64,000 bases of DNA from Promethearchaeota archaeon (lineage in GTDB: Archaea; Asgardarchaeota; Lokiarchaeia; Sigyniarchaeales; SOKP01). The notes beneath the pieces were generated by a model. The model was not told the DNA's origin. It saw nothing but the letters and a program-made list of their open reading frames with translations, and did not search any database. The stretch is taken from NCBI GenBank assembly GCA_019057795.1, contig JAHLWS010000080.1:32001-96000 (forward strand). The letters run 5' to 3'. The translations under genes and the position numbers were made by a program. Positions 1 through 64,000 of this stretch are shown piece by piece; position 1 is the first letter of the stretch; each line of letters begins with the position of its first letter.

Positions 1-54
1 GAAGCTCATTCCTAAAATAATTAGGATTATTATTTTTTTCGCATTAGATTTCAT
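1..54 (-). CDS. 5' end of a secreted protein (signal peptide), runs off the window
   Basis: ATG at 54 gives MKSNAKKIIILIILGMSF..., resembling the N-terminus of the NosD-type protein at 42590 (MKSSVNSKIIILIALGILF). Confidence 0.55.
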   Translation of the reverse strand, partial: MKSNAKKIIILIILGMSF

Positions 55-259
55 TTTATTTTTCCTTAAAATTATCGTTAACTAATAAGATGATAATGAA
101 TTATTTAATCCTTTTCTTTATTTATGGTCTTACGATGCTCTCGAGATTGACTAAAAAGTAAAAGAAAAGACGACAATTTTGTATAAATAATCTTATTTAC
201 GTAAGTGATGTTTGTTTTTAGATTCTTGTAATATAGGTATCAATCAATAAAAAATTGCT

Positions 260-413
260 ATTACTAATCAGATTAAGATAGTTCTAATTAAAGTTAAATT
301 AGACATGATCAAATATTTAAGATTGAAATAAGATGAAATTTTATTAAGGAATAATAATTGAATGATCTTCTTTAATACGGTCTAAAACAATTTCAGTTTT
401 AACTTCTTCAACA
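260..413. repeat. Direct repeat copy 1 (Lrp 3' end plus downstream intergenic DNA)
   Basis: Ungapped alignment to 2236-2389: 4 mismatches in the 84-nt non-coding part, 15 in the 70-nt coding part. Confidence 0.95.
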
Positions 414-439
414 ACAGAGGGAAAAGACTTATTCGACAT
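344..439 (-). pseudogene. Lrp/AsnC C-terminal fragment (31-aa micro-ORF)
   Basis: MSNKSFPSVVEEVKTEIVLDRIKEDHSIIIP* matches the Lrp C-terminus GVEEIKTQIVLDRIKEDTTIIIP*. Confidence 0.8.
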
Positions 440-476
440 AATAATATTCTTTATCTATGGTCAGTATAGTTGAATA

Positions 477-956
477 CTAAAGTGTAATCCATATATTAAG
501 AGGATTTTCAATTTTTGGTCCTAAAGATTGAAATGATTCATGTTTGAAGTGAACATCACATGAATACATCACATCGATTTCTTTATAGATTGGTAGGACG
601 CAGAGATAATCCCAGATATGGATTCCACTTTGTAAGCTCATATCTAAGGCTTTATTTACATGTTTGATTGTATTCTCAAACCAGATAATAAATTCACTTG
701 TTAGTAATTGAAAACAATATCTTTGTACATTATCTAATGGGATCCGCATTCCTCGAAAACCTAAAATATGAAATATTTCACAAAGTTGATGATGTGTCAT
801 AAATATTTCATTTTGGCTTATTTGGTTTTTTAAAAATTTTTTAGCTCTTTCATGGAATTTGTTAGCATTCTGAAAATCTGATTCCTTTGAGAATTTTTCG
901 GATTTAGGTTTCTTTTTAGAAAAAATCCATATTTCAGTATCTATGAAGACCCTCAT
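477..956 (-). CDS. vapC: PIN-domain (VapC-like) toxin
   Basis: MRVFIDTEIW start, E in helix, HIWD and YSCD acidic PIN motifs; start moved to ATG 956, just after the antitoxin stop. Confidence 0.85.
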   Translation of the reverse strand: MRVFIDTEIWIFSKKKPKSEKFSKESDFQNANKFHERAKKFLKNQISQNEIFMTHHQLCEIFHILGFRGMRIPLDNVQRYCFQLLTSEFIIWFENTIKHVNKALDMSLQSGIHIWDYLCVLPIYKEIDVMYSCDVHFKHESFQSLGPKIENPLNIWITL

Positions 957-957
957 T

Positions 958-1236
958 CTATACACCAATATCTTCAAAATCATATTCTTTAAAATCATCT
1001 GGTCCTGCGCCTTCAACAGTTTCTTCTAATAATTCTAGAAATTTCTTTCTATCTTGTTTAAGTTTTAGACTTTTCGATGAATTTTTATCGACAGTGTTTT
1101 GCCTTTCTTCTAAAAGATAATTTATTGCCCTTTCTAAGGTCACTCTTTTACCCCTCTCTTTAGTCAATTCCCCTGCTAAACGATGTAATTTTTCAAGAGT
1201 CTTCTTTGATACTTTTATAGTTGTATTTTCACTCAT
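958..1236 (-). CDS. VapB-like antitoxin (RHH-like)
   Basis: TTIKVSK beta-strand then helices, acidic tail, directly upstream of PIN gene; paralogous to 46633-46902. Confidence 0.8.
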   Translation of the reverse strand: MSENTTIKVSKKTLEKLHRLAGELTKERGKRVTLERAINYLLEERQNTVDKNSSKSLKLKQDRKKFLELLEETVEGAGPDDFKEYDFEDIGV

Positions 1237-1463
1237 ATAGTATATATAGTATAATAGGTATATAAAGTATACTTGAATTTAATATTAAAACAAGTTATAT
1301 CAGATTTTTTTTCTATTATTAAATCTTAGACATTATGAAAATTACTTTTTAATTACATTTTCAATGATTTTAACTACCCCATTTTTCCCCCACCCCCGTG
1401 GATGGTGCCCTCTCCTAAAAAAAAAATTACTATATATTGCTAGTTTTGAAAAGATATAATAAC

Positions 1464-1488
1464 TGTCATTTACTATATTATAATGACA
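1464..1488. promoter_or_regulatory. Inverted repeat TGTCATT-N11-AATGACA, candidate AbrB operator
   Basis: Perfect 7-bp arms around a TATA-like core upstream of the AbrB gene. Confidence 0.45.
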
Positions 1489-1509
1489 ATTAGAAAGATG
1501 AAAATACAA

Positions 1510-1758
1510 ATGACTGAAAAAATTACTCAAAAAGTCTCATCAAATGGAAGGATTGTAATACCAAAAGAATGGAGAGACAAGTTAGCTATTGAAGATAAAA
1601 ATGAGGTTGAGATGGAATTGAAGGACGATAAGACCATTTTAATCAAAAAAAAGACACATCCTCTTGAGATTGAAGATAATTTATTTGAAGATGTGCCTCC
1701 ATTTACAGAGGAAGAGTTAGATCAAGCAAAAAAATCATTATTTCCTAGTGAGGAATAA
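1510..1758 (+). CDS. AbrB/MazE/SpoVT-family antitoxin
   Basis: KVSSNGRIVIPKEWRDKL motif; start could be 1483, 1498 or 1510. Confidence 0.9.
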   Translation: MTEKITQKVSSNGRIVIPKEWRDKLAIEDKNEVEMELKDDKTILIKKKTHPLEIEDNLFEDVPPFTEEELDQAKKSLFPSEE

Positions 1759-1786
1759 TCAAAAAATTGATGGTTCTTGATATAAA

Positions 1787-2188
1787 ATGATAGAAAAAGC
1801 AGTAATTGATGCTCAGGTTCTATTTTATTTCCATTATAACTATCAAAAAATTCCCCCAATACTCCAACAATTGAAAAAAAAAGTAATAAATGGAGAAATA
1901 ACAGTTATCCTACCTACAATTGCAATCGCAGAATTACTTTGGAAAATGAGAAAAGCTGGGAAAACAATCGCATTTGAGGAGGCTCTCAATCGATGGGAAC
2001 GCTCAGAAAATATCATTATCGATGATTTTAATATAACAATCATTAAATTGATGGTACAAAATGCTAAAAGTCACGAATTGCATGATGAAATCATCGCTAT
2101 GACGTGTAAAAAGCACGATACGAACATTATTTACTCCAATGATAAAAAATTTAAAGAAATATTCAATTTACAACTAAGATCTTGGTAG
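1787..2188 (+). CDS. vapC: PIN-domain (VapC-like) toxin
   Basis: AVIDAQ, IAEL, ELHDEII, YSND PIN motifs downstream of AbrB. Confidence 0.85.
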   Translation: MIEKAVIDAQVLFYFHYNYQKIPPILQQLKKKVINGEITVILPTIAIAELLWKMRKAGKTIAFEEALNRWERSENIIIDDFNITIIKLMVQNAKSHELHDEIIAMTCKKHDTNIIYSNDKKFKEIFNLQLRSW

Positions 2189-2235
2189 TAGAGGTTTGCA
2201 TTTTTATTCTCCCTCTATAACATTTATTCATAAGA

Positions 2236-2389
2236 ATTACTGATCAGAGTAAGATAGTTCTAATTAAAGTTAAATTAGACATGATCAAATATTTAATATT
2301 GAAATAAGATGATATTTTACTAAGGAATAATAATAGTTGTATCTTCTTTTATTCGATCTAATACGATTTGGGTCTTAATTTCTTCAACA
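2236..2389. repeat. Direct repeat copy 2
   Basis: Pairs with 260-413 at an offset of 1976 nt. Confidence 0.95.
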
Positions 2390-2793
2390 CCGGGAAGATT
2401 TCGCAATTTCTCAATTAGAATCATCGAATCTTCGTGATCCAGACATTTAGCCATGATAAACAAGGGATATTCGCCAGTAACTACATACGCATACTTTATC
2501 TTTTCCATACCTTCAATATGTTCCTTAATGCGTTCCAAAGGCTCAGAAGAGTTTACTCGTAAGGAAGCTATTACCATTTCGCGATATCCTAACTGACGGC
2601 AATCTATTAAAGCTACGTATTTTTTTATAAGTTTTTCTTCTAACCTTACTATTCGAGACCTTATAGCAGTAGGACTTTTTCCAACTTTAACAGAAATCTC
2701 TTTTATTGTAATTTTTGCATCGTTTTGTAGTAATTCTAAAATGTCCTTATCAATTCCATCAATCTCTGGAAGTTTCATGTTTGTTGCTGTCAT
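2320..2793 (-). CDS. Lrp/AsnC family transcriptional regulator
   Basis: IDKDILELLQNDAK HTH plus RAM domain (VTGEY); divergent from the sulfur/Hdr operon. Confidence 0.95.
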   Translation of the reverse strand: MTATNMKLPEIDGIDKDILELLQNDAKITIKEISVKVGKSPTAIRSRIVRLEEKLIKKYVALIDCRQLGYREMVIASLRVNSSEPLERIKEHIEGMEKIKYAYVVTGEYPLFIMAKCLDHEDSMILIEKLRNLPGVEEIKTQIVLDRIKEDTTIIIP

Positions 2794-2910
2794 GGTATTA
2801 AACCAATTTTAATTTAAATTATTTTTAACTATATTTTTCTTATTATTTTTATATTTTTTAAAAATTTAATTCTCTAAAGCTTTATTAAGATTTTATTGCT
2901 TATAATTTTT

Positions 2911-2942
2911 TCACTAAAATCACACTTTACTTTAGTGATTTT
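2911..2942. promoter_or_regulatory. Overlapping inverted repeats, candidate operator in the Lrp/tusA divergent promoter
   Basis: TCACTAAA-N12-TTTAGTGA (2911-2938) and AAAATCAC-N11-GTGATTTT (2916-2942). Confidence 0.45.
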
Positions 2943-3088
2943 TTATAGATAAATCAATTTCTTATAGTTAAAAAAACTACTATTTAAATATTATTTAATA
3001 TTTCTTTACTACAAAGATATCATAAATTAATTTAATTTGATATCAAAATAAGAAAAAATAGATAAAATAACTATAAAAGTGGAAAAAA

Positions 3089-3313
3089 ATGGCAGATATA
3101 ACACTTAATGCAGTAGGAAAAAAATGTCCTATGCCGGTTTTAATGACGAAAAAGGAACTAAAAAAAATGAGTTCAGGACAGACTCTTGAACTTATTGTCG
3201 ACGATACAGGTGCTATAAAAGATGTACCAGCTCTTCTGAATAAAACTGGCGATGAATTATTGGAAACTAAAGAAGATGGGGATCATTTAATATTTATGAT
3301 CCAAAAAGCTTAA
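3089..3313 (+). CDS. tusA: TusA/SirA family sulfur carrier
   Basis: GKKCPMP motif, 74 aa. Confidence 0.92.
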   Translation: MADITLNAVGKKCPMPVLMTKKELKKMSSGQTLELIVDDTGAIKDVPALLNKTGDELLETKEDGDHLIFMIQKA

Positions 3314-3342
3314 GATTAGATTATATGAGGAAAGTATTTGCG

Positions 3343-3711
3343 ATGACATCTTATTCATTCTTTATTAGTACAGAACCTTATAAATTTGAAGCTATTGATT
3401 CTCTAATTGAGATCTGTAAAGCTATGATTAGGAAGGGAAATTCAGTAAAGGGATTATTCTTTTACGGCTCGGGAGTATACAACTTGAAGAAAGACATTAG
3501 TAGTGGCACTTCAATCAGGAACATTCCAAAGAAGTTAGAAGAATTTTGCGGTGAAAATAAGATACCTGTTGTCGGTTGTAGTACGTGGGTTAGTCTTACA
3601 GGCTTAAACGAAAGCAATTTCATCAATGGAGCAACCGAAGAGGGATTAGGGGACTTCTCAAATTGGGCTATAGAATCAGACAAATTAATTGTTTTCGGAA
3701 CGGGGGGCTAA
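3343..3711 (+). CDS. dsrE: DsrE/TusD-like sulfurtransferase
   Basis: EPY, LFFYGSGVY, conserved Cys in VVGCS. Confidence 0.85.
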   Translation: MTSYSFFISTEPYKFEAIDSLIEICKAMIRKGNSVKGLFFYGSGVYNLKKDISSGTSIRNIPKKLEEFCGENKIPVVGCSTWVSLTGLNESNFINGATEEGLGDFSNWAIESDKLIVFGTGG

Positions 3712-3716
3712 AAACT

Positions 3717-4085
3717 ATGGTAGAATCTGTTGTTATTATAACCGATCAATCGCCAACGGGTAAGAATTCTGCTGCTGAAGCGATCCGAATTGGTTCGGGA
3801 TTTGTAGCTCTTGGAGAAATTATTAATTGCCAAATAGTTCTCACTGGAGACGCGGTTTATCTTTTAAACAAAAAAGCAAAACCTACAGCCGTTGGTATGG
3901 ACCCCGTAGATGAAACTATCGAAATGGCTGACTTATCGGACTTAGAATTATATGTTTTAGATAAATCGTTAAAAGATGCCGGTTTAACCGTTGAAGATTT
4001 AATTGAATACGAGAACTTAAAGGTCATTAGTATTGAAGCATTAATCGATTTAATCGAACAAGCAGACACCTGCTTTAGGTTTTAA
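3717..4085 (+). CDS. dsrF: DsrF/TusC-like sulfur relay protein
   Basis: SPTG..AAEAIR, LTGDAVYLL, SLKDAGL, C-terminal ADTCFRF; lies between dsrE and dsrH. Confidence 0.8.
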   Translation: MVESVVIITDQSPTGKNSAAEAIRIGSGFVALGEIINCQIVLTGDAVYLLNKKAKPTAVGMDPVDETIEMADLSDLELYVLDKSLKDAGLTVEDLIEYENLKVISIEALIDLIEQADTCFRF

Positions 4086-4100
4086 CGGGGTAATATAAAA

Positions 4101-4451
4101 ATGACGCAAGAATTGAGTGAATTTAATTTTTTATATTTATTTGGGTTTAGCGAAATTACAGGGAACCATTTAGAGCGATTATTACCAATATTGAAAGGCC
4201 AGATTAAAAAAGGAAGCCAAATTGGGCTCGTTTTGATTCACGATGGGGTGATTGGTATTAATAAGAGAGGCCGAATTACAAAGGCAATGGAAGAGCTTCT
4301 CAGCTTGAAAGTTACATTATATGCGATGATCCCCGATTTGAAAGCCCGTGGAATAGCTTTGGAGCAAACTCACGATAAAATTAAACGAATTGAATACGAC
4401 GACTTAATCGATCTTTTAGATAATAGGCTAAAAATAATATCTTGGATGTAA
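4101..4451 (+). CDS. dsrH: DsrH/TusB-like sulfur relay protein
   Basis: LIHDGV, DLKARG, IEYDDLIDL, C-terminal ISW. Confidence 0.85.
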   Translation: MTQELSEFNFLYLFGFSEITGNHLERLLPILKGQIKKGSQIGLVLIHDGVIGINKRGRITKAMEELLSLKVTLYAMIPDLKARGIALEQTHDKIKRIEYDDLIDLLDNRLKIISWM

Positions 4452-4554
4452 TTAGTCCGAGACAAGAATTAAGATTTTTTTAATAACATATCAAGAGAAA
4501 TTAGTTAAAAATTTAGTAAAAATATAAAAAAAAACAGAAAAAAAAGTGTTTAAA

Positions 4555-4971
4555 ATGGCTGAAAAAATGAGTTTTATTGTAAGTGATAAATCCTTCGAGA
4601 AATTTATGATGGCAACGATTCTTGGGACTACTGGAGCAGCAATGGACACTGAAATGAACTTTTTCTTTACTTTTTGGGGTTTAAACCTCTTAAAAAGAAA
4701 GTTTAAGCCTAAAGCAACTGGCATGCCAACCGGAATGAAAGGGATGGGTGCTATGATGTTTAGGAAAAAGTTAAAGAAATTTGGGATTGATAATCCTTGG
4801 AAATTAATCAAGGACGCTGTTGAAGACGGTAAAATGAAGCTTTATCCATGTCTAATGACTATGGATTTAATGGGTATAAAAAGAGAACAAATGTGGGACT
4901 TTGTTGAAGATCCAATTGGAGCAGCAGGTTTCATGGAAATTAGCGAAGGAGCAAATGTAATATCGTTATAG
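4555..4971 (+). CDS. DsrE2 (DrsE_2) family sulfur-transfer protein
   Basis: FFFTFWGL and YPCLMTMDLMG motifs. Confidence 0.9.
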   Translation: MAEKMSFIVSDKSFEKFMMATILGTTGAAMDTEMNFFFTFWGLNLLKRKFKPKATGMPTGMKGMGAMMFRKKLKKFGIDNPWKLIKDAVEDGKMKLYPCLMTMDLMGIKREQMWDFVEDPIGAAGFMEISEGANVISL

Positions 4972-5038
4972 ATATTACTCTAAATTTTTTTTTTTTTTAT
5001 TATTCAAGATAATTAAACAGTAAAAAAGATGGTAAAAA

Positions 5039-5605
5039 ATGTCTGATACGAAAGAATACCACCGAGAATTTAAAACTAACGAAGATTTTGATAAAGATTA
5101 TTTTAAAAATATAGAAAGAAAGTCTAATATTTGGCAATGCATTCAATGTGGAACATGTACGGCGAGCTGTGAAAGTGGTAGATGGACCGCATTAAAAACT
5201 CGTATGATTATACGAAAAGTTGTTCTTGGAGATTTATCAGTGCTAAGCGATCCTGATATTTGGTTGTGTACTACATGCTATCAATGTTATGAGCGTTGTC
5301 CTCGCGATGTGAGGCCCACAGATGTTATTATGGAATTGAGGAACTACGCAACTAAACTGGGAAATATATCACCAAATCATAGGGCTGTTGTAGGGTACTT
5401 AACAAACTATGGACATGCGGTACCGATAAATGACGAAATAAAACAACGAAGGGTTGAATTAGGATTAGACGAACTTCCTCCCACTGCGTTTAAATTTAAA
5501 CAAGAAGGGGACGGAAAAGATTTGAAGAAATTTGAAGAACATTTGTTTGATCTTCCTCCAGTTAAGGAAATTAAGGAGGAAAAAAAGAAGGAGGAGGAGA
5601 AATAA
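5039..5605 (+). CDS. hdrC: Heterodisulfide reductase subunit C
   Basis: CIQCGTCTASC and WLCTTCYQCYERCPR 2x[4Fe-4S], GHAVPI. Confidence 0.95.
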   Translation: MSDTKEYHREFKTNEDFDKDYFKNIERKSNIWQCIQCGTCTASCESGRWTALKTRMIIRKVVLGDLSVLSDPDIWLCTTCYQCYERCPRDVRPTDVIMELRNYATKLGNISPNHRAVVGYLTNYGHAVPINDEIKQRRVELGLDELPPTAFKFKQEGDGKDLKKFEEHLFDLPPVKEIKEEKKKEEEK

Positions 5606-5608
5606 GTA

Positions 5609-6526
5609 ATGGTAAAAGAAAATACATTTGCGTTTTTTTTAGGGTGTCTCATGCCTAATAGATATCCTGCTATTGAAAAAGCTACGATGTATGTTATGGA
5701 AAAATTAGGTTATACTTTATTAGATATGGAGAGAGCTACATGTTGTCCCGCTCCAGGAGTATTTCGCTCGTTCAACAAATTTGATTGGATGGTGGCAGGT
5801 GCTAGAAACCTCTGTATAGCTGAAAAACTTGATGTGGATATTATTACTGTCTGTAATGGATGTTTTGGAACGCTCCAAGAGATTAACAAACATTTAAAAG
5901 AAAACGAAGAGCATAGGGAATTGGTAAACGAAAAACTGAAACTTCTTGGCGATTATGAGTTTAAAGGAACGATCGATGTCCGACATATTGCCGAAGTGTT
6001 AGGATATGAAGTTGGTCCTTGGGGTATTGAAGAAGTTATAATTAGAAAAGTTAACGCCCGCGCTGCGGTACATTACGGCTGTCACTTTCTAAAACCAACT
6101 AGAATTAGAGAGATTGAAAGCTCTGAGGGACCAACGATCGTAGAAGAGTTTATTGAAGCGTTAGGGGTAGAATCTGTAAGATTTAAAGAACAATTAACTT
6201 GTTGCGGCGCTGGCGGAGGGGTAAAAGCGTACTCTGGCGACGCAAGCATGACGATTTTTGGAGAAAAAATGAAAAATATTGATGAAGTAAAACCTGATTT
6301 TATATTAGATATATGTCCCTTCTGTCATCTCCAATTTGAGACGGGACAAGATTATCTCAATAAAAATAAAGATTGTAATTACGATTATCCAGTTATTCAC
6401 ATTTCGCAACTTGTTGCGTATTGTATGGGGATGGACCAAGAATTTGTTGGTCTTCAATACCAATTAATGGGCAGAGATTACATTTTTGGTCGGCAAGAAA
6501 TCAAAAAAGAAGAGGAGGTCGTGTAA
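5609..6526 (+). CDS. hdrB: Heterodisulfide reductase subunit B
   Basis: FFLGC, TCCPAPG, CNGC, HYGCH, CCGAGGG, CPFCHLQF (two CCG domains). Confidence 0.95.
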   Translation: MVKENTFAFFLGCLMPNRYPAIEKATMYVMEKLGYTLLDMERATCCPAPGVFRSFNKFDWMVAGARNLCIAEKLDVDIITVCNGCFGTLQEINKHLKENEEHRELVNEKLKLLGDYEFKGTIDVRHIAEVLGYEVGPWGIEEVIIRKVNARAAVHYGCHFLKPTRIREIESSEGPTIVEEFIEALGVESVRFKEQLTCCGAGGGVKAYSGDASMTIFGEKMKNIDEVKPDFILDICPFCHLQFETGQDYLNKNKDCNYDYPVIHISQLVAYCMGMDQEFVGLQYQLMGRDYIFGRQEIKKEEEVV

Positions 6527-8563
6527 TTGACTGTTAAAGAAGAAAAAGTAAAGCCAATAGAAGATATTGAAGAAAAAACTGTATTTCAAGATTCAAAAGA
6601 TGAAGAGCCTCGGATTGGCGTTTTCATATGCCATTGCGGGCATAATATTGCTGGAACTGTAGATGTCGCGAAAGTAGCAGAATACGCAGGAACTTTACCC
6701 AATGTGGTAAAAGCAGAGCATTACATGTTTATGTGTTCAAAGCCAGGCGTTCAGATGATTAAGGATTCCATTAAAGAATTAGGAGTTAATAGAACTGTCG
6801 TAGCAAGTTGTTCTAAAAACCAGCACGGCAGAACATTTGCGAGAGCTATCGCTGAAGAGGGTATTAATAAACACCGCCACCAACAAGTTAATATACGGGA
6901 ATATTGTAGTTGGGTTCATAAAAAAGAAGAAGAAAAAGCGACTGCAAAATCGCTTCGTTTGGTAGAAGCTGGAGTTAATCGAGCTCGAAAACTTGACGAT
7001 GTAGAAACAAGGCGAGTTACGACCACTAAAGCAGCTTTGGTTATTGGAGGGGGTATCGCGGGACTCCGATCTGCTCACGATATGGCAGAATTAGGAATAC
7101 CAGTGTTTTTAGTTGAGAAAAACTCTACGATAGGAGGTCATATGACGAGGTTGAATAAAACATTTCCAACCTTAGAGTGTCCTCAATGTTCAATATCTCC
7201 TTTAACTAACGGTGTGGCGAATCATCCATTAATTGAGCTTTATACAAATGCTCAAGTTAAAAATGTTGAGGGCTCGTTAGGAAATTTTGAAATTGAAATC
7301 GAAATTAAACCTCGGTATGTTAAAGATAATTGTACATCTTGTGGTGAGTGCTCCTTACATTGCCCAGTAGAAGTACCAAGCGAATGGGATAAAGGTATGT
7401 CTATACGGAACGCTATTTATAAAGCATATCCTCAAGCAATTCCCGCAACATTCGTACGGGACAAGAAGGCTTGTATTGAGTGTAATACATGTATTAACCT
7501 ATGTCCAGTTCAAGCGATTGATTTTTCGATGCAACCTGAAACTAAAACTGTTAAAGTTGGCTCAATTATAGTTGCTGCGGGTTTTAGCGAATACGATCCT
7601 ACGGAAATTGAACCCTACCACTATGGGCAAGAGGGATACGAAGATGTCATTACTCAATTGAAATTGGAAAGAATGTTATCACCAACTTCTTTAACAAATA
7701 GCGAAGTATTGCGACCATCTGACGGAAAATTTCCTAAAAGCATTGTAATAATTCAATGTGTAGGTAGTAGAAACGACCAAGTCGGCAATCAATATTGTAC
7801 GGGCGTTTGTTGTAAATTTGCGATAAAAAACGCTCGAATCGTAAAAGAAATGTATCCTGACACCGATGTAACGATTTGTTACATTGATATAAGAACTCCT
7901 GGATTAAATTTCGAAGAATTATATAAATCTGCTCAAGAAGTTGGGGTCAGATTCATCAGAGGGAGACCTTCAGAAATCATTAAGGATCCTATTAGTGGAG
8001 AGTTAACAGTTATTGTAGAAGACACTTTGAGCATGACGCCTTTGCAATTGTCAGCTGATTTGGTAGTATTATCAGCAGCTATGGTGCCTCCCGAAGGAAT
8101 AGGGCCGCTAGGTTCTAAACTTCACGTATTACGCTCAAAAGAAGGATTCTTAAAAGAATTTCACATAAAAATGAACCCTACATTAAGTAGCAAAGGAGGA
8201 ATATTTTTAGCAGGTGCGATCCAAGGGCCAAAAGATATTACTGAGACTGTAGCTCACGCGGGAAACGCTGCCGCTCTAGCCGCTGCACCATTGGTAAAAG
8301 GCTACATAGAAAAGGAAATGTTAGTTCCAACGATAGATTACGAATTATGTGTTAATTGTGGAATTTGCAAAACAATTTGTGCACCAGCTGCTATTGATAT
8401 TGACGAAAACGGAAGACCTACAGTCAACGAAGTAGCGTGTAAATCATGCGGCATGTGCATGGCAAGTTGCCCAACGAGTGCAATTCAATTGATTAATTTC
8501 ACAGAGGATCAACTATACGATGAAATAATCGCTGTATCAGGCGGAGGTGCCGTGTGCGAATGA
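6527..8563 (+). CDS. hdrA: Heterodisulfide reductase subunit A (FAD, electron-bifurcating type)
   Basis: GVFICHCG, NIREYCSWVH, IGGGIAG, KTFPTLEC, inserted ferredoxin, IQCVGSR..YC..VCC, C-terminal ferredoxin; TTG start. Confidence 0.96.
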   Translation: MTVKEEKVKPIEDIEEKTVFQDSKDEEPRIGVFICHCGHNIAGTVDVAKVAEYAGTLPNVVKAEHYMFMCSKPGVQMIKDSIKELGVNRTVVASCSKNQHGRTFARAIAEEGINKHRHQQVNIREYCSWVHKKEEEKATAKSLRLVEAGVNRARKLDDVETRRVTTTKAALVIGGGIAGLRSAHDMAELGIPVFLVEKNSTIGGHMTRLNKTFPTLECPQCSISPLTNGVANHPLIELYTNAQVKNVEGSLGNFEIEIEIKPRYVKDNCTSCGECSLHCPVEVPSEWDKGMSIRNAIYKAYPQAIPATFVRDKKACIECNTCINLCPVQAIDFSMQPETKTVKVGSIIVAAGFSEYDPTEIEPYHYGQEGYEDVITQLKLERMLSPTSLTNSEVLRPSDGKFPKSIVIIQCVGSRNDQVGNQYCTGVCCKFAIKNARIVKEMYPDTDVTICYIDIRTPGLNFEELYKSAQEVGVRFIRGRPSEIIKDPISGELTVIVEDTLSMTPLQLSADLVVLSAAMVPPEGIGPLGSKLHVLRSKEGFLKEFHIKMNPTLSSKGGIFLAGAIQGPKDITETVAHAGNAAALAAAPLVKGYIEKEMLVPTIDYELCVNCGICKTICAPAAIDIDENGRPTVNEVACKSCGMCMASCPTSAIQLINFTEDQLYDEIIAVSGGGAVCE

Positions 8564-9012
8564 GTGATTGTGAAACTTCTGACGAATATATTAAAGAGAG
8601 GATTCAAAACATTGTTGTTTTCATGTGTAACGAGTGCGGTCAAGGCTCAGCAAACACCGCTGGTGTCGCTCGAATGTCGTACGACGCTGCAATAAGAATA
8701 ATTAGAGTACAATGCACAGGTCAAATTGGACCCATTCAGATTACGGACGCTTTGAACAATGGAGCCGACGCAGTAGCTTGCGTAGGATGTTGTTTAGGAG
8801 CATGTCATTTCTTTAACGGAAATATTTTATCAATGCACCGAATAAAATTAATGAAAAAGCTTTTTAAGGAATTGGGATATAGCGACCAGTTTGTAAACCA
8901 ATACACGTCGCGAGCTGCTGAAGGTGAAACTTCTGTTGGCGATTTTGAAGACATTATAGATCGATTAACAACTGCAATTATACAAAAGGGGACGATAAAA
9001 GATGGATGTTAG
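8560..9012 (+). CDS. mvhD: MvhD/FlpD [2Fe-2S] adaptor subunit
   Basis: FMCNEC, IRVQCTG, GADAV..VGC..GACHF.NGN; ATGA overlap with hdrA. Confidence 0.9.
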   Translation: MSDCETSDEYIKERIQNIVVFMCNECGQGSANTAGVARMSYDAAIRIIRVQCTGQIGPIQITDALNNGADAVACVGCCLGACHFFNGNILSMHRIKLMKKLFKELGYSDQFVNQYTSRAAEGETSVGDFEDIIDRLTTAIIQKGTIKDGC

Positions 9013-10243
9013 AATTTTTCAATTTAACGGTTGTAATAAATGCTACAATGAAACATTACTACTTAAAGAAGACTCAGAATATAGTATAGAATTCGTCTCT
9101 GATCCTAAAAATTGGAAAGGAGAAAAAGTCGATATTTCGGTAATAACAGGGTATTTAATCCCAGATGACTTAAAGCATTTAAACAAAATTAAAGATAATT
9201 CAGAAAAAGTTATTGCTTATGGAAATTGCGCAGCGACCGGAGGCGTATTTGCTTTAGCAAACCAGAAAGGACACGATGTTACTCCTTTACAAAACTTAAT
9301 TGGAGACTCGCAAAATATCAATGGCTGTTTAGGAGAGATTGAAGAGTTAAAGAATACAATCGATGAGAAGGAAATACATAAACTTAAAAATTTATGCGAA
9401 GTTTGTTCCCGAAAAGCAACTTGCGAATATTTAGAAGAAATAAAGCGACAAATAGAATTAGACGATTCCAGTACTTGTTTTAACGACTTAGGTTTTCTCT
9501 GTAGTGGTTTTATCGCAAAAGAATGTAAAGAGAGATGTATTGATTACAACACTCCTTGTAGGGGCTGTAAGCCAAGCATAGACCGTTCTGGGATTCGAAT
9601 GCTCGGACTGTTCGGAACATTGGCGGGGAATGTAGAGATTGCGACTGAACATTCAGTTAAAGGAGCTACAGATAAGCTTGCAGACGAAGATGACGACTTA
9701 ACTGATGGTTTACCTGATATAGTCGGTAACTTTTTTAGGTTTACACTACCTACTTCTGGTTTACCAAAGGGTAGAATACCTTCGTCAGGAACGCTGTTAG
9801 AAGACCTATTTATTGGTAGGCTAATAGAAGAGATTCCTTTGATAACAGGACTTTTAGGCGGTAGTAAATCGATCTCATTAACGCTTAAATTCATTGAATC
9901 CTACGAAAAAGCGAATGAAATAAAAGTAAGCGAACAAGTCAAAAAATTTCGCAGTGAATTGCTAACATTAGAAGATGAATTGCTAAACGCAATTGATAAA
10001 GAAGATTCTACTAAATATAAAGAAGTCACTGAGAAAATAAGAAAAATTGCCGGGAATATGAATTTATCGAATTTGTATTTTGGTGGTTTCAAAACAAAAA
10101 TTAATGATAGCGATAATTTTGACGATTATAAAACCCATATTTTTGAAATAGTGGAAGGAACCTATAAAAATGGTTCTGTAGAATATAAAATAGATTCAGA
10201 TGGTATTTTAACAGAAATAAAAATAAAAGAGGGATTAGTATGA
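9002..10243 (+). CDS. MvhG-like Fe-S protein (hydrogenase small-subunit fold) with long C-terminal extension
   Basis: GCNKC, AYGNCAATGG, NGC, CEVC, CF..GFLCSG..C...C....PCRGC. Confidence 0.8.
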   Translation: MDVRIFQFNGCNKCYNETLLLKEDSEYSIEFVSDPKNWKGEKVDISVITGYLIPDDLKHLNKIKDNSEKVIAYGNCAATGGVFALANQKGHDVTPLQNLIGDSQNINGCLGEIEELKNTIDEKEIHKLKNLCEVCSRKATCEYLEEIKRQIELDDSSTCFNDLGFLCSGFIAKECKERCIDYNTPCRGCKPSIDRSGIRMLGLFGTLAGNVEIATEHSVKGATDKLADEDDDLTDGLPDIVGNFFRFTLPTSGLPKGRIPSSGTLLEDLFIGRLIEEIPLITGLLGGSKSISLTLKFIESYEKANEIKVSEQVKKFRSELLTLEDELLNAIDKEDSTKYKEVTEKIRKIAGNMNLSNLYFGGFKTKINDSDNFDDYKTHIFEIVEGTYKNGSVEYKIDSDGILTEIKIKEGLV

Positions 10244-12705
10244 GCTTTGAACTATTACAAAAAGAAATTATTGACGCAGGTTTATGCCAAGGTTGTGGTT
10301 TGTGTGTAGGTTATTGCAAGCACGTAGAAATGGAAACACTGCGTCCAGTATTAAAAGATTATTGTATTTTAGAAAGAGAGGGACAAAAATGCGGTAAATG
10401 CTACGAGAATTGTCCTCAAGTAATACAGAAAAAATTCAAAGAAATGCAACCAAAAGGAATGTATTCCTTAAGAAGCACAGACTCCGAAATTTTAGCAAGG
10501 GCTTCAAGTGGTGGATTTGTAACCACAATCGCCAGGCATCTTTTAAAAGAAAAAGAACTGTCTGAAATCGTCATGGTACAAAATATTAACGACTTACCAA
10601 AAGCAAGTATAGTAACAGACCCAGATGATGTTGTTCAAAAAGCTGGGGTTGTATACGGACGATCAGGCGTTTTACAAAAATTAGTGGAGGTAACAGGAGA
10701 AAATTTCGAGCCTTTAGGAATTATTGGAGTTCCCTGCGAAATTAGAGGCGCTGCTGAACTTGAAGAGGAAATGAAAAGAGAAATCCTCAAAATGGGGTTA
10801 TTTTGTAATTCAAGTATTCGAACTGAATATACTGATAGAGGATTAATTCAATCACCGTGCTCTGGTGGATGTCCTTCAGGAGTTGATGCTCGAGGTTATA
10901 TTGCCTTAATCCGTGATGGACATTATTTTGAAGCTGTGGATTTAATACGTGAAAAGAATCCTTTACCCTCTATTTGCGGAAGAATCTGTACGCACGAATG
11001 TGAGCATGGATGCTCATTAATAGGATCAGATACCCCCGTTGCTATTCGAGAATTAAAGAAATTTGTTACCGAATATGAAATTGAACATGGTAAAGCTATA
11101 AGTGCTAAAGACGGCAAAAAACTAGGAAAGAAAGTTGCAATCATAGGTTCTGGACCAGCAGGTTTAACAGCGGGCTATTTTCTATCCCTTAAAGGGTATT
11201 CGCCCACTATTTTCGAAAAAACGGATCAAACAGGTGGAATGTTAAGATTTGGAGTACCTCAATTCAGATTACCTAATTACATACTCGATTACGATGTAGA
11301 GACTATTAAAAATGTTGGAGTGGAAATAGAATTTAACAAACCGTTAGGTCCTAATATGACTATTGAAGATTTAAAAAAAAATGGCTTTGAAGCGATTTTT
11401 ATCGCAACAGGCCAATATAAACCTCGTACATTACATCTTGAAGGTGAGGACCTACCAAATGTATTTGTTGCTATTAATTTCCTTATCGATAGGAAATATC
11501 GCGAATGGACAAAATTAGAAGAATTTAAGGGTAAAACAATTGGTATTATAGGTGGAGGTCCCGTAGCCGTCGATGTAGCTCAAACAGCTCTGAGATTGGG
11601 CGCTGAAAAAGTACACCTTGTAGATATTATGTCTGAAAAAGATCTTGAACTTACATTGAGAGAGATTCCAGATGAAGAATATAAATACATGGAATACCAT
11701 TTTGGAACATCAACCTCTAAAATAACCAAAGGAAAAGGCGATGGATTGATATTAAATAGTCACAAAATTGAATGGGGAGAACCTGACGATACTGGCAGAC
11801 GCCCGCTAAATAAAGTTGAAGGCTCTGATTACGAAATTGCAATCGATTCTATAGTTATTGCGGTTGGACAAACAGTGGATTTCAATTTAATTGATATAGC
11901 TACAAATAACAAACTCAAAAAAGAACGGAACAAGATCGATGTCAATCCTATAACATTTGAAACTAATATTCCAGGTGTTTTTGCTGGCGGGGATATTATC
12001 TCGAACTCAAAAGCCGTTGCTATCGCAGCAATTGCTCACGGAAAAGAAGCTGCAACCTCGATAGACCGTTATTTAAAAGGACAAGATCTTACAACTGGTC
12101 GTTTTAAAGAAGATAGAATGTTTTTCGCTGGACAAAAGAAACCGCCAAAAGACTTTTCTTTAAAACCAGAATCATTAGAAGAAGCTACAGAGAATATTGA
12201 ATGGAACTTTGATGAAATCGATTCGATGTTTAACGAAGACATGGCGTTAGCGGAAGCGAAACGTTGCTTAAGCTGTAACCACTACTGTTTACATTGTCAA
12301 GATTTTCCTGCGATCTATTCGGACTTTACAGCCGGCGAAGTAGGCTCTGAAAAAGGATTTACTACGGTTGTAGCATGGACGGATAGAGGAAAAGAAATTA
12401 TTGAAAACTCAATTAAAAAAGGTTTGTTTGAAGTAGGAAGCGTTAACGAGGAAGAATTAAAGGAAGCTATCAATCTGAAGTCAAAAAGAGAATTAAAAAT
12501 CCTAAATAAAACGCCCAGACAAGAAGTCTTAAATTATATCGTACGCTTAGGACCAGCCACTATTAGTAAAATCGCTGGAATTTTGGATTTAGGAGCGAAA
12601 AAGGTTCGATACGAAGCCTTAAGGTTAGTTCAATTAAACCAGATTGAGATGAAAGTTGAGCCTGGTATGGACGAGCCAATTTTTTCACCTATCTGTGAAG
12701 ATTAA
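10240..12705 (+). CDS. Ferredoxin-FrhB/FdhB protein with an inserted GltD/SudA-like flavoprotein module and C-terminal wHTH
   Basis: N-terminal ferredoxin; SSGGFVT and GVPCEI..GLFC (FrhB); SPC..CP, GRICTHECE.GC, IGSGPAG, GGGPVA, GVFAGGD, EAKRCLSC (GltD); then C..C.DF...SD...G.VGS..GFTTV..TDRG (FrhB C-terminus resumes); HTH tail. Confidence 0.85.
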   Translation: MSFELLQKEIIDAGLCQGCGLCVGYCKHVEMETLRPVLKDYCILEREGQKCGKCYENCPQVIQKKFKEMQPKGMYSLRSTDSEILARASSGGFVTTIARHLLKEKELSEIVMVQNINDLPKASIVTDPDDVVQKAGVVYGRSGVLQKLVEVTGENFEPLGIIGVPCEIRGAAELEEEMKREILKMGLFCNSSIRTEYTDRGLIQSPCSGGCPSGVDARGYIALIRDGHYFEAVDLIREKNPLPSICGRICTHECEHGCSLIGSDTPVAIRELKKFVTEYEIEHGKAISAKDGKKLGKKVAIIGSGPAGLTAGYFLSLKGYSPTIFEKTDQTGGMLRFGVPQFRLPNYILDYDVETIKNVGVEIEFNKPLGPNMTIEDLKKNGFEAIFIATGQYKPRTLHLEGEDLPNVFVAINFLIDRKYREWTKLEEFKGKTIGIIGGGPVAVDVAQTALRLGAEKVHLVDIMSEKDLELTLREIPDEEYKYMEYHFGTSTSKITKGKGDGLILNSHKIEWGEPDDTGRRPLNKVEGSDYEIAIDSIVIAVGQTVDFNLIDIATNNKLKKERNKIDVNPITFETNIPGVFAGGDIISNSKAVAIAAIAHGKEAATSIDRYLKGQDLTTGRFKEDRMFFAGQKKPPKDFSLKPESLEEATENIEWNFDEIDSMFNEDMALAEAKRCLSCNHYCLHCQDFPAIYSDFTAGEVGSEKGFTTVVAWTDRGKEIIENSIKKGLFEVGSVNEEELKEAINLKSKRELKILNKTPRQEVLNYIVRLGPATISKIAGILDLGAKKVRYEALRLVQLNQIEMKVEPGMDEPIFSPICED

Positions 12706-12738
12706 TTAAAAATTCAAAAATAAAAAGAGGTAAAAACT

Positions 12739-12975
12739 ATGAAATTTGATCAAGAATTAAATGTGTGTGGTTTAGTTTGTCCCGTACCTGCGTTGAAAAC
12801 CAAAAAGCAACTCATGAAGATGCGACCCGGTACCGTATTAAAGGTGATAACTGACTATAGACCCGCAAGTGAGTCAGTTCCACGTGATTTAGCAAAGACT
12901 AAACATAAACATTTAGGGACCGATTTTCTCGAAGATGACGAGCAATGGTTAATGTATTTTGAGTCAGTAAAATAA
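12739..12975 (+). CDS. tusA: TusA/SirA family sulfur carrier (second copy)
   Basis: GLVCPVP, LKVITD. Confidence 0.9.
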   Translation: MKFDQELNVCGLVCPVPALKTKKQLMKMRPGTVLKVITDYRPASESVPRDLAKTKHKHLGTDFLEDDEQWLMYFESVK

Positions 12976-12985
12976 AACTACAAAA

Positions 12986-13014
12986 CTTTTTTTTATTTTT
13001 TTTATTTATTTTTT
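12986..13014 (+). terminator. Poly-T terminator of the Hdr operon
   Basis: Consecutive T runs just after the tusA stop. Confidence 0.5.
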
Positions 13015-13185
13015 GAACAACTGATTTCATTAAGACTAAATATAAACATTTAAGGATGGATTTTACGAGCTCTGCAAAATTCCGTTTACTTCTCATTATT
13101 TAAATATTTTAAAAACCTAGATCAACTTATTATATTGATATGATTCGAGAATAATATTTGAAGATAATAGCCTACGATGAGATAA

Positions 13186-13773
13186 ATGGGAAGAATAAAA
13201 TCTTTTATCCATAAATTATCGGCTGATATAAAAAGTTTAGGTAACAAAGATATTAACTTTATTCAGATGCGTCTTCTAGTGTCAAATATAACTCCTGAAT
13301 TTGAACAAAGTATTAAACAAAAAGTATCTCAAGGGATACTCAAAGCTGAGATTCGGGAAGCAAGCATGGAAGATGTTGATAGTTTAATCAAGCTTCATGA
13401 TCTCGCATGGCATTCGACCCCAATGCCGTATAGACCTTTAGATAAAGAAAATATAGTTAAAATGCTCAAAGATGAAGATATAATCTTCCTAATCGCTAAA
13501 ATTGAAGGAAAAGACAGTGGATTTGCCTTGATCTATTTTACAGGAACAGATAGAAAAATTAGTGTTATCGCGGGTTTGGGAATCCTTCCAGAATTGCAAA
13601 GAAAGGGATTAGGAACTATGTTAGGTTTAGCGAGCTGGGATTACTTTAAGAAGAAGGGAGTGAAAGAATTACGATGTAAGGTGTATAAAGACAATAAAAC
13701 ATCCTACAATTTCATACGAGGTCTCAAGTTCGAGGAATATGATGAGGATTTCGTTCAATGGAAGCTTTTTTAG
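13186..13773 (+). CDS. GNAT family N-acetyltransferase
   Basis: ILPELQRKGLGTML acetyl-CoA motif A, N..S..F...L.F. Confidence 0.9.
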   Translation: MGRIKSFIHKLSADIKSLGNKDINFIQMRLLVSNITPEFEQSIKQKVSQGILKAEIREASMEDVDSLIKLHDLAWHSTPMPYRPLDKENIVKMLKDEDIIFLIAKIEGKDSGFALIYFTGTDRKISVIAGLGILPELQRKGLGTMLGLASWDYFKKKGVKELRCKVYKDNKTSYNFIRGLKFEEYDEDFVQWKLF

Positions 13774-13838
13774 CTGTTAGAGCCAATTTTTTAATTTATT
13801 ACTTTAAAGTTTTTAATGATGTTATAATCATTTAACTT

Positions 13839-14585
13839 ATGGAAAAAGATTCAGAACATTACGGAGATAAATTCCAACAAAAATCTAAATATGTTAGAAA
13901 CAGAATGCCCCAACATATTTTAGATTGGTCGAGAAGGCCGAAAACATATAAAACATATCCGAACGCAATAAAACAAATCGAACTTCCAAAACCTGATTTT
14001 GAGAAAACGATTGATTTTTGGAGAGTAATTAGAAATCGGCACTCAACCAGAAAATTCACTAAAGATCCTATATCTTTAATGGATCTCAGTTTGCTCTTAT
14101 TTGGAATGTCTGGGTTAAACAGGATTTTTCCTCAATTTGCTTTTAGAACGGTACCATCGGCGGGCGGTTTGTATCCAATCGAAATCTACCCTGTAGTTAA
14201 TAATGTTACCAGTTTAGAAAAAGGTGTCTACCATTATAATATTAAAGAACATTCACTAGATTTATTAAAAGAAGGAGATATTAGAGGTAAGGTGGCTGAG
14301 GGGTGTCTTGGTCAAAATATGGCTTTTATTTCAGCTGTGAATTTTATTTGGACGGCTATGATTGGCCGCTCTCAATGGAAGTATTTACAGAGGTGTTATA
14401 GATATATATATTTAGATGCAGGGCACATTGGACAGAATTTTTATCTGATTGCTGAAGCGCTTGGTTTGGGAGCTTGTACTGTTGGAGCAATTTATGATGA
14501 TGAATTGAATATCTTGCTCGAAATCGACGGAATTAATGAAACTTCGATCTATGTTGGTGTATTAGGTAAAAAATTTAAAGAATAA
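13839..14585 (+). CDS. SagB/ThcOx-family nitroreductase-like dehydrogenase
   Basis: RHSTRKF, RTVPSAGGLYP, YRYIYLDAGHIGQN. Confidence 0.92.
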   Translation: MEKDSEHYGDKFQQKSKYVRNRMPQHILDWSRRPKTYKTYPNAIKQIELPKPDFEKTIDFWRVIRNRHSTRKFTKDPISLMDLSLLLFGMSGLNRIFPQFAFRTVPSAGGLYPIEIYPVVNNVTSLEKGVYHYNIKEHSLDLLKEGDIRGKVAEGCLGQNMAFISAVNFIWTAMIGRSQWKYLQRCYRYIYLDAGHIGQNFYLIAEALGLGACTVGAIYDDELNILLEIDGINETSIYVGVLGKKFKE

Positions 14586-14619
14586 AAATAAAAAATGCAT
14601 GGAGCAATTCTTTTTTTGC

Positions 14620-14799
14620 TCAAATTTCCAACCCAAAATCCCAATTGTTTAGGATAACATCATCAATAGAACTCGGTCCTTTTTTTAATTTTTCTTGGAT
14701 TTCTCGAGTTTTTATGTCATCTTTCCAAACCGCATCCGTAGCTGCTTGAAGGATTGTATCTATTTCCTTTTTTATATTATCCTTGCTTGTTAATTTCAT
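14620..14799 (-). CDS. Small hypothetical protein (59 aa, below the ORF-track cutoff)
   Basis: MKLTSKDNIKKEIDTILQAATDAVWKDD...WDFGLEI*, protein-like composition. Confidence 0.5.
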   Translation of the reverse strand: MKLTSKDNIKKEIDTILQAATDAVWKDDIKTREIQEKLKKGPSSIDDVILNNWDFGLEI

Positions 14800-15142
14800 G
14801 GTAAGATAAAATATTATTGTTAATTATTTAAAAGTAAAGACGCATGTTATTTTTAAAAAACCTTTGGGTAATTTGGGTAAAGAATTAATAAATATATAAT
14901 TTTTGTATTAATTAATTAACATTTTTTATACTTTTAGTAAAAAATATGATGATACATTAATTTAAACAATCTTATCTTTTTAGAAAAAGATTTTTAATCG
15001 TATGTTTTATCAATTATTTAGAGTTTTTTCGCAATATCCATCTCGTAAGAAAATCATCTAAATAGAATTGGATTATTAATATTTAACATGATATAAATAG
15101 AATGATGATTTCATTAAATTATATATTGGAGGGAATAAAGTT

Positions 15143-16492
15143 ATGAATGAAACTAGCAAGTTTTCAAAGATAAGAGAGAAATTAAGCAACTTATTTCATA
15201 GAATATTTGAACCAAGTCATATTTTTTATACAATTACATTTTTTATTGTAGTTGTAATAATTTCTTTACTAAGTTTTATTGCAAGTCCTATTATTGGAAA
15301 TGTTTTACTATTTATTACATCAACTTTCTCGTTAACATTTATATTTTTAACGATTTTTGGAGTAGTTCCAAATCTGAAATCTTTTTTATTTTCACCCGAT
15401 AAAAAATTTGATCGAAGGAAGATTTTTAGTTTAATAATCGCATTTGGAATTAGCACGGTTATTATTGCATTGTACTTTATTTTAACTTCTCTTCCTGAAT
15501 TCCCGATTCAATTCTTAAAATGGGATTACGTTCTTCCATATTTATTTGTTGGTATATATTTTGGTTGGAATGTTATTCAAATTTTTTTTATTAGAGTAGG
15601 ATTTGAACAATATTCTATAAAAGTTGACAATTGGGTATTAAAAGATAAAGAAGACTTTAAACAGAATCAATTCTTAAGTTCAATATTTCTAATTTTAGCT
15701 TTAGCAGTGCCTGTGTTAATCCAAATAGGCACATATTTTGGATTTATTGATTATTTTGAGGCTGATCCTGGTAATCTTTTTGATCCATTGTTATGGTTTA
15801 ATGGTTGGAATATTGCTATGTTTGTAGTTATTGTTATTATATCTTGGCGTTTAGTTACTATATATATTAAAAGCCAAAGAAATGAAACTCCAAACGTATT
15901 TTCCTCAATATTTTACATTTTAATTTGGATTATTATTTGGTATAGATCGTTTAGTTTTATAAATTCGTTTAGAAGCGTAGCTCAAGCTGGGGGAATTGAT
16001 TTTTTCAGAATATTAATGGATATTCTTTTAATGATCTTTACTACGATCATGGTTTTAAAGGGATTAGGAACAAAAGTTACAAGGTCTAGAATTTTAAATG
16101 AAGATAATTTAGCTTTTTTACTTTTTGCTTTTACTATTTTATATATTGAAGGCCAAATTGTCATGATAACTGGAGCTGGTGCTTTAACAGGATCTTTTAC
16201 TGATAGAAATCAGATAAGTATGTTAAACAACTTTTTGATTTTAGTAGTGACTATAAGCTTTTACTGGTGGTATTCTGAATACACATTAGAAAGAAAGGGT
16301 CTAATTCTTAGGAAAGCCTTTAAACCAGAGGAAGTCATTGTTGTTGTTAAAGATTTTAAAGAATATTTAATTAATAGCGGTGCTCTTGATGCAAATAAAA
16401 TAAATGATTGGGAATTCCAGAATTTTTTAAAACAAAAGAAATTAAATATAAAGGAATCGGGTAAACCTGAATCAGAGAAAGTGGACGAATAG
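15143..16492 (+). CDS. Multi-pass membrane protein of unknown function
   Basis: About 10 hydrophobic segments; GGAGG upstream. Confidence 0.8.
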   Translation: MNETSKFSKIREKLSNLFHRIFEPSHIFYTITFFIVVVIISLLSFIASPIIGNVLLFITSTFSLTFIFLTIFGVVPNLKSFLFSPDKKFDRRKIFSLIIAFGISTVIIALYFILTSLPEFPIQFLKWDYVLPYLFVGIYFGWNVIQIFFIRVGFEQYSIKVDNWVLKDKEDFKQNQFLSSIFLILALAVPVLIQIGTYFGFIDYFEADPGNLFDPLLWFNGWNIAMFVVIVIISWRLVTIYIKSQRNETPNVFSSIFYILIWIIIWYRSFSFINSFRSVAQAGGIDFFRILMDILLMIFTTIMVLKGLGTKVTRSRILNEDNLAFLLFAFTILYIEGQIVMITGAGALTGSFTDRNQISMLNNFLILVVTISFYWWYSEYTLERKGLILRKAFKPEEVIVVVKDFKEYLINSGALDANKINDWEFQNFLKQKKLNIKESGKPESEKVDE

Positions 16493-16543
16493 AAAATTAG
16501 ATTATAGGTAAAACTTTAAAGAAAATTAAGTTTAAGAAATTTT

Positions 16544-17278
16544 ATGGAAGACATCGAAAATATTTTATTAAAGATTCAAGATAATACGAATCCGCAGGAA
16601 ATTAATGACATTTTAATTGAACTAAGCAAGAACCCGAACGAAAAAACTTTAATTATAGTGGATTATTTTTTAGATTCGTTGAATGCAACAATCTTAAATA
16701 AAATAAAGTTGAATTTGATTTTTCTCCTAGGTGCAATTGGGAGCGTAACAATCTTAAACAGAAAATATTTGAATTTTTTGCTCGAAAGCTATTTTAACTC
16801 AGACAGATGGGTTAGAAACGAAATTATTCAATCCTTTCTCGTTATTTTGCAAAACCACGAATACAATAATGAGATTTATCAAATAATAGAACACGCGTTA
16901 AACGAAGATTATTTGCCTATAAAAAAGAGCGCCCTAAGTGTTTTAATGATATTAAAGGAGCTCCCCGAAAAAGTTGTATTAACTCTCTTAAGGATTTTAG
17001 ATACAAACAACGATGAAATTCTTGAAATGGGATTGAAGATATTAAAAAGAAGCGTTCAAACTTGGGATGAATTATTTGAGTTGCTAAACATTTCAAAAGG
17101 TTATACAATTTTAAACAAATTTATAGTTAGAGTTCTAATCTTAGAGTATTTTGATTCAATAAGTGAATTAGAATCGTTTATAGAAAAAATTAATTCCTCG
17201 AAATGGGAAGAAGAATACAAAATATTATGTAACACCGAAATTAACTCGTTTCAAAGAATTTTAAAGAAAAAAGCATAA
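16544..17278 (+). CDS. HEAT-repeat-like helical protein
   Basis: DRWVRNE, ALNEDYLPIKKSAL HEAT-like units. Confidence 0.6.
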   Translation: MEDIENILLKIQDNTNPQEINDILIELSKNPNEKTLIIVDYFLDSLNATILNKIKLNLIFLLGAIGSVTILNRKYLNFLLESYFNSDRWVRNEIIQSFLVILQNHEYNNEIYQIIEHALNEDYLPIKKSALSVLMILKELPEKVVLTLLRILDTNNDEILEMGLKILKRSVQTWDELFELLNISKGYTILNKFIVRVLILEYFDSISELESFIEKINSSKWEEEYKILCNTEINSFQRILKKKA

Positions 17279-17298
17279 GATTTGTTGATGAAATTAAT

Positions 17299-18519
17299 TT
17301 ATTCGTAGTTTTCTAATACGATTTCCAGTTTTTCATTTGAATAAATTATCTCGTTAAAAATTTTGATTAAAGCCTTAATAATTTCCCTCGGGTTTCCCTT
17401 GGTATTTTCAAATATATTTCTCAAGATTCTTTTATTTAAGGGAAAGTATGGATTTTGAAAAGCGTTAATAAAATCACTAATCCCCATATTCTCGTAGAAA
17501 AATCTCATACTTTCTTTATAGAATTCAAATATATCTTCTTCGTTAAAATCTAAAAGAAAGAGAGGGTCCTTTATTGAAAACAAAAGTTCCGCGTTCTTTT
17601 CTTGATATTTTTTTTTAATTTCTTCTAAAGAATCGATGGATTTCAGAGTTATAATTATGCGTAAACCCTCTATTTGCTGTAACTGAACGATTTTATCAAA
17701 TATTTTTTCAGAAGCAATATCGTCTGGCGATTTATCAGCTCCGTACAACCAACTAGGATCATAGATTTCTTCAGCGGAATCATCTTTTGGTTTCGTTATG
17801 GAAATAATTTTTTCAAAATCGTCAATAAACAAGATCGTTCCTGATTTAGAATTTTCAATTAATAACATTAACATCATAAATGCATTTTTACCTTTTCGAA
17901 GATCGTGCGAGATATTTAAGCTTGAAAGTTCCTTTACATCCATGAGTTCCCCTAATAACCATCTTTCAGCTTCAATCCTTTTATAGGGATCTAACTGATG
18001 AGTTACAATCCCAGATATTATATCAGTTAAGATTTCCGTTTCTATTTTGCTATATTTATTTGATAATAGTTTAAACGCAAAATTTTTTATTTTTTCAAGA
18101 TTTGCTACATGGAAAAAACCAAATTTCCTTTCTAACGCGCCCCATTCGTCACATAATCGATTTATAATGAATTTTAAAGGAGCTAATTCTAAGTTTTCGA
18201 TAAATTCAGAATAAATATTATAAAAAAACTTTTTATAGATATATTCTAAAGAAATATAAAAAGTATTATAACGATAAAGGGAATTCTTTAGAGCCCAATA
18301 AAGTTGTGTCTTACCTGTACCTACTTCTCCTATGATAGGGAGGATAAAGTTTTTGTCTTTTTCGACAATATTTTCAATTGTTTTAATTAAATCTTTTCTG
18401 GAATTAACCAGTCCTAATTCTTCCTTAATTTCACCCGTACAAACAAACTTTTTGAAAGGGTTATTTCCCCATTTTAACACACGGATTAATTTTTTCCTTT
18501 TATTTTCATATAGAATCAT
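17299..18519 (-). CDS. P-loop ATPase (AAA+, BrxD/DUF2791-like)
   Basis: Walker A GEVGTGKT, Walker B ILFIDDFE, GNPREI; start moved to ATG 18519. Confidence 0.8.
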   Translation of the reverse strand: MILYENKRKKLIRVLKWGNNPFKKFVCTGEIKEELGLVNSRKDLIKTIENIVEKDKNFILPIIGEVGTGKTQLYWALKNSLYRYNTFYISLEYIYKKFFYNIYSEFIENLELAPLKFIINRLCDEWGALERKFGFFHVANLEKIKNFAFKLLSNKYSKIETEILTDIISGIVTHQLDPYKRIEAERWLLGELMDVKELSSLNISHDLRKGKNAFMMLMLLIENSKSGTILFIDDFEKIISITKPKDDSAEEIYDPSWLYGADKSPDDIASEKIFDKIVQLQQIEGLRIIITLKSIDSLEEIKKKYQEKNAELLFSIKDPLFLLDFNEEDIFEFYKESMRFFYENMGISDFINAFQNPYFPLNKRILRNIFENTKGNPREIIKALIKIFNEIIYSNEKLEIVLENYE

Positions 18520-18536
18520 GTTGCATAAATTTCCTT

Positions 18537-19175
18537 TTAGAGCTTTAGTTCTTCTATGCCTAAAATTATTATCCATTTAACATTTGTTAGCGATCTCTTC
18601 ACAGTTGTTATTGGTTCGTAGGAAACTGATAAATTATTATTCTCATCTCTTCCAACTATTAAGCAATCATAGAAAACTGGATCACTTCTAATATCAATTA
18701 CTACTCTATCGGCCAATAGAATTCCATTTCCTACGAAGGACACAGGGTTTCTAAGCATTTCTTCTTTAAAAAAATCCAAATGATTAATTCCATATTCATA
18801 ATCATCTAAATAAAGAACTGCTGTATTAAGTTTATTTAAGGTGTAAGGAAATGCATCAGAAAATTGACCTTCATCGTAGACTTGCATAACATCCTCAGGA
18901 ATAAGTATAGAGTATTCGATTGTCGAAGTATCTTTAATGCTAAGTTCATCTATTTTTCGAGAGTAAGCGGACATTTTATTGTAAATCAATTCGAATCCGA
19001 CTTTAAATCCGTTGGATATAAAAATCCCTTCTGAGTTCGATATTTTTAAATTGTCAGAAAAAATGATAGAATCCTTATCGTCGTTGCATCGAGTAATTAT
19101 AGACCCTACGAATTCTCCTTCTTTCTTTATTCCCTTTACTAAATCGTATAAAATGTTGCCGTTAACATCGCTCAT
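18537..19175 (-). CDS. Hypothetical protein, co-oriented with the ATPase
   Basis: 212-aa ORF, no motif recognised. Confidence 0.7.
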   Translation of the reverse strand: MSDVNGNILYDLVKGIKKEGEFVGSIITRCNDDKDSIIFSDNLKISNSEGIFISNGFKVGFELIYNKMSAYSRKIDELSIKDTSTIEYSILIPEDVMQVYDEGQFSDAFPYTLNKLNTAVLYLDDYEYGINHLDFFKEEMLRNPVSFVGNGILLADRVVIDIRSDPVFYDCLIVGRDENNNLSVSYEPITTVKRSLTNVKWIIILGIEELKL

Positions 19176-19226
19176 AATTACGTTTAAATTAACATCTCTT
19201 TTTCCAAATATCTAACCAAACGAATG

Positions 19227-19240
19227 TATATATATATATA
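19227..19240. repeat. (TA)7 tract in a short divergent promoter
   Basis: TATATATATATATA in the 88-bp gap between divergent genes. Confidence 0.7.
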
Positions 19241-19263
19241 GTATTACTTAATAATTAAGTAGA

Positions 19264-20508
19264 ATGGGTTCAATGAGTATATCCAACAAAATTTCTGAAT
19301 TGTCTAAATTTGATTTGCTTAAAAGAGCAAAAGAACACATTTTTTCGACTGGGTTAAACGACGGTGCTTCGAAATTGTGTAAGGCAAACATGAAATATGG
19401 TTTAGCGCAGTTTCAATTTATTCAAGAGAAATATGGATTTGAACCTAAAGCTACGTTTATATCGTCTCCAGACGAAACAATCTCGAGGAACAATTTTCGA
19501 TGGAATTCGGGGCTAGGATACGGCGGGAGACTAAATTGGGGGGATGGTAACGACAAGATAATTTTCCTAAATGTAAAACCAAATTGTTGTGGGATACTAG
19601 TTGGAGGATTAGAAGAAATACCGGATCCTTACGATCTCATAAAAACGATAGATAAAGTAAAGAGCATAAAGTTATACGATAATGACGTTTTAATAAATTG
19701 GGATTATGGTGTATCTAATCACTTTATAAATTGTTTTGAAACTAGAATTCTTTCAGACATTGATTTTCCACCTTATATGTTCATGATTCACGGTTCTGCA
19801 CCTGAATTTCGCGACGATAAATATGGAATAGGTTTATATATCGATATTTCAAAAACATTAAAGGAACGTGCTATCGCAGAACAAACTAAATTTGGAAGTC
19901 AATATATTTTGTTAGATTCCGATGCGAAAGAATATCTTGATTTTAACAAAAAAGCAATTAACTTTTCTAATAAAAAACGAGAAATCATTGCAAACGAGTT
20001 ATTCGGTACCGAATATGAGATAGTATGCAATACTCCTCACCAATTTTTAAAAGATTATAACAACATGTACTTAGGAAGTAATTGTACTGATGCAGATTTT
20101 GAGCTTGTTCCAACTAATATTTTTCCTACAGCATTAAGAGCTGATGTTGCGTGCTATCTATTTAAAGGTAAAAAGAGCTTTTCAGAAATAACTTTAAAGA
20201 ATAACAATTTTTTAGAAAGAGCAGAAAATCTAGAGCTATTAGATCTTCTAACGAATGCTGACATATTGCCCCACGGTGGAGGGTACATGTTGCCCGATGT
20301 TAGCCGCGTACAAAAAGTTTTAGAGTATAAAGACCAGAGATATTTTGCTTGCGAATTAGTAAAAGACAGTAACAAATTAAAGATAGTTCGAAACGTTAAG
20401 GAGTTACAATTCGAATATAGAGGGCGAGACGTAATTCTAAAAACGCTTCAATTGGACCTTGGAGAAATAATAGCTCGATTAAACCCTGTATTCTCTTTAA
20501 AATTATAA
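19264..20508 (+). CDS. Divergent RtcB-family RNA ligase-like protein
   Basis: Ordered motifs PNCCG, SNHFI, IHGS, PHQ, PHGGG parallel RtcB DINCG, GNHF, HTGS, HN, HGAG. Confidence 0.7.
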   Translation: MGSMSISNKISELSKFDLLKRAKEHIFSTGLNDGASKLCKANMKYGLAQFQFIQEKYGFEPKATFISSPDETISRNNFRWNSGLGYGGRLNWGDGNDKIIFLNVKPNCCGILVGGLEEIPDPYDLIKTIDKVKSIKLYDNDVLINWDYGVSNHFINCFETRILSDIDFPPYMFMIHGSAPEFRDDKYGIGLYIDISKTLKERAIAEQTKFGSQYILLDSDAKEYLDFNKKAINFSNKKREIIANELFGTEYEIVCNTPHQFLKDYNNMYLGSNCTDADFELVPTNIFPTALRADVACYLFKGKKSFSEITLKNNNFLERAENLELLDLLTNADILPHGGGYMLPDVSRVQKVLEYKDQRYFACELVKDSNKLKIVRNVKELQFEYRGRDVILKTLQLDLGEIIARLNPVFSLKL

Positions 20509-20509
20509 G

Positions 20510-22555
20510 CTATTCTATTTTTGCTCCAGGTGGAATGTTTTTATCAGGCGTTAGAACAGAAACGATATCTCCATCAACCGCAGCAAGTAACATTCCTTCG
20601 CTTAAAATTCCCCTTAATTTCCTAGGTTCTAAATTAGCTAATATTACTATCTTTTTACCTTTTAATTCTTCTGCTTTATATTGTTCTGCTAAACCGGCAA
20701 CTAGAGTTCTCTTTTCGTCTCCTAAAGTAATAGACAATTTGTATAATTTATCTGCTTTAGGAACTTTTTCGACACTCTCTATAAGTGCCACTCTTATATC
20801 TAATTTTTTAAAATCTTCATATGAAACCAATTCTTTATCACCTACCTTTGATTTTTGTTCTTTAAATTTCTGAAGTTTATCTTTAATTTCTTGAACATCA
20901 AGTTTTTGAAAAAGAGGTGCAGGTTTTTTAATTTTTAGCCCTTCTTTTACAGAGTTTTCGTTTATACTATCCCATTTCAAGTTTGAAGTGGGAACATTTA
21001 TGTACGACAAAATCTTTTCTGATGTTCCTGGAATAAATGGACTCAATAAAATACCAAACGCATAAACTGCTTGAATGCATATATTGAACACATGCCCAGC
21101 AGTTTCTTTATCTTTCTTGATCAAGTGCCATGGGGCCTTATCGTTAAGATATACATTCCCTTCTTTTCCAAAATTAACAATGTCTCTTAAAGCTTTTCTT
21201 AACTTGAAGTTTTTAATACTTTCTCCAATTTCATAACTAATACTATTTATACGCTCGATAAATTTTTTGTCAACTTCGTCAAATTCTACTTTGAGAGGTA
21301 CAGTTCCATTAAATTGTTTATCAATAAAGGTTAAAGTTCTATGAATGAAATTTCCGATGTTATCGTTTAATGTTTTAATGTTGTTTTCAAATTCAGACCA
21401 TAGGAACGAAGTATCACTAGTTTCTGGACGATTATAAACTAAAGTAAATCGCCAGTAATCAAGTGGAGCAACTTCTAAAGCCTCATCGATCCAGATTCCT
21501 ATTCCTCTCGATTTAGAAAATTTCTCGTTTTCAAACATTAACCATTCTGTAGAAGAAACATTGTAAGGGAGTATTAATTTCTCTCCATTGCTTTTATCCT
21601 TGTTATAGGATAATAACAAAATCGGAAATATAATCAAATGAAATATTATATTGTCTTTCCCGATAAAAAAGACTGTTTTAGTTTCTGGATCTTTCCAAAA
21701 ATAATCAAATTTCTTTGGATCTTTAATAATATTTTCTGCCCATTCTTTTACGGCGGAAATATAGCCCAAGACGGCTTCAAACCAAACGTAAATGGTCTTT
21801 TCTTCAGCTCCTTTAAAAGGGGCTGGAATCCCCCATTCTAAATCTCTAGTAATGGCTCTTTGTGGAATTCCTTCTGAGATACTATTTAAACACATTTGTC
21901 GAGCATTCTGTGGAATTAGTTGGTTTTTTTTTATAAAACTATCCAACTTATCTTGTAATTTGGGCAAATCTAAATACCAATGCTTCGTTTTACGGAGTAC
22001 AGGCGGATTGTCGCATATCACACAGCGAGCTCTTTTTAACTCTAAGGGAGTTAATAATTTCTGGCATTTATCACATTGATCTCCCCTCGCATTTTCAGCT
22101 TCACAGTGCGGGCAAATTCCTTCAACAAATCTATCTGGAAGAAATAATTTATCGTGCTCACAATACAGAGATTCTAATTCCTTTTCAAATATGTATCCAT
22201 TTTTCTGAATATCCATATAGAAATTTCTTACAAACTCAATGTGTGTAGGATTATGAGTAATAGTGTAGTTATCATATGAGATTTGCCATTTTTTAAATAA
22301 ATCTTTAATTCTGGTATGATTTTTCGAGGCTAATTCCTGAGCTGACATATTTTGTTTTTTAGCTGCAACCGCGACGGGCGTTCCATGTGAATCCGAACCC
22401 GAAACAAATACAACTTCATCTCCTTTTAGCCTACAAAATCTTGCAAATATATCGGACGATAATACGCTTCCAATCATGTTTCCTAAATGGGGTATGGCAT
22501 TAACATAAGGCCAAGCTGAAGTAATTACCCATTTATTTTTTTCAATATTGGACAA
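20510..22555 (-). CDS. metG: Methionine--tRNA ligase
   Basis: PYVN..PHLGN (HIGH), zinc knuckle, KFSKS, C-terminal tRNA-binding OB domain. Confidence 0.98.
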   Translation of the reverse strand: MSNIEKNKWVITSAWPYVNAIPHLGNMIGSVLSSDIFARFCRLKGDEVVFVSGSDSHGTPVAVAAKKQNMSAQELASKNHTRIKDLFKKWQISYDNYTITHNPTHIEFVRNFYMDIQKNGYIFEKELESLYCEHDKLFLPDRFVEGICPHCEAENARGDQCDKCQKLLTPLELKRARCVICDNPPVLRKTKHWYLDLPKLQDKLDSFIKKNQLIPQNARQMCLNSISEGIPQRAITRDLEWGIPAPFKGAEEKTIYVWFEAVLGYISAVKEWAENIIKDPKKFDYFWKDPETKTVFFIGKDNIIFHLIIFPILLLSYNKDKSNGEKLILPYNVSSTEWLMFENEKFSKSRGIGIWIDEALEVAPLDYWRFTLVYNRPETSDTSFLWSEFENNIKTLNDNIGNFIHRTLTFIDKQFNGTVPLKVEFDEVDKKFIERINSISYEIGESIKNFKLRKALRDIVNFGKEGNVYLNDKAPWHLIKKDKETAGHVFNICIQAVYAFGILLSPFIPGTSEKILSYINVPTSNLKWDSINENSVKEGLKIKKPAPLFQKLDVQEIKDKLQKFKEQKSKVGDKELVSYEDFKKLDIRVALIESVEKVPKADKLYKLSITLGDEKRTLVAGLAEQYKAEELKGKKIVILANLEPRKLRGILSEGMLLAAVDGDIVSVLTPDKNIPPGAKIE

Positions 22556-22766
22556 TTCGTATTACCTCTTAATTTATAGTTAGGTTATAGTTATTTATCG
22601 ATTATAATTGTTATAATTATAATTAATTAATCTAATAATGATTGTTAAAGTAATTTACTTTCTTATTTCAACTTTATGAGATTGAGAGTGAAAAACTGAA
22701 CGATTCTTGCTCTCATAATATATTTTAAATAGCTAATATATAAACTCAATTTTAAGTTCTTTTCTT

Positions 22767-23942
22767 TTAATAGCTAATCTGTGCTCCACAATTTCTACAA
22801 GCTTTAATTTCATCGTTCATTTTACTTAAGCAAGGTTCGTGATAATAAGCTCCGCATTTTTCGCATTGAAATGCTTTATAATCTCCTAAAAAAATGCTAT
22901 GACAAAAAGTACAAGATACATCGATTTCGTCGATTTGAGATTCTGGAATTAATTTCATTCTTGTAGTGTTTATACCGCTTTCATCGATTAATTTTATTTT
23001 AGGTTCGTTATCGGGCTTATCCTCGATTAACTTTGATGCTGATAATGGAAGTTCTAATAAGAAGAAACAGAAAGGGCACCTGAAAACCATTTCTTTGTAT
23101 TCTGTTTTCTTAGCCCACATCGCTGTGCAAGAAAGATGCATCGGGCGTTCACATGATGGGCAGTACCTTCCTTCGCTAAAGAAATCCGCTCCCGTTATTG
23201 GTGCTTTTACTGAGTGACAAATTTGGCATTTTTCTTGCCCCCTTTCCTTACGACTCATCATTAACCTAATATCTAATAAGCTTGGTCTCCTCAGTGGTAA
23301 AGCTATATCGCTTATCAGAGGGGCTAACTCGTTTTTTTTATTTGGTCCAAAATAGTCAGTCGTTATTTTACTCTCCTTTTTCGACGCGAATGACCTTCCA
23401 GCATTTAATACCGCTTTTGAATTGTTAAAAAATCCAAATTTTCCGCCTGTAAGTTTTACAATCTTTTTTAAAATACTTTGAGAATAGTCTTGCGTTTTGC
23501 CTAATTGGCAAGCATCAATATAAATCCCCAATCCTTTAGCAATATTAACTATTTTTTGAATTTTATTACTAAGCTTCAATTTACTATCCGAAATAATAAA
23601 TATTCTATATGTTTTTCCCCCTAACTTCCTCATCTCCTTTACTAAGATTTGCAAAGAAAAGGCTAATCCTTCGTCTAGCATACCAATCCCAGAGATATGA
23701 ATTTTCTTTAAAGAGTTAATTAATTTTTCTTCTTCATGTGTAAAGGAACTCAGTTTCTTTATAGTTGCCCCAAAAGAGAGCACTGCAATTCTATCTTTAG
23801 GATCGATCGTAAATTTCTCACTAATAAAGTTTTTAACGGTTTCTAAGGCGACAAAAAGTCGATTAGGCTTAAAGTCTTTTCTTAACATAGATCGAGAAGA
23901 ATCTATAAGCACAACGCAGTCTTCAATTTTTATATCGTGCAA
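22767..23942 (-). CDS. vWA (Ssl1/p44/Rpn10-like) protein with two C4HC3 RING/PHD-like fingers
   Basis: IDSSRSM..KDFKPNRL; two CxxC..CxxC....HxxC..CxxC arrays. Confidence 0.85.
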   Translation of the reverse strand: MHDIKIEDCVVLIDSSRSMLRKDFKPNRLFVALETVKNFISEKFTIDPKDRIAVLSFGATIKKLSSFTHEEEKLINSLKKIHISGIGMLDEGLAFSLQILVKEMRKLGGKTYRIFIISDSKLKLSNKIQKIVNIAKGLGIYIDACQLGKTQDYSQSILKKIVKLTGGKFGFFNNSKAVLNAGRSFASKKESKITTDYFGPNKKNELAPLISDIALPLRRPSLLDIRLMMSRKERGQEKCQICHSVKAPITGADFFSEGRYCPSCERPMHLSCTAMWAKKTEYKEMVFRCPFCFFLLELPLSASKLIEDKPDNEPKIKLIDESGINTTRMKLIPESQIDEIDVSCTFCHSIFLGDYKAFQCEKCGAYYHEPCLSKMNDEIKACRNCGAQISY

Positions 23943-24052
23943 TTTTTTTTTTAGAAATATTCAATGAATTTAAAAGAATTAAAAAAAGTTAGTCTTAAAT
24001 AGGTTTCTATTCTATGCGCGTTTTTTCGGTTTATCCCTATATTTTTCTTCGT

Positions 24053-24226
24053 TTATTTCTTGCTTAAAAAGTTATAAGCAAAAAGCGCAAACACCTTAAT
24101 TGAATTGATAAAGTCTTGAATTTCTATATATTCGTCAATCGCGTGAGCAGTTCCCATGCTACCAGGTCCAAACAAGATAATCTGAGGGCGATATCCATCA
24201 TTCCATAAGTAAAGTGCGTCAGCACT
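24053..24226 (-). pseudogene. 3' remnant of an M20 peptidase homolog
   Basis: Startless frame SADALYLWNDGY...LFGPG..AHAIDEYIEIQDFINSIKVF aligns to the C-terminus of 25487-26848. Confidence 0.85.
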
Positions 24227-24388
24227 TATTGATAATTTTTAAAGTTTTTTTTCTTTTTAATTTTTAATATTTCGCTGCAAATTTCATGGTTTGTTTTTTT
24301 TTTTTAAAATTGGTCCTTATACTTTTAAATAGCAATAACGATAATTTTGATATATTATATTTTCTAATTTACGAGTCCAATATTAACA

Positions 24389-25474
24389 ATGTGTGAAAAT
24401 TCTTTAGAAATATCAAATTCATATCTTCATAATTTTGAATCCAAAAATGGATTAGAATTTGGATTTCGTTATGGTGTTCCTCAAGATAGTGTACAACTAG
24501 TCAACATCTTCAAAGAAGTTTATGGATGGAATTATTTATATCCCACGGTATATAATAAAAAGAAATTTTCAAAACTTCTTTCCTATAAGAATCAAACTTG
24601 GTTTATTGTCGAAGATATCGATACTAAGAAAATCGTTGGTACAGGTGTAATGGAGAGAAAAAGTGAAATCTCCGTCTGTGCCTCAAAAACATTGATTTTA
24701 AACAAATATCAAAATCTTGGAATTGCGAGAGTTTTAGGGACTCAGAGCGTTTTTAGTTATTTATCTAATCCAGAATTAAGTGCCCTCATAAGAATTGATA
24801 TAGATGTAAGAGCAAAGAGTATAAACTCACAGAAATTGGCTGAAAAAATTCGTTGCATTCCCTATGGTTTTATACCTAATTATAATAATTATGCTGATAA
24901 GAGGAATTTTGACTTTTCTAAAGGAAAACCCTTCTCTTCTGGTGAAATTGAAGCTGTCATGATGTATGTATCTCCAATTAAACATTTTTGGAAAATTAGA
25001 AATAGAGAGATTACAGTAATAAATAGAAAGGAAATTTTGGACTTTTATAATATTGTTAAAAAACACATTACGAGAATGAATCGAGATAAATTATTAATAA
25101 GAAATGCGTCTAATTTTCTAATTAATAACTTTACTATCGATAAAGATCCTTATAAATCTTGTATTTCGATTAAAGGTTATTTATCTGAGAGAATCTTAAA
25201 GGATTTATTAGAGAACTATTCAAATTGGAATTTGGTTGAGTGGAGAGTACCAACTACATTAGAAGGGTTGGGTTCTCAGCATATTGCATTAAATAATGGA
25301 TTTAAAGTAGTAGGATATGATCCGGGTTCATTTTTTAATCAAAAATTAACTGATGACACAATTGTTTTTTGTAAATTTCCAAATGGAATAGATTTTTCAC
25401 AATTTGAAGGTTTAAATGTGGTAGATAAAAATAAACCAATAGTAAATAAAGTATTAAAGTCTGTAATGGATTAA
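24389..25474 (+). CDS. GNAT-fold protein
   Basis: KYQNLGIARVL motif A, SQKL..K...PYGF, second degenerate GNAT-like half (GFKVVGYDPG). Confidence 0.65.
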   Translation: MCENSLEISNSYLHNFESKNGLEFGFRYGVPQDSVQLVNIFKEVYGWNYLYPTVYNKKKFSKLLSYKNQTWFIVEDIDTKKIVGTGVMERKSEISVCASKTLILNKYQNLGIARVLGTQSVFSYLSNPELSALIRIDIDVRAKSINSQKLAEKIRCIPYGFIPNYNNYADKRNFDFSKGKPFSSGEIEAVMMYVSPIKHFWKIRNREITVINRKEILDFYNIVKKHITRMNRDKLLIRNASNFLINNFTIDKDPYKSCISIKGYLSERILKDLLENYSNWNLVEWRVPTTLEGLGSQHIALNNGFKVVGYDPGSFFNQKLTDDTIVFCKFPNGIDFSQFEGLNVVDKNKPIVNKVLKSVMD

Positions 25475-25486
25475 AAATCTAAAATT

Positions 25487-26848
25487 TTAAGGTTTTTTCA
25501 AGTAATCAAATGAAAATAGAGTATAAACTTTAATTACATTAATATAATCCTCGAGTTCTATATATTCATCAATGGTATGAGCTTTAGCCGCATTCCCTGC
25601 TCCAAATATTAAAGTTTTGTTACAATAATCCGAACCTCTATAGTAATGAGCATCCGCTGCTCCAGGATATAGTGAGTAAAACGGGCGTTTTTTGTATATT
25701 CTTTCAATTAAAGAATACAAATACATTAATTTTTTAGATTTTTCCCAGTTTTTCCAATAAGAGGCTTCTGCCTCATTAAGTATTTCTAAATAAACAAAAA
25801 TATCTTCGGGATTGCTGTGTGGTGTATATCTTACTTCATAACCAATTTTTTCAATTAATTTTTTTAGCGCTTCAACTAACATCTTTGTGTTTTGCCCCGG
25901 GAGTGTTCTAATATCCATTAATGCTTCACATTGATTTGGGATAACATTTCCTTTAATACCACCGCTAATCATATTAATGCTTTTTGTATATTGTGTAAGC
26001 GATTTTACAAAATTCTGTATAAGCGGCTGCTCATTGTAAACTTTATCAAAATGTTCTTTATTCGGGAAAGTAGCACTTATAAGTTCTTTTATTTTTTCTT
26101 CAGACATTGGAGGTTGTACATTTGGTAAAAAATCATCCAATTCGTCTAAATGTAAGACTATTTCACTCATCATTGATATCGCATTCTTACCAAGAAAAGG
26201 AACTGAGGAATGACATGCAACCCCGTTTGTGATTATTTTTAATTGAATATGTCCTTTTTCTCCTAAAATTATGGCTTTGGGTAGAGGATGGAAACCTGTA
26301 GGTTCACCGATAATTAAAAAGTTACAATAAAGATTTTTTGATTGTAAATAATTTTCTAAACACCATTTCGTTCCTAAATTACCTCCTGTTTCTTCATCAG
26401 CTACCGCATTTAAGACAATATTCCTCGTAGTTTCGATATTAAATTTTTTTAAAACAGATAGCGCAATTACCATTGCTGATAACGAGGCTTTCATATCTGT
26501 AGTCCCTCTACCATAAATGAACTTTTTTCTCTTAATAAAAGCAGAAAATGGGGGATATTTCCATTCTTTCTCATCCCCCGTGGGTACTACATCCATATGT
26601 CCATTAAATACGAGACATTTACCATCAAAATTATGATTGAGAAGTGCGATTAGATTAGCACGGTTTTCTCCAAATGGGAAAACCTCAGTTTTTATTCCTT
26701 CTTCTTTTAAGTAATCTTCAATAATTATAGCAACATTTTTTTCATTGCCAGGTGGATTAATTGAGTCAGCTTGAATAATTTTCCTGAAAAATTCGACATA
26801 TTCCTCTTTATTTTGTTCAATTTCATTAAGAATTGATTTTTCACTCAT
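25487..26848 (-). CDS. M20 metallopeptidase (ArgE/DapE family)
   Basis: NGHMDVVP, GRGTTDMK, ADEE, GEPT, AHTIDEY. Confidence 0.93.
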   Translation of the reverse strand: MSEKSILNEIEQNKEEYVEFFRKIIQADSINPPGNEKNVAIIIEDYLKEEGIKTEVFPFGENRANLIALLNHNFDGKCLVFNGHMDVVPTGDEKEWKYPPFSAFIKRKKFIYGRGTTDMKASLSAMVIALSVLKKFNIETTRNIVLNAVADEETGGNLGTKWCLENYLQSKNLYCNFLIIGEPTGFHPLPKAIILGEKGHIQLKIITNGVACHSSVPFLGKNAISMMSEIVLHLDELDDFLPNVQPPMSEEKIKELISATFPNKEHFDKVYNEQPLIQNFVKSLTQYTKSINMISGGIKGNVIPNQCEALMDIRTLPGQNTKMLVEALKKLIEKIGYEVRYTPHSNPEDIFVYLEILNEAEASYWKNWEKSKKLMYLYSLIERIYKKRPFYSLYPGAADAHYYRGSDYCNKTLIFGAGNAAKAHTIDEYIELEDYINVIKVYTLFSFDYLKKP

Positions 26849-27017
26849 GATACTATTTAACCAACTTCACGATTAATTTTGATAATAAAATTGTTTTGAA
26901 CATTTATAATATTTTGTCATATAGTATTCTATCTGATAAGTTTAAAATAAATTAGCAAATTTTAATATTCTTAGATAATTTTAAAAACTAAAATATTGAT
27001 AAATACGGTTGGTTTAA

Positions 27018-30000
27018 TTGATTCGACGAAAAAAGGATGTTAAAAGAATTTTTTTTGTAAGTATATTCATAATTTCTATGCTTTTAGTGAATATTCACAT
27101 TTTTAATGGTTTATATTTAGATGGTAGTAATAACCAACTAACAAATTTGTTAAACGACGATAATAACCTTTTTTCTTCTGAAACTGACCCGTACCTAACA
27201 GATTATTACATTAACGGCTCAGGAGACAATCAAAACGTTAGAATTTACGCTTTAAATAGTTCGGAAACAAATGAGAATAATCAAGGTTTTTTTGAAATTC
27301 CTTCTATGTCAGTTACTGATACGACATATCTCACATATGGAAATTTCAACTTCACTTTCCAGAATAATTACACAGCAGATCACGTAATAGAAGACACAAG
27401 CGCGTTAGACGCAAGAGAATTCATAAAATTTACTTATAATACTAGTTTATCCTCAATGAATGTGAATACTGGAGAGATTCTCAATGAGCCTATCAATTTA
27501 GACTGGCTTGTCGATGGAAATCCTGATACAAATATTGAATTAAATTCTTCTTCGAGCGGAGAATTAAATTTTACGATCGATTCAAGTTTTGCAGGTACAT
27601 CATATATTAGTGGGAGTCCATCAATTAACCTCGCGTTTAATAGATCTTTTATATTAGGCTTAATTTCAACTTTTTCAAGCAGTATTGATTTGGATGCTTA
27701 TTTAACCTTAAAAATGTTTAATATATCTGACTCCACTTGGATAAACGTTACGGAAACGATGTTTATAAATAGCAGTTTAGGCACTCAATTAATTGAAAAC
27801 CGATACGTTAACGAAAACTTAAACTATATTAACTCCTCCGATATTAGTAAGATACAATTCTACTTACAAAGCTTTGATAGCAATGACTTTGTCCTTACCT
27901 TAAGAGAATTTAAATTAGAGTCCACTTACGCGTTTGATTTACCTATTACCAATAGTGAATATGTCGCTTTAGAGTTTGATTTGAAGGGAGAAAGTTCGGC
28001 AGTAAACGGTTTTTACGCTTGGATAAGAACATTGAATCTTACTGAAGCCCTTAACGCAGAACTAAATATAACCTTATACGAAGCTAATTCAACAATAACG
28101 AGAACTCAAGCTAATTTAAATAATTTAAAACCTAACAACACTAAATTAATCGATTCAATAATAATTGATTATCGCGATTATCATGGAGATTCTTTATCCT
28201 ATTTCGAATTTAACCAAGCGAATACTCAAAATCTAAAACTCTATAATTATTTCATAGTAATTAAATCAAATCGTTCAGAACAAATATATAGCTTAGTAAC
28301 ACTTCCTGAATCTACTTATGGTGATCCAGACTCTACAGTAGATCATCAATTAAGAACAACTAATGACGATGGTCTAACCTGGAATGTTGCCACAAAACAA
28401 GTGACTCCAGGAGGCTACAAGTCCGAAGAATTAGATGCAGCAGCTTTTAAATTAAATGTAACGCGCGGATATATGCCTTCTGACTTTATAAATCCTGACG
28501 ATAATCAAGATACGCTAAAAATACAAGATATTCCAATAGAAAATCAAAAAATCAGCGATCCTCCTTACGATGTAAGCTCATCGTTAGAATGGGGATTAGG
28601 GCAATGGAAGAACAACTTTACAGTTGAAATTGTCAATAATAGTTTACACAATTTCCAAATAGACCTCACATGGAATAATAGTATTATTCAAGGGTTTAAA
28701 TTCAACGTTACGTATACAGTAAAGGGTTATTGGGTAGAAAGCGCGAATAGTTATTATAAGGTATCATACGATACAATTCCAAGGTGGAATTTAAATTATA
28801 CACTAGATTTAGGTAATATAAATCTTGATAATTGGGATTTCCATGAATTTTGGTTTGTATATCCCAACGATTGGGATGCAAAGAACCTGACTAATCCAAA
28901 TTACGATGAAATTTACGAAGAAGTGATAAATAGCACAGGAGGAGAGACTAATTTTGACGCTAACCCATCGTATGATTTTACAGCGATTAATAACGCCACA
29001 GTTAACGATATTGACGGAATATACTCTCTTAATTTAACGAGTAGCAACCTTATACATGAGATGCACAGTTACATAAATTACAATGGAATTTTATGGGAGA
29101 CAAATGGATTTATGTATGGAGATAATATATCTGTAGAAGTTGCTATCCAAGGCCCCGGCGGCATACCGCCCACAAACGGTAATGCAAATGTTACATTGTT
29201 TTATCCAGATAATAGTACCATATTTCCAGGAGCAGAAAGGAATTCATCAGCAGGAGTGATTAAAAGTAATTCGCTTGTATATGATTTCAATAACCAAACT
29301 ATTTTAAATGTTACCAAAGATACGCCTCTCCTTGGAAATTATTATTTAGGCTATTTCTGGGAAAACGGTTCCGCAGTTGGATGTAAGAAACTGAAATTAT
29401 ATATAGACACTTATGATGTTAATATGAATAGTTTATTCTACGAACCAATCTTGAATCAAAACGTCCTTGACGGCATTGTAGACAAGGTTTATGAAAGTTA
29501 TTCAATGTTAATTGGTACAATAAATGTAACCGATGAAAAATATTATCCAGACTTTTACGCGGTTAATAATTCTGATATAAATCAACAATTTATTTACGAA
29601 ATAAACAATGAAAAGATACCAATATTAGTAAAAACCTTTTTACAAAATGAAACTCTTCTAAATCCCGATGAAGATATCAAAATAAGCGCAACAATTCAAA
29701 ATTTGCACGATTTTGTCGATTTGGAAGTTAAATTAAAAGTTCAATTAGTGTCTTTGGTTAACGAAGAATGGATAATTGCCGAAAAGTATACGGATGTAAA
29801 AACTCTAAATATAAGGGGAGATCCTAACGGTGCTGATACGCAAGAATTTTCCGTAAATCTTACAATACCGACTCTTCAAGCAGACGGAGTTTGGCAAGGC
29901 GTAAACGCGCCCGTTAGAAAAGGAGGAGCTAAAACAATATTTACGGTCTATTTTGAATACGCTGGAGAAAGTCATGAAGTTGATACTTTTGAAAGTAATG

Positions 30001-31202
30001 AGTATTCTTTATTAATTAATAGCACTCAAAATGTATTTGAAGGGTACATTATAACTTTAAAATACGACGAGGAAATTACAGGAGCTTCTATATTAAAACC
30101 GTTTGAAAGAGAAGCGTGCCAATACATGCCCGATCATCAAACAACAATTGTTGTAAATATTTATGATAAAAACTTCGTAAGCAGTTATAATCAATTTAAT
30201 GAATCATTTTCCTTGAAAATAAATAGTCAATTCTCTGATATCGTTATTAATCCTCAAACACCAATTTACGGACAAAAATTTTACATTAGTTCTGTGTTAA
30301 CGACCGAATTCGGCGATGAAATTCCAAACAAGAAGGTGACTTGCCAATATTTTAATAGTGGTTTATGGGAAAACATTTCATCTCAAATTTCGGGTGCTAA
30401 TGGAGTATCAAGCTTTGAAATTGATACTCTATCGCTACCACGTGAAGATGACCTTCTATTTAGGCTTACTTGGCAAGGAGAACAATATATTTTAGAGAAC
30501 TCGCAAAACATTTCTGTGTCTATATACAAAGTATCTAACAACTTATCGTTGGGAATTGTATCGAACGTAAATCAGATTATAAGAAACGGTAAAACAACAA
30601 TTACAATAACATTAAATAATATTGGCGATTCAGAATTAACAATTTCTAATTCTAGTATATCTATTATAATCGATCCTTCTTTAACATATAGCATTGTTGA
30701 GATAAAACATTTAATATTAAACAACTTACAGCCGGGAGAATCTACAGACATAATAATATCAATAGAGATTCCAGCTATAAATCAGATGACGATTACAGTA
30801 TCAGTAGAAGCAACTAACGAATTAACAAAAGAGAATATAACCGTTCAAGCGTTAAAAACTTTTAAAATTTATGACATACCTCTTGCAAATTATATCACCG
30901 TTTTCTTTACGGTAATTGTGATCGGTATTTTTGCGTTATTATGGGGCGTAATGTACTTATATGTCAAAAGAACTACGAAGAAAATTGAAACTCCTATCGA
31001 AGAACCTTCTAAGAAAAAACCAAGAAGAGGAAGGTATGTAAGTGTAAGTGAATTACCCAAAGAAGAACCTAAAAAAATGCCGGCAAAAAAACCAAGTAAA
31101 AAATTATCTAAAAAACAGAAAAAAAAAGAAATTAAGACAGAAAAGCCTGCAACAGATTTAGATTCTTTATTAGAAGAAAAAGGTCTTAAAGATAAAAAAT
31201 AA
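27018..31202 (+). CDS. Large cell-surface glycoprotein (1394 aa)
   Basis: N-terminal signal, many N-x-S/T sequons, beta-rich/CARDB-like (NNIGD..LQPGES), C-terminal TM and Lys-rich tail. Confidence 0.85.
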   Translation: MIRRKKDVKRIFFVSIFIISMLLVNIHIFNGLYLDGSNNQLTNLLNDDNNLFSSETDPYLTDYYINGSGDNQNVRIYALNSSETNENNQGFFEIPSMSVTDTTYLTYGNFNFTFQNNYTADHVIEDTSALDAREFIKFTYNTSLSSMNVNTGEILNEPINLDWLVDGNPDTNIELNSSSSGELNFTIDSSFAGTSYISGSPSINLAFNRSFILGLISTFSSSIDLDAYLTLKMFNISDSTWINVTETMFINSSLGTQLIENRYVNENLNYINSSDISKIQFYLQSFDSNDFVLTLREFKLESTYAFDLPITNSEYVALEFDLKGESSAVNGFYAWIRTLNLTEALNAELNITLYEANSTITRTQANLNNLKPNNTKLIDSIIIDYRDYHGDSLSYFEFNQANTQNLKLYNYFIVIKSNRSEQIYSLVTLPESTYGDPDSTVDHQLRTTNDDGLTWNVATKQVTPGGYKSEELDAAAFKLNVTRGYMPSDFINPDDNQDTLKIQDIPIENQKISDPPYDVSSSLEWGLGQWKNNFTVEIVNNSLHNFQIDLTWNNSIIQGFKFNVTYTVKGYWVESANSYYKVSYDTIPRWNLNYTLDLGNINLDNWDFHEFWFVYPNDWDAKNLTNPNYDEIYEEVINSTGGETNFDANPSYDFTAINNATVNDIDGIYSLNLTSSNLIHEMHSYINYNGILWETNGFMYGDNISVEVAIQGPGGIPPTNGNANVTLFYPDNSTIFPGAERNSSAGVIKSNSLVYDFNNQTILNVTKDTPLLGNYYLGYFWENGSAVGCKKLKLYIDTYDVNMNSLFYEPILNQNVLDGIVDKVYESYSMLIGTINVTDEKYYPDFYAVNNSDINQQFIYEINNEKIPILVKTFLQNETLLNPDEDIKISATIQNLHDFVDLEVKLKVQLVSLVNEEWIIAEKYTDVKTLNIRGDPNGADTQEFSVNLTIPTLQADGVWQGVNAPVRKGGAKTIFTVYFEYAGESHEVDTFESNEYSLLINSTQNVFEGYIITLKYDEEITGASILKPFEREACQYMPDHQTTIVVNIYDKNFVSSYNQFNESFSLKINSQFSDIVINPQTPIYGQKFYISSVLTTEFGDEIPNKKVTCQYFNSGLWENISSQISGANGVSSFEIDTLSLPREDDLLFRLTWQGEQYILENSQNISVSIYKVSNNLSLGIVSNVNQIIRNGKTTITITLNNIGDSELTISNSSISIIIDPSLTYSIVEIKHLILNNLQPGESTDIIISIEIPAINQMTITVSVEATNELTKENITVQALKTFKIYDIPLANYITVFFTVIVIGIFALLWGVMYLYVKRTTKKIETPIEEPSKKKPRRGRYVSVSELPKEEPKKMPAKKPSKKLSKKQKKKEIKTEKPATDLDSLLEEKGLKDKK

Positions 31203-31263
31203 AAATAAAATCTACTTTTTTTAATATTCTTTTAAAATTTTTTCTAAAAAAGAGGAAATAAAA

Positions 31264-31617
31264 TTATATCTTTGAAATTGAAATTAGGTTTCTTTTTAGA
31301 AGACTTAGAGATGCTTTTCCGTCTAAACCTGCTAAAGCAATTAGGACAATTGCATCAGACTTGACGATTACGACATAACCGCTTTCTAGATCGATAGTAG
31401 CTGTTTTAAATGCTCCTTTACCGATATCATTACCCATAGTGCCCGAAGCTTTTATTATAGCTACGCAAGTTTTTGCTATCGCACTGTGATCCATTTCTGT
31501 TATCGTTTGGCCAATAATGACTTTTCCTTGCAGATCAGAGGCTATTAAACCTTCGGTTTCAGGAACTATGTCAAATAATTCTGATAATTTTTTTTCAATA
31601 ACTTTTTTATCTACCAT
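31264..31617 (-). CDS. Roadblock/LC7 domain protein
   Basis: VPETEGLIASDLQGKVI, GNDIGKG, roadblock topology. Confidence 0.8.
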   Translation of the reverse strand: MVDKKVIEKKLSELFDIVPETEGLIASDLQGKVIIGQTITEMDHSAIAKTCVAIIKASGTMGNDIGKGAFKTATIDLESGYVVIVKSDAIVLIALAGLDGKASLSLLKRNLISISKI

Positions 31618-31928
31618 AAAAATACTACTCTTTATCTATATTAATTAATATAAATTTGAATTCTGAATTAGATTACTCAAGTTAGTCTAAATAAATTCTT
31701 AAATATATATATATTTTAAAGAAATTTAAATTTATCAAAAATACAAAAAAAAAGCGAAAAAGTAACTTTTAAGTCTAAATAGCAATTCATTGATTTGTAT
31801 TAATTAAGCAAAATTTTATTTTTATTATTTTAGTAATAATTTTTAAGCCTTTAGTTTATTATTATTATTAAATATTATAGGTTATAGATCATAAAATCAG
31901 ATAAAATAATAATGAGAGAGAAGTTAAA

Positions 31929-32213
31929 TTGATTAATAGAAGAGAAGTCAAGGATATCATCAGAAAGTTTGAGGAACGCGAAGGAATTCGCGGGGTCATC
32001 ATTTGCGATTCAAGCGGTTTACCAATAGATTCTAACATGAATATTGAAATAAGCGAAGAAATATCTGCTTATGTAACATCTTTAATTGGGAAGGGTAAAC
32101 AAGTCGTTAAAGCCTTAAAAGAAGGTGGTTTGAAATTCATACGTTTGGAGACATCTAAAGGCGAGACTATGATAGCTTTAGAAGAGCAACTTATTCTAAT
32201 TATCCTAAAATAA
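31929..32213 (+). CDS. Roadblock/LC7 protein (dynein light chain roadblock-like)
   Basis: EGIRGVIICDSSGLPI..LKFIRLETSKGETMIA. Confidence 0.88.
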   Translation: MINRREVKDIIRKFEEREGIRGVIICDSSGLPIDSNMNIEISEEISAYVTSLIGKGKQVVKALKEGGLKFIRLETSKGETMIALEEQLILIILK

Positions 32214-32285
32214 ATCAATCTTTTATTATTTTAATTTTATCAGTTATAGTCTTATTTTTAAATTTTTTAAAATAAAAATCAGTTA

Positions 32286-32930
32286 TTAAAGAAAAAATTT
32301 CTTAAACATATTATACTTTCTTTCTTCCCCTATTGAAGTCAGATCCATATGTCCAGGGCAGACGAGAAAATCGTCATTGAGGGATTTATTGTACATTATT
32401 TTATTTTTGATACTTGCGAACAAAAGATTTTGATCTCCTCCCTGGAAATCCGATCTTCCAATGCTCCCTCTGAATATTAAATCGCCCGAAAATAAAAGAC
32501 CGTCAACATTTTTGCCGTTAAATTCCTTGACATCTGAAGAATAAAAGCATAATGACCCTGGGCTATGACCAGGCGTTTCTAATACGTGAAGGTTAATTTT
32601 TCCGATATTTATCGAATCACCCTCGACTAACCACCTATTAGCTTCCTTTTGGAAAGTCCCAGATTCGTGTTCTTTTCTACTATACATCAATGGTATTTGA
32701 AAATGGCGTATAATTTGTCCAACTCTAGTAGTGTGATCGAAGTGTCCGTGAGTTAGTAAAACTGCGATAGGTTTTCCTCCTATTTGTTCGATAGATTTAA
32801 TAATAGTTTTTCCATCTCCACCTGGATCTATTACAACAATTTCTTTTGTTTCGTTAGAACCAAAGATGTAACAATTGGTGGCTAAAGGTCCAACAACCAG
32901 CTTCTTGAAAATCATAAAGTCTTTGCTCAC
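32286..32930 (-). CDS. Metallo-beta-lactamase fold hydrolase
   Basis: THGHFDH, TPGHSPG, FSGD, PGH. Confidence 0.93.
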   Translation of the reverse strand: MSKDFMIFKKLVVGPLATNCYIFGSNETKEIVVIDPGGDGKTIIKSIEQIGGKPIAVLLTHGHFDHTTRVGQIIRHFQIPLMYSRKEHESGTFQKEANRWLVEGDSINIGKINLHVLETPGHSPGSLCFYSSDVKEFNGKNVDGLLFSGDLIFRGSIGRSDFQGGDQNLLFASIKNKIMYNKSLNDDFLVCPGHMDLTSIGEERKYNMFKKFFL

Positions 32931-33022
32931 AAATTTGACAACTAAATTCTTTTATCTGAAAAAGGATGAAAGATAAAAAAAATGTTTACTAGGTTTTTGA
33001 GGTACAAAACGAAGTCTACAAT

Positions 33023-33310
33023 TTATTTATTATTTATTAGGGTATTAATCTCAACTAGCTTATTGTAAACATCTAGACCCTTATCGGTTAGTTTAACATA
33101 CTTTTTCTTGTTATTTTGTTCAATTGCGATGAGTCCTTTGTTAATTAAGTCTTCTTTTACCCTAAAAAACGAATTATAATAGCTAAATTTATTCAATTCG
33201 TTGTAAAAAGTATGCTTATCAGTTTTATAACCTTTAAATTGAATAAGGACTTCCAAAGTATCTCTAAAACCTTTCTTTTTCAAAAAATTTATTAAATCGT
33301 CAATAGTCAT
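33023..33310 (-). CDS. Winged-helix DNA-binding protein
   Basis: LINKGLI..YVKLTDKG wing motif; start moved to MTIDDL (33310). Confidence 0.75.
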   Translation of the reverse strand: MTIDDLINFLKKKGFRDTLEVLIQFKGYKTDKHTFYNELNKFSYYNSFFRVKEDLINKGLIAIEQNNKKKYVKLTDKGLDVYNKLVEINTLINNK

Positions 33311-33327
33311 TATATCCCTTACCTTAG

Positions 33328-33345
33328 TTAAATGGTAACATTTAA
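33328..33345. promoter_or_regulatory. Palindrome TTAAATG-GTAA-CATTTAA, candidate autoregulatory operator
   Basis: Perfect 7-bp arms 17 bp upstream of the wHTH start. Confidence 0.45.
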
Positions 33346-33575
33346 TTTTACTTAAATGTAATAAAGTAAAAGTAACAAATTTAAAAAACGTTATGAAAAT
33401 TTTTATTATTATATTAATGATAAACTGCAATGAGTTTAAAATTAAGCTCAGAATAATTAACGACATAAATGAATTCTTTTCTCTTTTAACTTAAAATACA
33501 CCTTAAAAAAACTTAATTATGGACTTCTTAGCAATTTATCAAACTTTATAATTCGATGTTAATTTTTTATATTGA

Positions 33576-34307
33576 ATGGATTTAAGTAGATATTTTGAAG
33601 CCGAAAAAGGCAATACACCGGTAATCTTATCGTGCCCTCACGGAGGCTATAAAAAGCCAAAAAGGATGCAAAACAAAATTACTGGGATGAAAATTGCAGA
33701 CAAGAATACTTTCTTCATAGCAAAATTAATAATTAATCTACTTAAAGTAAAAAATGTCGATATATATTACATTTTAAGTAAGATACATAGAAGTAAAATT
33801 GATTTAAACAGACCATTTCACTCAAAAAGTGCCTTTAATCATTCCTCTACCGAAGCCCAAAACATCTTTCGCGCTTATCACGACCAATTAAATAATTATG
33901 CTCAAGAGTGCGTTTTAAAGCACAATAGAGCTTTGATAATAGACTTTCACGGGTTTACGAAGCCTTACAAGGGATATCCTGACGTAATATTTGGCCACAT
34001 CTTTGGCAAAACCCTTGATCTTCTTGAAAATTCAAAGGAACAAGATTGTAATAGATATTGGGGCTGTGCTCAATTACAAGACGAAATTTCTAAATATTTT
34101 GTGTTGGATGATGGATTAGCCCTAACAGATTTTAATCTATCCTATTCAGGAGGATACATTACGCATCAATTTTACAACAGAAGTAATGTTAGCGCTATTC
34201 AAATCGAAGTCGCAAAACAAATCCGCTTAGATTTTGATCGCACCAATGTTTTAGTCAAAGCAATAGCCAACGCTATAATTAAATCAGTAAATAGAATAAT
34301 AATCTAA
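33576..34307 (+). CDS. N-formylglutamate amidohydrolase family
   Basis: SCPHGG, DLNR, DFHGF, YSGGYITH, QIEV. Confidence 0.85.
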   Translation: MDLSRYFEAEKGNTPVILSCPHGGYKKPKRMQNKITGMKIADKNTFFIAKLIINLLKVKNVDIYYILSKIHRSKIDLNRPFHSKSAFNHSSTEAQNIFRAYHDQLNNYAQECVLKHNRALIIDFHGFTKPYKGYPDVIFGHIFGKTLDLLENSKEQDCNRYWGCAQLQDEISKYFVLDDGLALTDFNLSYSGGYITHQFYNRSNVSAIQIEVAKQIRLDFDRTNVLVKAIANAIIKSVNRIII

Positions 34308-34314
34308 TAGATTT

Positions 34315-34521
34315 TTATTTCCGAATAACATAATGAAAAATTGTAAAGAAAAAAAAGCCCGTAATAAAAATTAATGTAACCATTATAGTTATAACAATTT
34401 GATACTCAACCCAATTACTAAAATTTCCAGTTGCAAGAAACGTAACGGAGAAAATTGTTGCGATTAAAAAGATAATAAAAAGCGGTAGGGTTTTACATAT
34501 TTCCTTAATTCGTTTATTCAT
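34315..34521 (-). CDS. Small two-TM membrane protein
   Basis: Two hydrophobic helices, 68 aa. Confidence 0.6.
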   Translation of the reverse strand: MNKRIKEICKTLPLFIIFLIATIFSVTFLATGNFSNWVEYQIVITIMVTLIFITGFFFFTIFHYVIRK

Positions 34522-34578
34522 TATTTATATTAATCTTTGTTTGATATTTAATATTTATATCGCATAAAGAATGCTTAG

Positions 34579-35367
34579 TTACTTCTTATTTACAAATTTC
34601 AAAAAAGCTTTAACAACTATGTGAAACTTTGGATCAGGAACTACGGTTAAGTGATCTTTGCCTTGGATCTGAAAATGACAAGCTCCAGGAATCAATTCTG
34701 CTACTAATGTTTTGTTAGTCATCAATGCATCGTCAGATCCTAATACAGATAACACGGGTACTTTAATTTTTTTGAATGTTAATTTCATTTCTGAGAAAGA
34801 TGTAAAAATATCGTCTACATCGCGAGCAAATCCCTCCATAACAGCAATTAAAGCTTTCAAATCTGCGCCCGTTAATTCAGCAAAGTTACGAAACTGTCTA
34901 GCTAAGGGATTTTTTACTTGTTTAACGCTTTCAGCTTTAAACGCGTTGATCATAGGTTTGTTAGATTGCTCCAACTGTTCACGGCTAATTTTAGAAGGAA
35001 TAAATCCACCTAATACTACGCTTTTAACTCTATTGGGCTCATGTAGTAATAAACCGAATGTAATACTTCCGCCCATAGAATACCCAAAGAAGTTTGCCTT
35101 TTCAATAGACAAATGATCCATCAATTTCACAATATCTTCCATCATTTTTTTGCCATATTGAGCTGGACTCGTGGGTTTGTCGCTTTTTCCATGACCTCGG
35201 CAATCCACCAAAATTAACCTGTTATTATCTTTTAAAGTTCTAATCCAGTTTGTTAATCTCCAATTGAGTTCGATATTTGAGGCGAATCCATGGATCATTA
35301 TCAAATCAGGACCGTTTCCTTCAATTTCGTAATATATTTTAACTCCTTCATTTTCAAAAAAGGGCAT
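34579..35367 (-). CDS. Alpha/beta hydrolase
   Basis: HGF, DCRGHGKS, GYSMGG nucleophile, C-terminal DH. Confidence 0.93.
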   Translation of the reverse strand: MPFFENEGVKIYYEIEGNGPDLIMIHGFASNIELNWRLTNWIRTLKDNNRLILVDCRGHGKSDKPTSPAQYGKKMMEDIVKLMDHLSIEKANFFGYSMGGSITFGLLLHEPNRVKSVVLGGFIPSKISREQLEQSNKPMINAFKAESVKQVKNPLARQFRNFAELTGADLKALIAVMEGFARDVDDIFTSFSEMKLTFKKIKVPVLSVLGSDDALMTNKTLVAELIPGACHFQIQGKDHLTVVPDPKFHIVVKAFLKFVNKK

Positions 35368-35496
35368 TTTCGTTTATCCTAACTGTTTTATTCATAATTA
35401 ATCTAAATTGTTTAAATTTTAATTACTCACATTATTTAAATAAGTTTATTTCTTCTTTCTATTTAGATTACAATAAAAGAAAGGTAATTACTTCTT

Positions 35497-36042
35497 ATGA
35501 TTGAAAAAGAATCTAAACAAAAGCAGAATTCTACAATTATAATGATAATAGGGATAATTTTCTCATTTCTTGGAATTTCATTTATGAGTATCCCGTTCCC
35601 AAATACAGTTGTGATTGAGAATTTAGGACAATTTGGTATCGCAGAAGGTGTAACATATACAATACACTATAATTATCCAATGTTTTCAAATAATCAAAAA
35701 CTAACTATTAGTCTAGGGGCAGTTAACAGTTCTTTTTCAATATTAGTACTTAATGATAACGACCACGGAGCTTGGATTAATGAACAAGGAGGATATCTCC
35801 CTTGTTACGCGGAACAGAATATTAGTGGAGTCTATAAAACCCTTCATCTAAATCAACCTTTTATTGGTGTTATAAATATTATTATAACTGCTGAAACTTT
35901 ATTAGAAATATATGGAACAATTCAAACAAACTATTCATCTCACTATGTTATGGAAGGGTTAATACCTTTAATGATTGGAATTATTTTAGCAATATTTTTA
36001 GTATTACGGAAATATAGATTTAAAAAACCTAAGATAAAATAG
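35497..36042 (+). CDS. Membrane protein with TM segments at both ends
   Basis: Terminal hydrophobic helices around a beta-rich domain. Confidence 0.7.
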   Translation: MIEKESKQKQNSTIIMIIGIIFSFLGISFMSIPFPNTVVIENLGQFGIAEGVTYTIHYNYPMFSNNQKLTISLGAVNSSFSILVLNDNDHGAWINEQGGYLPCYAEQNISGVYKTLHLNQPFIGVINIIITAETLLEIYGTIQTNYSSHYVMEGLIPLMIGIILAIFLVLRKYRFKKPKIK

Positions 36043-36343
36043 ATTTGAATTTCCACATTTTTTTTTTTATCTTATTGGAGTGTTTTTTAAGTTTTTGTCG
36101 ATTTAAGACTCTTTTTATTGAAAATTTTCAAAAATTAGAAAATTTTTCAATCTGACTTTGTAGTTATGTTCATTTATTTCCATATAAGTTAAACAGTTTT
36201 TAGAGACTCAAATTTATCTTAAAAAATAAATTAAAAATTTAAGAAGAAAATGAAATAAATAATAAAGTTTTTAAATGTCATCTCACAATAATATAATAAT
36301 AGGGAATTTATTCCCACAAAAATAAAAGGTGATGTAAAAAAAA

Positions 36344-36559
36344 TTGATAAAATGTGAAAAATGTGGAAAACATCATGCGTTATATCACGATTGCAATCAG
36401 ATTTCGATAAGTCATGGAGTAGTGTTTCAAGACGACCGAAAATGTTACGATTGGAATTGTTTTTTAACCAAAGCTTCAAGTATTTACAAGATTGAAGAAC
36501 GAATCTTAGATAGTTATTTTAACGATTCAAAAGTTAACCCGTTATTCGCTTATGAATAA
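36344..36559 (+). CDS. Small Cys/His-rich hypothetical protein
   Basis: CEKCGKHH..HDC, CYDWNC; GGTGA upstream of TTG. Confidence 0.55.
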   Translation: MIKCEKCGKHHALYHDCNQISISHGVVFQDDRKCYDWNCFLTKASSIYKIEERILDSYFNDSKVNPLFAYE

Positions 36560-36669
36560 ATTCGTTTGAAAGTTTTTATTATTTCCTTATTTTTATAACT
36601 TAACTAAAGAATTTTAACCTTTTAATTCAAAATAGATAATTTCTTATATTTTTTTTAAGACCAGTCATT

Positions 36670-37569
36670 ATGCTTCGAGAAGTATTTGAGTCAGATATCG
36701 CTATTATTGGACATTTTGCGAAGGATATTATAGAAATTGATGGAGTGAGCAAATCAGCATTAGGAGGATCTGTATTCTACGGTGGAATCGCAGGAAGTCG
36801 AATGGGTTTAAAAGTAGCGATTATTACCCGTTTAAAAAGCGAAGATTTCCTAGATTTAGAGATTTTTGATAAAAACAATATAAAATACTATGCGAATCCC
36901 GCTAAAGAAACATCTGGGATTAAAAATATATATTTGTCGCAAAATATGGAATTTAGAAGTTACAAACCTTTAGGTTTTGCAGGTGCATTTACTAAAGAAG
37001 AAATTCCTCAAATTGATACAAAATATTTCGTTATAGGTCCGATTCTCGCGGGCGAAATCGACTTAGAACTGTTAGATTATTTGTCTGAAATATATAGTGG
37101 CAAATTAGGTCTTGATATACAAGGATTTATTAGAGGTTTAAAGGATAACAAAATACAATATTACGATTTAACCGAAAAAGAAAAGGTTGAGATAATATCT
37201 AAAGTAAATTACTTAAAACTTGACACCACCGAAGCGAAAGTCCTTACAAATCTATCTTCAATACCGAAAGCAGCAAAACTACTAAACAAATTGGGACCGA
37301 AAGAAGTTCTTATTACACACGAAGAAGGAGTCAATGTAAGCGTTAATAACAATTCTTACTTTTTTCCTTGGAAAAATAAAAGGAGCATAGGAAGGACGGG
37401 CAGAGGCGACACGGCGTTTATCAGTTATTTAGGTTCCAGGATAACTAAAAATCCTGAGGAATCATTGAGATTCTCCGCGGCTTTAACTTCTCTTAAAATG
37501 GAATCAATTGGACCATTTTCTTTACCCTTATCTCTCGTTGAAAAACTTATAAAAGAAGAATACTCGTAA
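36670..37569 (+). CDS. PfkB family carbohydrate kinase
   Basis: GGSVFYG, LDIQG, RTGRGDT. Confidence 0.88.
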   Translation: MLREVFESDIAIIGHFAKDIIEIDGVSKSALGGSVFYGGIAGSRMGLKVAIITRLKSEDFLDLEIFDKNNIKYYANPAKETSGIKNIYLSQNMEFRSYKPLGFAGAFTKEEIPQIDTKYFVIGPILAGEIDLELLDYLSEIYSGKLGLDIQGFIRGLKDNKIQYYDLTEKEKVEIISKVNYLKLDTTEAKVLTNLSSIPKAAKLLNKLGPKEVLITHEEGVNVSVNNNSYFFPWKNKRSIGRTGRGDTAFISYLGSRITKNPEESLRFSAALTSLKMESIGPFSLPLSLVEKLIKEEYS

Positions 37570-37626
37570 TCTATTAAATAATATAAAATAGAAGAATTTT
37601 AAAAGTTAATTTATATGGATAAATTA

Positions 37627-38856
37627 CTATTTGCCCCACATTCTTATCATTTCCCTTGTAATGATATATCTCATTATTTCCGATGTGCCTGCTGAGATTT
37701 GTCCGATCTTTGCATCTCGATAATAGCGCTCTAAAGGATATTCTTCGGAGTATCCAAGGCCTCCTGCAATTTGAACTGCGTCTTGAGTAATTCTCACAGT
37801 AGCGTCAGCGATACGAGTTTTAACAGCAGCAACGGAAGCTCTACAGTTATACCCATCATCAAGCATTCTTGCGATTTGCGCGATTGCCATTCTGTTAAGT
37901 TCTATATCCATAAACATTTCACTAAGTTTGAATGATATTCCTTCAAAAGAATAGATAGGTTTTTTGAACTGAACTCGCTTATGAGCGTACTTGTAAGCTA
38001 CTTCTAAAGCGCTTCGAGCAAGACCAAGGTATTGAGAAGCGGTAAATGTTCTTTCGCCATCAAGACCGAATAATAAAACATCCAAACCTTCGTTCTCTCT
38101 ATGAAGAATATTTGCAGCTGGCACTTTACAGTCTTCAAATCGAAGATGAGAATTGGGCATCCCTCTACGTCCCATATGCTTATATTCCTTAATAACTTCA
38201 AATCCCGGAGTATCCGTTTCGAAAATGAATGCCGAAATACCTTGATGCGCCCTAACTTGATCGTTTGTTTTTGCGTACAAACAAATGTAATCGGCAACGC
38301 TACCGTTTGTTATGAAACATTTCTCTCCGTTGAGAACATAATGGTCGCCTTCCTTTATCGCTTTTAATCTCATCCCCCCAATTGCGTCAGAACCACCTGT
38401 AGGTTCTGTTATACCAATAGCACCTATTTTCGTCCCGTCAGCTATCCCTGAGAGGTACTTCTTTTTTTGCTCTTGAGTTCCGAATTCTATAATTGGTCCC
38501 GCAAACAAGCACGAAGACGCTCCAAAGATCCCCGCAAGAGCGTAGCTGAAAGCTGTGAGCTCCTCGCCAAAGATTGTTCGGTACAAAATTCCTTTCCCTA
38601 AACCTCCTACTTCTTTTGGGATTATAATATTCAAGTAAGGTTTCATCTTACGTAAAATTTCTACAGCTAATTCTATATTCCTCTCCCGATCTATCTTTTC
38701 AGCCACAGGTTCGACATGGTTTTTACACCACTCACGAACTTCCATGCGAAAATCGTTTTCTTCCTTAGTATAGAAGTGTAATCTATCCGGCATGCACGAA
38801 TAGCCGTACTCAAATTCCAAATCTTCAAAATGAACATGTCCTTCCAAATACATCAC
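37627..38856 (-). CDS. Acyl-CoA dehydrogenase
   Basis: ITEPTGGSD, NGEKCFITNG, RVQFKKPI, GGLGY, YRDAK, GTSEI. Confidence 0.96.
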   Translation of the reverse strand: MMYLEGHVHFEDLEFEYGYSCMPDRLHFYTKEENDFRMEVREWCKNHVEPVAEKIDRERNIELAVEILRKMKPYLNIIIPKEVGGLGKGILYRTIFGEELTAFSYALAGIFGASSCLFAGPIIEFGTQEQKKKYLSGIADGTKIGAIGITEPTGGSDAIGGMRLKAIKEGDHYVLNGEKCFITNGSVADYICLYAKTNDQVRAHQGISAFIFETDTPGFEVIKEYKHMGRRGMPNSHLRFEDCKVPAANILHRENEGLDVLLFGLDGERTFTASQYLGLARSALEVAYKYAHKRVQFKKPIYSFEGISFKLSEMFMDIELNRMAIAQIARMLDDGYNCRASVAAVKTRIADATVRITQDAVQIAGGLGYSEEYPLERYYRDAKIGQISAGTSEIMRYIITREMIRMWGK

Positions 38857-38982
38857 ATTTAAGTTTTAATTTATTTTCTAATAACATCTAAAATAAAAGA
38901 TTATTTTTTAAATTTGATATGCATTTTAAAAAACATACTTTAACATATTAATTAAATCTAAACAATAAATTGGTAATTATTA

Positions 38983-39741
38983 ATGAGAGTCGGTGGAATT
39001 ATCGATATATCAACCAAAGACATCCCAAACAAATCTACAATGGTGATTTTCACCGTTGGTTGTAATTTAAACTGCGGATTTTGTCATAATAAGTATTTAT
39101 TGCATAAAAGCGTAGGAAAAGACATGAAAGTTTCAGAATTGCTGGAACAAATCAAAAGTAATATGTTAGTGAGTGGAGTTAGCATTTCAGGTGGAGAGCC
39201 TACGCTTCAAAAAGATTTACCCGAATTGTGCAATGAAATAAAAAAGATTGGAAAATACATCAGTATAGACACAAATGGAACAAACCCGAAAATTATATCG
39301 AAAATTATACCTAATATCGACAGAATAGCTTTAGATTTGAAGGGACCGTTAAACAAGAAAAGATTAACGAAAATTACGGGAAATCTAATGGATCCTAATC
39401 ATATAATTGAGACTTTTAATATTGTTAATAAATGTGAGGGTATTGATTTTGAAGTTAGGACCACTTATGTAGAAAATTTAATGAAACCAAAAGACATCGA
39501 TAAAATAATTTCGTTTCTGAGAAGAAATGAGTTTAGAGGAAACTTTGTGCTGCAACAATATCAATATTCTGAAGGGGTTGGTGATGAATTTAAAGAAAAA
39601 TTTCAAAAACCAGAGCATATTATATTACTCAACATTTTAAAGCCTTATAGAAATTTAGATCTACCTTTTCAAATTTATTTAAGAGACGATATTATGGGTT
39701 ATTGTATTATAGATAAATTATACGACTATCTTGATGAATAA
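38983..39741 (+). CDS. Radical SAM glycyl-radical activase (NrdG/PflA-like)
   Basis: GCNLNCGFCHN, SGGEPTLQ, DTNG, EVRTT. Confidence 0.88.
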   Translation: MRVGGIIDISTKDIPNKSTMVIFTVGCNLNCGFCHNKYLLHKSVGKDMKVSELLEQIKSNMLVSGVSISGGEPTLQKDLPELCNEIKKIGKYISIDTNGTNPKIISKIIPNIDRIALDLKGPLNKKRLTKITGNLMDPNHIIETFNIVNKCEGIDFEVRTTYVENLMKPKDIDKIISFLRRNEFRGNFVLQQYQYSEGVGDEFKEKFQKPEHIILLNILKPYRNLDLPFQIYLRDDIMGYCIIDKLYDYLDE

Positions 39742-40874
39742 TGGACGAAGAAAAGATAATTGCGGATGTACAATCCTGTATTGATTGTATGATATGTTTA
39801 GATGTGTGCGATACTTTCGCAGTTACTCAGAACGAACTACTATCTCCAAATGGGAGATTAAAAATTGTTGATAAAATATTTAACAATCAGAACATTACTC
39901 AAGAGGAGATTAAGAGCATCTACACTTGTACGCTATGTGGATTGTGCGACCTTACTTGCCAACAAAGCATTCACATTGCTGACGCAATCCACGCTTCCAA
40001 AATAAAACTAGTAGAAATGGGTTTAGGACCTCTTGAAAATCATAACAAAATAATAAAAAATATTGAAGAACAAGATAATTCCGTTAATGGTAAACGAGAA
40101 GAAAGACTAAACTGGATGTCAGAAAAGTATAGAGAGTCTGAAACTTTTGAGACGGGAGATTCGGATACGTTGTTATTCTTGGGTTGCATGTCATCGTTTC
40201 GAGTAAAAGAAAGCGCAAGTGCTTCTTACGAGCTTTTAAAAGAAGGTAATTTCGATTTTAAGATATTTGAAAAGGAACCTTGTTGTGGAGAATACGCTTA
40301 TTCCGCAGGTAAATTAGACTTTTCAAAGAAAATCTTTAATGAAAATTTTGATCTCTTCAAACAACACGGAATTAAAAACATTATTACTACATGTGGTGGG
40401 TGTTTTTACGCGTTTAATAACTTATATCCAAAATACCTTCAGAATTACGATATTCCAGTTAAACACGTCATCCAAGTTATTCACGAATTAGAAAAGAATG
40501 GCAAATTGAAATTTCAGCAATCTAACGGTACAGTTACTTACCATGATTCTTGTAGGACAGGAAGAAAAATTAAAAACATTGATGTTTACGACGAACCCAG
40601 AGAACTATTAAATTTGTGTGCCACAGTTAACGAGCTCAAGGCAAATAGAGAATTAACTGCGTGTTGTGGGGCGGGTTCTGGAATTAGAGGGGTTGATAGT
40701 AGTTTATCAATAAAAATTGGTAAGAAAATTTTTGACGAATTAGAAACTCGAGATATAATTACATCGTGTCCCTTATGCGTGTTCAATTATAGATACGTAA
40801 ATTACAAAACTCAATCTGAATATAAAACTAAATACATAACCGATTATCTTTTAGAAGCGTTAAAAAAAGAGTGA
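39741..40874 (+). CDS. HdrD/GlpC-like Fe-S oxidoreductase
   Basis: CIDCMICLDVC, CTLCGLCDLTC, two CCG domains, YHDSC; TAATG overlap with activase. Confidence 0.9.
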   Translation: MDEEKIIADVQSCIDCMICLDVCDTFAVTQNELLSPNGRLKIVDKIFNNQNITQEEIKSIYTCTLCGLCDLTCQQSIHIADAIHASKIKLVEMGLGPLENHNKIIKNIEEQDNSVNGKREERLNWMSEKYRESETFETGDSDTLLFLGCMSSFRVKESASASYELLKEGNFDFKIFEKEPCCGEYAYSAGKLDFSKKIFNENFDLFKQHGIKNIITTCGGCFYAFNNLYPKYLQNYDIPVKHVIQVIHELEKNGKLKFQQSNGTVTYHDSCRTGRKIKNIDVYDEPRELLNLCATVNELKANRELTACCGAGSGIRGVDSSLSIKIGKKIFDELETRDIITSCPLCVFNYRYVNYKTQSEYKTKYITDYLLEALKKE

Positions 40875-40888
40875 AAAAGGGGTGAAAT

Positions 40889-41041
40889 GTTACGAGCGAA
40901 AACGATAAGAAAACTAAAGATGATGACCTTGAAGACGAGTTAGAAAAACAATGGGAAATGCAAGATCAAATTCACAAAGTTTGTAAAATGAAAGGAGATA
41001 CAGAAGAAAAACAAAAAAAATGGAAAGAAAAATATAGTTAA
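40889..41041 (+). CDS. Small charged protein without a canonical start codon
   Basis: Open frame VTSENDKKTKDDDLEDELEKQWEMQDQIHKVCKMKG...KYS* right after GGGGTGA. Confidence 0.45.
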   Translation, partial: VTSENDKKTKDDDLEDELEKQWEMQDQIHKVCKMKGDTEEKQKKWKEKYS

Positions 41042-41044
41042 TTT

Positions 41045-41560
41045 TTATTGTATCTTTCCTGGTCTAACAATACAGGGTTGCTGTCGATGGCGATGTGGTT
41101 TTGCTCCTTGTAACCTGATTTCTCTCCTTTTCTTAGCCTCTTCATAACGCCGTTTTTCTTCTTCGGTCTCAGGAATTAATCCTGGGACCTCAGTTGGTTT
41201 GTCATCTTTATCAATAGCGACAAATGTGAGATAAGCAGACCCAACATGTGTATGAACCCCTGTCTTCAGGCATTCTGCCTCCACTCTGACGCCAATTTCC
41301 ATCGAAGTTCTAGATACAAAATTTATTGACGCTTTTATGAATATGAGATTTCCAATATAAGCTGGCGAGATAAAATCAAATCTGTCGACTGAAGCAGTAA
41401 CTACATTAGTATGGGTATGTCTAGCAGCCACAATAGCCCCTGCTTGGTCAACAAGTTTTAATAAATTGCCACCGTGCACGTTGCCAGCGACATTTGCGTG
41501 CTCTGGCATCATAATCTGCGCAAGTTCTACTCCGGATTGTGAAACTGTTTTAGCTTCCAA
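41045..41560 (-). CDS. Acyl-CoA thioesterase (hotdog, YciA-like)
   Basis: HANVAGNVHGG.LLKLVD, VVTASVD, RTSMEIGV. Confidence 0.93.
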   Translation of the reverse strand: MEAKTVSQSGVELAQIMMPEHANVAGNVHGGNLLKLVDQAGAIVAARHTHTNVVTASVDRFDFISPAYIGNLIFIKASINFVSRTSMEIGVRVEAECLKTGVHTHVGSAYLTFVAIDKDDKPTEVPGLIPETEEEKRRYEEAKKRREIRLQGAKPHRHRQQPCIVRPGKIQ

Positions 41561-41778
41561 TATAATATACCTCTATTTAACTGATTTTCTTTAAGAATAA
41601 AAATGTTAAGAGTAATAATAAAAATTATTCTTTTAAATTATAAAATAAAAAAAACCAGTTATGTTCTCTATTCAAATGAGAGAAATTTAAATTAAATTCT
41701 AAATTCTATTATTCAATATTTTAAATTATGAATAATGATTTAAAATAAATAACACATTAAAAGGAAAAGTGATAAAAA

Positions 41779-42279
41779 ATGCCAAGTTTTAAAGAAACTT
41801 ACGAAGCAATAAAAGAAGATGTTTCAAAAGGGGAGAAAAACTTCAATGTAAGCTGTGAAATGCTGTCAGAAGGGATGCAATGTAGAGTTACCATGGGAGC
41901 TTCAAAACACGAAGTCATAATTGATGCCCCTGTAGGCCTAGATGGTACAGACCAAGGAGCATCTCCATTATTAGCCATATTAGGCTCTATTGGTGCTTGT
42001 ATTATTGCAGTTACAAGATTTTGGGCGTTAATTATGGATATAAAAATCGAATCAATGACTGTGAATTCAAGAGGCCATATAAATCTCGCAGCTCTTTTTG
42101 GACTTGACGACAAAATGCTTCCAGGCTACGATAAGCTTGAACCTGTCGTTAGAATTAAAGCAGATGCGCCTAAAGAAAAAGTAGAAGAAATGATGGAAAA
42201 AGTATTTAGTCATTGTCCAGTTATCACCAACTTCAATGGAGCATCTCCAATTAAACCTAAGTTACAAATTAGAGAATAA
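41779..42279 (+). CDS. OsmC family protein
   Basis: DAP..LDGTDQGASP, GAC, HCPV. Confidence 0.9.
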   Translation: MPSFKETYEAIKEDVSKGEKNFNVSCEMLSEGMQCRVTMGASKHEVIIDAPVGLDGTDQGASPLLAILGSIGACIIAVTRFWALIMDIKIESMTVNSRGHINLAALFGLDDKMLPGYDKLEPVVRIKADAPKEKVEEMMEKVFSHCPVITNFNGASPIKPKLQIRE

Positions 42280-42589
42280 ACTCTTTTATGTTTTTTTTAA
42301 ATAAAAAAAATTAGATTTTTTATAATAGATGAAATAAATCAATGGTTCACTACCTTCATCAATAGAAATTAAGAGAATTTCACGTTAGACTGGCTTAAAG
42401 GACAAAAGCTAACATTTGAGAGTATTTATGACATGAGAAAATAACCTTATAATTTGTTATATCCCGCTAAACCTAATTAGCAAAAATATTAATTGATTTA
42501 TACCCCAATAGTTTGAAATGTATAAAAAGGAAAGTAACCTAATTATTAACTACTTACAAATAATATCTTACTATTATGGCGAAAATAAT

Positions 42590-43759
42590 ATGAAATCAAG
42601 TGTAAATTCAAAAATAATAATTTTAATCGCTTTAGGAATCCTTTTCGCTTTCTCACCAATAATTACTTCTAATTTTATTTTTAATGCGGGAAATAACAAG
42701 ACTAGTTCAGAATATGATGATGATATTACTATAGATTATGAAAATTTGAAAATCTCGGCAACATCTGGGAAAATTCATATTGATGGTAATTCTGGATGGG
42801 TTGCTTTTAAAAATGCTGGAAAATGTACTGGTGAAGGCACTTATTCCGACCCTTATATCATAGAAGATTTGGTAATCAATTCTGAAGGTTGGGGAAGTTG
42901 TATCCTAATTGAAAATTCCGATGTGTACTTTAAAATTGAGAATTGCTTCGTTTACAGTTCAGGAGGAGTTTATAGAGAACCTGTAGAAACTTATACAGGA
43001 ATAGAATTATCAAATGTAAACAATGCCTTGATAATCTCAAATAATTGTTCGTCGAATGTGGTAGGGATATTTTTAGCTTATAGTGATAATAACACCATTT
43101 CGGGAAACATTGCATATAATAACAACAGATATGGGATATATTTAAGTTATAGTAATAAAAACACCATTTCGGGAAATATAATGAATAAATGTGGATTAGG
43201 ATTATATGGTTCTGATATTAAGGAATTAAGTTCCCATAATATAGATACTACAAATCTTGTGAATGGAAAACCTTTATATTATTACTCCAATGAAGTAAAT
43301 TTAGAACCAAACAATTTTACTAATGCCGGGCAAGTTATATTAGCCAATTGTACTGATTCACTAATATCAAACGTAAACATTTCTTATTGTACTACAGGAA
43401 TTTCGTTATTTTATTGTAATACCAACACCATTTCGGGAAACACCGTAAATAGTAACTCTCATTATGGGATATATTTATCTTATAGTGACTATAACTCCAT
43501 TTCGGGAAACACAGCAAATAACAACTTTAATGGGATAGATTTATATTATAGTGATTATAACTCCATTTCGGGAAATATTTTAATTGGTAATGGTGATTGC
43601 ATCTGGGAAAGAGAATGCCAAGGAAATGAATTTAGTGATAACGGTTCTTGTACTTATGGTCAAGCAGACGATATAATTCCTGGATATAACCTATTCTTTC
43701 TACTTGGTATTCTATCCGTTATAGCAATCATTCTTAGTAAAAAAGTAAAGAAATCCTAA
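42590..43759 (+). CDS. Secreted NosD/CASH parallel beta-helix protein with Loki-CTERM-like anchor
   Basis: Signal peptide, IHIDGN..GTYSDPYIIE, GIYL.YS..NTISGN repeats, NGKPLYY, IPGY-TM-KK. Confidence 0.88.
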   Translation: MKSSVNSKIIILIALGILFAFSPIITSNFIFNAGNNKTSSEYDDDITIDYENLKISATSGKIHIDGNSGWVAFKNAGKCTGEGTYSDPYIIEDLVINSEGWGSCILIENSDVYFKIENCFVYSSGGVYREPVETYTGIELSNVNNALIISNNCSSNVVGIFLAYSDNNTISGNIAYNNNRYGIYLSYSNKNTISGNIMNKCGLGLYGSDIKELSSHNIDTTNLVNGKPLYYYSNEVNLEPNNFTNAGQVILANCTDSLISNVNISYCTTGISLFYCNTNTISGNTVNSNSHYGIYLSYSDYNSISGNTANNNFNGIDLYYSDYNSISGNILIGNGDCIWERECQGNEFSDNGSCTYGQADDIIPGYNLFFLLGILSVIAIILSKKVKKS

Positions 43760-43959
43760 AATCTAATTTTTTTTTCATTTTTTTAAATACTTAATTCTTA
43801 ACCCTCTTTATTACTATCTTAAAGTATCAAAATCTAAAAGAAGTTCCTCTGCGAATTCTACCAACTATTTTATTTGCTCTAAGCCTCGTATTTGAAATTT
43901 AATTTTGTATTCTTATTGTATAATATTGAATAAAAGATAATTTTTACACTCTATAGTGT

Positions 43960-44805
43960 CTATTTTAATGGAAATTTAGGGTCTCTTTTCTCAAAAAAGG
44001 CGGCAGAAGCTTCGTTTACGTCTTTTGAGCTAAATGTTAAAACTATTGATGAGTTTTCAAATTGTAGTATGGTTTCTAAGCTTGGGGAATCTAAAGATAA
44101 ATTGATTGCTTGTTTAGTCATTCTTAATCCCAGAGGACTTTTAGTTAAAAGATTGTTTGCAATCTCTAGAGCTGAATCCATTAAGTCATCCTTTTTTACA
44201 ACTCTTAAAACTAATCCTATTTTTTCAGCTTCAATACCATCAACAATCTTCCCGCTATATAGTATTTCAGCTGCTCTTGACATTCCAATAAGTCGAGGAA
44301 GAAAATAACTACCACCCACATCTGCACCAGTAAGTCCAATATTAATGGAAGCGTTAATAAATTTTACATCTTCACTGGCAATCCGTATATCTGCTGCCAT
44401 TGCGAATCCAAATCCCCCACCTGCTGCTGCTCCGTGTATAATTGCAATTATAGGTTGACTAATTTTTCGCATTTTCACATATATTTGACTTATACGCCAT
44501 TGATGATACATTTTCCTTTTTAATGGCTCTGGAACGTTTAGAAAGTGGTATTTCTCATAACCTACGGGTGTCTTCTTTGAATTTAAAATTAATCCTTCTT
44601 GTAAATCAGTTCCAGCACAGAATGCTCGTCCCATTCCCCCAAAAATCACTACACGACAATCTAAATTTGTCATCAAATGGTCTAATAATTCATGTAACTC
44701 TTCCTCCATTTGAAAAGAAATAGCATTTAATTTGTCTGGACGATTGAGTTTTATAATACCAATACCATTTGGTTTCAGTTCAAAATTTATTGTTTCAAAA
44801 TTCAA
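43960..44805 (-). CDS. Enoyl-CoA hydratase/isomerase family (paralog A)
   Basis: LNRPDKLNA, AFCAGTDL, AAGGG, FFEKRDP. Confidence 0.93.
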   Translation of the reverse strand: MNFETINFELKPNGIGIIKLNRPDKLNAISFQMEEELHELLDHLMTNLDCRVVIFGGMGRAFCAGTDLQEGLILNSKKTPVGYEKYHFLNVPEPLKRKMYHQWRISQIYVKMRKISQPIIAIIHGAAAGGGFGFAMAADIRIASEDVKFINASINIGLTGADVGGSYFLPRLIGMSRAAEILYSGKIVDGIEAEKIGLVLRVVKKDDLMDSALEIANNLLTKSPLGLRMTKQAINLSLDSPSLETILQFENSSIVLTFSSKDVNEASAAFFEKRDPKFPLK

Positions 44806-44827
44806 TTTTTTTCACTTTATTCTTATT

Positions 44828-44902
44828 TTAATATTCTCCATTAAGAATTAATTCATCATTAATGTGATGGATTTTGTCCAGATAATCGTTAAAACGATTC
44901 AA
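44828..44902 (-). pseudogene. Truncated HEPN/DUF86-like toxin remnant
   Basis: TTG overlapping the MNT stop gives MNRFNDYLDKIHHINDELILNGEY*; position and N-terminal pattern suit an MNT-HEPN partner. Confidence 0.45.
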
Positions 44903-45209
44903 AATAAGCCTCCTTTAATATCTTGGGCTTCATATAAGGATTGAGGGCTTCAATTGTGAGTAATTCTATCTTTCTCTGCAAAAGACCTTCTAATAAAAAA
45001 ACTAATTCGATAAAATTATCATAATTTTTTTTCCCCTCATCAAACTCGACTATTAGATCGACATCACTCTCATTAGTATGCTCTCCTCTTAAAACGGAAC
45101 CAAATAATCCTATCTTTTTAACATTATGCTTCTTTAATTTTTCTTTATTTTGCTTTAGAAGCTTGAAAATATCTTCTTTATTTAGAGCTTTCATGTTTTT
45201 CTCATTCAA
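44889..45209 (-). CDS. Minimal nucleotidyltransferase (MNT) antitoxin
   Basis: LFGSVLRGE...SDVDLIVEF. Confidence 0.92.
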   Translation of the reverse strand: MNEKNMKALNKEDIFKLLKQNKEKLKKHNVKKIGLFGSVLRGEHTNESDVDLIVEFDEGKKNYDNFIELVFLLEGLLQRKIELLTIEALNPYMKPKILKEAYFESF

Positions 45210-45308
45210 TAGGTATTATTCATATTTATTAAATATATTCATCCTAATACTTTTTTATACTAATGATTTATTAATAAATGACGAATATTTGAGTCATCTA
45301 AATCCGGG

Positions 45309-46163
45309 TTAGCTCAAGGGATATTTTGGATCTCTTTTTTCGAAAAAGGATTGAACACCTTCCATAATGTCATCTGAAGTAGAACAAAGCATTTGTGCAC
45401 GATTTTCTAATTGAAGAATCGTTTCCAGACTTGGGGAATCAAGAGATAAATTAATTGCTTGTTTGGTCATCCTTAACCCTAAAGGGCTTTTACGCAACAT
45501 ATTTTCAGCCAATTCAATAGCAGTTTCTAATAATTTTTTTTCTTCTACCACTCTTAAAACTAGTCCAATCTTTTCAGCTTCAGAAGCGTCGACAAATCTT
45601 CCCGTATATAAAATCTCTGCTGCTCTTGACATCCCTATAAGTCGAGGAAGGTGATAACTAGATCCTAAGTCTGCGCCAGAAAACCCTACATTAATAAATG
45701 CATTATTAAATCTTGCTTTTTTGCTGGCAATCCTAATATCTGCGGCTAAGATAAAAGCAAAACCTGCTCCAGATGCAGCACCCTGAATTAAAGCGATAAT
45801 TGGTTGACCAATCTTACGCATTTTCACGATAATTTGACTGGTGTGCCACTGAGCGTATAATTTTGCCTTTATAATATCTTTATCGGGAGCATTTAGAAAA
45901 TGAAACTTTTCTTTTAATTCTGGTGGCTTCTTTTTAGACTGTAAAATCATCGATTCTTTCAAATCCAAGCCAGCACAGAACGCTCTCCCTTCTGCTTTTA
46001 ATATAACAACACGACAATCTAAATTAACCATTAAAGAGTCAAATAAAGCGTGCAAATCTTTAATCATCTGAAACGACATAGCATTTAATTTATCAGGACG
46101 ATTAAGTGTTAGTATTCCAATTCCATTTTCTTTTAATTCAAAGTTTATAGTTTCAAATTTCAT
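45309..46163 (-). CDS. Enoyl-CoA hydratase/isomerase family (paralog B)
   Basis: Near-identical motifs to 43960-44805. Confidence 0.93.
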   Translation of the reverse strand: MKFETINFELKENGIGILTLNRPDKLNAMSFQMIKDLHALFDSLMVNLDCRVVILKAEGRAFCAGLDLKESMILQSKKKPPELKEKFHFLNAPDKDIIKAKLYAQWHTSQIIVKMRKIGQPIIALIQGAASGAGFAFILAADIRIASKKARFNNAFINVGFSGADLGSSYHLPRLIGMSRAAEILYTGRFVDASEAEKIGLVLRVVEEKKLLETAIELAENMLRKSPLGLRMTKQAINLSLDSPSLETILQLENRAQMLCSTSDDIMEGVQSFFEKRDPKYPLS

Positions 46164-46217
46164 TTTTTTTCATTTTATTTTATTAATTTTTAATACTACT
46201 AATCTGTAAAACCAGTA

Positions 46218-46670
46218 TTATTTTAAATCATCAATGAAGTTAATTTTTACGAGAGTTGATAATTCGCTAAAAACTTTCTCGATTTCATCCTCTTTTTTCA
46301 TGTAAATAGGAATATCTAACAATTTTGCGGTTGCCAAGCTATAACAATCAGCAAGGGAAATAGCAAAATTACATTTTAAGTGAGCTGCCTCATCTCTTAA
46401 TTTTTTTTCAGAATATATCGTAAAATCTTTTAAAAATTCAGAGGTTATCTTGATTGCATTTTCATGCCCTTTTTGTCGACATAATATGTACTTAAGTTCA
46501 GTATCCACGAGAGGTGAAATGTAAAACTTTTGGATCTGTGTAATTGAAAGAACCTTTTGAAAAAAATCTTTACCCATTGGAGTTTCATCTAAAACTTCCA
46601 TTAAAACGGATGTATCAACGACTATTGATGTATCATCGATTAGTGTATCTTTCTTCTCGTTCAAGATCAA
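46218..46670 (-). CDS. vapC: PIN-domain (VapC-like) toxin
   Basis: VVDTSVL, TELKY, ISLADCYSLATA. Confidence 0.88.
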   Translation of the reverse strand: MILNEKKDTLIDDTSIVVDTSVLMEVLDETPMGKDFFQKVLSITQIQKFYISPLVDTELKYILCRQKGHENAIKITSEFLKDFTIYSEKKLRDEAAHLKCNFAISLADCYSLATAKLLDIPIYMKKEDEIEKVFSELSTLVKINFIDDLK

Positions 46671-46902
46671 CCCTCCTTGATTCTATAAGTAAAGATCTAC
46701 CTTCTCCCTTAAGAATTCCTTGAAATTTTTTAATATTATTGAGAAATTCTTCTTTATTTACTTTTATTACTTTTTCTTCAAGTAGGAATTCAATTGCCTC
46801 GTCATAAGTAATTCTTCTTCCCCATTTTTTCTCAAGTCTATTTATAAGTTCAAATAACTTGTTTTTGATTTTCTTTGAAATCTGAATAGTAGTACTTGCC
46901 AT
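46633..46902 (-). CDS. VapB-like antitoxin
   Basis: TTIQIS..RRITYDEAIEFLL; overlaps PIN gene; palindrome TTATAG-TCG-CTATAA upstream. Confidence 0.82.
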   Translation of the reverse strand: MASTTIQISKKIKNKLFELINRLEKKWGRRITYDEAIEFLLEEKVIKVNKEEFLNNIKKFQGILKGEGRSLLIESRRVDLEREERYTNR

Positions 46903-47022
46903 AATTTATTCACTTTATTATTCTTATTATAACTATTATAGTCGCTATAATTATTATAGAATTCTAATTTATAAATTTAAATATGTCATTCAAAATAAAG
47001 TTGTAATTTAACCCTGTAAATT

Positions 47023-47796
47023 TTACAGCGAGCTTAAAGTCTTTTTAGCTATAGAAAACAATGTGTGTAAATGTGTCTCAGTTAAATGAAAGTGCAACTC
47101 CCAATTATCTTCAGTTAGATAATCACTTATAGTAAAAATAGCTCCAGCTCCGACATTCAAATGCTTCGCTACCGCAAATATGGCAGCAGCTTCCATTTCG
47201 ACGGTTAGAACTCCTTCTTCTTGATATTTTTTAATCTCAGCTATAGTTTCGCGATAAGGTGCGTCAATCGTCCAACTTGTTCCTGTATGGTAACTTATAT
47301 TCAAACTTTTTGCGACTTCAATCATTCTTTCTGTTAACAATTGAGAGGGATAAGAATATTTTTCACTTGGTAAATAATGATGCGATGTTCCCTCGTCTCG
47401 GATCGCTTTTGTGCATATTATATTGCTTCCTAATTGTAAATTTTTTTGTAAAGAGCCAGCCGTTCCGATCGAAAGAAACGATTTAATTCCAAACGCGTTA
47501 AGCTCTTCCATTAAAATTGCTACTATAGGGGCTCCAATTCCAAAATTGCCACATATACCGATCTGATTGTCGTTTTCATTTAGCAGGTAAAAATAATCTC
47601 CAAAAACGCTATCAATTTTTTTAAGAGAATAATTTTCTAATATATAATTAAAGATAGTAGGAGAATAACATATTATTACTCCTTTAGGGGGATCTATATC
47701 GGGATATCTTCCAAGTTCTTTTTTATACCTCCAGAAATCTTTAGCGTTAACAAAAGATTTCTCGCGGTATTTATTCGGATAATTTGGGAAGGTCAT
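47023..47796 (-). CDS. Nucleoside phosphorylase (PNP/UDP family)
   Basis: GIGAP, IGTAGSL, RDEGTSHHY, WTIDAPYRET, VEMEAA. Confidence 0.93.
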   Translation of the reverse strand: MTFPNYPNKYREKSFVNAKDFWRYKKELGRYPDIDPPKGVIICYSPTIFNYILENYSLKKIDSVFGDYFYLLNENDNQIGICGNFGIGAPIVAILMEELNAFGIKSFLSIGTAGSLQKNLQLGSNIICTKAIRDEGTSHHYLPSEKYSYPSQLLTERMIEVAKSLNISYHTGTSWTIDAPYRETIAEIKKYQEEGVLTVEMEAAAIFAVAKHLNVGAGAIFTISDYLTEDNWELHFHLTETHLHTLFSIAKKTLSSL

Positions 47797-47848
47797 ATTT
47801 TTTGAAAAGTTTTAGAGAATTTGAAATTACTTGAAAAATACTAATACT

Positions 47849-48679
47849 TTAAATTTTATCTAATAAACTAAGCCAATTGGGTAACTCTTGAATATTATTG
47901 TTTCCAAAATTGATATTTTCAATCGATTTTAAAGCACTCAAGACATCTGGGACGGTTGAAAAGTTATTCCAACTTAAATCAATATTTTCAAGGTGCGAAA
48001 GCTCACTCAAAGAATCGGGTAAATTTGTTAAATAATTACAGCTTAGATTCAGATATTTTAAATTCTTCAATAAGCTAATTGATGTTGGTAGTTGATTTCT
48101 CAACGATAAACTCAACTCTAAAATGTGCTTATCTTTGATTATACAAACTATATTTTCGTCGTAGATCAATTTATTAACGGATTCCCAGTAAAAAAGGTTG
48201 TTATTGTTTATATTTAATCCCAAATCTAATAAGAAAGGAACTTCCTCAAGAATGAGATTATATTTTAAAGAAATTTGTTCTAACCTCTGAAAATATATCT
48301 GATTTAAAGCTTCAGACAAATAACTCTGGCGATTTTTTAACATACTTCCAAGTAAACTTAGAACTTTGGACGATTTGTCGTTTAGAATGGCCCATTCTAA
48401 GGATTTTAAACCCACCTCTAAGTAATTTGATAATATAATTTCAGCAGAAATTATCCTAATATCTTCGTATTCATCAGAAATTAGACAACTTTCTATTATT
48501 TTAAAAATCGCCCGATTTCTAACATTTAGCTTGTTTAAAACATTTAGACTTTCTAACCTTAGGCTTGTATCATCAGATTTTTCTATAATTGAAATTAGAA
48601 ATTCAATAGCTTCAAACTTTGTTATTTTATTCTTAATTATTTTCTGGTAAATACTATTTGGGTTTAAAATATCTTTCAT
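47849..48679 (-). CDS. HEAT-like plus leucine-rich-repeat protein
   Basis: CLISDE..DIR; LKYLNLSCNYLTNLP, LENIDLSWNNF. Confidence 0.88.
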   Translation of the reverse strand: MKDILNPNSIYQKIIKNKITKFEAIEFLISIIEKSDDTSLRLESLNVLNKLNVRNRAIFKIIESCLISDEYEDIRIISAEIILSNYLEVGLKSLEWAILNDKSSKVLSLLGSMLKNRQSYLSEALNQIYFQRLEQISLKYNLILEEVPFLLDLGLNINNNNLFYWESVNKLIYDENIVCIIKDKHILELSLSLRNQLPTSISLLKNLKYLNLSCNYLTNLPDSLSELSHLENIDLSWNNFSTVPDVLSALKSIENINFGNNNIQELPNWLSLLDKI

Positions 48680-48864
48680 TTCGAGTTATTTGCTAAAATA
48701 ATTTATATGTTAAATAATATAATAAAAAATTTTAAGATAATTGTAAATCACTTAATCACTCAAAGCAATTTCCACTTATTTTTTAAAATTTAAAAATCTT
48801 TATTAGATTGAGAATTTATAATAATAGTTATTTATACATTTGAATTAAAATTTCAGATAAAAAA

Positions 48865-51261
48865 TTGATGGCTAGAACTAATTCTAATCGAGTCCTAAAG
48901 TTAAAAAATAATTTATTATCAAGCAAGTACGAACTCTGCGTTGAACGCATGAAATTTTTCACAGAAATTTATAAAAAATACCCTAACGATCCAGAGGTTA
49001 TTAAAAGGGCGAAGGCAGTTGCACATACATTAAAAAATATGACTATATTTATTAGAGACGATGAACTACTTGTTGGAAACGAAACGAGTAAAAATTTAGG
49101 GGAAAAAATTAATCTCGATCTCCTGAGATATAACAACAGTTTAGAAAAGAGAGCTACATTTAAAAAACTAAGAAGGCGGAAATTGCAACCCTTTTATATC
49201 GAGGAAGCTGAGATTGACGAGTTATTAGATATAATACCGTTCTGGAAAGGAAAATCATTAGGTGGCCGGATTAATAAAAGATTGCTCGAAGAAAAGCTAA
49301 TCACGGGAGAAGGGCCAATCGCGTCTTTAGCACCAAATATATCCATTCAAATTGGAACTACAGAAGGACATATATGTGCGGGATACGAAAAGCTTTTAAA
49401 ATTAGGATATAAAGGTATCATTGAAGAAGCTGAATTATTTCAATCGCGATTAAATAAAAACGACGAAGATTATCAAGACAAGTTTAATTTTTACGATTCT
49501 GTTAAAATATATTACGGAGCGGCAATAGATTTTGCGCAGAGGTTTTCAGATCTCTCATACAATATGATAAAAACTCAAAATGACGATGTGCGTAAAAGTG
49601 AGCTCAAAATAATTGCAGATATGATGAAAAAGTTCACTGAAGAACCTCCCGATACATTCTACGAAGCTGTTGAATTTATTTGGTTTTCTCAAAATATCGC
49701 AAATATAATCTATCAGCGAAGCGTTGTAGCTCTAGGTCGATTAGATCAGATACTATGGTCTTATTACGATAACGATCTTAAAAGCGGGAAAATCAATCGG
49801 GATACCGCCTTAGAATTAATAGAAGAATTAAATTTGAAGCTAACATGGAATGTTACTTTGTTATCGGCAGATATTTCGTTAATAGCTAATGCCCTTGGTC
49901 AAAATACACAAACAATTACTATTGCAGGAATGGACACAGATGGAAATGACGCAACAAACGAATTATCTTTCCTTTTTCTTGAAGCATACAAAAACATAAA
50001 GGTTTTTACCACCGACTTATCGGTTAGAATTCATAACAACACGCCAGAACATTTTTTCGAAGAAGCTATTAAAGTTTTTAAGTTCACATCGGGGATAGCT
50101 TTCTATAACGATGAAATCATCGTTCCAGGGCTTAAAAAAGTAGGATATTCGCTTGAGGATTCTCGGAATTACGTTTTAATAGGATGCGTAGAGCCCACCG
50201 GTCAAGGAAATAGTTTTTCGACAACGGCTCGTATGTTTATGAACTTACCAGGAGTGTTAGAATTAACGCTAAACAACGGATATAGCTATTTATCGGGAAA
50301 AATAGACGGTTTACAAACTGGTGATCCGGCGGGGTTTTTATCTTTCGAGGAGCTATACAACGCTTTTATTCGTCAACTTAAACATAACATTGAATTCTCT
50401 GTTAAAATAGCAGAAGTGGGAGATCTTGAAGCCATGAAATACGCTCAGCACTCATTTATCTCCGCTACACTAAATGGTTGTTTAGAAAATGGAAAGGATT
50501 ACGTGTGTGGAGGTGCTAAATATAACTTTTCTTCCATAACTGCTTACGGATTCGCTACTTTAGTTGACTCATTATATAACATAAAGAAGATAGTTTATGA
50601 TCAAAAATCAATGTCATTACCCGAATTAATTGAAATTTTAAATTCAGACTTTAAGGATAACGAAGTAACTTGTCAAAAGTTAATTAATAATTACGAAAAG
50701 TGGGGAAACGATAAAGCCGAGATCGATTCCCTTGCTATTGAATTGTGGGACTTATTTACTCAAGAAGTAGCTAAGCATAATTCGATAAGAAATGGTCAAT
50801 ACAACGCTGGAGCGTATTCAATGGGCATCCATGTATATGAAGGAATTTTAACACGCCCAACAGCTGATGGCAGAAAAGCGGGTAGACCAATCTCAAATAG
50901 CTTATCACCTGTAAACAATGTTGAAAAGAATGGGATTACTGCGATATTAAATTCAATAGCAAAGTTAAATTACGACTACGCTATGAATGGAATAGCCGTT
51001 AACGTACGAATCCATCCTCAAAATTTGGAAAGTCAAGAAAATATAGAAAAGTTTTATCACTTGTTAAAATCTTACTTTGAAAAAGGAGGTATGCAAATTC
51101 AACCTACTGTAGTATCAACTGAAACGTTAAAAGACGCACAAATCCACCCCGAGAACTATACCGACCTAATCGTCAAAGTTGGTGGTTATAACGCTACATT
51201 TATTGATCTAGGAAAACCCATTCAGAACGACATAATCGATAGATTAGAAAATAAATTTTAG
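48865..51261 (+). CDS. Glycyl radical enzyme (PflD/PFL2-like, unknown substrate)
   Basis: DELLVG, LGRLDQ, IGCVEP thiyl loop, KWGND, TADGR, VKVGGY glycyl loop. Confidence 0.93.
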   Translation: MMARTNSNRVLKLKNNLLSSKYELCVERMKFFTEIYKKYPNDPEVIKRAKAVAHTLKNMTIFIRDDELLVGNETSKNLGEKINLDLLRYNNSLEKRATFKKLRRRKLQPFYIEEAEIDELLDIIPFWKGKSLGGRINKRLLEEKLITGEGPIASLAPNISIQIGTTEGHICAGYEKLLKLGYKGIIEEAELFQSRLNKNDEDYQDKFNFYDSVKIYYGAAIDFAQRFSDLSYNMIKTQNDDVRKSELKIIADMMKKFTEEPPDTFYEAVEFIWFSQNIANIIYQRSVVALGRLDQILWSYYDNDLKSGKINRDTALELIEELNLKLTWNVTLLSADISLIANALGQNTQTITIAGMDTDGNDATNELSFLFLEAYKNIKVFTTDLSVRIHNNTPEHFFEEAIKVFKFTSGIAFYNDEIIVPGLKKVGYSLEDSRNYVLIGCVEPTGQGNSFSTTARMFMNLPGVLELTLNNGYSYLSGKIDGLQTGDPAGFLSFEELYNAFIRQLKHNIEFSVKIAEVGDLEAMKYAQHSFISATLNGCLENGKDYVCGGAKYNFSSITAYGFATLVDSLYNIKKIVYDQKSMSLPELIEILNSDFKDNEVTCQKLINNYEKWGNDKAEIDSLAIELWDLFTQEVAKHNSIRNGQYNAGAYSMGIHVYEGILTRPTADGRKAGRPISNSLSPVNNVEKNGITAILNSIAKLNYDYAMNGIAVNVRIHPQNLESQENIEKFYHLLKSYFEKGGMQIQPTVVSTETLKDAQIHPENYTDLIVKVGGYNATFIDLGKPIQNDIIDRLENKF

Positions 51262-51390
51262 AAAGTAGAAATCTTAACTTAATGCTCGATGTCATGGAAG
51301 CCTATGTCCTTATTATCCTCATTCATTCTTTAAACTAAATTTTTAAAATATTTACAAAATTTTTAAATTTAAAGAAATTAAGTGTAAATT

Positions 51391-51543
51391 ATGCCAGATA
51401 TAAAATTGTTAATAAATGGGGAAAATATCCCATTAAATCCAATTATGACTGAGATTCTAACTAATATTAACTTAGGATTTATTAGTGCGTTAAAAAAAAT
51501 TCCTGAAGATAAAAAAGAAGTTAAAATCGAAATTAAATTATAA
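51391..51543 (+). CDS. Small protein (50 aa) resembling the archaeal MobB C-terminal domain
   Basis: MPDIKLLINGENIPLNPIMTEILTNINLGFISALKKIPEDKKEVKIEIKL; below the ORF-track cutoff. Confidence 0.65.
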   Translation: MPDIKLLINGENIPLNPIMTEILTNINLGFISALKKIPEDKKEVKIEIKL

Positions 51544-51648
51544 TTTTATTTTTTTTTAATTTTTTCGCACTTTAAAATACATATTAGGTTTTTTTAAATA
51601 ATTTGATGAATATTTATTAAAATAAATAAAGAAAAGAAAAAAATAAGA

Positions 51649-51876
51649 ATGATTATCATCAAATGTGCTAAATGTAAAGAGAATATTATTAAATACGTGA
51701 AATTGGGAAAAGGAAACGTCCATCGCTGTTATAAAAACCGTATTCAAAAATATTATGTACAACTAAATAATAAAGAGTTAAATTGTCCTAATTGTGGAAA
51801 AGTAATAGGAACTGATCGAGGATATTATATCAAAATGAACCATCATACATTCACATACTCTGGAACAATTAATTAA
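51649..51876 (+). CDS. Small zinc-ribbon protein
   Basis: CAKC...CPNCG. Confidence 0.75.
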   Translation: MIIIKCAKCKENIIKYVKLGKGNVHRCYKNRIQKYYVQLNNKELNCPNCGKVIGTDRGYYIKMNHHTFTYSGTIN

Positions 51877-51886
51877 TCTTAGAAAA

Positions 51887-52093
51887 CTATTTTAATTTAG
51901 AATCCTCGTTTCCATCTGGAAGAACATAATCAGGTGATATATATCCCTCTTCTTCAAATCTTTTTTTCCGAATACAATTTTTACCTTCGTTCCAGCAATA
52001 GTTTTCAACCCACTTTTTATCTATCAAACCTTTATCATAAGCTCGTTTCATCGCAGATGTCTCATCATACCAGCAACAAATTTTTTTTTCCAT
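51887..52093 (-). CDS. Small Cys-containing hypothetical protein
   Basis: CCWY, WVENYC..C.R, DYVLPDG. Confidence 0.7.
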   Translation of the reverse strand: MEKKICCWYDETSAMKRAYDKGLIDKKWVENYCWNEGKNCIRKKRFEEEGYISPDYVLPDGNEDSKLK

Positions 52094-52154
52094 ACATATT
52101 TATATTTTTATATAATTATTATTTTTAGTAAATAGGTAAATAGGGAATAAAAAT

Positions 52155-52892
52155 TTGGACGAGGACCTATATCGTTTAGCAAGTAAATGGATCTCCGAAT
52201 CAACACATTTAGTAGCTTTTACCGGGGCAGGTGTTTCCGTAGAAAGCGGAATCCCAACATTCCGTGGAGAAGATGGATTATGGAACAAATATAATCCTAT
52301 TTTTTTAGAAACTAATTATTTTTTAACGCATCCGAAAAAATCTTGGAGTTTAATTAAAGAAATATTTTATGATTTTTTTGGACGTGCAAAACCTAACGAT
52401 GCCCATTATGTGCTTGCTGAAATGGAAAAAAAAGGATACGTTAAATCAATAATAACTCAAAATATTGATAACCTACATCAAGAAGCAGGGAGTAAAAATG
52501 TTTTAGAATTCCATGGAACCTCGCAAACATTGACTTGTGTAACTTGTAATAGTAAATATAATAGCACTAATCTTCTTGTGTCAATTCCTCCTTATTGTCC
52601 TAAGTGTAATGGTCTATTAAAGCCAGATTTTGTATTTTTTGGAGAACCAATACCTCAAGAGGTTCTTAGTGAATCAATTAATGAAGCATCTCTCGCAGAT
52701 GTATTTCTTTTAATTGGAACTACAGGAGAAATAATGCCTGCATCTACAATACCTTATATTGCAGAGAAAAATAGAGCAAAATTTATAGAAATTAACATTG
52801 AAGAATCAAAATATACCAATTCTATGGTCAATATTTTTTTAAAAGGGAAAGCGTCAGAAGTATTGTTAAAATTAATAGAATTTTTGAGTTAA
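52155..52892 (+). CDS. cobB: Sir2/CobB NAD-dependent deacylase
   Basis: GAGVSVESGIPTFRG, TQNIDNLHQ, HG, Zn CxxC pairs, FFGE. Confidence 0.95.
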   Translation: MDEDLYRLASKWISESTHLVAFTGAGVSVESGIPTFRGEDGLWNKYNPIFLETNYFLTHPKKSWSLIKEIFYDFFGRAKPNDAHYVLAEMEKKGYVKSIITQNIDNLHQEAGSKNVLEFHGTSQTLTCVTCNSKYNSTNLLVSIPPYCPKCNGLLKPDFVFFGEPIPQEVLSESINEASLADVFLLIGTTGEIMPASTIPYIAEKNRAKFIEINIEESKYTNSMVNIFLKGKASEVLLKLIEFLS

Positions 52893-52958
52893 TAAAAAGT
52901 AATTTGTTCCGAGTTCTTTTGCCAAATAAATATAAAGCTAAAAAACCTCTAATCTATA

Positions 52959-53450
52959 CTACCATCTCGTTTTAGAACCTAATTTAATGTCTAAAATTGG
53001 TGTTCCATTAATCGCATCGAGATTTTTGACGAATAAAGTGGTATCTTCAATTTTAACTAGTTTAACATTAGTAATTCCAATACGAGATAATCGATTAGGC
53101 GTCCGTGAAGCGAATATACCTACTTTTTTCCCGTCAATACCTCGAGAAAAGGTCGATCGAATCTTGTGCTGTTTATGAAAATAATATACAACAGTAATCC
53201 ATTCATCCTCTTCTAATTTGTAAAGAAATGGTCGTTGAGATTCAAAAAGACGGATTTTAGAGACATTATCTCTACTCCCTTTCAGCCCAAATCCTTCCCC
53301 TCGTCCTAATTGATTCTCTACAAAACCGATTGGAAAGATCTTAAACGGCTTATTGTTCTGATATAAACAAGAATAGCATATGAATTTGTCATCAAATTCA
53401 TCAAGTTGGTCTAATCCTTTTTCTTTTTTACATTTCGTGCAAACTGGCAT
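52959..53450 (-). CDS. TrmO/TsaA-family tRNA methyltransferase domain with N-terminal Zn finger
   Basis: PIGFV, GIFASRTPNRL, LDAINGTPILDIK; CTKC..CYSC. Confidence 0.88.
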   Translation of the reverse strand: MPVCTKCKKEKGLDQLDEFDDKFICYSCLYQNNKPFKIFPIGFVENQLGRGEGFGLKGSRDNVSKIRLFESQRPFLYKLEEDEWITVVYYFHKQHKIRSTFSRGIDGKKVGIFASRTPNRLSRIGITNVKLVKIEDTTLFVKNLDAINGTPILDIKLGSKTRW

Positions 53451-53471
53451 AGCTACTAATTAGGTTATTGG

Positions 53472-54404
53472 TTAAAATATTAATTTCCAAAAGGTCTGGT
53501 TATTGTAAATTACTTTTTTAATCTTGTTCTGCGATGCTAGAGTATTCAATTGAAGTAATATGTCTTGTTCATTAAACTTTTTTGAACAAAATGTTTCAAA
53601 AATTTGTTCTTGTCTCATTGGATGTCTTTCAAGTAAGTTCTTTAATTCCATTTCAAAATTAGAACTAAAAACACTAAATTTTCCTCGCTCAGGAAAATTT
53701 ATATTATTATATTCTCCAAAAACATCGTTTAAAATCGGAATGACGCTTTTATCGGGAATTTGCACCCAACTTTCAGTAGGAGGTCTTATTGGAACGTTAA
53801 CGTCAATTCTATCGGGTTTGATTAAATCTAATTTATTTTTTATTTTTAATAGTTCTTCTTTAGAATCGTTAATTCCCTTCATTAACATTATTTCTATCCA
53901 GAATTTACCGTTGAATTCTTTCCTAAAATCAATGTATCCTTGAATCATTTTTTCATACTTTATGGAGGGATGAGAACGATTTATTTTAATAAATAACTTT
54001 TCATCTCCCGCATCTAAAGTAGGTAAAACAACATCAGAAAACATAAGTTCATACTTTACATCTTCGTGATATAATAAACTACCATTAGTGATTACACAAA
54101 TTGGTTTTTCAGATAATTCCTTTGCTTTTAATATCAATTCTCCTATACTTTTGCATAATGTAGGTTCCCCACTACCTACAAATGTTATGTAATCAAACTT
54201 ATTTTTATTAAGACTAATAGACTCTTCCATCTCTTTAATAATTTCTTCTTTACGGCAAAAATCTTTCCTCTCGTTCGTAAAATTAGTTGTTCTTCCTAAT
54301 TGACAATATATACACTGATAATTGCAGGTTTTTGAGGGAATTGGGTCGATTCCTAACGAATTTCCTAATCGTCTACTAGGAACAGGTCCATACACATATT
54401 TCAT
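53472..54404 (-). CDS. Radical SAM protein (TYW1-like subfamily)
   Basis: YGPVPSRRLG.SLG, CNYQCIYCQ, GSGEPTL. Confidence 0.9.
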   Translation of the reverse strand: MKYVYGPVPSRRLGNSLGIDPIPSKTCNYQCIYCQLGRTTNFTNERKDFCRKEEIIKEMEESISLNKNKFDYITFVGSGEPTLCKSIGELILKAKELSEKPICVITNGSLLYHEDVKYELMFSDVVLPTLDAGDEKLFIKINRSHPSIKYEKMIQGYIDFRKEFNGKFWIEIMLMKGINDSKEELLKIKNKLDLIKPDRIDVNVPIRPPTESWVQIPDKSVIPILNDVFGEYNNINFPERGKFSVFSSNFEMELKNLLERHPMRQEQIFETFCSKKFNEQDILLQLNTLASQNKIKKVIYNNQTFWKLIF

Positions 54405-54444
54405 ATTCTTTTATAATTAATACGATGTTTTTAAAAATTTATTT

Positions 54445-54888
54445 TTATTTTGCCATTGATGCTTTATATCTATTTATCGCTCTTCTTAATGTTCTTATCG
54501 CTAAATCAGCACAATGTTTATGATCTTCCGGCAACCCTTTTAAAGCCGAGTCAATATCTTCCGGTTTCAAGGCTTCAGCAAAACTTAAAGATTTACCTTC
54601 TATAAGAAGCGTAGTTTGACACGCTGTTGCTAAGGATGCTCCACAACCGTCAATAACAAAATTTGCTTTCTCAATTATATTACCATTGATTTTTAAAAAA
54701 AATAACATTGAATCCCCGCATGGCCCTTTATACTTTTGTGAAATAGTGATATCTTCATCTGGAGGTTTTCCCCAATTTTTTGGATTGTGAAATAAATTAA
54801 CGATATATTCGTTAAATTCTTTTATTTCTTGTTCCATTATCTCTTTTTGAAGCTTAGCGAAAAACTCATCAAAATTTTTTTCAGACAT
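54445..54888 (-). CDS. NifU/IscU Fe-S scaffold
   Basis: GPCGD, DGCGA, HKHCA. Confidence 0.92.
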   Translation of the reverse strand: MSEKNFDEFFAKLQKEIMEQEIKEFNEYIVNLFHNPKNWGKPPDEDITISQKYKGPCGDSMLFFLKINGNIIEKANFVIDGCGASLATACQTTLLIEGKSLSFAEALKPEDIDSALKGLPEDHKHCADLAIRTLRRAINRYKASMAK

Positions 54889-54919
54889 CTTAGACTGAAT
54901 TACTATTTATTGTGTAATA

Positions 54920-55336
54920 CTAGTGGTGATGATGATTACGATCGTTATCATCTGCTTCTGTATGGATTTTTTCTACTCCAATACCTTTACCACCACCGGG
55001 AGAACAAATGTTTTCGCCACCTTCTAAAGTTCCATCTAAGATTTTTCCAATAGTGTCGTCAACGCTGCCAATAACACCCCTAATAACTTCAATTCCATAT
55101 TCGTTAAAAAAACCAATTGCTCTATGGCCTATTCCACCCGTGATCATACATGTTGTACCTTGCTCATTTATGAATTTAGGTATGCTTCCAATCGTGTGCC
55201 CTGGATTGGGAAGAACTATTCTCTCAATTACTTTATTATTGTCAATTGTAACAAATGTAAACGAAGGCGCTCGACCAAAATGCTGGGCAACATTTCCTGA
55301 TTCTGTACATATGACTATTTTCAACTTTGAAACCAC
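54920..55336 (-). CDS. NifB/NifX family cofactor-binding protein
   Basis: HFGRAPSF, ITGGIG.RA, His-rich tail. Confidence 0.92.
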   Translation of the reverse strand: MVSKLKIVICTESGNVAQHFGRAPSFTFVTIDNNKVIERIVLPNPGHTIGSIPKFINEQGTTCMITGGIGHRAIGFFNEYGIEVIRGVIGSVDDTIGKILDGTLEGGENICSPGGGKGIGVEKIHTEADDNDRNHHHH

Positions 55337-55388
55337 CTACTTTTTTAATTTTATTACTTATATTATATCTAAATTGATAATATTATTT

Positions 55389-55402
55389 TGAATAATTATT
55401 CT
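55389..55402. promoter_or_regulatory. Palindromic operator TG(A/G)ATAATTATTCA, copy 1
   Basis: TGAATAATTATTCT; related copies at 59538, 59603, 63637, 63758. Confidence 0.55.
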
Positions 55403-55609
55403 TTGATAATAATTCTTCTTATTCTTTGAATTTTCTAAATCTTCCAAAAATTTCAAAAATCAGAGATACTTTCTCTTTAGTATTTTTTCTTTTATTTTTG
55501 ACTCTGTTATCGCAATTTTTTCTTTAAATAGAGAACATTTCTGTTCTTTTTAAAAATGTTAGTTTTAACTTAATATATTAAAGGATTAAAGAAAAGGAAG
55601 AGGTGAAAA

Positions 55610-56458
55610 ATAATAAAATGTGATAAAAAATTAAGTAAACTTGTAATTATTCTTTTTATTGCTTTAACTGGAATTATGTCGATTTCACAAACAGTAAAAG
55701 CTGATGATTTTTATTCTATTTTAACACCGGTTGAGAACAGCATTTACCGAACAGGAGAATATTGCACAATTCGATGGGATACTAATAAGGAATTTTTTCA
55801 AGTAGACATATATCTTTTTAGAAATAACATACAAGTGAAAACTATTGCAACAGGTATAGCTAATCGGCGAGGTTTCCAATGGTATATTACAGGCATTTCA
55901 AAAGAATCCCATTATTACAAGATTAAAATTGTTGATAGCGATAACCCCTCTTTAAATGATTTTAGCGATTTTTTTACCATTGTTTTCCAACCTTCAATTA
56001 GCGTAACAAATCCGACTCCGACTTCATCATGGATAGTTTTAAATAGTTATAGAATTGGTTGGATTTCTCATGGTTTAATATCTCACGTTGATATTGAACT
56101 TTATAAAGATTCAAAGTATTTGGAGAATATAGCAAACCATATTCAGAATGAAGACTCGTATTTCTGGACAATTCCAAATGATCTTGAAGAATCTAATTTA
56201 TATCAGATTGTTATAAGAGATTCTAACGATGGTAATGTATACGGTATTAGCAATTATTTCACAATAAAGAATTCTTCTAATGATGAAAAACCCGATGACA
56301 ACGATGATGAAAGCGATGATGATAATAATAATATACCGAATAATTCTAAAACAATTTTAGGGTACAATATAATAATCTTAATTAGTATATTTGTAAGCGT
56401 ATTTATCTTAATCTTTATTATGAAGAAAAATATGGATGTATATAATAGATATTTATAA
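55610..56458 (+). CDS. Surface protein with two Kre9/KNH-like (Ser/Thr-rich) Ig domains and Loki-CTERM-like tail
   Basis: Two 'TP...IxW...VDI.L......WxIP..Y.I.I.D....S..F.I' units, acidic linker, ILGY-TM-KK; signal peptide appears only if the start is ATA 55610/55613 (ORF track starts at 55676). Confidence 0.8.
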   Translation: MIKCDKKLSKLVIILFIALTGIMSISQTVKADDFYSILTPVENSIYRTGEYCTIRWDTNKEFFQVDIYLFRNNIQVKTIATGIANRRGFQWYITGISKESHYYKIKIVDSDNPSLNDFSDFFTIVFQPSISVTNPTPTSSWIVLNSYRIGWISHGLISHVDIELYKDSKYLENIANHIQNEDSYFWTIPNDLEESNLYQIVIRDSNDGNVYGISNYFTIKNSSNDEKPDDNDDESDDDNNNIPNNSKTILGYNIIILISIFVSVFILIFIMKKNMDVYNRYL

Positions 56459-56719
56459 TTACCTTGAAAAACATGTCTAATACTGAAATAAGAATTAACT
56501 GAAGAATTTAAATAAATATTATTAAACGAACTAAAATCAATAAATTTGAACCAAAATTAGAAAAATTAAAGCTCAAATGGTTGATATAAAAAGGAAAAAT
56601 TCTTGGCGTTATATTAAACCGGCTAAGGGAAAAGATTTAAATACTGCGAAATAATTGTTATTCCATAGAAAGATAAAATTCAACCGTAGTATATCTTTTG
56701 AAATATTAAAAAATTAATA

Positions 56720-56853
56720 GAAATAAAATAGGGAAAATATAACCGTGACTCCTGCGCTACCCTGGATTTTTGTCTTTTGGTAGTGCGTAAAGCACTCAAT
56801 TACTACCCCTATTTTTTTTCTGACCTTATCTTTAGGTCGCAGCAGCAGGAGTC
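56720..56853 (-). ncRNA. Putative structured non-coding RNA (multi-helix junction, possible pseudoknot)
   Basis: GC-rich patch; GACTCCTGC/GCAGGAGTC 9-bp closing stem plus 5-bp extension, GACCT/AGGTC and GTGC/GCAC hairpins, 13/14-bp long-range helix. Confidence 0.55.
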
Positions 56854-56909
56854 TTCCTTCTTTCCTTTGTTCTTGCTTAATTAGAATATGCCAAAAAATA
56901 TGTAACTAT

Positions 56910-56951
56910 CAGAAATAAATTGGAAAATTGCAGAAATAAATTGGAAAAATG
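56910..56951. repeat. 21-bp tandem duplication
   Basis: CAGAAATAAATTGGAAAATTG / CAGAAATAAATTGGAAAAATG. Confidence 0.9.
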
Positions 56952-57138
56952 TGTTATTAAAAGTATTAAGTAATAAATTCACATTTTAACATAACTTAAT
57001 TCACTTTTCACTATAACCAATCTTTTTTCGTTGATTTTTTCGATTTTCACTGTTTTGACCATACCGAGTTATAGCAGAATGTGAAATATTGTATGAATCA
57101 TAACAAAAAGTGAAATAGATCATCATTTCTAGCAGAAA

Positions 57139-58980
57139 GTGAAACGCAATGGAGAGAAAGTTTTAAAAAAAGTTGAAAACATATTCGAATACTATTGTCG
57201 AATCTCAGGTTTCGATATTTATAATAAGTTTTATCGTCCAACAAGATTAGTAGCTTATAGGATTTCCGAGGAATTGAGGAAATTAGGCGTGATTGACAGT
57301 TGCCATTTATCTGAAGTAGATAATCTAGTCAAAGATCATCTAAATGAAATTTTTGATTTTGAAAGCATCTTTAATAAAGGAAAGCAACAAGTTAATTGGA
57401 TCCCAGATTCAGACACAATATCGGATTTTGTAAAAACAATATTAAAAGCCTCGCAAATGAAACTAGAATTAGTGAATCCGATTCAATCTGCTCGAATCTA
57501 TAATATCTTATCAACAAACATTGAAAATATTCAAAAGGATTATTTGGATTTTCTTATTAACGCTAAAGATGGATTAGGGCTGCTTAAAGATTATCCCATT
57601 TCTCCCCGTAGGGTTTTGGTTCATGACATTATTATCTCTTTAGCTAAATACGAATTTTTTGCTCAAATCTTAAAAAGAGACTATCCTCTAAAATTAATTT
57701 CAATATTATTGTTTGGTCATAAAAGTCCTTTAAAAACATTTCTCGTTCAAGAAAATAGACCGTACCCTAACAAAATTTTATCTTTATATCTCCCATTTAC
57801 AACGGATATAATAACAAAATTTGATAAACTTGATTTAACAATTACTTTCAAGCAAATGAAAAGCCTTCAAGAAGATATTTATGAAGATATTAAATCTTGG
57901 ATTTTCTCTAATCCTTACAATGATGACCTCTATGTTAATGAAAATCCAATAAGAGGTTTTAAACCAATTAAGAAAGGCGAGCTATTTCCTGAATATGATT
58001 TTGTAGTAGCAGTATGGTTAATGAATGCAATTCATCAAAATAAAAAGGACCTATTATTTTCTGAATTAAAAGGATATCGCCCAAGCATATTTAAAAAGCT
58101 TTTGAGAAACTCCGATCCGCTACCTGAGAACGCATGGAGAACTCTTATGCATGGTATGTTGGACATCTACGAAATGGATTCTTCTCTTTATCCTGAAAAA
58201 ACCGTCATCTATCGTAAATGTATCAAGGAGTCGGTAAAATACGCTAAGCTCAGAGGATTCAGCTTTTTCAACCCGAAAAGACCGGATTATCATAAGTATT
58301 TATTTAATGAAGAATACGTCGTTGCTTACAATGTAATTATGGAATTAGCAATGTTTCATGGTATTGATCCAGTTGACTTTACAATGCTAAAGGATGAGAC
58401 TTTTAGTAAAGAATATCAGGTCGGGAAGGATAAGTTTGCTCGCCACGAGCCTTTTGGATATTCGCTTTCTCCGTTCAGCCAAGTCCTTACCACATTTAGA
58501 CAAAATGTTGGAATATATAAAACTTTAACCAAACCTCAACAAAGAGTTGCTATTAATTTATTTAAACAATTAATGCTATTCGAAAAGCACGATGCTGGAG
58601 GTAATTTATTAGATATTGACCATACAGACATTATGAGAATTTACGGAGAGCAAAATTCATGGATATACAAACGATGGGGTAAGGGAATATGGCACGATGA
58701 TCCAAAATTCATAAATACTCTAAATAAACTGAATCATTTAAGACGAGAAATACGGCAGAAATCATTAGATCAATATTTAAAAGATAATTGGAAAGTAGCA
58801 TATAATCGATTTTGGGTGAACAATATTGCGAGCGGTAAGAGCAGGTGCGATTTGTACTATCTAATATACGAATTAGAAGGATTGGGCGACGATAATTTAG
58901 TACAAGACATCTTATCCATCGACTTCGGTCAACTTTTCGGCAATCTTTTATCTGACCACGGTTATCCGGTAAGGCTATAA
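57139..58980 (+). CDS. Large orphan protein (613 aa), possibly nucleic-acid acting
   Basis: Long ORF, no family recognised; GIDPVDF...FARH segment. Confidence 0.75.
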   Translation: MKRNGEKVLKKVENIFEYYCRISGFDIYNKFYRPTRLVAYRISEELRKLGVIDSCHLSEVDNLVKDHLNEIFDFESIFNKGKQQVNWIPDSDTISDFVKTILKASQMKLELVNPIQSARIYNILSTNIENIQKDYLDFLINAKDGLGLLKDYPISPRRVLVHDIIISLAKYEFFAQILKRDYPLKLISILLFGHKSPLKTFLVQENRPYPNKILSLYLPFTTDIITKFDKLDLTITFKQMKSLQEDIYEDIKSWIFSNPYNDDLYVNENPIRGFKPIKKGELFPEYDFVVAVWLMNAIHQNKKDLLFSELKGYRPSIFKKLLRNSDPLPENAWRTLMHGMLDIYEMDSSLYPEKTVIYRKCIKESVKYAKLRGFSFFNPKRPDYHKYLFNEEYVVAYNVIMELAMFHGIDPVDFTMLKDETFSKEYQVGKDKFARHEPFGYSLSPFSQVLTTFRQNVGIYKTLTKPQQRVAINLFKQLMLFEKHDAGGNLLDIDHTDIMRIYGEQNSWIYKRWGKGIWHDDPKFINTLNKLNHLRREIRQKSLDQYLKDNWKVAYNRFWVNNIASGKSRCDLYYLIYELEGLGDDNLVQDILSIDFGQLFGNLLSDHGYPVRL

Positions 58981-59029
58981 ATCCCTACTCCCATAATATT
59001 TAAATAAGCACATTTCTTTATTGAGGATA

Positions 59030-59437
59030 ATGAAAAAGAAAAAAACTATTATTATCAAGGACCCCCATCTGCGAAAAATTCGGGATAATTTAAGAGTAGT
59101 GATAGACCGTGCAGTAAATAATGAAGTATCGAGGTTTTGGAATTTAATGATGCAGATCGATCGAAGCACGGATGAGGGGCGCGATCAATACTTTGCGCTT
59201 ATGCACCAGAGGGACGCCCTCGAGATGATGGAGAGTAGTTCGACAATCCAGTGCGCCGCATGCAACTTCGGTATCGACAGAGATGTGCGATTTAATCCTT
59301 TTGACAAGGCATGGTACTGTATTGAATGTTACGACCTTATACGAGACCAATATTATAAGACGATGGCTAAAAAGAAAAAGGGCGAATTTATTGGCACCGA
59401 TTATAACGAAGAATATGCCCGGAGCTTCACTGATTAA
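59030..59437 (+). CDS. Hypothetical zinc-finger protein
   Basis: CAAC...WYCIEC; visibly more GC-rich than flanks. Confidence 0.75.
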   Translation: MKKKKTIIIKDPHLRKIRDNLRVVIDRAVNNEVSRFWNLMMQIDRSTDEGRDQYFALMHQRDALEMMESSSTIQCAACNFGIDRDVRFNPFDKAWYCIECYDLIRDQYYKTMAKKKKGEFIGTDYNEEYARSFTD

Positions 59438-59537
59438 CCACTTTTTTCATATCTAGCCTTTTTTTGAATTTCGCAAAATACATGCAAAATAACTGTCTAA
59501 ATCTCTATAATTATTTATTATTTCTATAATTTTTTTT

Positions 59538-59616
59538 TGGATAATTATTCAAAACGCTTAAATACTCTCTTTGATATTTAATAAATAGTAATGAACAGAT
59601 AATGAATGATTATCCA
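59538..59616. promoter_or_regulatory. Two copies of the palindromic operator upstream of DUF5320
   Basis: TGGATAATTATTCA (59538-59551), TGAATGATTATCCA (59603-59616). Confidence 0.55.
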
Positions 59617-59681
59617 AAATAGCATTCAAAATCTGAATTTAAAAATATTAAAAACCAATAAAAAAGAGATGATGTTAAAAA

Positions 59682-60083
59682 ATGCCCGGTGGAGATAGAA
59701 CTGGACCTAGAGGTTTTGGTTCAATGACAGGAAGAGGTTTAGGATATTGTGCGGGATATAACAGTCCTGGCTATGCAAGTGGCGTAGGTTTAGGTTATGG
59801 TCGCGGTTATGGCCGAGGGATGGGTTGGGGTGCTGGACGCGGAAGAGGTTTTGGTAGAGGATACGGTAGAGGATACGAGATGGGATACGGATATGGAGGT
59901 CCTATTAATCCTCCTTATGTAGTTCCTGCACCAGTTTATGCGCCAATGGCCCCTTTAAGCGCTGGAGATCAAGCAACAATGTTAAAACAAGAAAAAGATT
60001 TCTTAGAATCTGAGCTTAAAGGTATAGGTGCCGCGATTGAGGATATCTCTAAAAGAATTGAAGAACTAGAGAAAAAAGAATAA
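59682..60083 (+). CDS. DUF5320 family Gly/Arg-rich protein
   Basis: MPGGDRTGP.G.GSMTGRGLGYC, GRG repeats, C-terminal coiled coil. Confidence 0.93.
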   Translation: MPGGDRTGPRGFGSMTGRGLGYCAGYNSPGYASGVGLGYGRGYGRGMGWGAGRGRGFGRGYGRGYEMGYGYGGPINPPYVVPAPVYAPMAPLSAGDQATMLKQEKDFLESELKGIGAAIEDISKRIEELEKKE

Positions 60084-60148
60084 TTTTTTTTTTCATTTTT
60101 ATATTAATTAAAACTTTAAAAGTTCAAATTTGATTATGGATAAGTGCT

Positions 60149-60544
60149 ATGTCGTTAATTAAAGATACTTACGAAGATTATCTCAAAGCAATTTACATCG
60201 TATCGAAGAAAAACAAAGGTGGATGGGTTTCTAATTCAGAGATATCTAACTTTTTAAAAGTTAAGCCCGCTTCTGTATCAAACATGTTGTTTAAATTGCA
60301 AACTAACAATTTAATAAATTGGCGTCCGAGAAAATCAGTAAGATTAAGTACGAAAGGAAAAGATATAGCAATTAGAACCATTAACAAATATAATCTATGG
60401 AAGAGTTTTTTTATTAATACCTTGGGTGTAAACGATAGTCTTGAACTCGACGAACTTTGTTGTAAAATAGAACATTTCATAACGCCCGAAATTTCAGATG
60501 CTTTAGAAAATTTACTTCTCGAAGAAGTACGAGAAAATCTTTAA
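60149..60544 (+). CDS. DtxR/MntR metal-dependent regulator
   Basis: EDYLKAIY, VKPASVS, CKIEH. Confidence 0.92.
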   Translation: MSLIKDTYEDYLKAIYIVSKKNKGGWVSNSEISNFLKVKPASVSNMLFKLQTNNLINWRPRKSVRLSTKGKDIAIRTINKYNLWKSFFINTLGVNDSLELDELCCKIEHFITPEISDALENLLLEEVRENL

Positions 60545-60580
60545 AAAATAAAATAAAAAAAATAAAAAATTTTAATGTTT

Positions 60581-61906
60581 TTATAATTCTTGGATTGTTT
60601 TTTGTCTTTCTAATTTTTCTTCTGGTGTAAGTTCAACTTCGCCTCTTTTTACGAATAACATCATAATAAACGCTAAAACGAAGAAAATGGCTCCATTAAG
60701 AAGTAGGAATTGAATGCCCAGTAAATCAGTAAGCCCTCCTACGATCATAGGTCCTAAAATTGCTGCCATGTAGCTGAAAAAGTAATAGAGTCCTGTATAT
60801 GTTCCAATTTTCTTTTCAGTAGGAGCTAGTTCCCATACAATTACGATAGAATTAGTATTTATCATTGCCCATCCGATTCCAAGGAAAGCAAGTGGTATTG
60901 CTATTATTGCTAATGGAACTTGGGCGAGCCCCATGGGGAATGCTATGACTAACATAACGATCCAAATTATTACGCCGATTTTAATTGTTGTTCGTCTACC
61001 AATCTTGCCAGGAAGATACGATAGCGGATAAATTGTGAGTAAGAGAGGAATTGTTACTATGAATGGTAAAAATCCAGCAAGTCCTGGTTCGTATCCTAAT
61101 ACTTGTACGCCATAAATTGAAATAAGAGCTACAATTCCTTGGTATCCAATGAACCAACAGAAGATCGCTAATAAAATAAAAAGTGTGCTCTTATCTTCCT
61201 CGCCAGCAATATCCTTTATACTTTCGATCAAGCCAGGAGTCGTTTTTTCTTTTTTGATTTTTTCTCCTTCTTTTGCTTCCATCTCTAAGATTAATTGGTA
61301 ACAGTATGAATCTTTCTCTTTTATACGCCATAATAGTACCAGTAGTGCAATTACCATAATAAATGATATTATAAGAAATAGCATTTGTAATCCAAGTACG
61401 CTAAGTAGGAGACTCATCCCATATCCGATTGCTACACCAAAACCACCCATAAGATTTATTATTGCGTTTCCTTTACTTCTATTTTCGGGCCTTACGAAAT
61501 CTGGCATTATTGAAACCGCTTGAGCTCTATAGAATCCCATGCTTGTACCAAATAAGAACATAAAAATAATCAACGTTAGCAATGATGTTTGTGTAGGAAT
61601 CAAAGAGAAAAACAACGCCCCTAACGGAATACCTATTATCAAATATGGCATTCTTCTTCCGAATTTAGTCCGGGTATTATCGGAGATTGCCCCCATAATA
61701 GGTTGGATAATTACTCCAATCATATTATCTAAAGCCATAAGTAATCCAATAATAAAAAAAGAAGTTAAATATGTCCCTAATAGTAAAGGAATCTGTGCGT
61801 TATAAAGTGCCCATGAGATTTCTGAAGCGAAAAAAGCTAACCCGATGGTTAAGGTTTGGCCAGCATTAAATTTTGATTTTTTTTCACTTTCTGACATTTT
61901 TTTCAC
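60581..61906 (-). CDS. MFS transporter (GPH/sugar-type)
   Basis: SDNTRTKFGRRMPY, about 12 TM helices. Confidence 0.92.
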   Translation of the reverse strand: MKKMSESEKKSKFNAGQTLTIGLAFFASEISWALYNAQIPLLLGTYLTSFFIIGLLMALDNMIGVIIQPIMGAISDNTRTKFGRRMPYLIIGIPLGALFFSLIPTQTSLLTLIIFMFLFGTSMGFYRAQAVSIMPDFVRPENRSKGNAIINLMGGFGVAIGYGMSLLLSVLGLQMLFLIISFIMVIALLVLLWRIKEKDSYCYQLILEMEAKEGEKIKKEKTTPGLIESIKDIAGEEDKSTLFILLAIFCWFIGYQGIVALISIYGVQVLGYEPGLAGFLPFIVTIPLLLTIYPLSYLPGKIGRRTTIKIGVIIWIVMLVIAFPMGLAQVPLAIIAIPLAFLGIGWAMINTNSIVIVWELAPTEKKIGTYTGLYYFFSYMAAILGPMIVGGLTDLLGIQFLLLNGAIFFVLAFIMMLFVKRGEVELTPEEKLERQKTIQEL

Positions 61907-62048
61907 ATTTTTTTTTTAGATATAGTTAAATGATAATATACTATAAATTTCTTCTTCCATATAAAATTCCTTTTTTTCTCAACTTTATTAAAAGGATTTA
62001 ATTTATTTCTTAATTTTTTCTAATCACAATAGCAAAGGTATTAGTAAA

Positions 62049-62933
62049 ATGCAATTAGAACCTGAATGTGTTGGATGTCTTTTTAATCAAGTATTGAGAG
62101 CATTTCAGTTGTTAAAGCCTGACATCTCCCGAGAAATAGTTCTGGGTACTCAGAAAAAATTAATGGAATATCTTATGAATCTCGATATGGAACAAAATGC
62201 CTCTCCCATATTTGGAAAAACATTATACAAGCTTGTCGCGGAAGCTTTAGACGTAAAAGACCCTTACGCTTCTATTAAAAAAAAATACAATCAATTGGCT
62301 ATGCAATTTTACGACGAGGCTAAAAAGATAGTCGATAAGGCAGAAGATCCTTTGATCGAAGCGATTATTGTTGCTGCTTTGGGAAATACGATCGATCTAG
62401 CTGCTCAGCATAAAATAGATTTCATCAACGATATCAAGAAATTCTCTCCAAAAGATTTAGTAATAAACGACTACGACAAATTCAAACAGGTGCTTCAGAA
62501 AACGAACCATTTACTAATTTTGGGAGATAATTGCGGAGAAATCGTATTTGATAAATTATTAATTGTTACCATTAAAGAATTGTATCCCGATTTAGAGATT
62601 ATTTATTCGGTAAGAGCTGCTCCCACCATTAATGATGTAACGATTGAAGATGCTAAATTTGTTGGTCTTACTGATTTAGTTCACGTGATCGAAGGAAGTG
62701 ATACACCTGGTATCCATATACCAACATCTACCGACGAATTTAAGAAACACTTCTTTTTGAAGGATGGTGTGATTTTATCAAAAGGGCAGGGAAATTTCGA
62801 AAGCTTGTATGGTATGAAAATGCCTGATATAAAAATGTTCTATTTATTAAAAGCTAAATGTTCATTGATGGAAAGAATATTTAAAGTAAAAATAGGAAAT
62901 TTAATTTTCAAAATGAAGACAAATAGCTTTTAA
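62049..62933 (+). CDS. ARMT1/DUF89 damage-control phosphatase
   Basis: ECVGC, GNTID, DNCGE, INDVT, KGQGNFE. Confidence 0.93.
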   Translation: MQLEPECVGCLFNQVLRAFQLLKPDISREIVLGTQKKLMEYLMNLDMEQNASPIFGKTLYKLVAEALDVKDPYASIKKKYNQLAMQFYDEAKKIVDKAEDPLIEAIIVAALGNTIDLAAQHKIDFINDIKKFSPKDLVINDYDKFKQVLQKTNHLLILGDNCGEIVFDKLLIVTIKELYPDLEIIYSVRAAPTINDVTIEDAKFVGLTDLVHVIEGSDTPGIHIPTSTDEFKKHFFLKDGVILSKGQGNFESLYGMKMPDIKMFYLLKAKCSLMERIFKVKIGNLIFKMKTNSF

Positions 62934-63021
62934 GTTTAATTCCTATAGCTATTAAGCTTACTTTTCAATATTTAAGTTGTTATCTAAGAGTAACAAAAAG
63001 TTAAAATTATTAAGAATAAGT

Positions 63022-63528
63022 TTAGTGCGAGCCATTTCTCAGCTTCACTATCGCTTCAGTAAAAAATCCAAAATCTCCAATTTCGGCTTCTGTATCTTCG
63101 TTTTTTATTCTTATAAAATAATCTTCAATTTGGTCATAGAGAATTTTTTTGAAAGATTCGAACTGGTATATTTCAGCGCAATCTTCTATTTTGTCTTTAT
63201 ATATAGCATAGAACATATCTAACACTTTTTCTGATTCTCCTCTAATGTCGTTTTTAACAAATGATTTATCCAGTATAGTTATCATAACTAGATTATATTT
63301 ATTTACTATAATCATGTCAATGGATAAACCTTTAATCGTAATCTCTTCAATTTTTCCCATATTTTCAGCTCCAAAAAGCTGAAGGGCTCCAACAAATGAA
63401 GAGAGCAACATAGGATTAATGTCAGAATCTAAAATGAGATCTAACAAATAAATTCCAGATTCCTTACAAATAATAATACCCTTTAAAAATTTCGAAACCT
63501 CTGATTTAATATCTAAGCTAATGCTCAT
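63022..63528 (-). CDS. Longin/roadblock-like domain protein (Asgard type)
   Basis: IICKESGI.L, LLSSFVGAL.LF, KIEEI, F...Y pattern. Confidence 0.7.
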   Translation of the reverse strand: MSISLDIKSEVSKFLKGIIICKESGIYLLDLILDSDINPMLLSSFVGALQLFGAENMGKIEEITIKGLSIDMIIVNKYNLVMITILDKSFVKNDIRGESEKVLDMFYAIYKDKIEDCAEIYQFESFKKILYDQIEDYFIRIKNEDTEAEIGDFGFFTEAIVKLRNGSH

Positions 63529-63757
63529 TTACCCTTAACCTGTAATTATGAAGATTTTTTGTATCTCCATATTTATAATAAAAATATATCATTATTTGTT
63601 TAAATTCTTTAGGTATTTATCAGACTTTATATCATGTGGATATATATTCCCAAATTTCCTAGGACTAATAGGAAATCTTACTTTTTGTCGGATTAATCGC
63701 AATAATTTTAGATTTTTTTAATAAGAACCGATTTTTTATAACCGTTAAATTTAATGA

Positions 63758-63771
63758 TGAATAAATATTCA
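63758..63771. promoter_or_regulatory. Palindromic operator copy upstream of second NifX gene
   Basis: TGAATAAATATTCA; weaker copy at 63637-63650. Confidence 0.5.
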
Positions 63772-63809
63772 GTTGAATTAATAAACATATTTAACATGAG
63801 TGATAAGGA

Positions 63810-64000
63810 ATGAATAAAGTTATTGGAATTCCATCCAATGGACCAGAACTAGTAGATCCAATTTCCGAACACTTCGGACATTGCAATTATTTTGTAGGAA
63901 TAGAGATTGACCAAGATAACAACATAAAAAAGGCATTTTCTTTGCGAAATGACGGACATACGGGATGCATGGAACCCGTTAACAACATGAGAGATAGGCG
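63810..64000 (+). CDS. NifB/NifX family protein (partial, runs off window)
   Basis: MNKVIGIPSNG...ISEHFGHCNYF. Confidence 0.85.
   Translation, partial: MNKVIGIPSNGPELVDPISEHFGHCNYFVGIEIDQDNNIKKAFSLRNDGHTGCMEPVNNMRDR

Follow-up and report, generated by a model that had tools for sequence, protein, structure and literature searches.

The donor arm of the cluster described here already has a name, FrhBG-HdrA2B2C2, given in Methermicoccus shengliensis (Kurth et al. 2021, PMC8630106). For this system and for HdrA2B2C2 of Methanosarcina acetivorans (Yan et al. 2017, PMC5296606), the proposed reaction involves 2 F420H2, ferredoxin and heterodisulfide, and TusA and DsrE genes are mentioned in neither paper. 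In the methanogen complexes ElpABC-HdrABC and FdhAB-MvhD-HdrABC (PMC12350162; 7BKB), a bifurcating HdrABC is fed via MvhD by an F420H2-oxidising flavoprotein of the FrhB/FdhB type, and CoM-S-S-CoB has been shown to be the substrate (PMC12350162). Sulfur carriers accompany Hdr-like proteins in two further systems, namely sHdr-LbpA (PMC11094781, PMC6067878), an Hdr-type complex that is encoded with TusA and DsrE-family sulfane-sulfur carriers and expected to run in the direction of oxidation, and the TusA-DsrEFH-DsrC/DsrK relay (PMC10861901). Finally, a preprint presenting a metabolic model of Nerearchaeum marumarumayae, from the same archaeal family as our host, proposes that Hdr acts on TusA/DsrE-bound persulfides (10.1101/2025.07.22.663070), as a figure-legend hypothesis bound to a group 3c NiFe hydrogenase and TsuA. 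With FrhBG-HdrA2B2C2 and this preprint preceding it, the 'candidate new system' of the first-pass annotation was an overstatement.

The window, a 64,000-nucleotide stretch of DNA from a Lokiarchaeon (Promethearchaeota), contains a cluster of twelve genes, all on the forward strand, in the order tusA-dsrEFH-dsrE2-hdrCBA-mvhD-mvhG'-frhB::gltD-tusA. ORFs and Pfam and NCBIfam profile matches, on which all gene assignments are based, agree with the order and coordinates first annotated. The cluster was also correctly described as hydrogenase-less and free of lipoate-binding proteins: it includes no NiFe large subunit, the two in the genome lying elsewhere, and GcvH homologues are on other contigs. 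Divergent from the first tusA is a gene for an Lrp/AsnC-family regulator (2320..2793, reverse strand; Pfam HTH_AsnC-type and AsnC_trans_reg), which is held at the same position across Lokiarchaeia loci; in the cultured MK-D1 it is located between dsrE2 and hdrC, and a distant homologue is found upstream of hdrC in Thorarchaeota. We tentatively read the cluster, at somewhat less than even confidence, as encoding an F420H2/NAD(P)H-driven bifurcating Hdr that reduces carrier-delivered sulfane sulfur or disulfide. An Asgard archaeon that makes no methane retains a methanogen-type, energy-splitting, hydrogenase-free Hdr beside a full set of sulfur carriers.

HdrC (5039..5605; TIGR03290, 177 bits against a cut-off of 160) has eight Cys in two CX2CX2CX3C motifs, each a [4Fe-4S] motif. 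The catalytic subunit HdrB (5609..6526; TIGR03288, 361 bits against 345) retains all ten cluster Cys of its two CCG motifs and matches methanogen HdrB (5ODC_B) with 306 bits. HdrA (6527..8563) is of the full-length bifurcating type, scoring 652 bits to 5ODC_A and 141 bits to sHdrA 6TJR, and retains equivalents of Glu356 and Lys409, the residues with a role in HdrA bifurcation (PMC12054007). Its best NCBIfam match, HdrA2, covers positions 1-640 of 777, and MvhD matches positions 644-770 of that model; HdrA and MvhD, unlike in FrhBG-HdrA2B2C2 and HdrA2B2C2, are separate genes here. Judged by sequence, both HdrA and HdrB belong to the canonical bifurcating type, which upholds the earlier assignment to methanogen-type Hdr rather than sHdr. 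The two hdrC/hdrB sets, short non-bifurcating sHdrA and obligatory lipoate-binding proteins of sHdr are all missing from this cluster. Bifurcation residues and cluster ligands are instead shared with MvhADG-HdrABC of hydrogenotrophic methanogens (5ODC), as are MvhD and an MvhG homologue; the differences are the lack of MvhA, the flavoprotein donor, the loss of one CoB-phosphate arginine and the non-methanogen host.

Three arginines bind CoB in solved HdrB, with Arg240 a ligand of the CoB phosphate (PMC13261682). The window HdrB retains equivalents of Gly46, Gly198, Phe233 and Arg14 of Methanothermobacter wolfeii, but Arg201 is replaced by Lys206 and Arg240 by Thr245. In every Asgard orthologue the Arg240 equivalent is lost (Thr, Ser or Gly), while the Arg201 position is Lys, with the exceptions of Arg in some Thorarchaeota and Leu in Harpocratesius. 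Methermicoccus HdrB keeps both, along with all other CoB-binding arginines. The Asgard substrate site is therefore changed by the loss of one of three CoB-binding arginines, and the rest of the pocket, including the CoM-side glycines and the lipophilic-tunnel Phe233, is methanogen-like. A small alkyl thiol would fit such a pocket better than would a Cys on a protein surface.

This raises a second reading, which we consider unlikely but the most serious of the alternatives, in which HdrB reduces a small-molecule heterodisulfide, a candidate analogue of CoM-S-S-CoB, and TusA and DsrE proteins are accessory, supplying sulfur for a thiol cofactor, stripping persulfides or servicing the non-cubane clusters. 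The similarity to methanogen HdrB and the retained glycines and tunnel Phe are in its favour, and methanogen Hdr accepts CoB variants with an altered head group (PMC13261682). It also gains from Methermicoccus, which has CoM and CoB and a full CoB site, yet encodes TusA and two DsrE proteins with its orthologous Hdr; hence the carriers need not be the substrate, and their link to Hdr is independent of a lack of CoM and CoB. The argument that this lack makes a protein-bound substrate necessary is weakened accordingly. Against a small-molecule substrate, the loss of Arg240 extends to all Asgard orthologues, and the two-Cys TusA2, a constant part of the hdr unit, is left unexplained. McrA, ComA and ComE were not found in the host genome, which is estimated to be 100% complete, confirming the host as non-methanogenic, and no candidate thiol is known in Asgard archaea. 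DsrA and DsrC/TusE were likewise not found in this genome; the F420 synthesis gene CofH is present. The host is thus without the usual substrates and partners of Hdr (McrA, ComA, ComE, DsrA, DsrC/TusE), which favours reduction of carrier-delivered sulfur. The locus is set apart from FrhBG-HdrA2B2C2 and HdrA2B2C2 by a Lokiarchaeon host without CoM, CoB or Mcr and an HdrB without the Arg240 equivalent.

The donor arm begins with MvhD (FlpD; 8554..9012; PF02662, 106 bits), a [2Fe-2S] connector. It is followed by a 413 aa protein resembling the hydrogenase small subunit MvhG (9002..10243; Oxidored_q6), which contains 13 Cys. Its residues 22-256 can be aligned to the MvhG chains 9SW2/5ODC, and its C-terminal tail of ~155 aa has no Pfam match. 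The third component (10240..12705) is an 821 aa FrhB in which a GltD/NfnB NAD(P)H flavoprotein module (Fer4_20 and Pyr_redox_2, residues 205-601) is nested, giving the Pfam order Fer4, FrhB_N, Fer4_20, Pyr_redox_2, FrhB_C. Against the Nfn-type chain 9N5U the protein scores 309 bits, while the FrhB portions match the F420 modules 8RJA/8RIU. The hydrogenase-less HdrCBA, MvhD module, G-type Fe-S subunit and FrhB are common to FrhBG-HdrA2B2C2, which differs in having no inserted GltD/NfnB module. A catalytically dead relic in the donor arm is shared with ElpABC-HdrABC, where it is ElpA and derives from FdhA, whereas the MvhG-like relic here descends from the small subunit of a hydrogenase; relative to the ElpABC and FdhAB complexes, this cluster has gained the GltD module and attached sulfur carriers. 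The donor is variable, with a plain FrhB taking the place of FrhB::GltD in Thorarchaeota, L039 and Methermicoccus, and a ferredoxin doing so in Harpocratesius. The acceptor side (Hdr, TusA2, carriers) is constant, which favours a reading that ties the carriers to Hdr.

The carriers have invariant active-site Cys. In TusA1 (3089..3313; PF01206, 84 bits), a single-Cys carrier with a CPxP motif, Cys13 is conserved in 54/54 orthologues, 47 of which have no other Cys. Cys85 of the DsrE/TusD-like subunit (3325..3711; PF02635, TIGR03012 below cut-off) aligns with the active Cys78 of Allochromatium vinosum DsrE (2HY5) and is present in 55/55, and Cys56 of the DsrF/TusC-like subunit (3663..4085, probable start 3717; PF02635, TIGR03010 below cut-off) in 55/56. 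The DsrH/TusB-like subunit (4101..4451; PF04077; TIGR03011, 51 bits against a cut-off of 49.2) contains no Cys, nor does any of its 56 orthologues. This DsrEFH-type heterotrimer resembles that of the TusA-DsrEFH-DsrC relay in its DsrE active Cys and differs in DsrH; moreover, DsrC/TusE, DsrAB and DsrMK are missing here from both genome and cluster. The next carrier (4546..4971; PF13686, 86 bits; COG2210) is DsrE2/DsrE3-like, with a single Cys, Cys102, conserved in 61/61 orthologues. Its nearest solved relative is 2QS7, and it belongs to the same Pfam family as DsrE3 of sHdr-LbpA; identity as a DsrE2 equivalog was rejected (NCBIfam DsrE2, 56 bits against a cut-off of 210). TusA2 (12739..12975; PF01206, 67 bits) has Cys10 and Cys14, the latter conserved in 67/67 orthologues and a second Cys (position 9/10 or 76) in 65. 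At 85-94% identity within the family, it is as conserved as HdrB. Conservation of the active-site Cys, read from these alignments, favours delivery of sulfur to Hdr. That the carriers instead traffic selenium, with Hdr reducing Se-S or Se-Se species, seems very improbable. TusA1 and TusA2 weakly match YedF selenium-metabolism models, Lokiarchaeia have large selenoproteomes and bacterial DsrE-like selenoproteins exist (PMC13188914), but no YedF score reaches its cut-off (51 against 79 bits), we saw no selenium gene such as selD or yedE in the cluster, and every active residue is Cys, without an in-frame TGA.

The same 12-gene order recurs in ~70 species-level Lokiarchaeia genomes, including that of MK-D1, and is far beyond chance. 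Where sufficient flank was available, all five upstream carriers were present in 45/46 Lokiarchaeia loci and all downstream genes in 54/58. In Thorarchaeota the order is hdrCBA-mvhD-mvhG'-frhB-tusA-dsrEFH, no gap exceeding 15 nt, and in Methermicoccus it is dsrE-dsrE-hdrCBA-mvhD-mvhG'-frhB-tusA. HdrB from all three forms one clade in the HdrB tree (support 0.989), and the linkage of Hdr to carriers has outlasted three rearrangements across two phyla. Full-length orthologues of the MvhG-like protein were found in 79/400 Asgard genomes, and where its gene is missing in three near-complete relatives, so are those for the HdrB orthologue, TusA2 and the DsrE2-like protein. Both the linkage and this shared absence favour the carrier reading. 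Hdr and carriers have mostly been gained and lost together, an exception being G249, which retains a tusA and dsrE2-like pair. As several complete congeners are without the cluster, it is not core energy metabolism, which weighs against our reading.

A T14 run (4985..4998), flagged already in the first-pass annotation and probably a terminator with a new transcription unit beginning after it, separates dsrE2 from hdrC, and a run of at least six T is found in this spacer in 58/60 orthologous loci (median 10, median gap 53 nt). Another possible archaeal terminator, T7, follows dsrH (4475..4481), with runs of at least six T in 37/53 orthologous spacers. The median T-run is only 2 in the tusA1-dsrE and frhB-tusA2 spacers; the 33-nt spacer before tusA2 has a GAGG and no T-run, and T8, T8 and T6 runs (12987..13014) mark the end of the hdr unit, to which tusA2 belongs. 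From these runs, we read three probable transcription units in Lokiarchaeia: tusA-dsrEFH, dsrE2 and hdrCBA-mvhD-mvhG'-frhB::gltD-tusA. The single tightly packed operon first annotated is thus probably wrong for Lokiarchaeia. Co-conservation of Tus/Dsr genes with hdr stands, in three gene orders, but co-transcription of the upstream carriers with hdr probably does not, and this counts against the carriers as substrate. It also lends something to the view that the sulfur-relay genes are mere neighbours serving tRNA thiolation or cofactor synthesis, with synteny due to common descent, as do their database names (tRNA 2-thiouridine proteins) and the Hdr-less pair in G249. We nevertheless regard this as quite improbable, given a linkage that survives rearrangement in two phyla, joint absence in three near-complete relatives, the placement of tusA2 within the hdr unit and the absence from the genome of TusE/DsrC, the classical partner in tRNA thiolation. 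A housekeeping set is also available: a second DsrEFH set lies near a PP-loop ATPase, and two further TusA proteins have a cysteine desulfurase and TsuA, respectively, as neighbours.

On the reading we favour, the cluster encodes a cytoplasmic flavin-based electron-bifurcating heterodisulfide reductase whose donor arm joins a hydrogenase relic (MvhD and the MvhG-like Fe-S protein) to an FrhB-type flavoprotein, the latter carrying the inserted GltD/NfnB module in most Lokiarchaeia. Hydride would enter from F420H2 and/or NAD(P)H, donors predicted from the homology of this arm to FrhB, Elp and Nfn modules. Electrons would reach the flavin of HdrA by way of the Fe-S chain and MvhD and split there, one branch going to ferredoxin and the other via HdrC to HdrB with its two non-cubane clusters. 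In an Asgard archaeon without CoM or CoB, the oxidant would most likely be an S-S bond formed from sulfane sulfur handled by TusA1, DsrEFH, the DsrE2/3-like protein and, above all, the two-Cys TusA2, in the form of a persulfide, polysulfide or trisulfide on a carrier, or of a small thiol persulfide that the carriers load. The product would be H2S. Overall, sulfur would serve as a sink for electrons from F420H2/NAD(P)H, with reduced ferredoxin gained as well. DsrK of DsrMKJOP, a CCG-domain HdrB/D-type subunit that reduces a protein-bound trisulfide, is a precedent. Bifurcation, the acceptor and the direction are what we infer, and sulfur bound to the carriers is a candidate Hdr substrate that can be tested.

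The direction may also be reversed. Reduction of persulfide or S0 occurs at about -270 mV, and CoM-S-S-CoB, at about -140 mV, exerts a much stronger pull; with the weaker acceptor, NAD(P)H-driven reduction of ferredoxin by bifurcation would be marginal, and the thermodynamics of persulfide couples favour confurcation. Sulfide, carrier thiol and reduced ferredoxin would then give F420H2/NAD(P)H and carrier persulfide, activating sulfide for biosynthesis. FrhB-bearing Hdr complexes have been proposed to confurcate in ANME archaea (PMC9012536). Further, the Harpocratesius cluster contains a cysteine desulfurase and a ThiF-type enzyme, insertions that hint at biosynthetic sulfur trafficking and count against sulfur reduction. 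However, the genome already holds a cysteine desulfurase adjoining a TusA, reduced ferredoxin is a costly spend for sulfur activation, and the cluster is absent from complete relatives that still need Fe-S cluster assembly. We therefore judge confurcation distinctly unlikely.

Every gene of the cluster is expressed in MK-D1 (RPKM 182-348). A second, unrelated link between Hdr and carriers, which favours Hdr reducing carrier-delivered sulfur, is present elsewhere in the host genome on contig C60, where a paralogous HdrCB next to a NiFe hydrogenase is flanked by tusA-tsuA-dsrE. The Nerearchaeum proposal fits this HdrCB-hydrogenase cluster and not the hydrogenase-less bifurcating cluster of the window. 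The paralogous locus in MK-D1 is likewise flanked by tusA-tsuA-dsrE, in a different order.

The first-pass annotation described a run of twelve genes at window positions 3089-12975, and the ORF list and the Pfam and NCBIfam scans confirmed their names, coordinates and order on the forward strand: tusA (tusA1, 3089-3313), dsrE, dsrF, dsrH, a PF13686 gene of the DsrE2/DsrE3-like type, hdrC, hdrB, hdrA, mvhD, an MvhG-like gene (9002-10243), frhB and a second tusA (tusA2, 12739-12975). The MvhG-like product is 413 aa, and the 821 aa FrhB protein has a complete GltD/NfnB module nested within it. The Pfam scan found a divergent Lrp/AsnC regulator upstream of the cluster and no NiFe hydrogenase large subunit in it. 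Directly upstream of the regulator is a MazE/AbrB-type antitoxin and PIN-domain toxin pair (1483-2188), and downstream of the cluster are a GNAT acetyltransferase and a SagB-type nitroreductase-family dehydrogenase (13186-14585). A SagB-like gene lies near the cluster in some other genomes too, at varying distances.

The cluster is real and strongly conserved. When species-representative genomes were scanned for HdrA, 77 loci were found, and the window proteins were mapped onto them. The twelve-gene order is the same nearly everywhere. Where the flank was sufficient, all five upstream carrier genes were present at 45 of 46 Lokiarchaeia loci and all four downstream genes at 54 of 58, and the position of genes beyond the cluster boundaries was not conserved. 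The sole exception among the 46 is MK-D1, whose TusB is divergent but has an annotation in the published gene table. Full-length orthologues of the MvhG-like protein were found in 79 of the 400 Asgard genomes surveyed, which belong to the window's family, the MK-D1 family (which includes MK-D1 and two other single-contig genomes, Harpocratesius among them) and, in seven cases, Thorarchaeota. The distribution is patchy: approximately 24 of the 41 species in the window's own genus have the cluster, and some 100% complete genomes are without it. The HdrB orthologue is missing from all five near-complete cluster-less genomes checked, and three of these also lack TusA2 and the DsrE2-like gene; one of the five retains only a tusA and dsrE2-like pair, and one resembles an assembly break. 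As relatives are not independent, the joint absence of Hdr and carriers is a trend and not a statistic.

A gene-neighbourhood survey had been put forward as a check on whether the Tus/Dsr and hdr genes are conserved together, and it found them linked in Lokiarchaeia, in Thorarchaeota and on a Methermicoccus-type contig. The Thorarchaeota order is hdrC-hdrB-hdrA-mvhD-MvhG-like-frhB-tusA-dsrE-dsrF-dsrH, with gaps of at most 15 nt. The third order, dsrE-dsrE-hdrC-hdrB-hdrA-mvhD-MvhG-like-frhB-tusA, was found in a 263 kb metagenome contig, the lysyl-tRNA synthetase of which is 93% identical to that of the methanogen Methermicoccus shengliensis. The Harpocratesius cluster has genes for a cysteine desulfurase (Aminotran_5) and a ThiF-family enzyme between dsrEFH and the dsrE2-like gene (L080:4018-6593), and an additional DsrE gene follows tusA2 (L080:14500-14889).

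The cluster had been read as a single tightly packed operon, which probably does not hold for Lokiarchaeia. A run of at least six Ts (median 10) is kept in 58 of 60 orthologous dsrE2-hdrC spacers, which have a median length of 53 nt, and in the window this is a T14 run at 4985-4998. The median T-run is only 2 between frhB and tusA2 and between tusA1 and dsrE, where the spacers have a GAGG ribosome-binding site. Since the usual archaeal terminator is oligo-T, this pattern reads as three putative transcription units in Lokiarchaeia, with tusA2 lying within the hdr unit and followed by a strong T-rich stop. In MK-D1, the Lrp/AsnC regulator gene is located between dsrE2 and hdrC. The MK-D1 cluster genes are all expressed, at RPKM values of 182-348 that are ordinary for the data set (PMC7015854, Supplementary Table 3).

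A second link between Hdr and sulfur genes is present in the same genome. On the minus strand of contig C60 (L103:195-6685), dsrE (120 aa), tsuA/yeeE (357 aa) and tusA (77 aa) are back to back with genes for an MvhG-like protein (438 aa), a NiFe large subunit (434 aa), HdrC and HdrB. The C60 HdrCB is a distant pair, and hdrA and mvhD are missing from the array. MK-D1 has C60-type neighbours in a different order (L114:3655-10508). Two HdrB lineages that are unrelated to each other thus adjoin TusA and DsrE genes within single organisms, which makes a chance association improbable. It is very unlikely that the sulfur-relay genes are mere neighbours of hdr. At two other loci, tusA2 is followed by an extra hdrC-hdrB pair (L039:15233-16639 and L041:8033-9400), the HdrB of which groups in the tree with the hydrogenase-linked C60 type, so that both sulfur-linked Hdr systems lie side by side at these loci. 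Contig C82 carries a canonical Mvh-type hydrogenase, hdrA-mvhD-mvhG-NiFe large subunit (C82:32178-40963), with a GcvH-family gene approximately 4 kb downstream.

The 678 aa HdrA aligns end to end with HdrA of the MvhADG-HdrABC structure from the methanogen M. wolfeii (5ODC_A, 652 bits), and matches the short sHdrA (6TJR) with 141 bits. It is full length, with FAD, N-terminal, inserted ferredoxin and C-terminal ferredoxin domains, and retains Glu356 and Lys409, key residues of type I HdrA (PMC12054007). The first-pass annotation had set the layout apart from that of the sulfur-oxidiser sHdr system, correctly: the cluster has one hdrC and one hdrB, the HdrA scores differ as described, and no LbpA is encoded with the hdr genes. 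We therefore rejected identity with sHdr, which the cluster resembles in having TusA and DsrE-family carriers encoded alongside. No lipoate-binding protein is encoded in the cluster, and GcvH-family genes were found only on contigs C82 and C73.

HdrB and HdrC exceed the curated NCBIfam cut-offs (TIGR03288 for HdrB). HdrB has two CCG motifs, with all ten cluster cysteines, as in proteins holding two non-cubane [4Fe-4S] clusters, invariant across orthologues. In a PDB search it matched methanogen HdrB with 306 bits, and this match is stronger than those to the host's own HdrB paralogues (43% identity at most) and to all other 50%-cluster representatives in a set of 1.84 billion proteins. The search of these representatives returned its own 50% cluster, into which canonical methanogen HdrB, not found as a separate entry, has presumably been merged, and then matches of at most 44% identity, a single 49% match being a fragment. 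The HdrBs of Lokiarchaeia, Thorarchaeota and the Methermicoccus-type contig form one clade (support 0.989) apart from the host paralogues, in a tree that does not contain canonical methanogen sequences, because these were absent as separate entries from the representative search, and that does not cover separation from them.

In the solved M. wolfeii HdrB, CoM and CoB are contacted by Gly46, Gly198, Arg14, Arg201, Arg240 and Phe233, Arg240 being a ligand of the CoB phosphate (PMC13261682). The equivalents of Gly46, Gly198, Arg14 and Phe233 are retained, but Lokiarchaeia have lysine for Arg201, and all Asgard orthologues have Thr, Ser or Gly in place of Arg240, leaving the window HdrB with an incomplete CoM-S-S-CoB residue set. 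The loss of Arg240 is the clearest sequence sign that Asgard HdrB would no longer bind CoB as such. The host genome (4.95 Mb, 87 contigs, estimated 100% complete, 7.5% contamination) has no match to McrA or ComA and none to ComE above the cut-off, in agreement with the earlier presumption that the host is not a methanogen. Thus, CCG motifs and a full-length HdrA are shared with methanogen-type HdrABC, but the CoB-arginine set and host McrA, ComA and ComE are not. The main rival to a carrier-bound substrate is a small heterodisulfide, with the carriers accessory. It is favoured by the methanogen orthologue, as the Methermicoccus-type HdrB retains both Arg201 and Arg240, and by a preserved hydrophobic tunnel; set beside the loss of Arg240 from Asgard HdrB, we consider it rather unlikely. 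A complex prediction for HdrB, HdrC and TusA2 (alignments A1, A3 and A2; score 0.01, mark 0.32) is evidence neither way.

Active cysteines are invariant in TusA1 (Cys13), DsrE (Cys85, aligned to Cys78 of A. vinosum DsrE, 2HY5_A), DsrF (Cys56) and the DsrE2/3-like protein (Cys102). The dsrE, dsrF and dsrH genes encode three adjacent paralogous subunits that match Pfam DsrE, DsrE and DsrH in a row. NCBIfam TusD and TusC equivalog scores are far below the cut-off, so DsrE and DsrF are distant family members. The subunit trio and the DsrE active cysteine are shared with the DsrEFH/TusBCD relay, but two features are not: DsrH has zero cysteines in 56 of 56 orthologues, whereas A. vinosum DsrH has a conserved one, and PF04358, the DsrC/TusE acceptor, has no match in the host genome, estimated 100% complete. 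DsrA was not found in the host genome. Handling of selenium by these carriers is highly improbable.

TusA2 is 85-94% identical within the family. Cys14 is present in 67 of 67 orthologues and a second cysteine in 65 (alignment A2). Members of the window's family have this second cysteine at position 9/10; the MK-D1 family and Thorarchaeota have it at 76, and some sequences have both. The Methermicoccus-type TusA has Cys14 only, and TusA1 has a single cysteine in 47 of 54 cases. TusA2 would most likely be the last carrier before HdrB. A word-indexed protein search returned Asgard matches only for TusA2, but as it missed the 46% identical Methermicoccus TusA later found via HdrB, it is no measure of absence outside Asgard archaea. 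Away from the cluster, the housekeeping carriers are a TusA encoded next to a cysteine desulfurase on contig C54 and another next to a TsuA/YeeE transporter on C58. A second dsrE-dsrF-dsrH set on C79 (L101:420-6730), 40-48% identical and accompanied by a further DsrE-like gene and an FTR1 iron permease, may be a housekeeping relay; a 339 aa PP-loop ATPase-like gene is approximately 5 kb upstream. Matches to PF03054 (MnmA family) of 22-30 bits are not specific, as 14 of 14 controls match too. In three other genomes (L043, L062 and L076), a second DsrEFH set is directly downstream of the hdr cluster.

On the donor side, the MvhG-like protein aligns to MvhG over residues 22-256, and its extra approximately 155 residues have no family match. 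An FrhB/FdhB-type flavoprotein and an MvhD module (FrhB_N, FrhB_C and FlpD) are beside hdrABC without a NiFe large subunit. FrhB-family proteins can use partners other than F420. Here, the FrhB parts resemble F420 modules joined to other enzymes (8RJA, 8RIU), and the inserted part resembles NfnB/GltD flavoproteins, which suggests that NAD(P)H may be a donor too. Judged on CofH (461 bits, cut-off 374) and an adjacent CofG-like gene, the host is predicted to make F420. The nested GltD module is found in most Lokiarchaeia. FrhB is plain (347-356 aa, no GltD insert) in Thorarchaeota, and also in Methermicoccus and at two Lokiarchaeia-type loci where tusA and the extra hdrCB pair follow; some plain FrhBs have a winged-helix-like tail. 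In Harpocratesius, a 142 aa two-cluster ferredoxin replaces FrhB. The swapped donor subunits compared were at window 10240-12705, L104:10781-11824, L039:13704-14846, L080:13714-14142 and L115:14520-15701.

Taken together, a bifurcating Hdr driven by F420H2 or NAD(P)H, in which HdrB reduces an S-S bond from carrier-delivered sulfane sulfur, is plausible if a little short of probable. Both the donor and the direction are inferred, and reverse operation of the complex is distinctly unlikely. More tentatively, sulfane sulfur bound to carriers may have taken over from CoM-S-S-CoB in Asgard archaea as the high-potential acceptor for a bifurcating, flavin-based Hdr, the substrate being a TusA2 persulfide or a two-Cys intramolecular trisulfide loaded via TusA1, DsrEFH and the DsrE2/3-like protein. 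The first-pass proposal that HdrB acts on TusA/DsrE sulfur thus has partial comparative support and is testable, but is neither proven nor wholly new.

Hdr complexes in which the donor arm has been exchanged are a kind already known, and so are Hdr-like enzymes that TusA/DsrE carriers serve. Elp-Hdr of M. marburgensis follows the same logic, HdrABC being fed there by a relic FdhA that is no longer active, an F420H2 oxidiser of the FdhB type and a homologue of MvhD. The donor-arm logic also matches 'FrhBG-HdrA2B2C2', named in M. shengliensis, and an orthologous cluster lies on the Methermicoccus-type contig. The MK-D1 paper gives the cluster genes under automatic names only, and names FlxABCD-HdrABC for Loki (PMC7015854); we rejected that identity, as the donor genes are MvhG-like and FrhB::GltD, not FlxABC. 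In the full-text literature, no paper was found linking bifurcating HdrABC to TusA/DsrE in archaea, except a preprint with a figure legend proposing that the Hdr of a Promethearchaeaceae isolate, coupled to the group 3c hydrogenase, reduces sulfur species via TusA-/DsrE-bound persulfides (10.1101/2025.07.22.663070). This proposal fits the C60-type cluster.

The substrate of HdrABC in organisms that do not make methane is a long-standing question, and it bears on the electron balance of Asgard archaea, the closest known relatives of eukaryotes, in the H2/sulfur syntrophies invoked for eukaryogenesis. If the carrier-bound reading is true, fermenting Lokiarchaeia would have an energy-conserving cytoplasmic sulfur/polysulfide reductase that uses F420H2 or NAD(P)H to yield extra reduced ferredoxin, and the presence of this carrier link in a methanogen as well would make Hdr-carrier coupling older than the divergence in substrate use. 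Confirmation would add to anaerobic bioenergetics a bifurcating reductase of persulfide or sulfur, and would connect methanogen Hdr, sulfur-oxidiser sHdr and DsrC/DsrK chemistry, which are now treated separately. The cluster supplies TusA2, DsrEFH and the DsrE2/3-like protein as candidates that are small and can be expressed, and one diagnostic HdrB residue change, and with MK-D1 and L. ossiferum now in culture the question can be tested at the bench.

The cluster Hdr is one of many in the host, as approximately 25 proteins in the genome have CCG domains and HdrA has no fewer than a dozen paralogues there. A further CCG-domain protein is found in the window at 40170-40784, in a 378 aa open frame, and is 22% identical to HdrB.

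Follow-up and report, generated by a model that had tools for sequence, protein, structure and literature searches.

A putative pyridine-nucleotide module nested within an FrhB-type subunit of an Asgard Hdr operon

Hdr-linked subunits and their electron donors

Soluble Hdr complexes also occur in archaea that are not methanogens, and the redox metabolism of Asgard archaea has a central place in models that trace the origin of eukaryotes to syntrophy. Sulfate reducers have an Hdr complex that depends on NADH, FlxABCD-HdrABC, which includes a connector resembling MvhD and is proposed to reduce ferredoxin together with the disulfide of a sulfur carrier. Its NADH subunit, FlxA, is of another fold family, and the complex contains no FrhB domain. 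In methanogens, the FrhB/FdhB-type subunits of Elp-Hdr and Fdh-Hdr (PDB 8rvu, 7bkb), ElpB and FdhB, are encoded with mvhD and hdrABC; ElpB is described as oxidising F420H2 at its FAD, and ElpA provides a degenerate catalytic-subunit scaffold (PMC12350162). GltD/NfnB modules have been found inserted into HdrA, namely in type III HdrA and HdrA9-11 of ANME-1, where they are proposed to act as pyridine-nucleotide ports; such proteins were reported from ANME-1 and Bathyarchaeota, not from Asgard archaea (PMC12054007, PMC9012536). Two proteins of Ca. Ethanoperedens, FwdI (8rja) and the ACDS zeta subunit (8riu), begin with a two-[4Fe-4S] ferredoxin domain and continue with an FrhB-type domain by which they dock into a larger redox complex; both reduce F420 by assay (PMC11493965).

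The window analysed here is a 64,000-nt stretch of contig JAHLWS010000080.1 of a Promethearchaeota archaeon, in which an ORF at 10240-12705 (+) encodes an 821-aa protein. As in Elp-Hdr and Fdh-Hdr, an FrhB-type subunit is encoded with mvhD and hdrABC, and MvhG' without MvhA stands against ElpA as the degenerate scaffold. The locus differs from the methanogen systems in its Asgard host and in the DsrE/DsrH/TusA genes of its operon. ElpB lacks a pyridine-nucleotide module, whereas here the lid of the FrhB domain is replaced by a GltD-type cassette of ~480 residues and a winged helix is appended. As in the HdrA fusions, an NAD(P)H module is placed in an Fe-S domain of an Hdr subunit, but the host is an FrhB-type partner subunit instead of HdrA's own ferredoxin domain. 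FwdI and ACDS zeta give the best sequence matches to the FrhB flanks (E 7e-25 and 5e-20); in these proteins some 80 residues separate the conserved motifs on either side of the lid position, and neither a GltD module nor a winged helix is present. The insert itself is best matched, in structure and in sequence (Z 41-42, E 1e-79 to 1e-91), by StnC and NfnA of StnABC and NfnABC (PDB 8oh5, 9bov, 9n5u/9n5v). Their cassettes have the same order, with 'NF.E...EA.RCL.C' behind the flavin domains, but follow another N-terminal domain (starting near residue 96-104), have large domains downstream and are not nested in FrhB; they also carry YRR where the present protein has Asp462. The subunit family was found only in Asgard genomes, both cultured strains (MK-D1 and L. 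ossiferum) included, and we found no published description of it. Most relatives are more than 70% identical over 820 residues, the copies from the cultured strains being more divergent (about 55%).

Nested architecture of the 821-residue protein

From its N-terminus, the protein consists of a two-[4Fe-4S] ferredoxin, a first FrhB part, a GltD/NfnB module, a second FrhB part and a winged helix, in this order. The N-terminal ferredoxin-like domain (aa 1-65; 10240..10434, +) matched Pfam Fer4 at aa 10-26 and aligned with the ferredoxin domains of FwdI (8rja), ACDS zeta (8riu) and Fsr (7np8). Its eight cysteines (C16, C19, C22, C26, C42, C51, C54 and C58), all invariant in 45 relatives, would be enough for two [4Fe-4S] clusters; the AF2 model was poorly confident over this segment (pLDDT 45-64). 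FrhB part 1 (aa 66-192; 10435..10815, +) matched FrhB_FdhB_N at aa 74-145 (E 2.6e-13) and carries the SSGGFVTT helix start, Y139, VPC166E and GLFC189. FrhB part 2 (aa 681-750; 12280..12489, +) carries C683-x2-C686-QDF, SDFTAGEVGS and FTTVVAW713T and was matched by phmmer to residues 192-256 of FrhB 3zfs_C. FrhB_FdhB_C was split into two stretches (E 1.4e-16); in the profile search of the genome its positions 4-50 fell on aa 159-202 and its positions 79-149 on aa 665-737. The original prediction had FrhB breaking off after GLFC, giving way to a whole GltD-like module and then resuming, and the Pfam/HMM domain mapping recovered exactly this nested order. The motifs GLFC (C189), EAKRCLSC (C676, C679), C683-x2-C686-QDF and VHLVDIMSE (D462) were invariant or nearly so in the 45 relatives.

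Homology to the FrhB_FdhB_N/C families was accompanied by an FrhB fold. In VIA-align comparisons the AlphaFold model superposed on FrhB 9r51_B across both flanks as one body (Z 23.9, rmsd 2.5 A, 207 residues, model 66..752), as well as on 8rja_K (Z 22.3) and ElpB 8rvu_E (Z 22.2, rmsd 2.4 A, 200 residues); scores against FrhB, FwdI, ElpB and ACDS zeta chains ranged from 20.9 to 23.9. The two flanks are thus modelled as a single FrhB domain.

The insert contains a Fer4_20 domain and two Rossmann folds for FAD and NAD(P)H, as expected of a GltD/NfnB/DPD module. Its Fe-S domain (aa 203-284; 10846..11091, +) corresponds to Fer4_20 profile positions 29-112 (aa 205-284, E 1.6e-24) and contains C207, C211, C246, C250, C254 and C258. 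The FAD and NAD(P)H Rossmann domains (aa 297-615; 11128..12084, +) matched Pyr_redox_2 at aa 297-601 (E 3e-25), with the motifs GSGPAG (303-308), GGGPVA (438-443) and FAGGD (581-585). They are followed by a return linker to the Fe-S domain (aa 616-654; 12085..12201, +), which has low pLDDT and is collinear with StnC and NfnA of NfnABC, and by a closing segment (aa 655-680, NFDEID...EAKRC676LSC679; 12202..12279, +) corresponding to Fer4_20 positions 4-33. The order of the Fer4_20 profile is thereby reversed: the segment with 'EA.RCxxC', which canonically precedes 'PCxxxCP', lies downstream. The closing segment has its homologue at the N-terminus of canonical NfnB/GltD and aligned with residues 9-43 of NfnB 4ylf_B and residues 22-45 of P. 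furiosus NfnI, with weak per-domain E-values. The Rossmann motifs, the six cysteines of the Fe-S domain and C676/C679 were all invariant in the 45 relatives, giving eight invariant cysteines as ligands for two cassette clusters. VIA-align placed the cassette closest to NfnA of NfnABC (9n5v_A, Z 42.1), StnC (8oh5_C, Z 41.2) and NfnB (4ylf_B, Z 35.5), with 33-37% identity to these three and Z 31.6-35.5 against NfnB, DPD and GltD. Judged by its sequence, the insert is a circularly permuted GltD/NfnB cassette, the termini of which would meet beside the FrhB cluster because the 'EA.RCxxC' segment forms the C-terminal end. The same permuted order was seen in two other proteins of this genome. Further hosts of such a cassette in this genome are proteins of HdrC-HdrB or NuoEF type. 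Together with HdrA in ANME-1 and FrhB here, these hosts make a clean natural case of a permuted redox cassette that has both ends at an Fe-S cluster, can be inserted into different hosts and can later be lost.

The second Rossmann fold had been noted to end its beta-2 strand in VHLVDIM instead of YRR, and this held across the family. D462, within the strand end VHLVDIMS (aa 458-465; 11611..11634, +), occupies the position where NADPH enzymes carry YRR, the motif of the 2'-phosphate site; the strand ends in Asp or Glu in 120 of the 122 full-length relatives. YRR is retained in one deep clade (P0122/L057), in the near relative P0126 and in two further GltD modules with a readable motif from this genome, and it appeared in the alignments of solved NADPH-type relatives. 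By the Rossmann-fold rule, YRR marks NADPH and an acidic residue marks NAD(H). The acidic end therefore points to NAD(H), and on this single rule, applied to Asp462, the cassette would prefer NADH over NADPH.

The Hdr operon and a proposed electron path

The gene lies in an operon with the order dsrE/H - hdrC - hdrB - hdrA - mvhD - mvhG' - 821-aa gene - tusA, all on the forward strand. Genes for DsrE-like, DsrH-like and DsrE2-like sulfur carriers (3663..4971; Pfam DsrE, DsrH, DrsE_2) precede hdrC, hdrB, hdrA and mvhD (5039..9012), which were assigned by NCBIfam TIGR03290 and TIGR03288 above their cut-offs, the HdrA2 model (736 bits) and Pfam FlpD. The following mvhG' gene (9002..10243) encodes a 413-aa hydrogenase-small-subunit-like protein with a match to Oxidored_q6 and a weak match to VhuG. 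No hydrogenase large-subunit gene was present among the operon genes; the genome's [NiFe] large-subunit matches were on other contigs. The ATG of the 821-aa gene overlaps the mvhG' stop by 4 nt (ATGA), which suggests co-translation, and tusA (12739..12975; 78 aa; Pfam TusA, E 1.7e-18) starts 33 nt past its stop. A TusA-like ORF was next in 55 of 59 related loci. The same operon was found in MK-D1 (by gene order and sizes), in a Hodarchaeota-labelled MAG and in a Thor-type genome. Such a conserved hdrCBA-mvhD neighbourhood is consistent with the proposal that the protein feeds Hdr.

Three variants of the subunit were observed in the same operon: Thor-type forms without an insert, forms with the insert, and forms of 366-399 aa with the insert deleted. 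The 366-399-aa clade lost the insert secondarily. The complex can thus apparently do without the NAD(P)H module, so that either an additional donor site or a different role for the FrhB part is implied. The three variants provide ready-made natural controls.

We propose that the protein is probably the pyridine-nucleotide entry (or exit) subunit of a hydrogenase-less, Asgard-specific Hdr complex. In this proposal, a permuted GltD/NfnB cassette with FAD, an NAD(P)H site and two [4Fe-4S] clusters would have been inserted between FrhB ligands 2 and 3 and would have displaced the lid by which the F420 channel is normally shaped. A hydride from NADH (as Asp462 in place of YRR would suggest) would pass to the cassette FAD and from there to the two cassette clusters, the outer one closed by C676/C679, which lie four residues from the FrhB ligands C683/C686. 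Electrons could then move through the FrhB cluster to the two N-terminal ferredoxin clusters, and on via MvhG'/MvhD to HdrA and its bifurcating flavin. The DsrE/TusA carriers would handle a disulfide or persulfide that HdrBC reduces, with ferredoxin taking the low-potential electron; the reverse, confurcating direction would be equally possible. The FrhB flavin would probably be kept as well. CoM-S-S-CoB is not expected in Asgard archaea. We infer which cofactor is used, how electrons travel, what is reduced and in which direction; the scheme can be tested as a reaction in which NADH-linked bifurcation or confurcation couples ferredoxin to carrier-bound sulfur species without a hydrogenase.

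Possible F420 input, a possible second bifurcation site and the winged helix

The original prediction offered two views of the FrhB part: that the protein is a dual F420H2/NADH donor or an F420:NAD transhydrogenase, or that the insert may have disabled F420 binding. The [4Fe-4S] ligands of FrhB are Cys104/134/192/195 (PMC3591093), and the 163-IGKGK turn on the lid between Cys2 and Cys3 adjoins the F420 ring (PMC3591093; PMC10229431). C166, C189, C683 and C686, all invariant in the 45 relatives, align with ligands 1-4, and the insert sits exactly between ligands 2 and 3. The lid, which corresponds to Fsr residues 204-253, is absent from the long, short and Thor forms alike, and with it the only conserved turn beside the F420 ring; the canonical FrhB paralogs compared from the same genome all retain 57-62 residues there, most of them with a DI(S/N)KG(K/R)F-type turn. 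The Arg of 'x-R-T', present in six canonical and one divergent paralog compared, is replaced by Trp713 here and by Leu in the Thor forms. As the insert replaces the lid carrying the IGKGK turn, the canonical F420 pocket is not intact, and loss of F420 binding now appears the stronger reading. Dual input or transhydrogenation, in which the FrhB flavin still binds F420(H2) and the FrhB cluster forms a three-way junction, is weakened by the loss of the lid to a possible but unlikely alternative. In its favour, the flavin motifs are mostly retained (GG-x-VT in SSGGFVTT, Y139 and SD..G.VGS), although the Asp of the (Q/T)DGG-x-V-T helix start is replaced by Ser and the Lys of the Lys-Tyr loop by Val; the insert-less and insert-deleted variants need some donor site. 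The genome makes F420 (cofH, cofD, cofE) and holds seven canonical FrhB paralogs, so that F420 may still be used, and Fdh-Hdr and Elp-Hdr take up F420H2 through an FdhB-type subunit (PMC12350162). A different chemistry would place a second bifurcation site at the cassette FAD, which would send NAD(P)H electrons both to its clusters and to a second acceptor such as the FrhB flavin. Among solved structures, the cassette is most closely related to the flavin modules of enzymes that bifurcate, NfnABC, StnABC and NfnAB, and ANME-1 HdrA-NfnB fusions have been proposed to contain two bifurcation sites (PMC9012536). We consider such a second site very unlikely. No cofactor is known to lie beyond the cassette flavin. 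The same fold is also non-bifurcating in GltD and dihydropyrimidine dehydrogenase, and all eight cassette cluster ligands are Cys, whereas NfnB and DPD each have one Glu/Gln ligand. We consider it decidedly unlikely that one subunit joins NADH, F420H2 and the Hdr bifurcating flavin in a true three-way junction at the FrhB cluster, or that the cassette flavin itself bifurcates. If either were true, the Hdr machine of Asgard archaea, the cultured MK-D1 and L. ossiferum among them, would be free of hydrogenase and doubly bifurcating, and would tie the pyridine-nucleotide and deazaflavin pools to ferredoxin and a TusA/DsrE persulfide relay.

The C-terminal tail, originally described as wHTH-like, was indeed modelled as a winged helix (aa 757-821; 12508..12702, +). 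Modelled alone, aa 752-821 gave a pLDDT of 92.3 and the order H-H-H-E-E; Foldseek matched AspA, MarR, ArsR and Z-alpha domains (TM 0.7-0.79), and the best 50 VIA structural matches were all winged helices (Z 8.9-10.6). Many of the closest matches are transcription factors, and some relatives carry the JGI annotation 'predicted transcriptional regulator', as would be expected of a redox-sensing protein that binds DNA through the winged helix and uses the flavo-FeS body as sensor. We regard this as the least probable of the readings, since basic and acidic residues of the tail balance at about nine each and leave no net positive charge, its wing is acidic (MDEP), and the overlap with mvhG' suggests that the protein is translated together with a complex subunit. 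Winged helices also serve as protein-protein modules, and domains of ESCRT-II, RPC62 and SelB were among the VIA matches. The tail is conserved in all three variants of the subunit that closes the Hdr operon, which suggests docking rather than regulation; the winged helix is an old part of the subunit and most likely acts as a docking module. Its Pfam wHTH matches were sub-threshold, with a weak HVO_A0114 match at aa 741-810 that recurred in 25 of 36 relatives.

Architecture of the nested subunit

The 821 residues of the studied protein are encoded by an ORF at window positions 10240-12705 (+), the ATG of which runs into the TGA stop of the 413-aa gene that precedes it (shared sequence ATGA). 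The product carries the database name 'FAD-dependent oxidoreductase', and no curated model was found for the whole protein; the best NCBIfam match, PRK12771, reached 399 bits, under its 516-bit cut-off. Pfam analysis placed a 4Fe-4S motif at the start of the chain, FrhB_FdhB_N at aa 74-145, FrhB_FdhB_C as two separate stretches, Fer4_20 at aa 205-284, Pyr_redox_2 at aa 297-601 and a weak winged-helix match at aa 741-810. When the whole genome was searched, the FrhB_C profile was split, with positions 4-50 falling on aa 159-202 and positions 79-149 on aa 665-737. The original prediction of a GltD module nested within an FrhB domain was borne out by this domain order and by the split of FrhB_C around Fer4_20/Pyr_redox_2, and all the motifs it had quoted were found.

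An AlphaFold2 model was built from 93 aligned sequences (mean pLDDT 80.6). Model confidence was mostly high for both FrhB flanks, the GltD module and the tail, and was not high for the N-terminal ferredoxin domain and the linker 620-665. A Foldseek search with the whole model returned GltD-type matches only; the FrhB fold was recovered instead by VIA-align, in a comparison of the model with 48,161 solved chains. FrhB (9r51_B) spanned the insert as a single rigid body (Z 23.9, rmsd 2.5 A, 207 residues, model 66..752 on chain 2..268), as did FwdI (8rja_K, Z 22.3), ElpB (8rvu_E, Z 22.2) and ACDS zeta (8riu_E, Z 20.9). The GltD part matched NfnA of NfnABC (Z 42.1), StnC (Z 41.2) and NfnB (Z 35.5). 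Because FrhB-type chains superposed as single bodies over the insert, the flanks are predicted to form one FrhB domain, and flanks failing to fold together were not observed at the level of the predicted model.

The cassette was circularly permuted. In the canonical NfnB/GltD order, 'NF.E...EA.RCL.C' stands directly before 'PC...CP'; in the studied protein the order was reversed, with 'PC207SGGC211P' at the start of the insert and 'NFDEID...EAKRC676LSC679' at its end. Residues 45-462 of NfnB (4ylf_B) aligned to aa 205-615 and residues 9-43 to approximately aa 646-680, and P. furiosus NfnI aligned in the same two-piece way, the short piece having weak per-domain E-values in both cases. Pfam Fer4_20 positions 29-112 were likewise placed on aa 204-284 and positions 4-33 on aa 656-684. 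The six cysteines of the first part, together with C676 and C679, give eight ligands, enough for two clusters, and all eight were invariant among the relatives. A cassette with both ends meeting at an Fe-S cluster lends itself well to insertion. The last cassette ligand, C679, and the FrhB ligand that comes next, C683, are four residues apart, which makes close electronic contact of the cassette cluster with the FrhB cluster very likely.

The permuted order was also present in StnC, in NfnA of NfnABC and in two other proteins of the same genome. One of these is a 916-aa HdrC-GltD-HdrB protein (locus L078:7531-10281 (-), contig C87), in which the permuted cassette lies between an HdrC-like dicluster domain and two HdrB-type CCG domains; its cassette is 41% identical to the studied one and of the YRR type, and the best non-family match, P0126, is of the same kind. 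The other is a 1031-aa NuoE/NuoF-like protein (L079:330-3422 (+), contig C38) fused to a permuted GltD cassette ending 'EAIRCLRC'. Contig C87 also encodes a 913-aa tandem, non-nested fusion (L078:992-3733 (-)) of Fer4, an intact FrhB with its lid and a canonical-order GltD with YRR. This fusion adjoins a 293-aa NfnA/PyrK-like Fe-S protein and, from its domains, looks like an F420-linked Nfn-type enzyme. The parts of the studied protein are already known: Hdr donors of the FrhB type, the GltD cassette in its permuted order and a GltD module inserted in HdrA (PMC9012536, PMC12054007). Searches of the searchable literature returned GltD within HdrA and FrhB with Hdr clusters, and yielded no description of the nested FrhB/GltD protein.

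The F420 pocket and the cofactor of the cassette

Cys104, 134, 192 and 195 surround the [4Fe-4S] cluster of M. marburgensis FrhB. The stretch from Cys134 to Cys192 forms a small sheet, and the sole conserved turn in it, 163-IGKGK, lies near the F420 ring (PMC3591093); the equivalent stretch in Fsr is a flexible 'lid' (residues 204-253, PMC10229431). The corresponding ligands of the studied protein are C166, C189, C683 and C686, with the insert between ligands 2 and 3. The canonical FrhB paralogs from the same genome that were compared kept a lid of 57-62 residues, most with a DI(S/N)KG(K/R)F-type turn; the studied protein had none of the canonical lid or its turn. The 'x-R-T' motif was also altered, its conserved Arg being replaced by Trp713; no role for this Arg was found in the FrhB paper (PMC3591093). 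Both the GG-x-VT start of the helix and the flavin-loop Tyr were retained, so the FrhB flavin is probably still bound. It had been cautioned that the insert may disable F420 binding, and the replacement of the lid between Cys2 and Cys3 agrees with this caveat: judged from its sequence, the studied protein lacks an intact canonical F420 channel. Another lid-less family member, a distant FrhB-like protein of 317 aa (L008:856-1809 (+), contig C82 of the same genome), has its cluster ligands 2 and 3 separated by only 7 residues and lacks the GG-x-VT motif.

Strand beta-2 of the second Rossmann fold ended in L-V-D462-I-M, confirming the predicted acidic end in place of YRR. Asp or Glu occupied the D462 position in 120 of the 122 full-length relatives (IDIQ in MK-D1, VEIR in L. 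ossiferum). YRR was kept in one deep clade (P0122, L057), and was also present in two other GltD modules of the same genome, in the near relative P0126 and in solved NADPH-type relatives. In Rossmann folds, an acidic side chain closing beta-2 binds the hydroxyl groups of the ribose and repels a 2'-phosphate group. By this rule, we infer NAD(H) to be the cofactor of the cassette.

Variants and history of the family

Most of the best 120 full-length relatives shared 71-96% identity at lengths of 817-825 aa, and wherever a source was named for any of the 120, the label was Asgard (Loki/Promethearchaeota, Thor, Heimdall, Hod, Hermod, Odin). Just two further full-length cluster representatives were present among 1.84 billion (50% identity clustering). 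Among the 66 loci found in a set with one genome per species, every title naming a taxon was Asgard, including Promethearchaeum syntrophicum MK-D1 and Ca. Lokiarchaeum ossiferum. In Promethearchaeum sp. CSMAG_2474 (L055, ~5306-10546), two family winged-helix tails occurred on the same strand at a distance of ~2.8 kb, suggestive of two tandem paralogues.

The subunit occurred as Thor-type forms (345 aa, 17 residues between ligands 2 and 3), as long forms with the cassette, like the studied protein, and as short forms of 366-399 aa that were 61-66% identical to both flanks of the long form. The short forms retained 'RC-GCTLLGE..P.AI.ELK' from the end of Fer4_20 and 'F.EIE......E.K.C.SC' from the closing segment. 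With an HMM built from non-family GltD proteins, these remnants scored only modestly, the matching domain reaching at most 12.5 bits versus 3.7 bits for the best shuffled control, and at the C-terminal junction alone; the argument for a deletion therefore rests mainly on the similarity of short and long forms and on the tree. In a tree of the flanks, for which rooting on the Thor forms was assumed, all short forms fell into one clade (SH-aLRT 96) lying inside the long forms. On the strength of this single nested clade and the Fer4_20 pieces, a reading of the short forms as ancestors was rejected. Under the assumed rooting, the likely order of events would be a lid-less FrhB', insertion of the cassette and a secondary internal deletion.

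Operon context and proposed electron route

The gene order of the operon was DsrE, DsrH, DsrE2, HdrC, HdrB, HdrA, MvhD, the 413-aa hydrogenase-small-subunit-like gene (mvhG'), the studied gene and tusA. The mvhG' gene (9002-10243 (+)) encodes Oxidored_q6 at the N-terminus and a long extra C-terminal part, and relatives of 411-420 aa held the same place in long-, short- and Thor-type operons. The tusA gene (12739-12975 (+), 78 aa, Pfam TusA E 1.7e-18) starts 33 nt past the stop of the studied gene, behind the purine-rich stretch aaagaggt; a TusA-like ORF lay downstream in 55 of 59 related loci. With DsrE/DsrH/DsrE2 upstream and TusA downstream, the Hdr operon is bracketed by sulfur-carrier genes. 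Gene order and sizes matched in MK-D1, and the same operon accompanied the Thor-type form and the short form of a Hodarchaeota-labelled MAG. In the short-form operon of a Hodarchaeota-labelled MAG, the subunit was followed by a second pair of HdrC-like (171 aa) and HdrB-like (290 aa, CCG) genes (L072:11530-12936 (+)). Among the genes of the studied operon, none for a [NiFe] large subunit was found; the large-subunit matches of the same genome sit on other contigs. The genome also encodes F420 biosynthesis genes (cofH with a cofG-like neighbour, cofD and cofE).

On the model of Mvh-Hdr, Fdh-Hdr and, above all, Elp-Hdr, we propose that the studied protein serves an Asgard Hdr complex as its donor arm. 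The scaffold of Elp-Hdr is an FdhA homologue that is truncated and inactive; the FdhB-like ElpB oxidises F420H2 and the MvhD-like ElpC links to HdrA (PMC12350162). In the Asgard complex, electrons would pass from NADH to the cassette FAD and its two clusters, on to the FrhB cluster and the N-terminal clusters, and through MvhG'/MvhD to the HdrA flavin. HdrBC would act on a sulfur species that DsrE/TusA carriers deliver, with ferredoxin as the low-potential partner; both the substrate of HdrBC and the direction in which electrons flow are presumed. For another Asgard culture, Hdr-dependent reduction of TusA- and DsrE-bound persulfides has been proposed, with a hydrogenase as donor (preprint 10.1101/2025.07.22.663070). 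The original prediction envisaged a dual F420/NADH input, which we consider rather improbable; the idea is kept alive by the insert-less and insert-deleted variants that close the same operon. In these variants, either the flavin of the lid-less FrhB' would accept a hydride donor or electrons would arrive some other way.

The winged-helix-like tail that had been predicted was supported by modelling. Modelled alone, it gave a confident winged helix (pLDDT 92), and its top 50 structural matches were all winged-helix domains, among them DNA binders and protein-protein modules (ESCRT-II, RPC62, SelB). The tail contains approximately nine basic and nine acidic residues, has an acidic wing and is present in all three subunit variants. 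We read it as a putative docking module.

Follow-up and report, generated by a model that had tools for sequence, protein, structure and literature searches.

The window, that is, the whole 64,000-nucleotide stretch of DNA analysed here (C80:32001-96000), belongs to a genome of 4.95 Mb in 87 contigs with about 30% GC. It carries an ORF of 613 aa on the plus strand (57139-58980) and, upstream of this ORF, a compact structured element whose parts are as follows.

56536..56715, plus strand: upstream module, delimited by blastn against the own genome and by alignment with paralogs
56720..56733, plus strand: A-rich segment of the crossing helix, complementary to 56807-56820 at 13 of 14 positions
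56741..56746, plus strand: conserved positions -6 to -1, family consensus AAnnAU, here AACCGU, preceding G+1 at 56747
56747..56853, plus strand: small RNA body, delimited by the outermost bases of the closing helix P1
56747..56758, plus strand: 5' strand of P1, GACUCCUGC with a GCU extension, pairing with 56841-56853 and leaving A56844 bulged
56762..56783, plus strand: near-invariant U-rich segment CUGGAUUUUUGUCUUUUGGUAG, identical in 7 of 7 own-genome copies
56782..56796, plus strand: P2 hairpin AGUGC-GUAAA-GCACU, with double-sided changes at 5 of 5 pairs and 96.5% of cells paired
56797..56820, plus strand: J2/3, a single-stranded pyrimidine-rich linker according to the alignments and the MFE fold
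56822..56838, plus strand: P3 hairpin, GACCU, 7-nt loop and AGGUC, with double-sided changes at 5 of 5 pairs and 97.3% of cells paired
56841..56853, plus strand: 3' strand of P1, AGC, a bulged A and GCAGGAGUC, supported by sequence, alignment, covariation and MFE fold
56854..56866, plus strand: U/C-rich tail, a likely oligo-U terminator, with counts over 78 unique elements

We interpret the element as the gene of a small structured RNA of about 110-125 nt (given its presumed ends), lying on the plus strand. For the complete reading, in which this RNA stands alone and acts in trans, we estimate a probability of roughly 0.55.

The sequence between 56715 and 56866 contains every pairing that a preliminary description of this DNA had listed, namely helices P1 and P3, the P2 region and a helix crossing P1, each where it had been placed. 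The core of P1 is formed by GACTCCTGC (56747-55) and GCAGGAGTC (56845-53). Compared with 200 dinucleotide shuffles, the segment 56715-56860 folded better as RNA on both strands (z of -4.15 for the minus and -4.63 for the plus strand), and the plus strand of 56745-56866 reached an MFE of -36.8 kcal/mol (z -4.92), so that the structured character assigned to the element withstood the comparison over the range -4.15 to -4.92. We count MFE z-scores of -4.9 and -6.1 among the structural support. The MFE fold of 56745-56866 consists of a 12-bp P1 with one bulged A, the U-rich loop, P2, a 24-nt unpaired linker and P3, and is the same structure as the one supported by covariation. The U-rich segment is predicted to form a loop closed by CC/GG (56760-61 with 56779-80). 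A covariance model of the family (R1) matched the window copy with 108.6 bits (E 9.8e-26) over 56744-56861.

Covariation was evident in alignments made with and without a structural model. RNAalifold applied to a plain MAFFT alignment of 32 diverse members predicted P1 and P2 with compensatory changes, and on the covariance model (CM) alignment it recovered the same three helices plus the CC/GG closure of the U-rich loop. The CM alignment of 99 sequences was fitted to the model, so that its paired percentages lean towards structure: 95.6% of cells were standard pairs, compared with 76% when the 3' partners were shuffled and 29-47% when they were slid by 1-3 columns. Double-sided changes occurred at all 20 modelled pairs of this alignment (10 in P1, five in P2, five in P3), and compensatory cells numbered 290 where shuffling gave 51. 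We would describe the covariation as unusually clean. Many homologs and strong covariation for P1, P2 (GUGC/GCAC) and P3 (GACCU/AGGUC) were thus found, as the proposal of a structured RNA had anticipated. Even the extension of P1 covaries among the own-genome copies (GCU/AGC, GUC/GAC, ACC/GGU, CCCC/GGGG), and the variants of P3 among relatives include GACGC/GCGUC, GCCUU/AAGGC and GCUUC/GAAGC.

The architecture of the family is a P1 of 10-13 bp that clamps a multi-branch core made of a U-rich loop (CUGGAUUUUUGUCUUUUGG), P2, a C/U-rich linker and P3. The window copy departs from it in the linker. In most members J2/3 contains an unpaired tract of the CCCUCCUCCCCC type, here shortened to CUACCCC, and the consensus GAUUUCGCCCUCC is missing. 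The window copy reads GGTAG-GTGC-gtaaa-GCAC...CTACC at 56779-56807, from which a longer hairpin had been drawn; covariation supports its inner GUGC/GCAC part, while the outer GGTAG/CTACC pairing is peculiar to this copy, most relatives having CUCC.

We used the paired positions of the whole family to assign the strand. G.U or U.G combinations were found 74 times and A.C or C.A combinations 15 times, which indicates selection on the plus strand and places the RNA on the plus strand of the window. The preliminary description had favoured a minus-strand RNA on account of one extra G.U pair in a single copy; the family-wide ratio of 74:15 points the other way. The same asymmetry bears on the suggestion that the element acts as DNA, for instance as a replication origin, a recombination site or a cruciform. 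Such a structure would fit the equally good folding of both strands and the inverted repeats, which include a TATA-like A-rich arm, but the paired bases have a 5-fold excess of G.U over A.C, which shows strand-specific selection of the RNA type, the conserved U-tract lies on one side only, and no replication or recombination genes are linked to the element. The excess indicates selection on one RNA strand, so the single-stranded DNA origin or recombination structure proposed earlier finds no support, and we regard a DNA-level role as extremely improbable. No sign of an "island" was seen in the surroundings: GC content is flat at about 0.27-0.35, and the scanned neighbouring ORFs, from 4.3 kb before to 5.2 kb after position 56720, contained no integrase or transposase domain.

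The family is new, whereas its kind, a stand-alone structured small RNA, is already known. A full-text search found no description of this RNA in the literature, and Rfam 15 contains none. The whole window gave 0 matches to Rfam 15 at the gathering threshold, and at E<=10 the window copy and the best own-genome copy matched only noise (8-19 bits, E>1). The classification as a new structured ncRNA motif outside the known ribozymes and riboswitches is upheld by these searches, and ARAGORN likewise found no tRNA. To our knowledge, very little has been learned about the non-coding RNAs of Asgard archaea, and we know of few riboswitches and ribozymes in Archaea as a whole.

Seven copies of the element, the window copy included, are present in its own genome, the others being 75-87% identical to the window copy. 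The element was detected by BLAST in all 24 genomes sampled from its genus (1-9 matches each) and by model R1 in 20 of 20 sampled genomes, from five genera, of the same GTDB family. The model, with stricter filters, gave no match in 100 genomes from 24 other Asgard families of the phylum. The family is present in every sampled genome of one Lokiarchaeial GTDB family, with 1-18 copies per genome, and tandem pairs occur in the genome with 18. NCBI titles naming Thor-, Odin-, Hermod- and Hodarchaeota had suggested a wide Asgard distribution, which the 0 of 100 genomes in other families contradicts; for the submitter labels Odin and Hermod, the match coordinates were identical to those of same-family genomes (G172 = G021, G170 = G088). 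A scan with the exact motif of the loop returned 120 or more stretches from each of two sources, species genomes and marine-sediment metagenomes, the latter giving genomic contigs only; the invariance of the core in these large datasets is partly circular, because the scans used the exact motif and the covariance model weights the core. An association with viruses was considered as well: there were four core matches in IMG/VR, of which one looks like a family member and the rest like chance.

The genes around the copies are ordinary Asgard genes, such as those for Roadblock/LC7 proteins, Gtr1/RagA-Arf GTPases, HMPTM-type radical-SAM proteins and formylmethanofuran-dehydrogenase-like proteins, and they help to place the own genome with Asgard archaea of the Lokiarchaeia/Promethearchaeota type. 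Comparison of all ORFs within 7 kb of the seven own-genome copies by all-against-all BLASTP revealed no common neighbour, with the single exception of a 123-aa ORF shared by two copies that had been duplicated together with their flanks. The 613-aa ORF next to the window copy had been described as a divergent orphan whose RNA partner the element might be. With the RNA on the plus strand, the two are co-oriented, not divergent; the protein has no match in Pfam, NCBIfam or PADLOC and no homolog near the other six own-genome copies, and a tblastn search against 286 loci (1.77 Mb, about 240 copies) found its own locus only. This partnership can be dismissed, as no homolog lies beside any other copy examined. 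The RNA is independent of its neighbouring genes.

These observations also weigh on the idea of a selfish or mobile repeat, resembling a SINE or a MITE, or of an RNA belonging to a mobile or defence module such as one built on the 613-aa ORF. The copy number of 1 to 18 with dispersed and tandem copies, duplication units of about 300-350 nt, the position of two own-genome copies about 0.8 kb from contig ends and the variant on an IMG/VR contig would all agree with mobility. The borders of the units, however, lack terminal inverted repeats and target duplications, no integrase, transposase, reverse transcriptase, TnpB or IS110 gene was found among the neighbours, the 613-aa ORF is without a Pfam, NCBIfam or PADLOC match and beside no other copy, synteny at one locus is stable over about 26 genomes, and the compensatory evolution indicates long-term selection on the fold. 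We therefore find this explanation very unlikely. Two more specific versions were rejected: the hallmarks of a transposon are missing from the duplication unit of about 300 nt, which has neither terminal inverted repeats nor target-site duplications, and a guide or partner RNA of a mobile element (retron msr-msd, omega RNA, IS110 bridge RNA) would require neighbour domains of which none was present.

The stably syntenic locus was recovered in about 26 of the fetched loci. There the RNA lies between a divergent gene of about 130 aa and a gene of about 570 aa encoding a radical-SAM protein of the HMPTM type, which is associated with methanopterin biosynthesis; the latter gene is co-oriented and begins 200-380 nt downstream of the element. 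In the own genome this orthologous locus corresponds to the best-scoring copy (C49:59284-59409). The element could be imagined as a cis-acting leader controlling the downstream gene, a riboswitch-like aptamer or attenuator in which P1 and the U-tract would act as a conditional terminator and pairing of the leader with J2/3 would provide the alternative fold. The position of the orthologous locus 200-380 nt upstream of a co-oriented HMPTM-type gene in about 26 loci speaks for it, as do the co-orientation of the next downstream ORF in 49 of 69 cases, the junction-type architecture with conserved unpaired bases, the presence of several copies per genome in front of different genes, and the crossing helix with its compensatory variants. 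Yet the next ORF is convergent in the remaining 20 of 69, often within 47-107 nt, 12 of the 20 ending within about 110 nt, and once the orthologous locus is set aside the two orientations are essentially random, at about 23 to 20. A consistent 5' UTR is hardly compatible with so many convergent ORFs ending within about 100 nt. The downstream genes in the own genome (the 613-aa unknown, a Roadblock/LC7 protein, further unknowns and the HMPTM gene) share no pathway, separate promoters would fit into the spacers of 200-400 nt, aptamers do not typically have a contiguous invariant block of 22 nt, and the alternative helix is missing from about 70% of members. A cis-acting leader is in our opinion unlikely.

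The boundaries of the stand-alone RNA can be proposed from positional conservation across 78 unique elements. Upstream of P1, positional information rises only at -8 to -1, with U at -1 in 63 and A at -2 in 73 of the 78, and directly 3' of P1 the family consensus reads (A/U)CC(C/U)UUU (7 nt). Positions -6 to -1 may mark a site of processing or a U|G start resembling an initiator, 56747 being the putative first base. A U|G step fits the archaeal pyrimidine/purine initiator, and the U-tract fits an archaeal terminator. No positional TATA signal was detected at -26, in an upstream background that is 52% A. Further upstream, the window copy and four paralogous copies have in common a module of about 180 nt, of which one solo copy stands in front of a 91-aa ORF. 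It includes an invariant BRE/TATA-like sequence, GAAAAGAUUUAAAUA / GAAAAGATTTAAATA (about 56629-56643), that could serve as a promoter; in some paralogs this box is strong and located about 115 nt upstream. The shared module with its box makes a longer precursor transcript possible. Two other features of the upstream region did not hold up: AAATAAAATAGGG as a general promoter motif (nine occurrences for 7.4 expected, five of them in elements) and a 25-aa ORF of the module as a gene, which is not conserved.

The 3' part of J2/3 (56807-56820) is complementary to a segment upstream of P1, and the resulting helix of 13/14 bp crosses P1. This helix, noticed in the preliminary description as a pseudoknot or alternative fold, is real and has compensatory variants, but it belongs to a subset of the family only. 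A perfect upstream complement of at least 10 nt to J2/3 was present in 21 of 78 unique elements, compared with 3-4% for shuffled or foreign upstream sequences, at a variable distance (-14 to -49) and in at least five distinct compensatory variants, including TAATATAGGG/CCCTATATTA, CAAAATAGGG/CCCTATTTTG and ATAAACTAAA/TTTAGTTTAT. This motif does not characterise the own genome in general. Since about 70% of members are without it, the crossing helix cannot belong to the universal core; it may be an alternative fold or, in a precursor, pairing with the leader. The model that we propose below leaves this upstream complement, seen in about 27% of members, unaccounted for.

With the leader included, the topology recalls a double pseudoknot of the HDV type, and the RNA might then be a self-cleaving ribozyme or a processing substrate, of which the longer form would be the active one. 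The leader:J2/3 helix crosses P1, the hairpins follow in HDV-like order with variants in the 21 of 78 elements, and the -1/+1 step (U|G) is conserved at the foot of P1. The absence of the crossing helix from most members and its variable distance do not suit a ribozyme, however; no ribozyme family was matched even at E<=10, and no conserved nucleotides of a catalytic type were identified in J3/1. We give this explanation little credence. Membership in the HDV-like or other small self-cleaving ribozymes was rejected on the restriction of the crossing helix to 21 of 78 elements and on the lack of any ribozyme model match at E<=10.

The most constrained part of the RNA is the U-rich loop. Its 22-nt block CTGGATTTTTGTCTTTTGGTAG (56762-56783) is identical in 7 of 7 own copies while the stems change by compensatory substitutions, and the segment is kept in the relatives found by BLAST. 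The same U-rich sequence, over 19-22 nt, recurs in at least three other scaffolds clamped by a P1; these include a subfamily that lacks P3 and has another P1, as well as minimal forms made of a covarying P1 and a loop. Such constancy of 22 nt in an otherwise drifting molecule suggests that the RNA has a specific molecular partner. A nucleic acid target within the genome was searched for in several ways. Apart from the elements themselves, no complement of the core with up to three mismatches occurs in the genome, and pairing of the core and of J2/3 with the genome's 16S and 23S rRNA does not exceed that of shuffles. An antisense target of the core was consequently rejected, there being no near-complement in the genome and no rRNA pairing beyond shuffles, as was pairing of the CRISPR-repeat or tracr type, for which the genome scan revealed no repeat-like complement. 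We also examined whether the block is conserved as part of a micro-ORF, MTPAPPWIFVFW, whose 12 codons overlie it. Neither frame nor ATG is conserved: 19 of 77 unique elements have no ATG, and in the 58 that have one the invariant block lies in frames 0/1/2 in 19/30/9 cases. The element is non-coding.

Within the U-rich segment, GAUUUUUG lies between two helices and resembles an Sm site. In snRNAs the Sm site has the sequence RAU3-6GR with stem-loops on either side (PMC2582628), and archaeal Sm-like proteins (SmAPs) bind U-rich single-stranded RNA (PMC3710371). The stretch GGAUUUUUGU, between P1 and P2, matches R-A-U5-G, with the final purine of the Sm consensus replaced by U. The own genome has four ORFs with an LSM domain, of which three are clear cases (C31:64678-64872, C21:36791-37006 and C77:190976-191170).

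We propose that the element encodes a stand-alone small RNA acting in trans, whose U-rich, Sm-site-like loop would bind a conserved partner; on the sequence evidence gathered here, this is the reading to which the probability of roughly 0.55 applies. Transcription would start at or near G56747 and end in the U-tract. The U-rich loop, held out by P1, would be the working part and bind its partner in a sequence-specific manner. A SmAP ring is the leading candidate, given the resemblance of the stem-flanked GAUUUUUG to an Sm site and the four LSM-domain proteins encoded in the genome. Most members have a CCUCC-like sequence in the C/U-rich linker, which would be free to pair with purine-rich RNA, for example with ribosome-binding regions. 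Against a SmAP as partner we count the imperfect match to the Sm site, with U instead of a purine after the G, and the 22 invariant bases, far beyond the need of an Sm ring. No SmAP gene is linked to any copy. A bolder version would make the RNA the scaffold of a snRNP-like particle of Lokiarchaeia, stably bound by a SmAP ring at a near-canonical Sm site and recognising RNAs through its C/U-rich arm; we judge this quite unlikely.

Among known systems, the Sm-class snRNAs and the small RNAs bound by SmAP or Hfq share with the element a single-stranded GAUUUUUG between two helices, a small, stable-looking body with a terminal helix and a 3' U-tract, and a host that encodes several Sm-fold proteins. 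The element differs in the U that takes the place of the Sm consensus purine after the G, in its 22 invariant nucleotides as opposed to about nine in the Sm site, and in its restriction to one archaeal family; it has no sequence or CM similarity to snRNAs. Bacterial small RNAs with a C/U-rich seed (RsaE-type, Hfq-dependent, RBS-masking) resemble it through the unpaired CCUCC/CCCCC linker, the stable hairpins, the U-tail, the stand-alone gene and the multiple paralogs, but its host is an archaeon, and neither the window copy nor its closest paralogs have the CCUCC block. With riboswitch aptamers such as the THF and purine classes the element shares a P1-closed junction, conserved unpaired nucleotides, several copies per genome and one conserved locus upstream of a pterin-pathway gene, in contrast to which stand the frequently convergent next gene, the lack of a coherent regulon, the contiguous invariant block and the lack of an Rfam match.

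Bench work could identify the specific molecular partner that the conservation pattern suggests. If this partner is a Sm-like protein, the RNA would be a long-sought in vivo RNA client of archaeal Sm proteins and would come from the lineage nearest to eukaryotes; if the scaffold of an Sm ring proves true, a snRNP-like particle would exist in close archaeal relatives of eukaryotes. A ligand-sensing or self-processing RNA would represent a new class in a domain with few riboswitches or ribozymes. The covariance model already allows annotators to label hundreds of unexplained GC-rich intergenic patches in Lokiarchaeial MAGs.

Several other identities were considered for an RNA of this size and shape. 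Y RNAs, in the RNP with Ro60, are likewise of about 100 nt, with a long bulged terminal stem, a pyrimidine-rich internal region and a 3' U-tail; the genome, however, has no TROVE/Ro60 gene (PF05731), and no Y_RNA model was matched. C/D box sRNAs are recognised by two motifs, the C box (RUGAUGA) close to the 5' end and the D box (CUGA) close to the 3' end. Inspection of the alignments gave instead AUGACUCC at the 5' end and GGAGUC(A)CC at the 3' end of the element; a CUGA is present in J2/3 alone, and the window copy has lost it. We considered 5S rRNA because RF00001 was empty in the genome, no match above its cut-off being found there or in 30 relatives. The element resembles 5S rRNA in its length of about 120 nt, in the closing helix formed by its 5' and 3' ends and in its two arms; it is, in contrast, multi-copy, divergent between copies and limited to one family. 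It has no RF00001 match, and 5S rRNA was rejected because a 5S-like gene with the canonical motif CCGAACC...GAAGUUAAAC lies elsewhere in the genome (C49:29476-29565). ARAGORN predicted 0 tRNA or tmRNA genes in the window. The ends of the element (U-1 | G+1 ... NCC) look tRNA-like, but the tRNA genes of the genome do not have such flanks and rarely encode CCA. P1 shares 8 nt with the acceptor stem of tRNA-Leu(GAG), an identity that looks coincidental.

The genes surrounding the window copy of the RNA encode radical-SAM, NifU-like and dinitrogenase Fe-Mo cofactor-family proteins, a DUF5320 protein and an iron-dependent repressor. This is an Fe-S/metal-related neighbourhood rather than an obvious example of the island named in the preliminary description. 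Two ORFs follow the RNA, the first of them formerly suggested as its possible protein partner. Coordinates of the surrounding genes and of the two ORFs:

window 53472-55336 (-) and 59682-60544 (+), genes around the RNA copy
window 57139-58980 (+), 613-aa ORF
window 59021-59437 (+), 138-aa ORF, next after it

Searches of Pfam, NCBIfam and PADLOC returned zero matches for the 613-aa ORF, whose sole match in its own genome, on contig C5, was weak (24% over 222 aa), and no significant family was found for the 138-aa ORF. Both ORFs are unrelated to the RNA.

Upstream, a conserved non-coding module of ~130-180 nt precedes five of the seven RNA copies of this genome and holds an invariant BRE/TATA-like GAAAAGATTTAAATA together with a second box, AAAGATAAAAT:

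window 56536-56715, module before the window copy
contig C66:13177-13298 (-), solo module

The solo module stands before a 91-aa ORF, an arrangement resembling a promoter/leader cassette that can be reused.

A related 5.2 Mb genome, G173, which contains locus L096, carries 18 RNA copies, including tandem copies ~290 nt apart; some have lost one U from the otherwise invariant core (CUGGAUUUUUGUCUUUGG). A divergent family member (39 bits), still recognisable, lies at the end of the viral-classed IMG/VR contig IMGVR_UViG_3300029288_000001 (224,826 bp). This contig could represent a virus or mobile element of Asgard archaea, or else a piece of chromosome that was wrongly classed as viral.

L291:3910-4209 and 6040-6339, also L293, L294 and L295, coordinates and loci that go with the G173 copies
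L289:39-142 (-), divergent member

Eight base pairs of the closing helix P1 are identical to the acceptor stem of tRNA-Leu(GAG) (GCAGGAGU / ACUCCUGC), and CCCUCCUCC is common to the linker J2/3 and the 3' part of this tRNA. The likeness is probably coincidental.

contig C70:123597-123681 (-), tRNA-Leu(GAG)

The 5S rRNA of this Lokiarchaeial family does not reach the Rfam cut-off of RF00001: none of 31 genomes exceeded 38 bits and three gave 30-33 bits. Candidates were located as follows:

contig C49:29476-29565, same genome as the window
L164:1501-1618, L165:1501-1620 and L166:1501-1619, fetched loci

These candidates retain CCGAACC...GAAGUUAAAC and GUACU...GGGAAAC; their helix I pairs poorly. 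The 3' end folds together with the adjoining sequence into a hairpin (CUGUGAG-UUCG-CUCACGG), after which comes UCAUAG. This might indicate that the ends are misplaced, that copies lie in tandem or that the gene is permuted.
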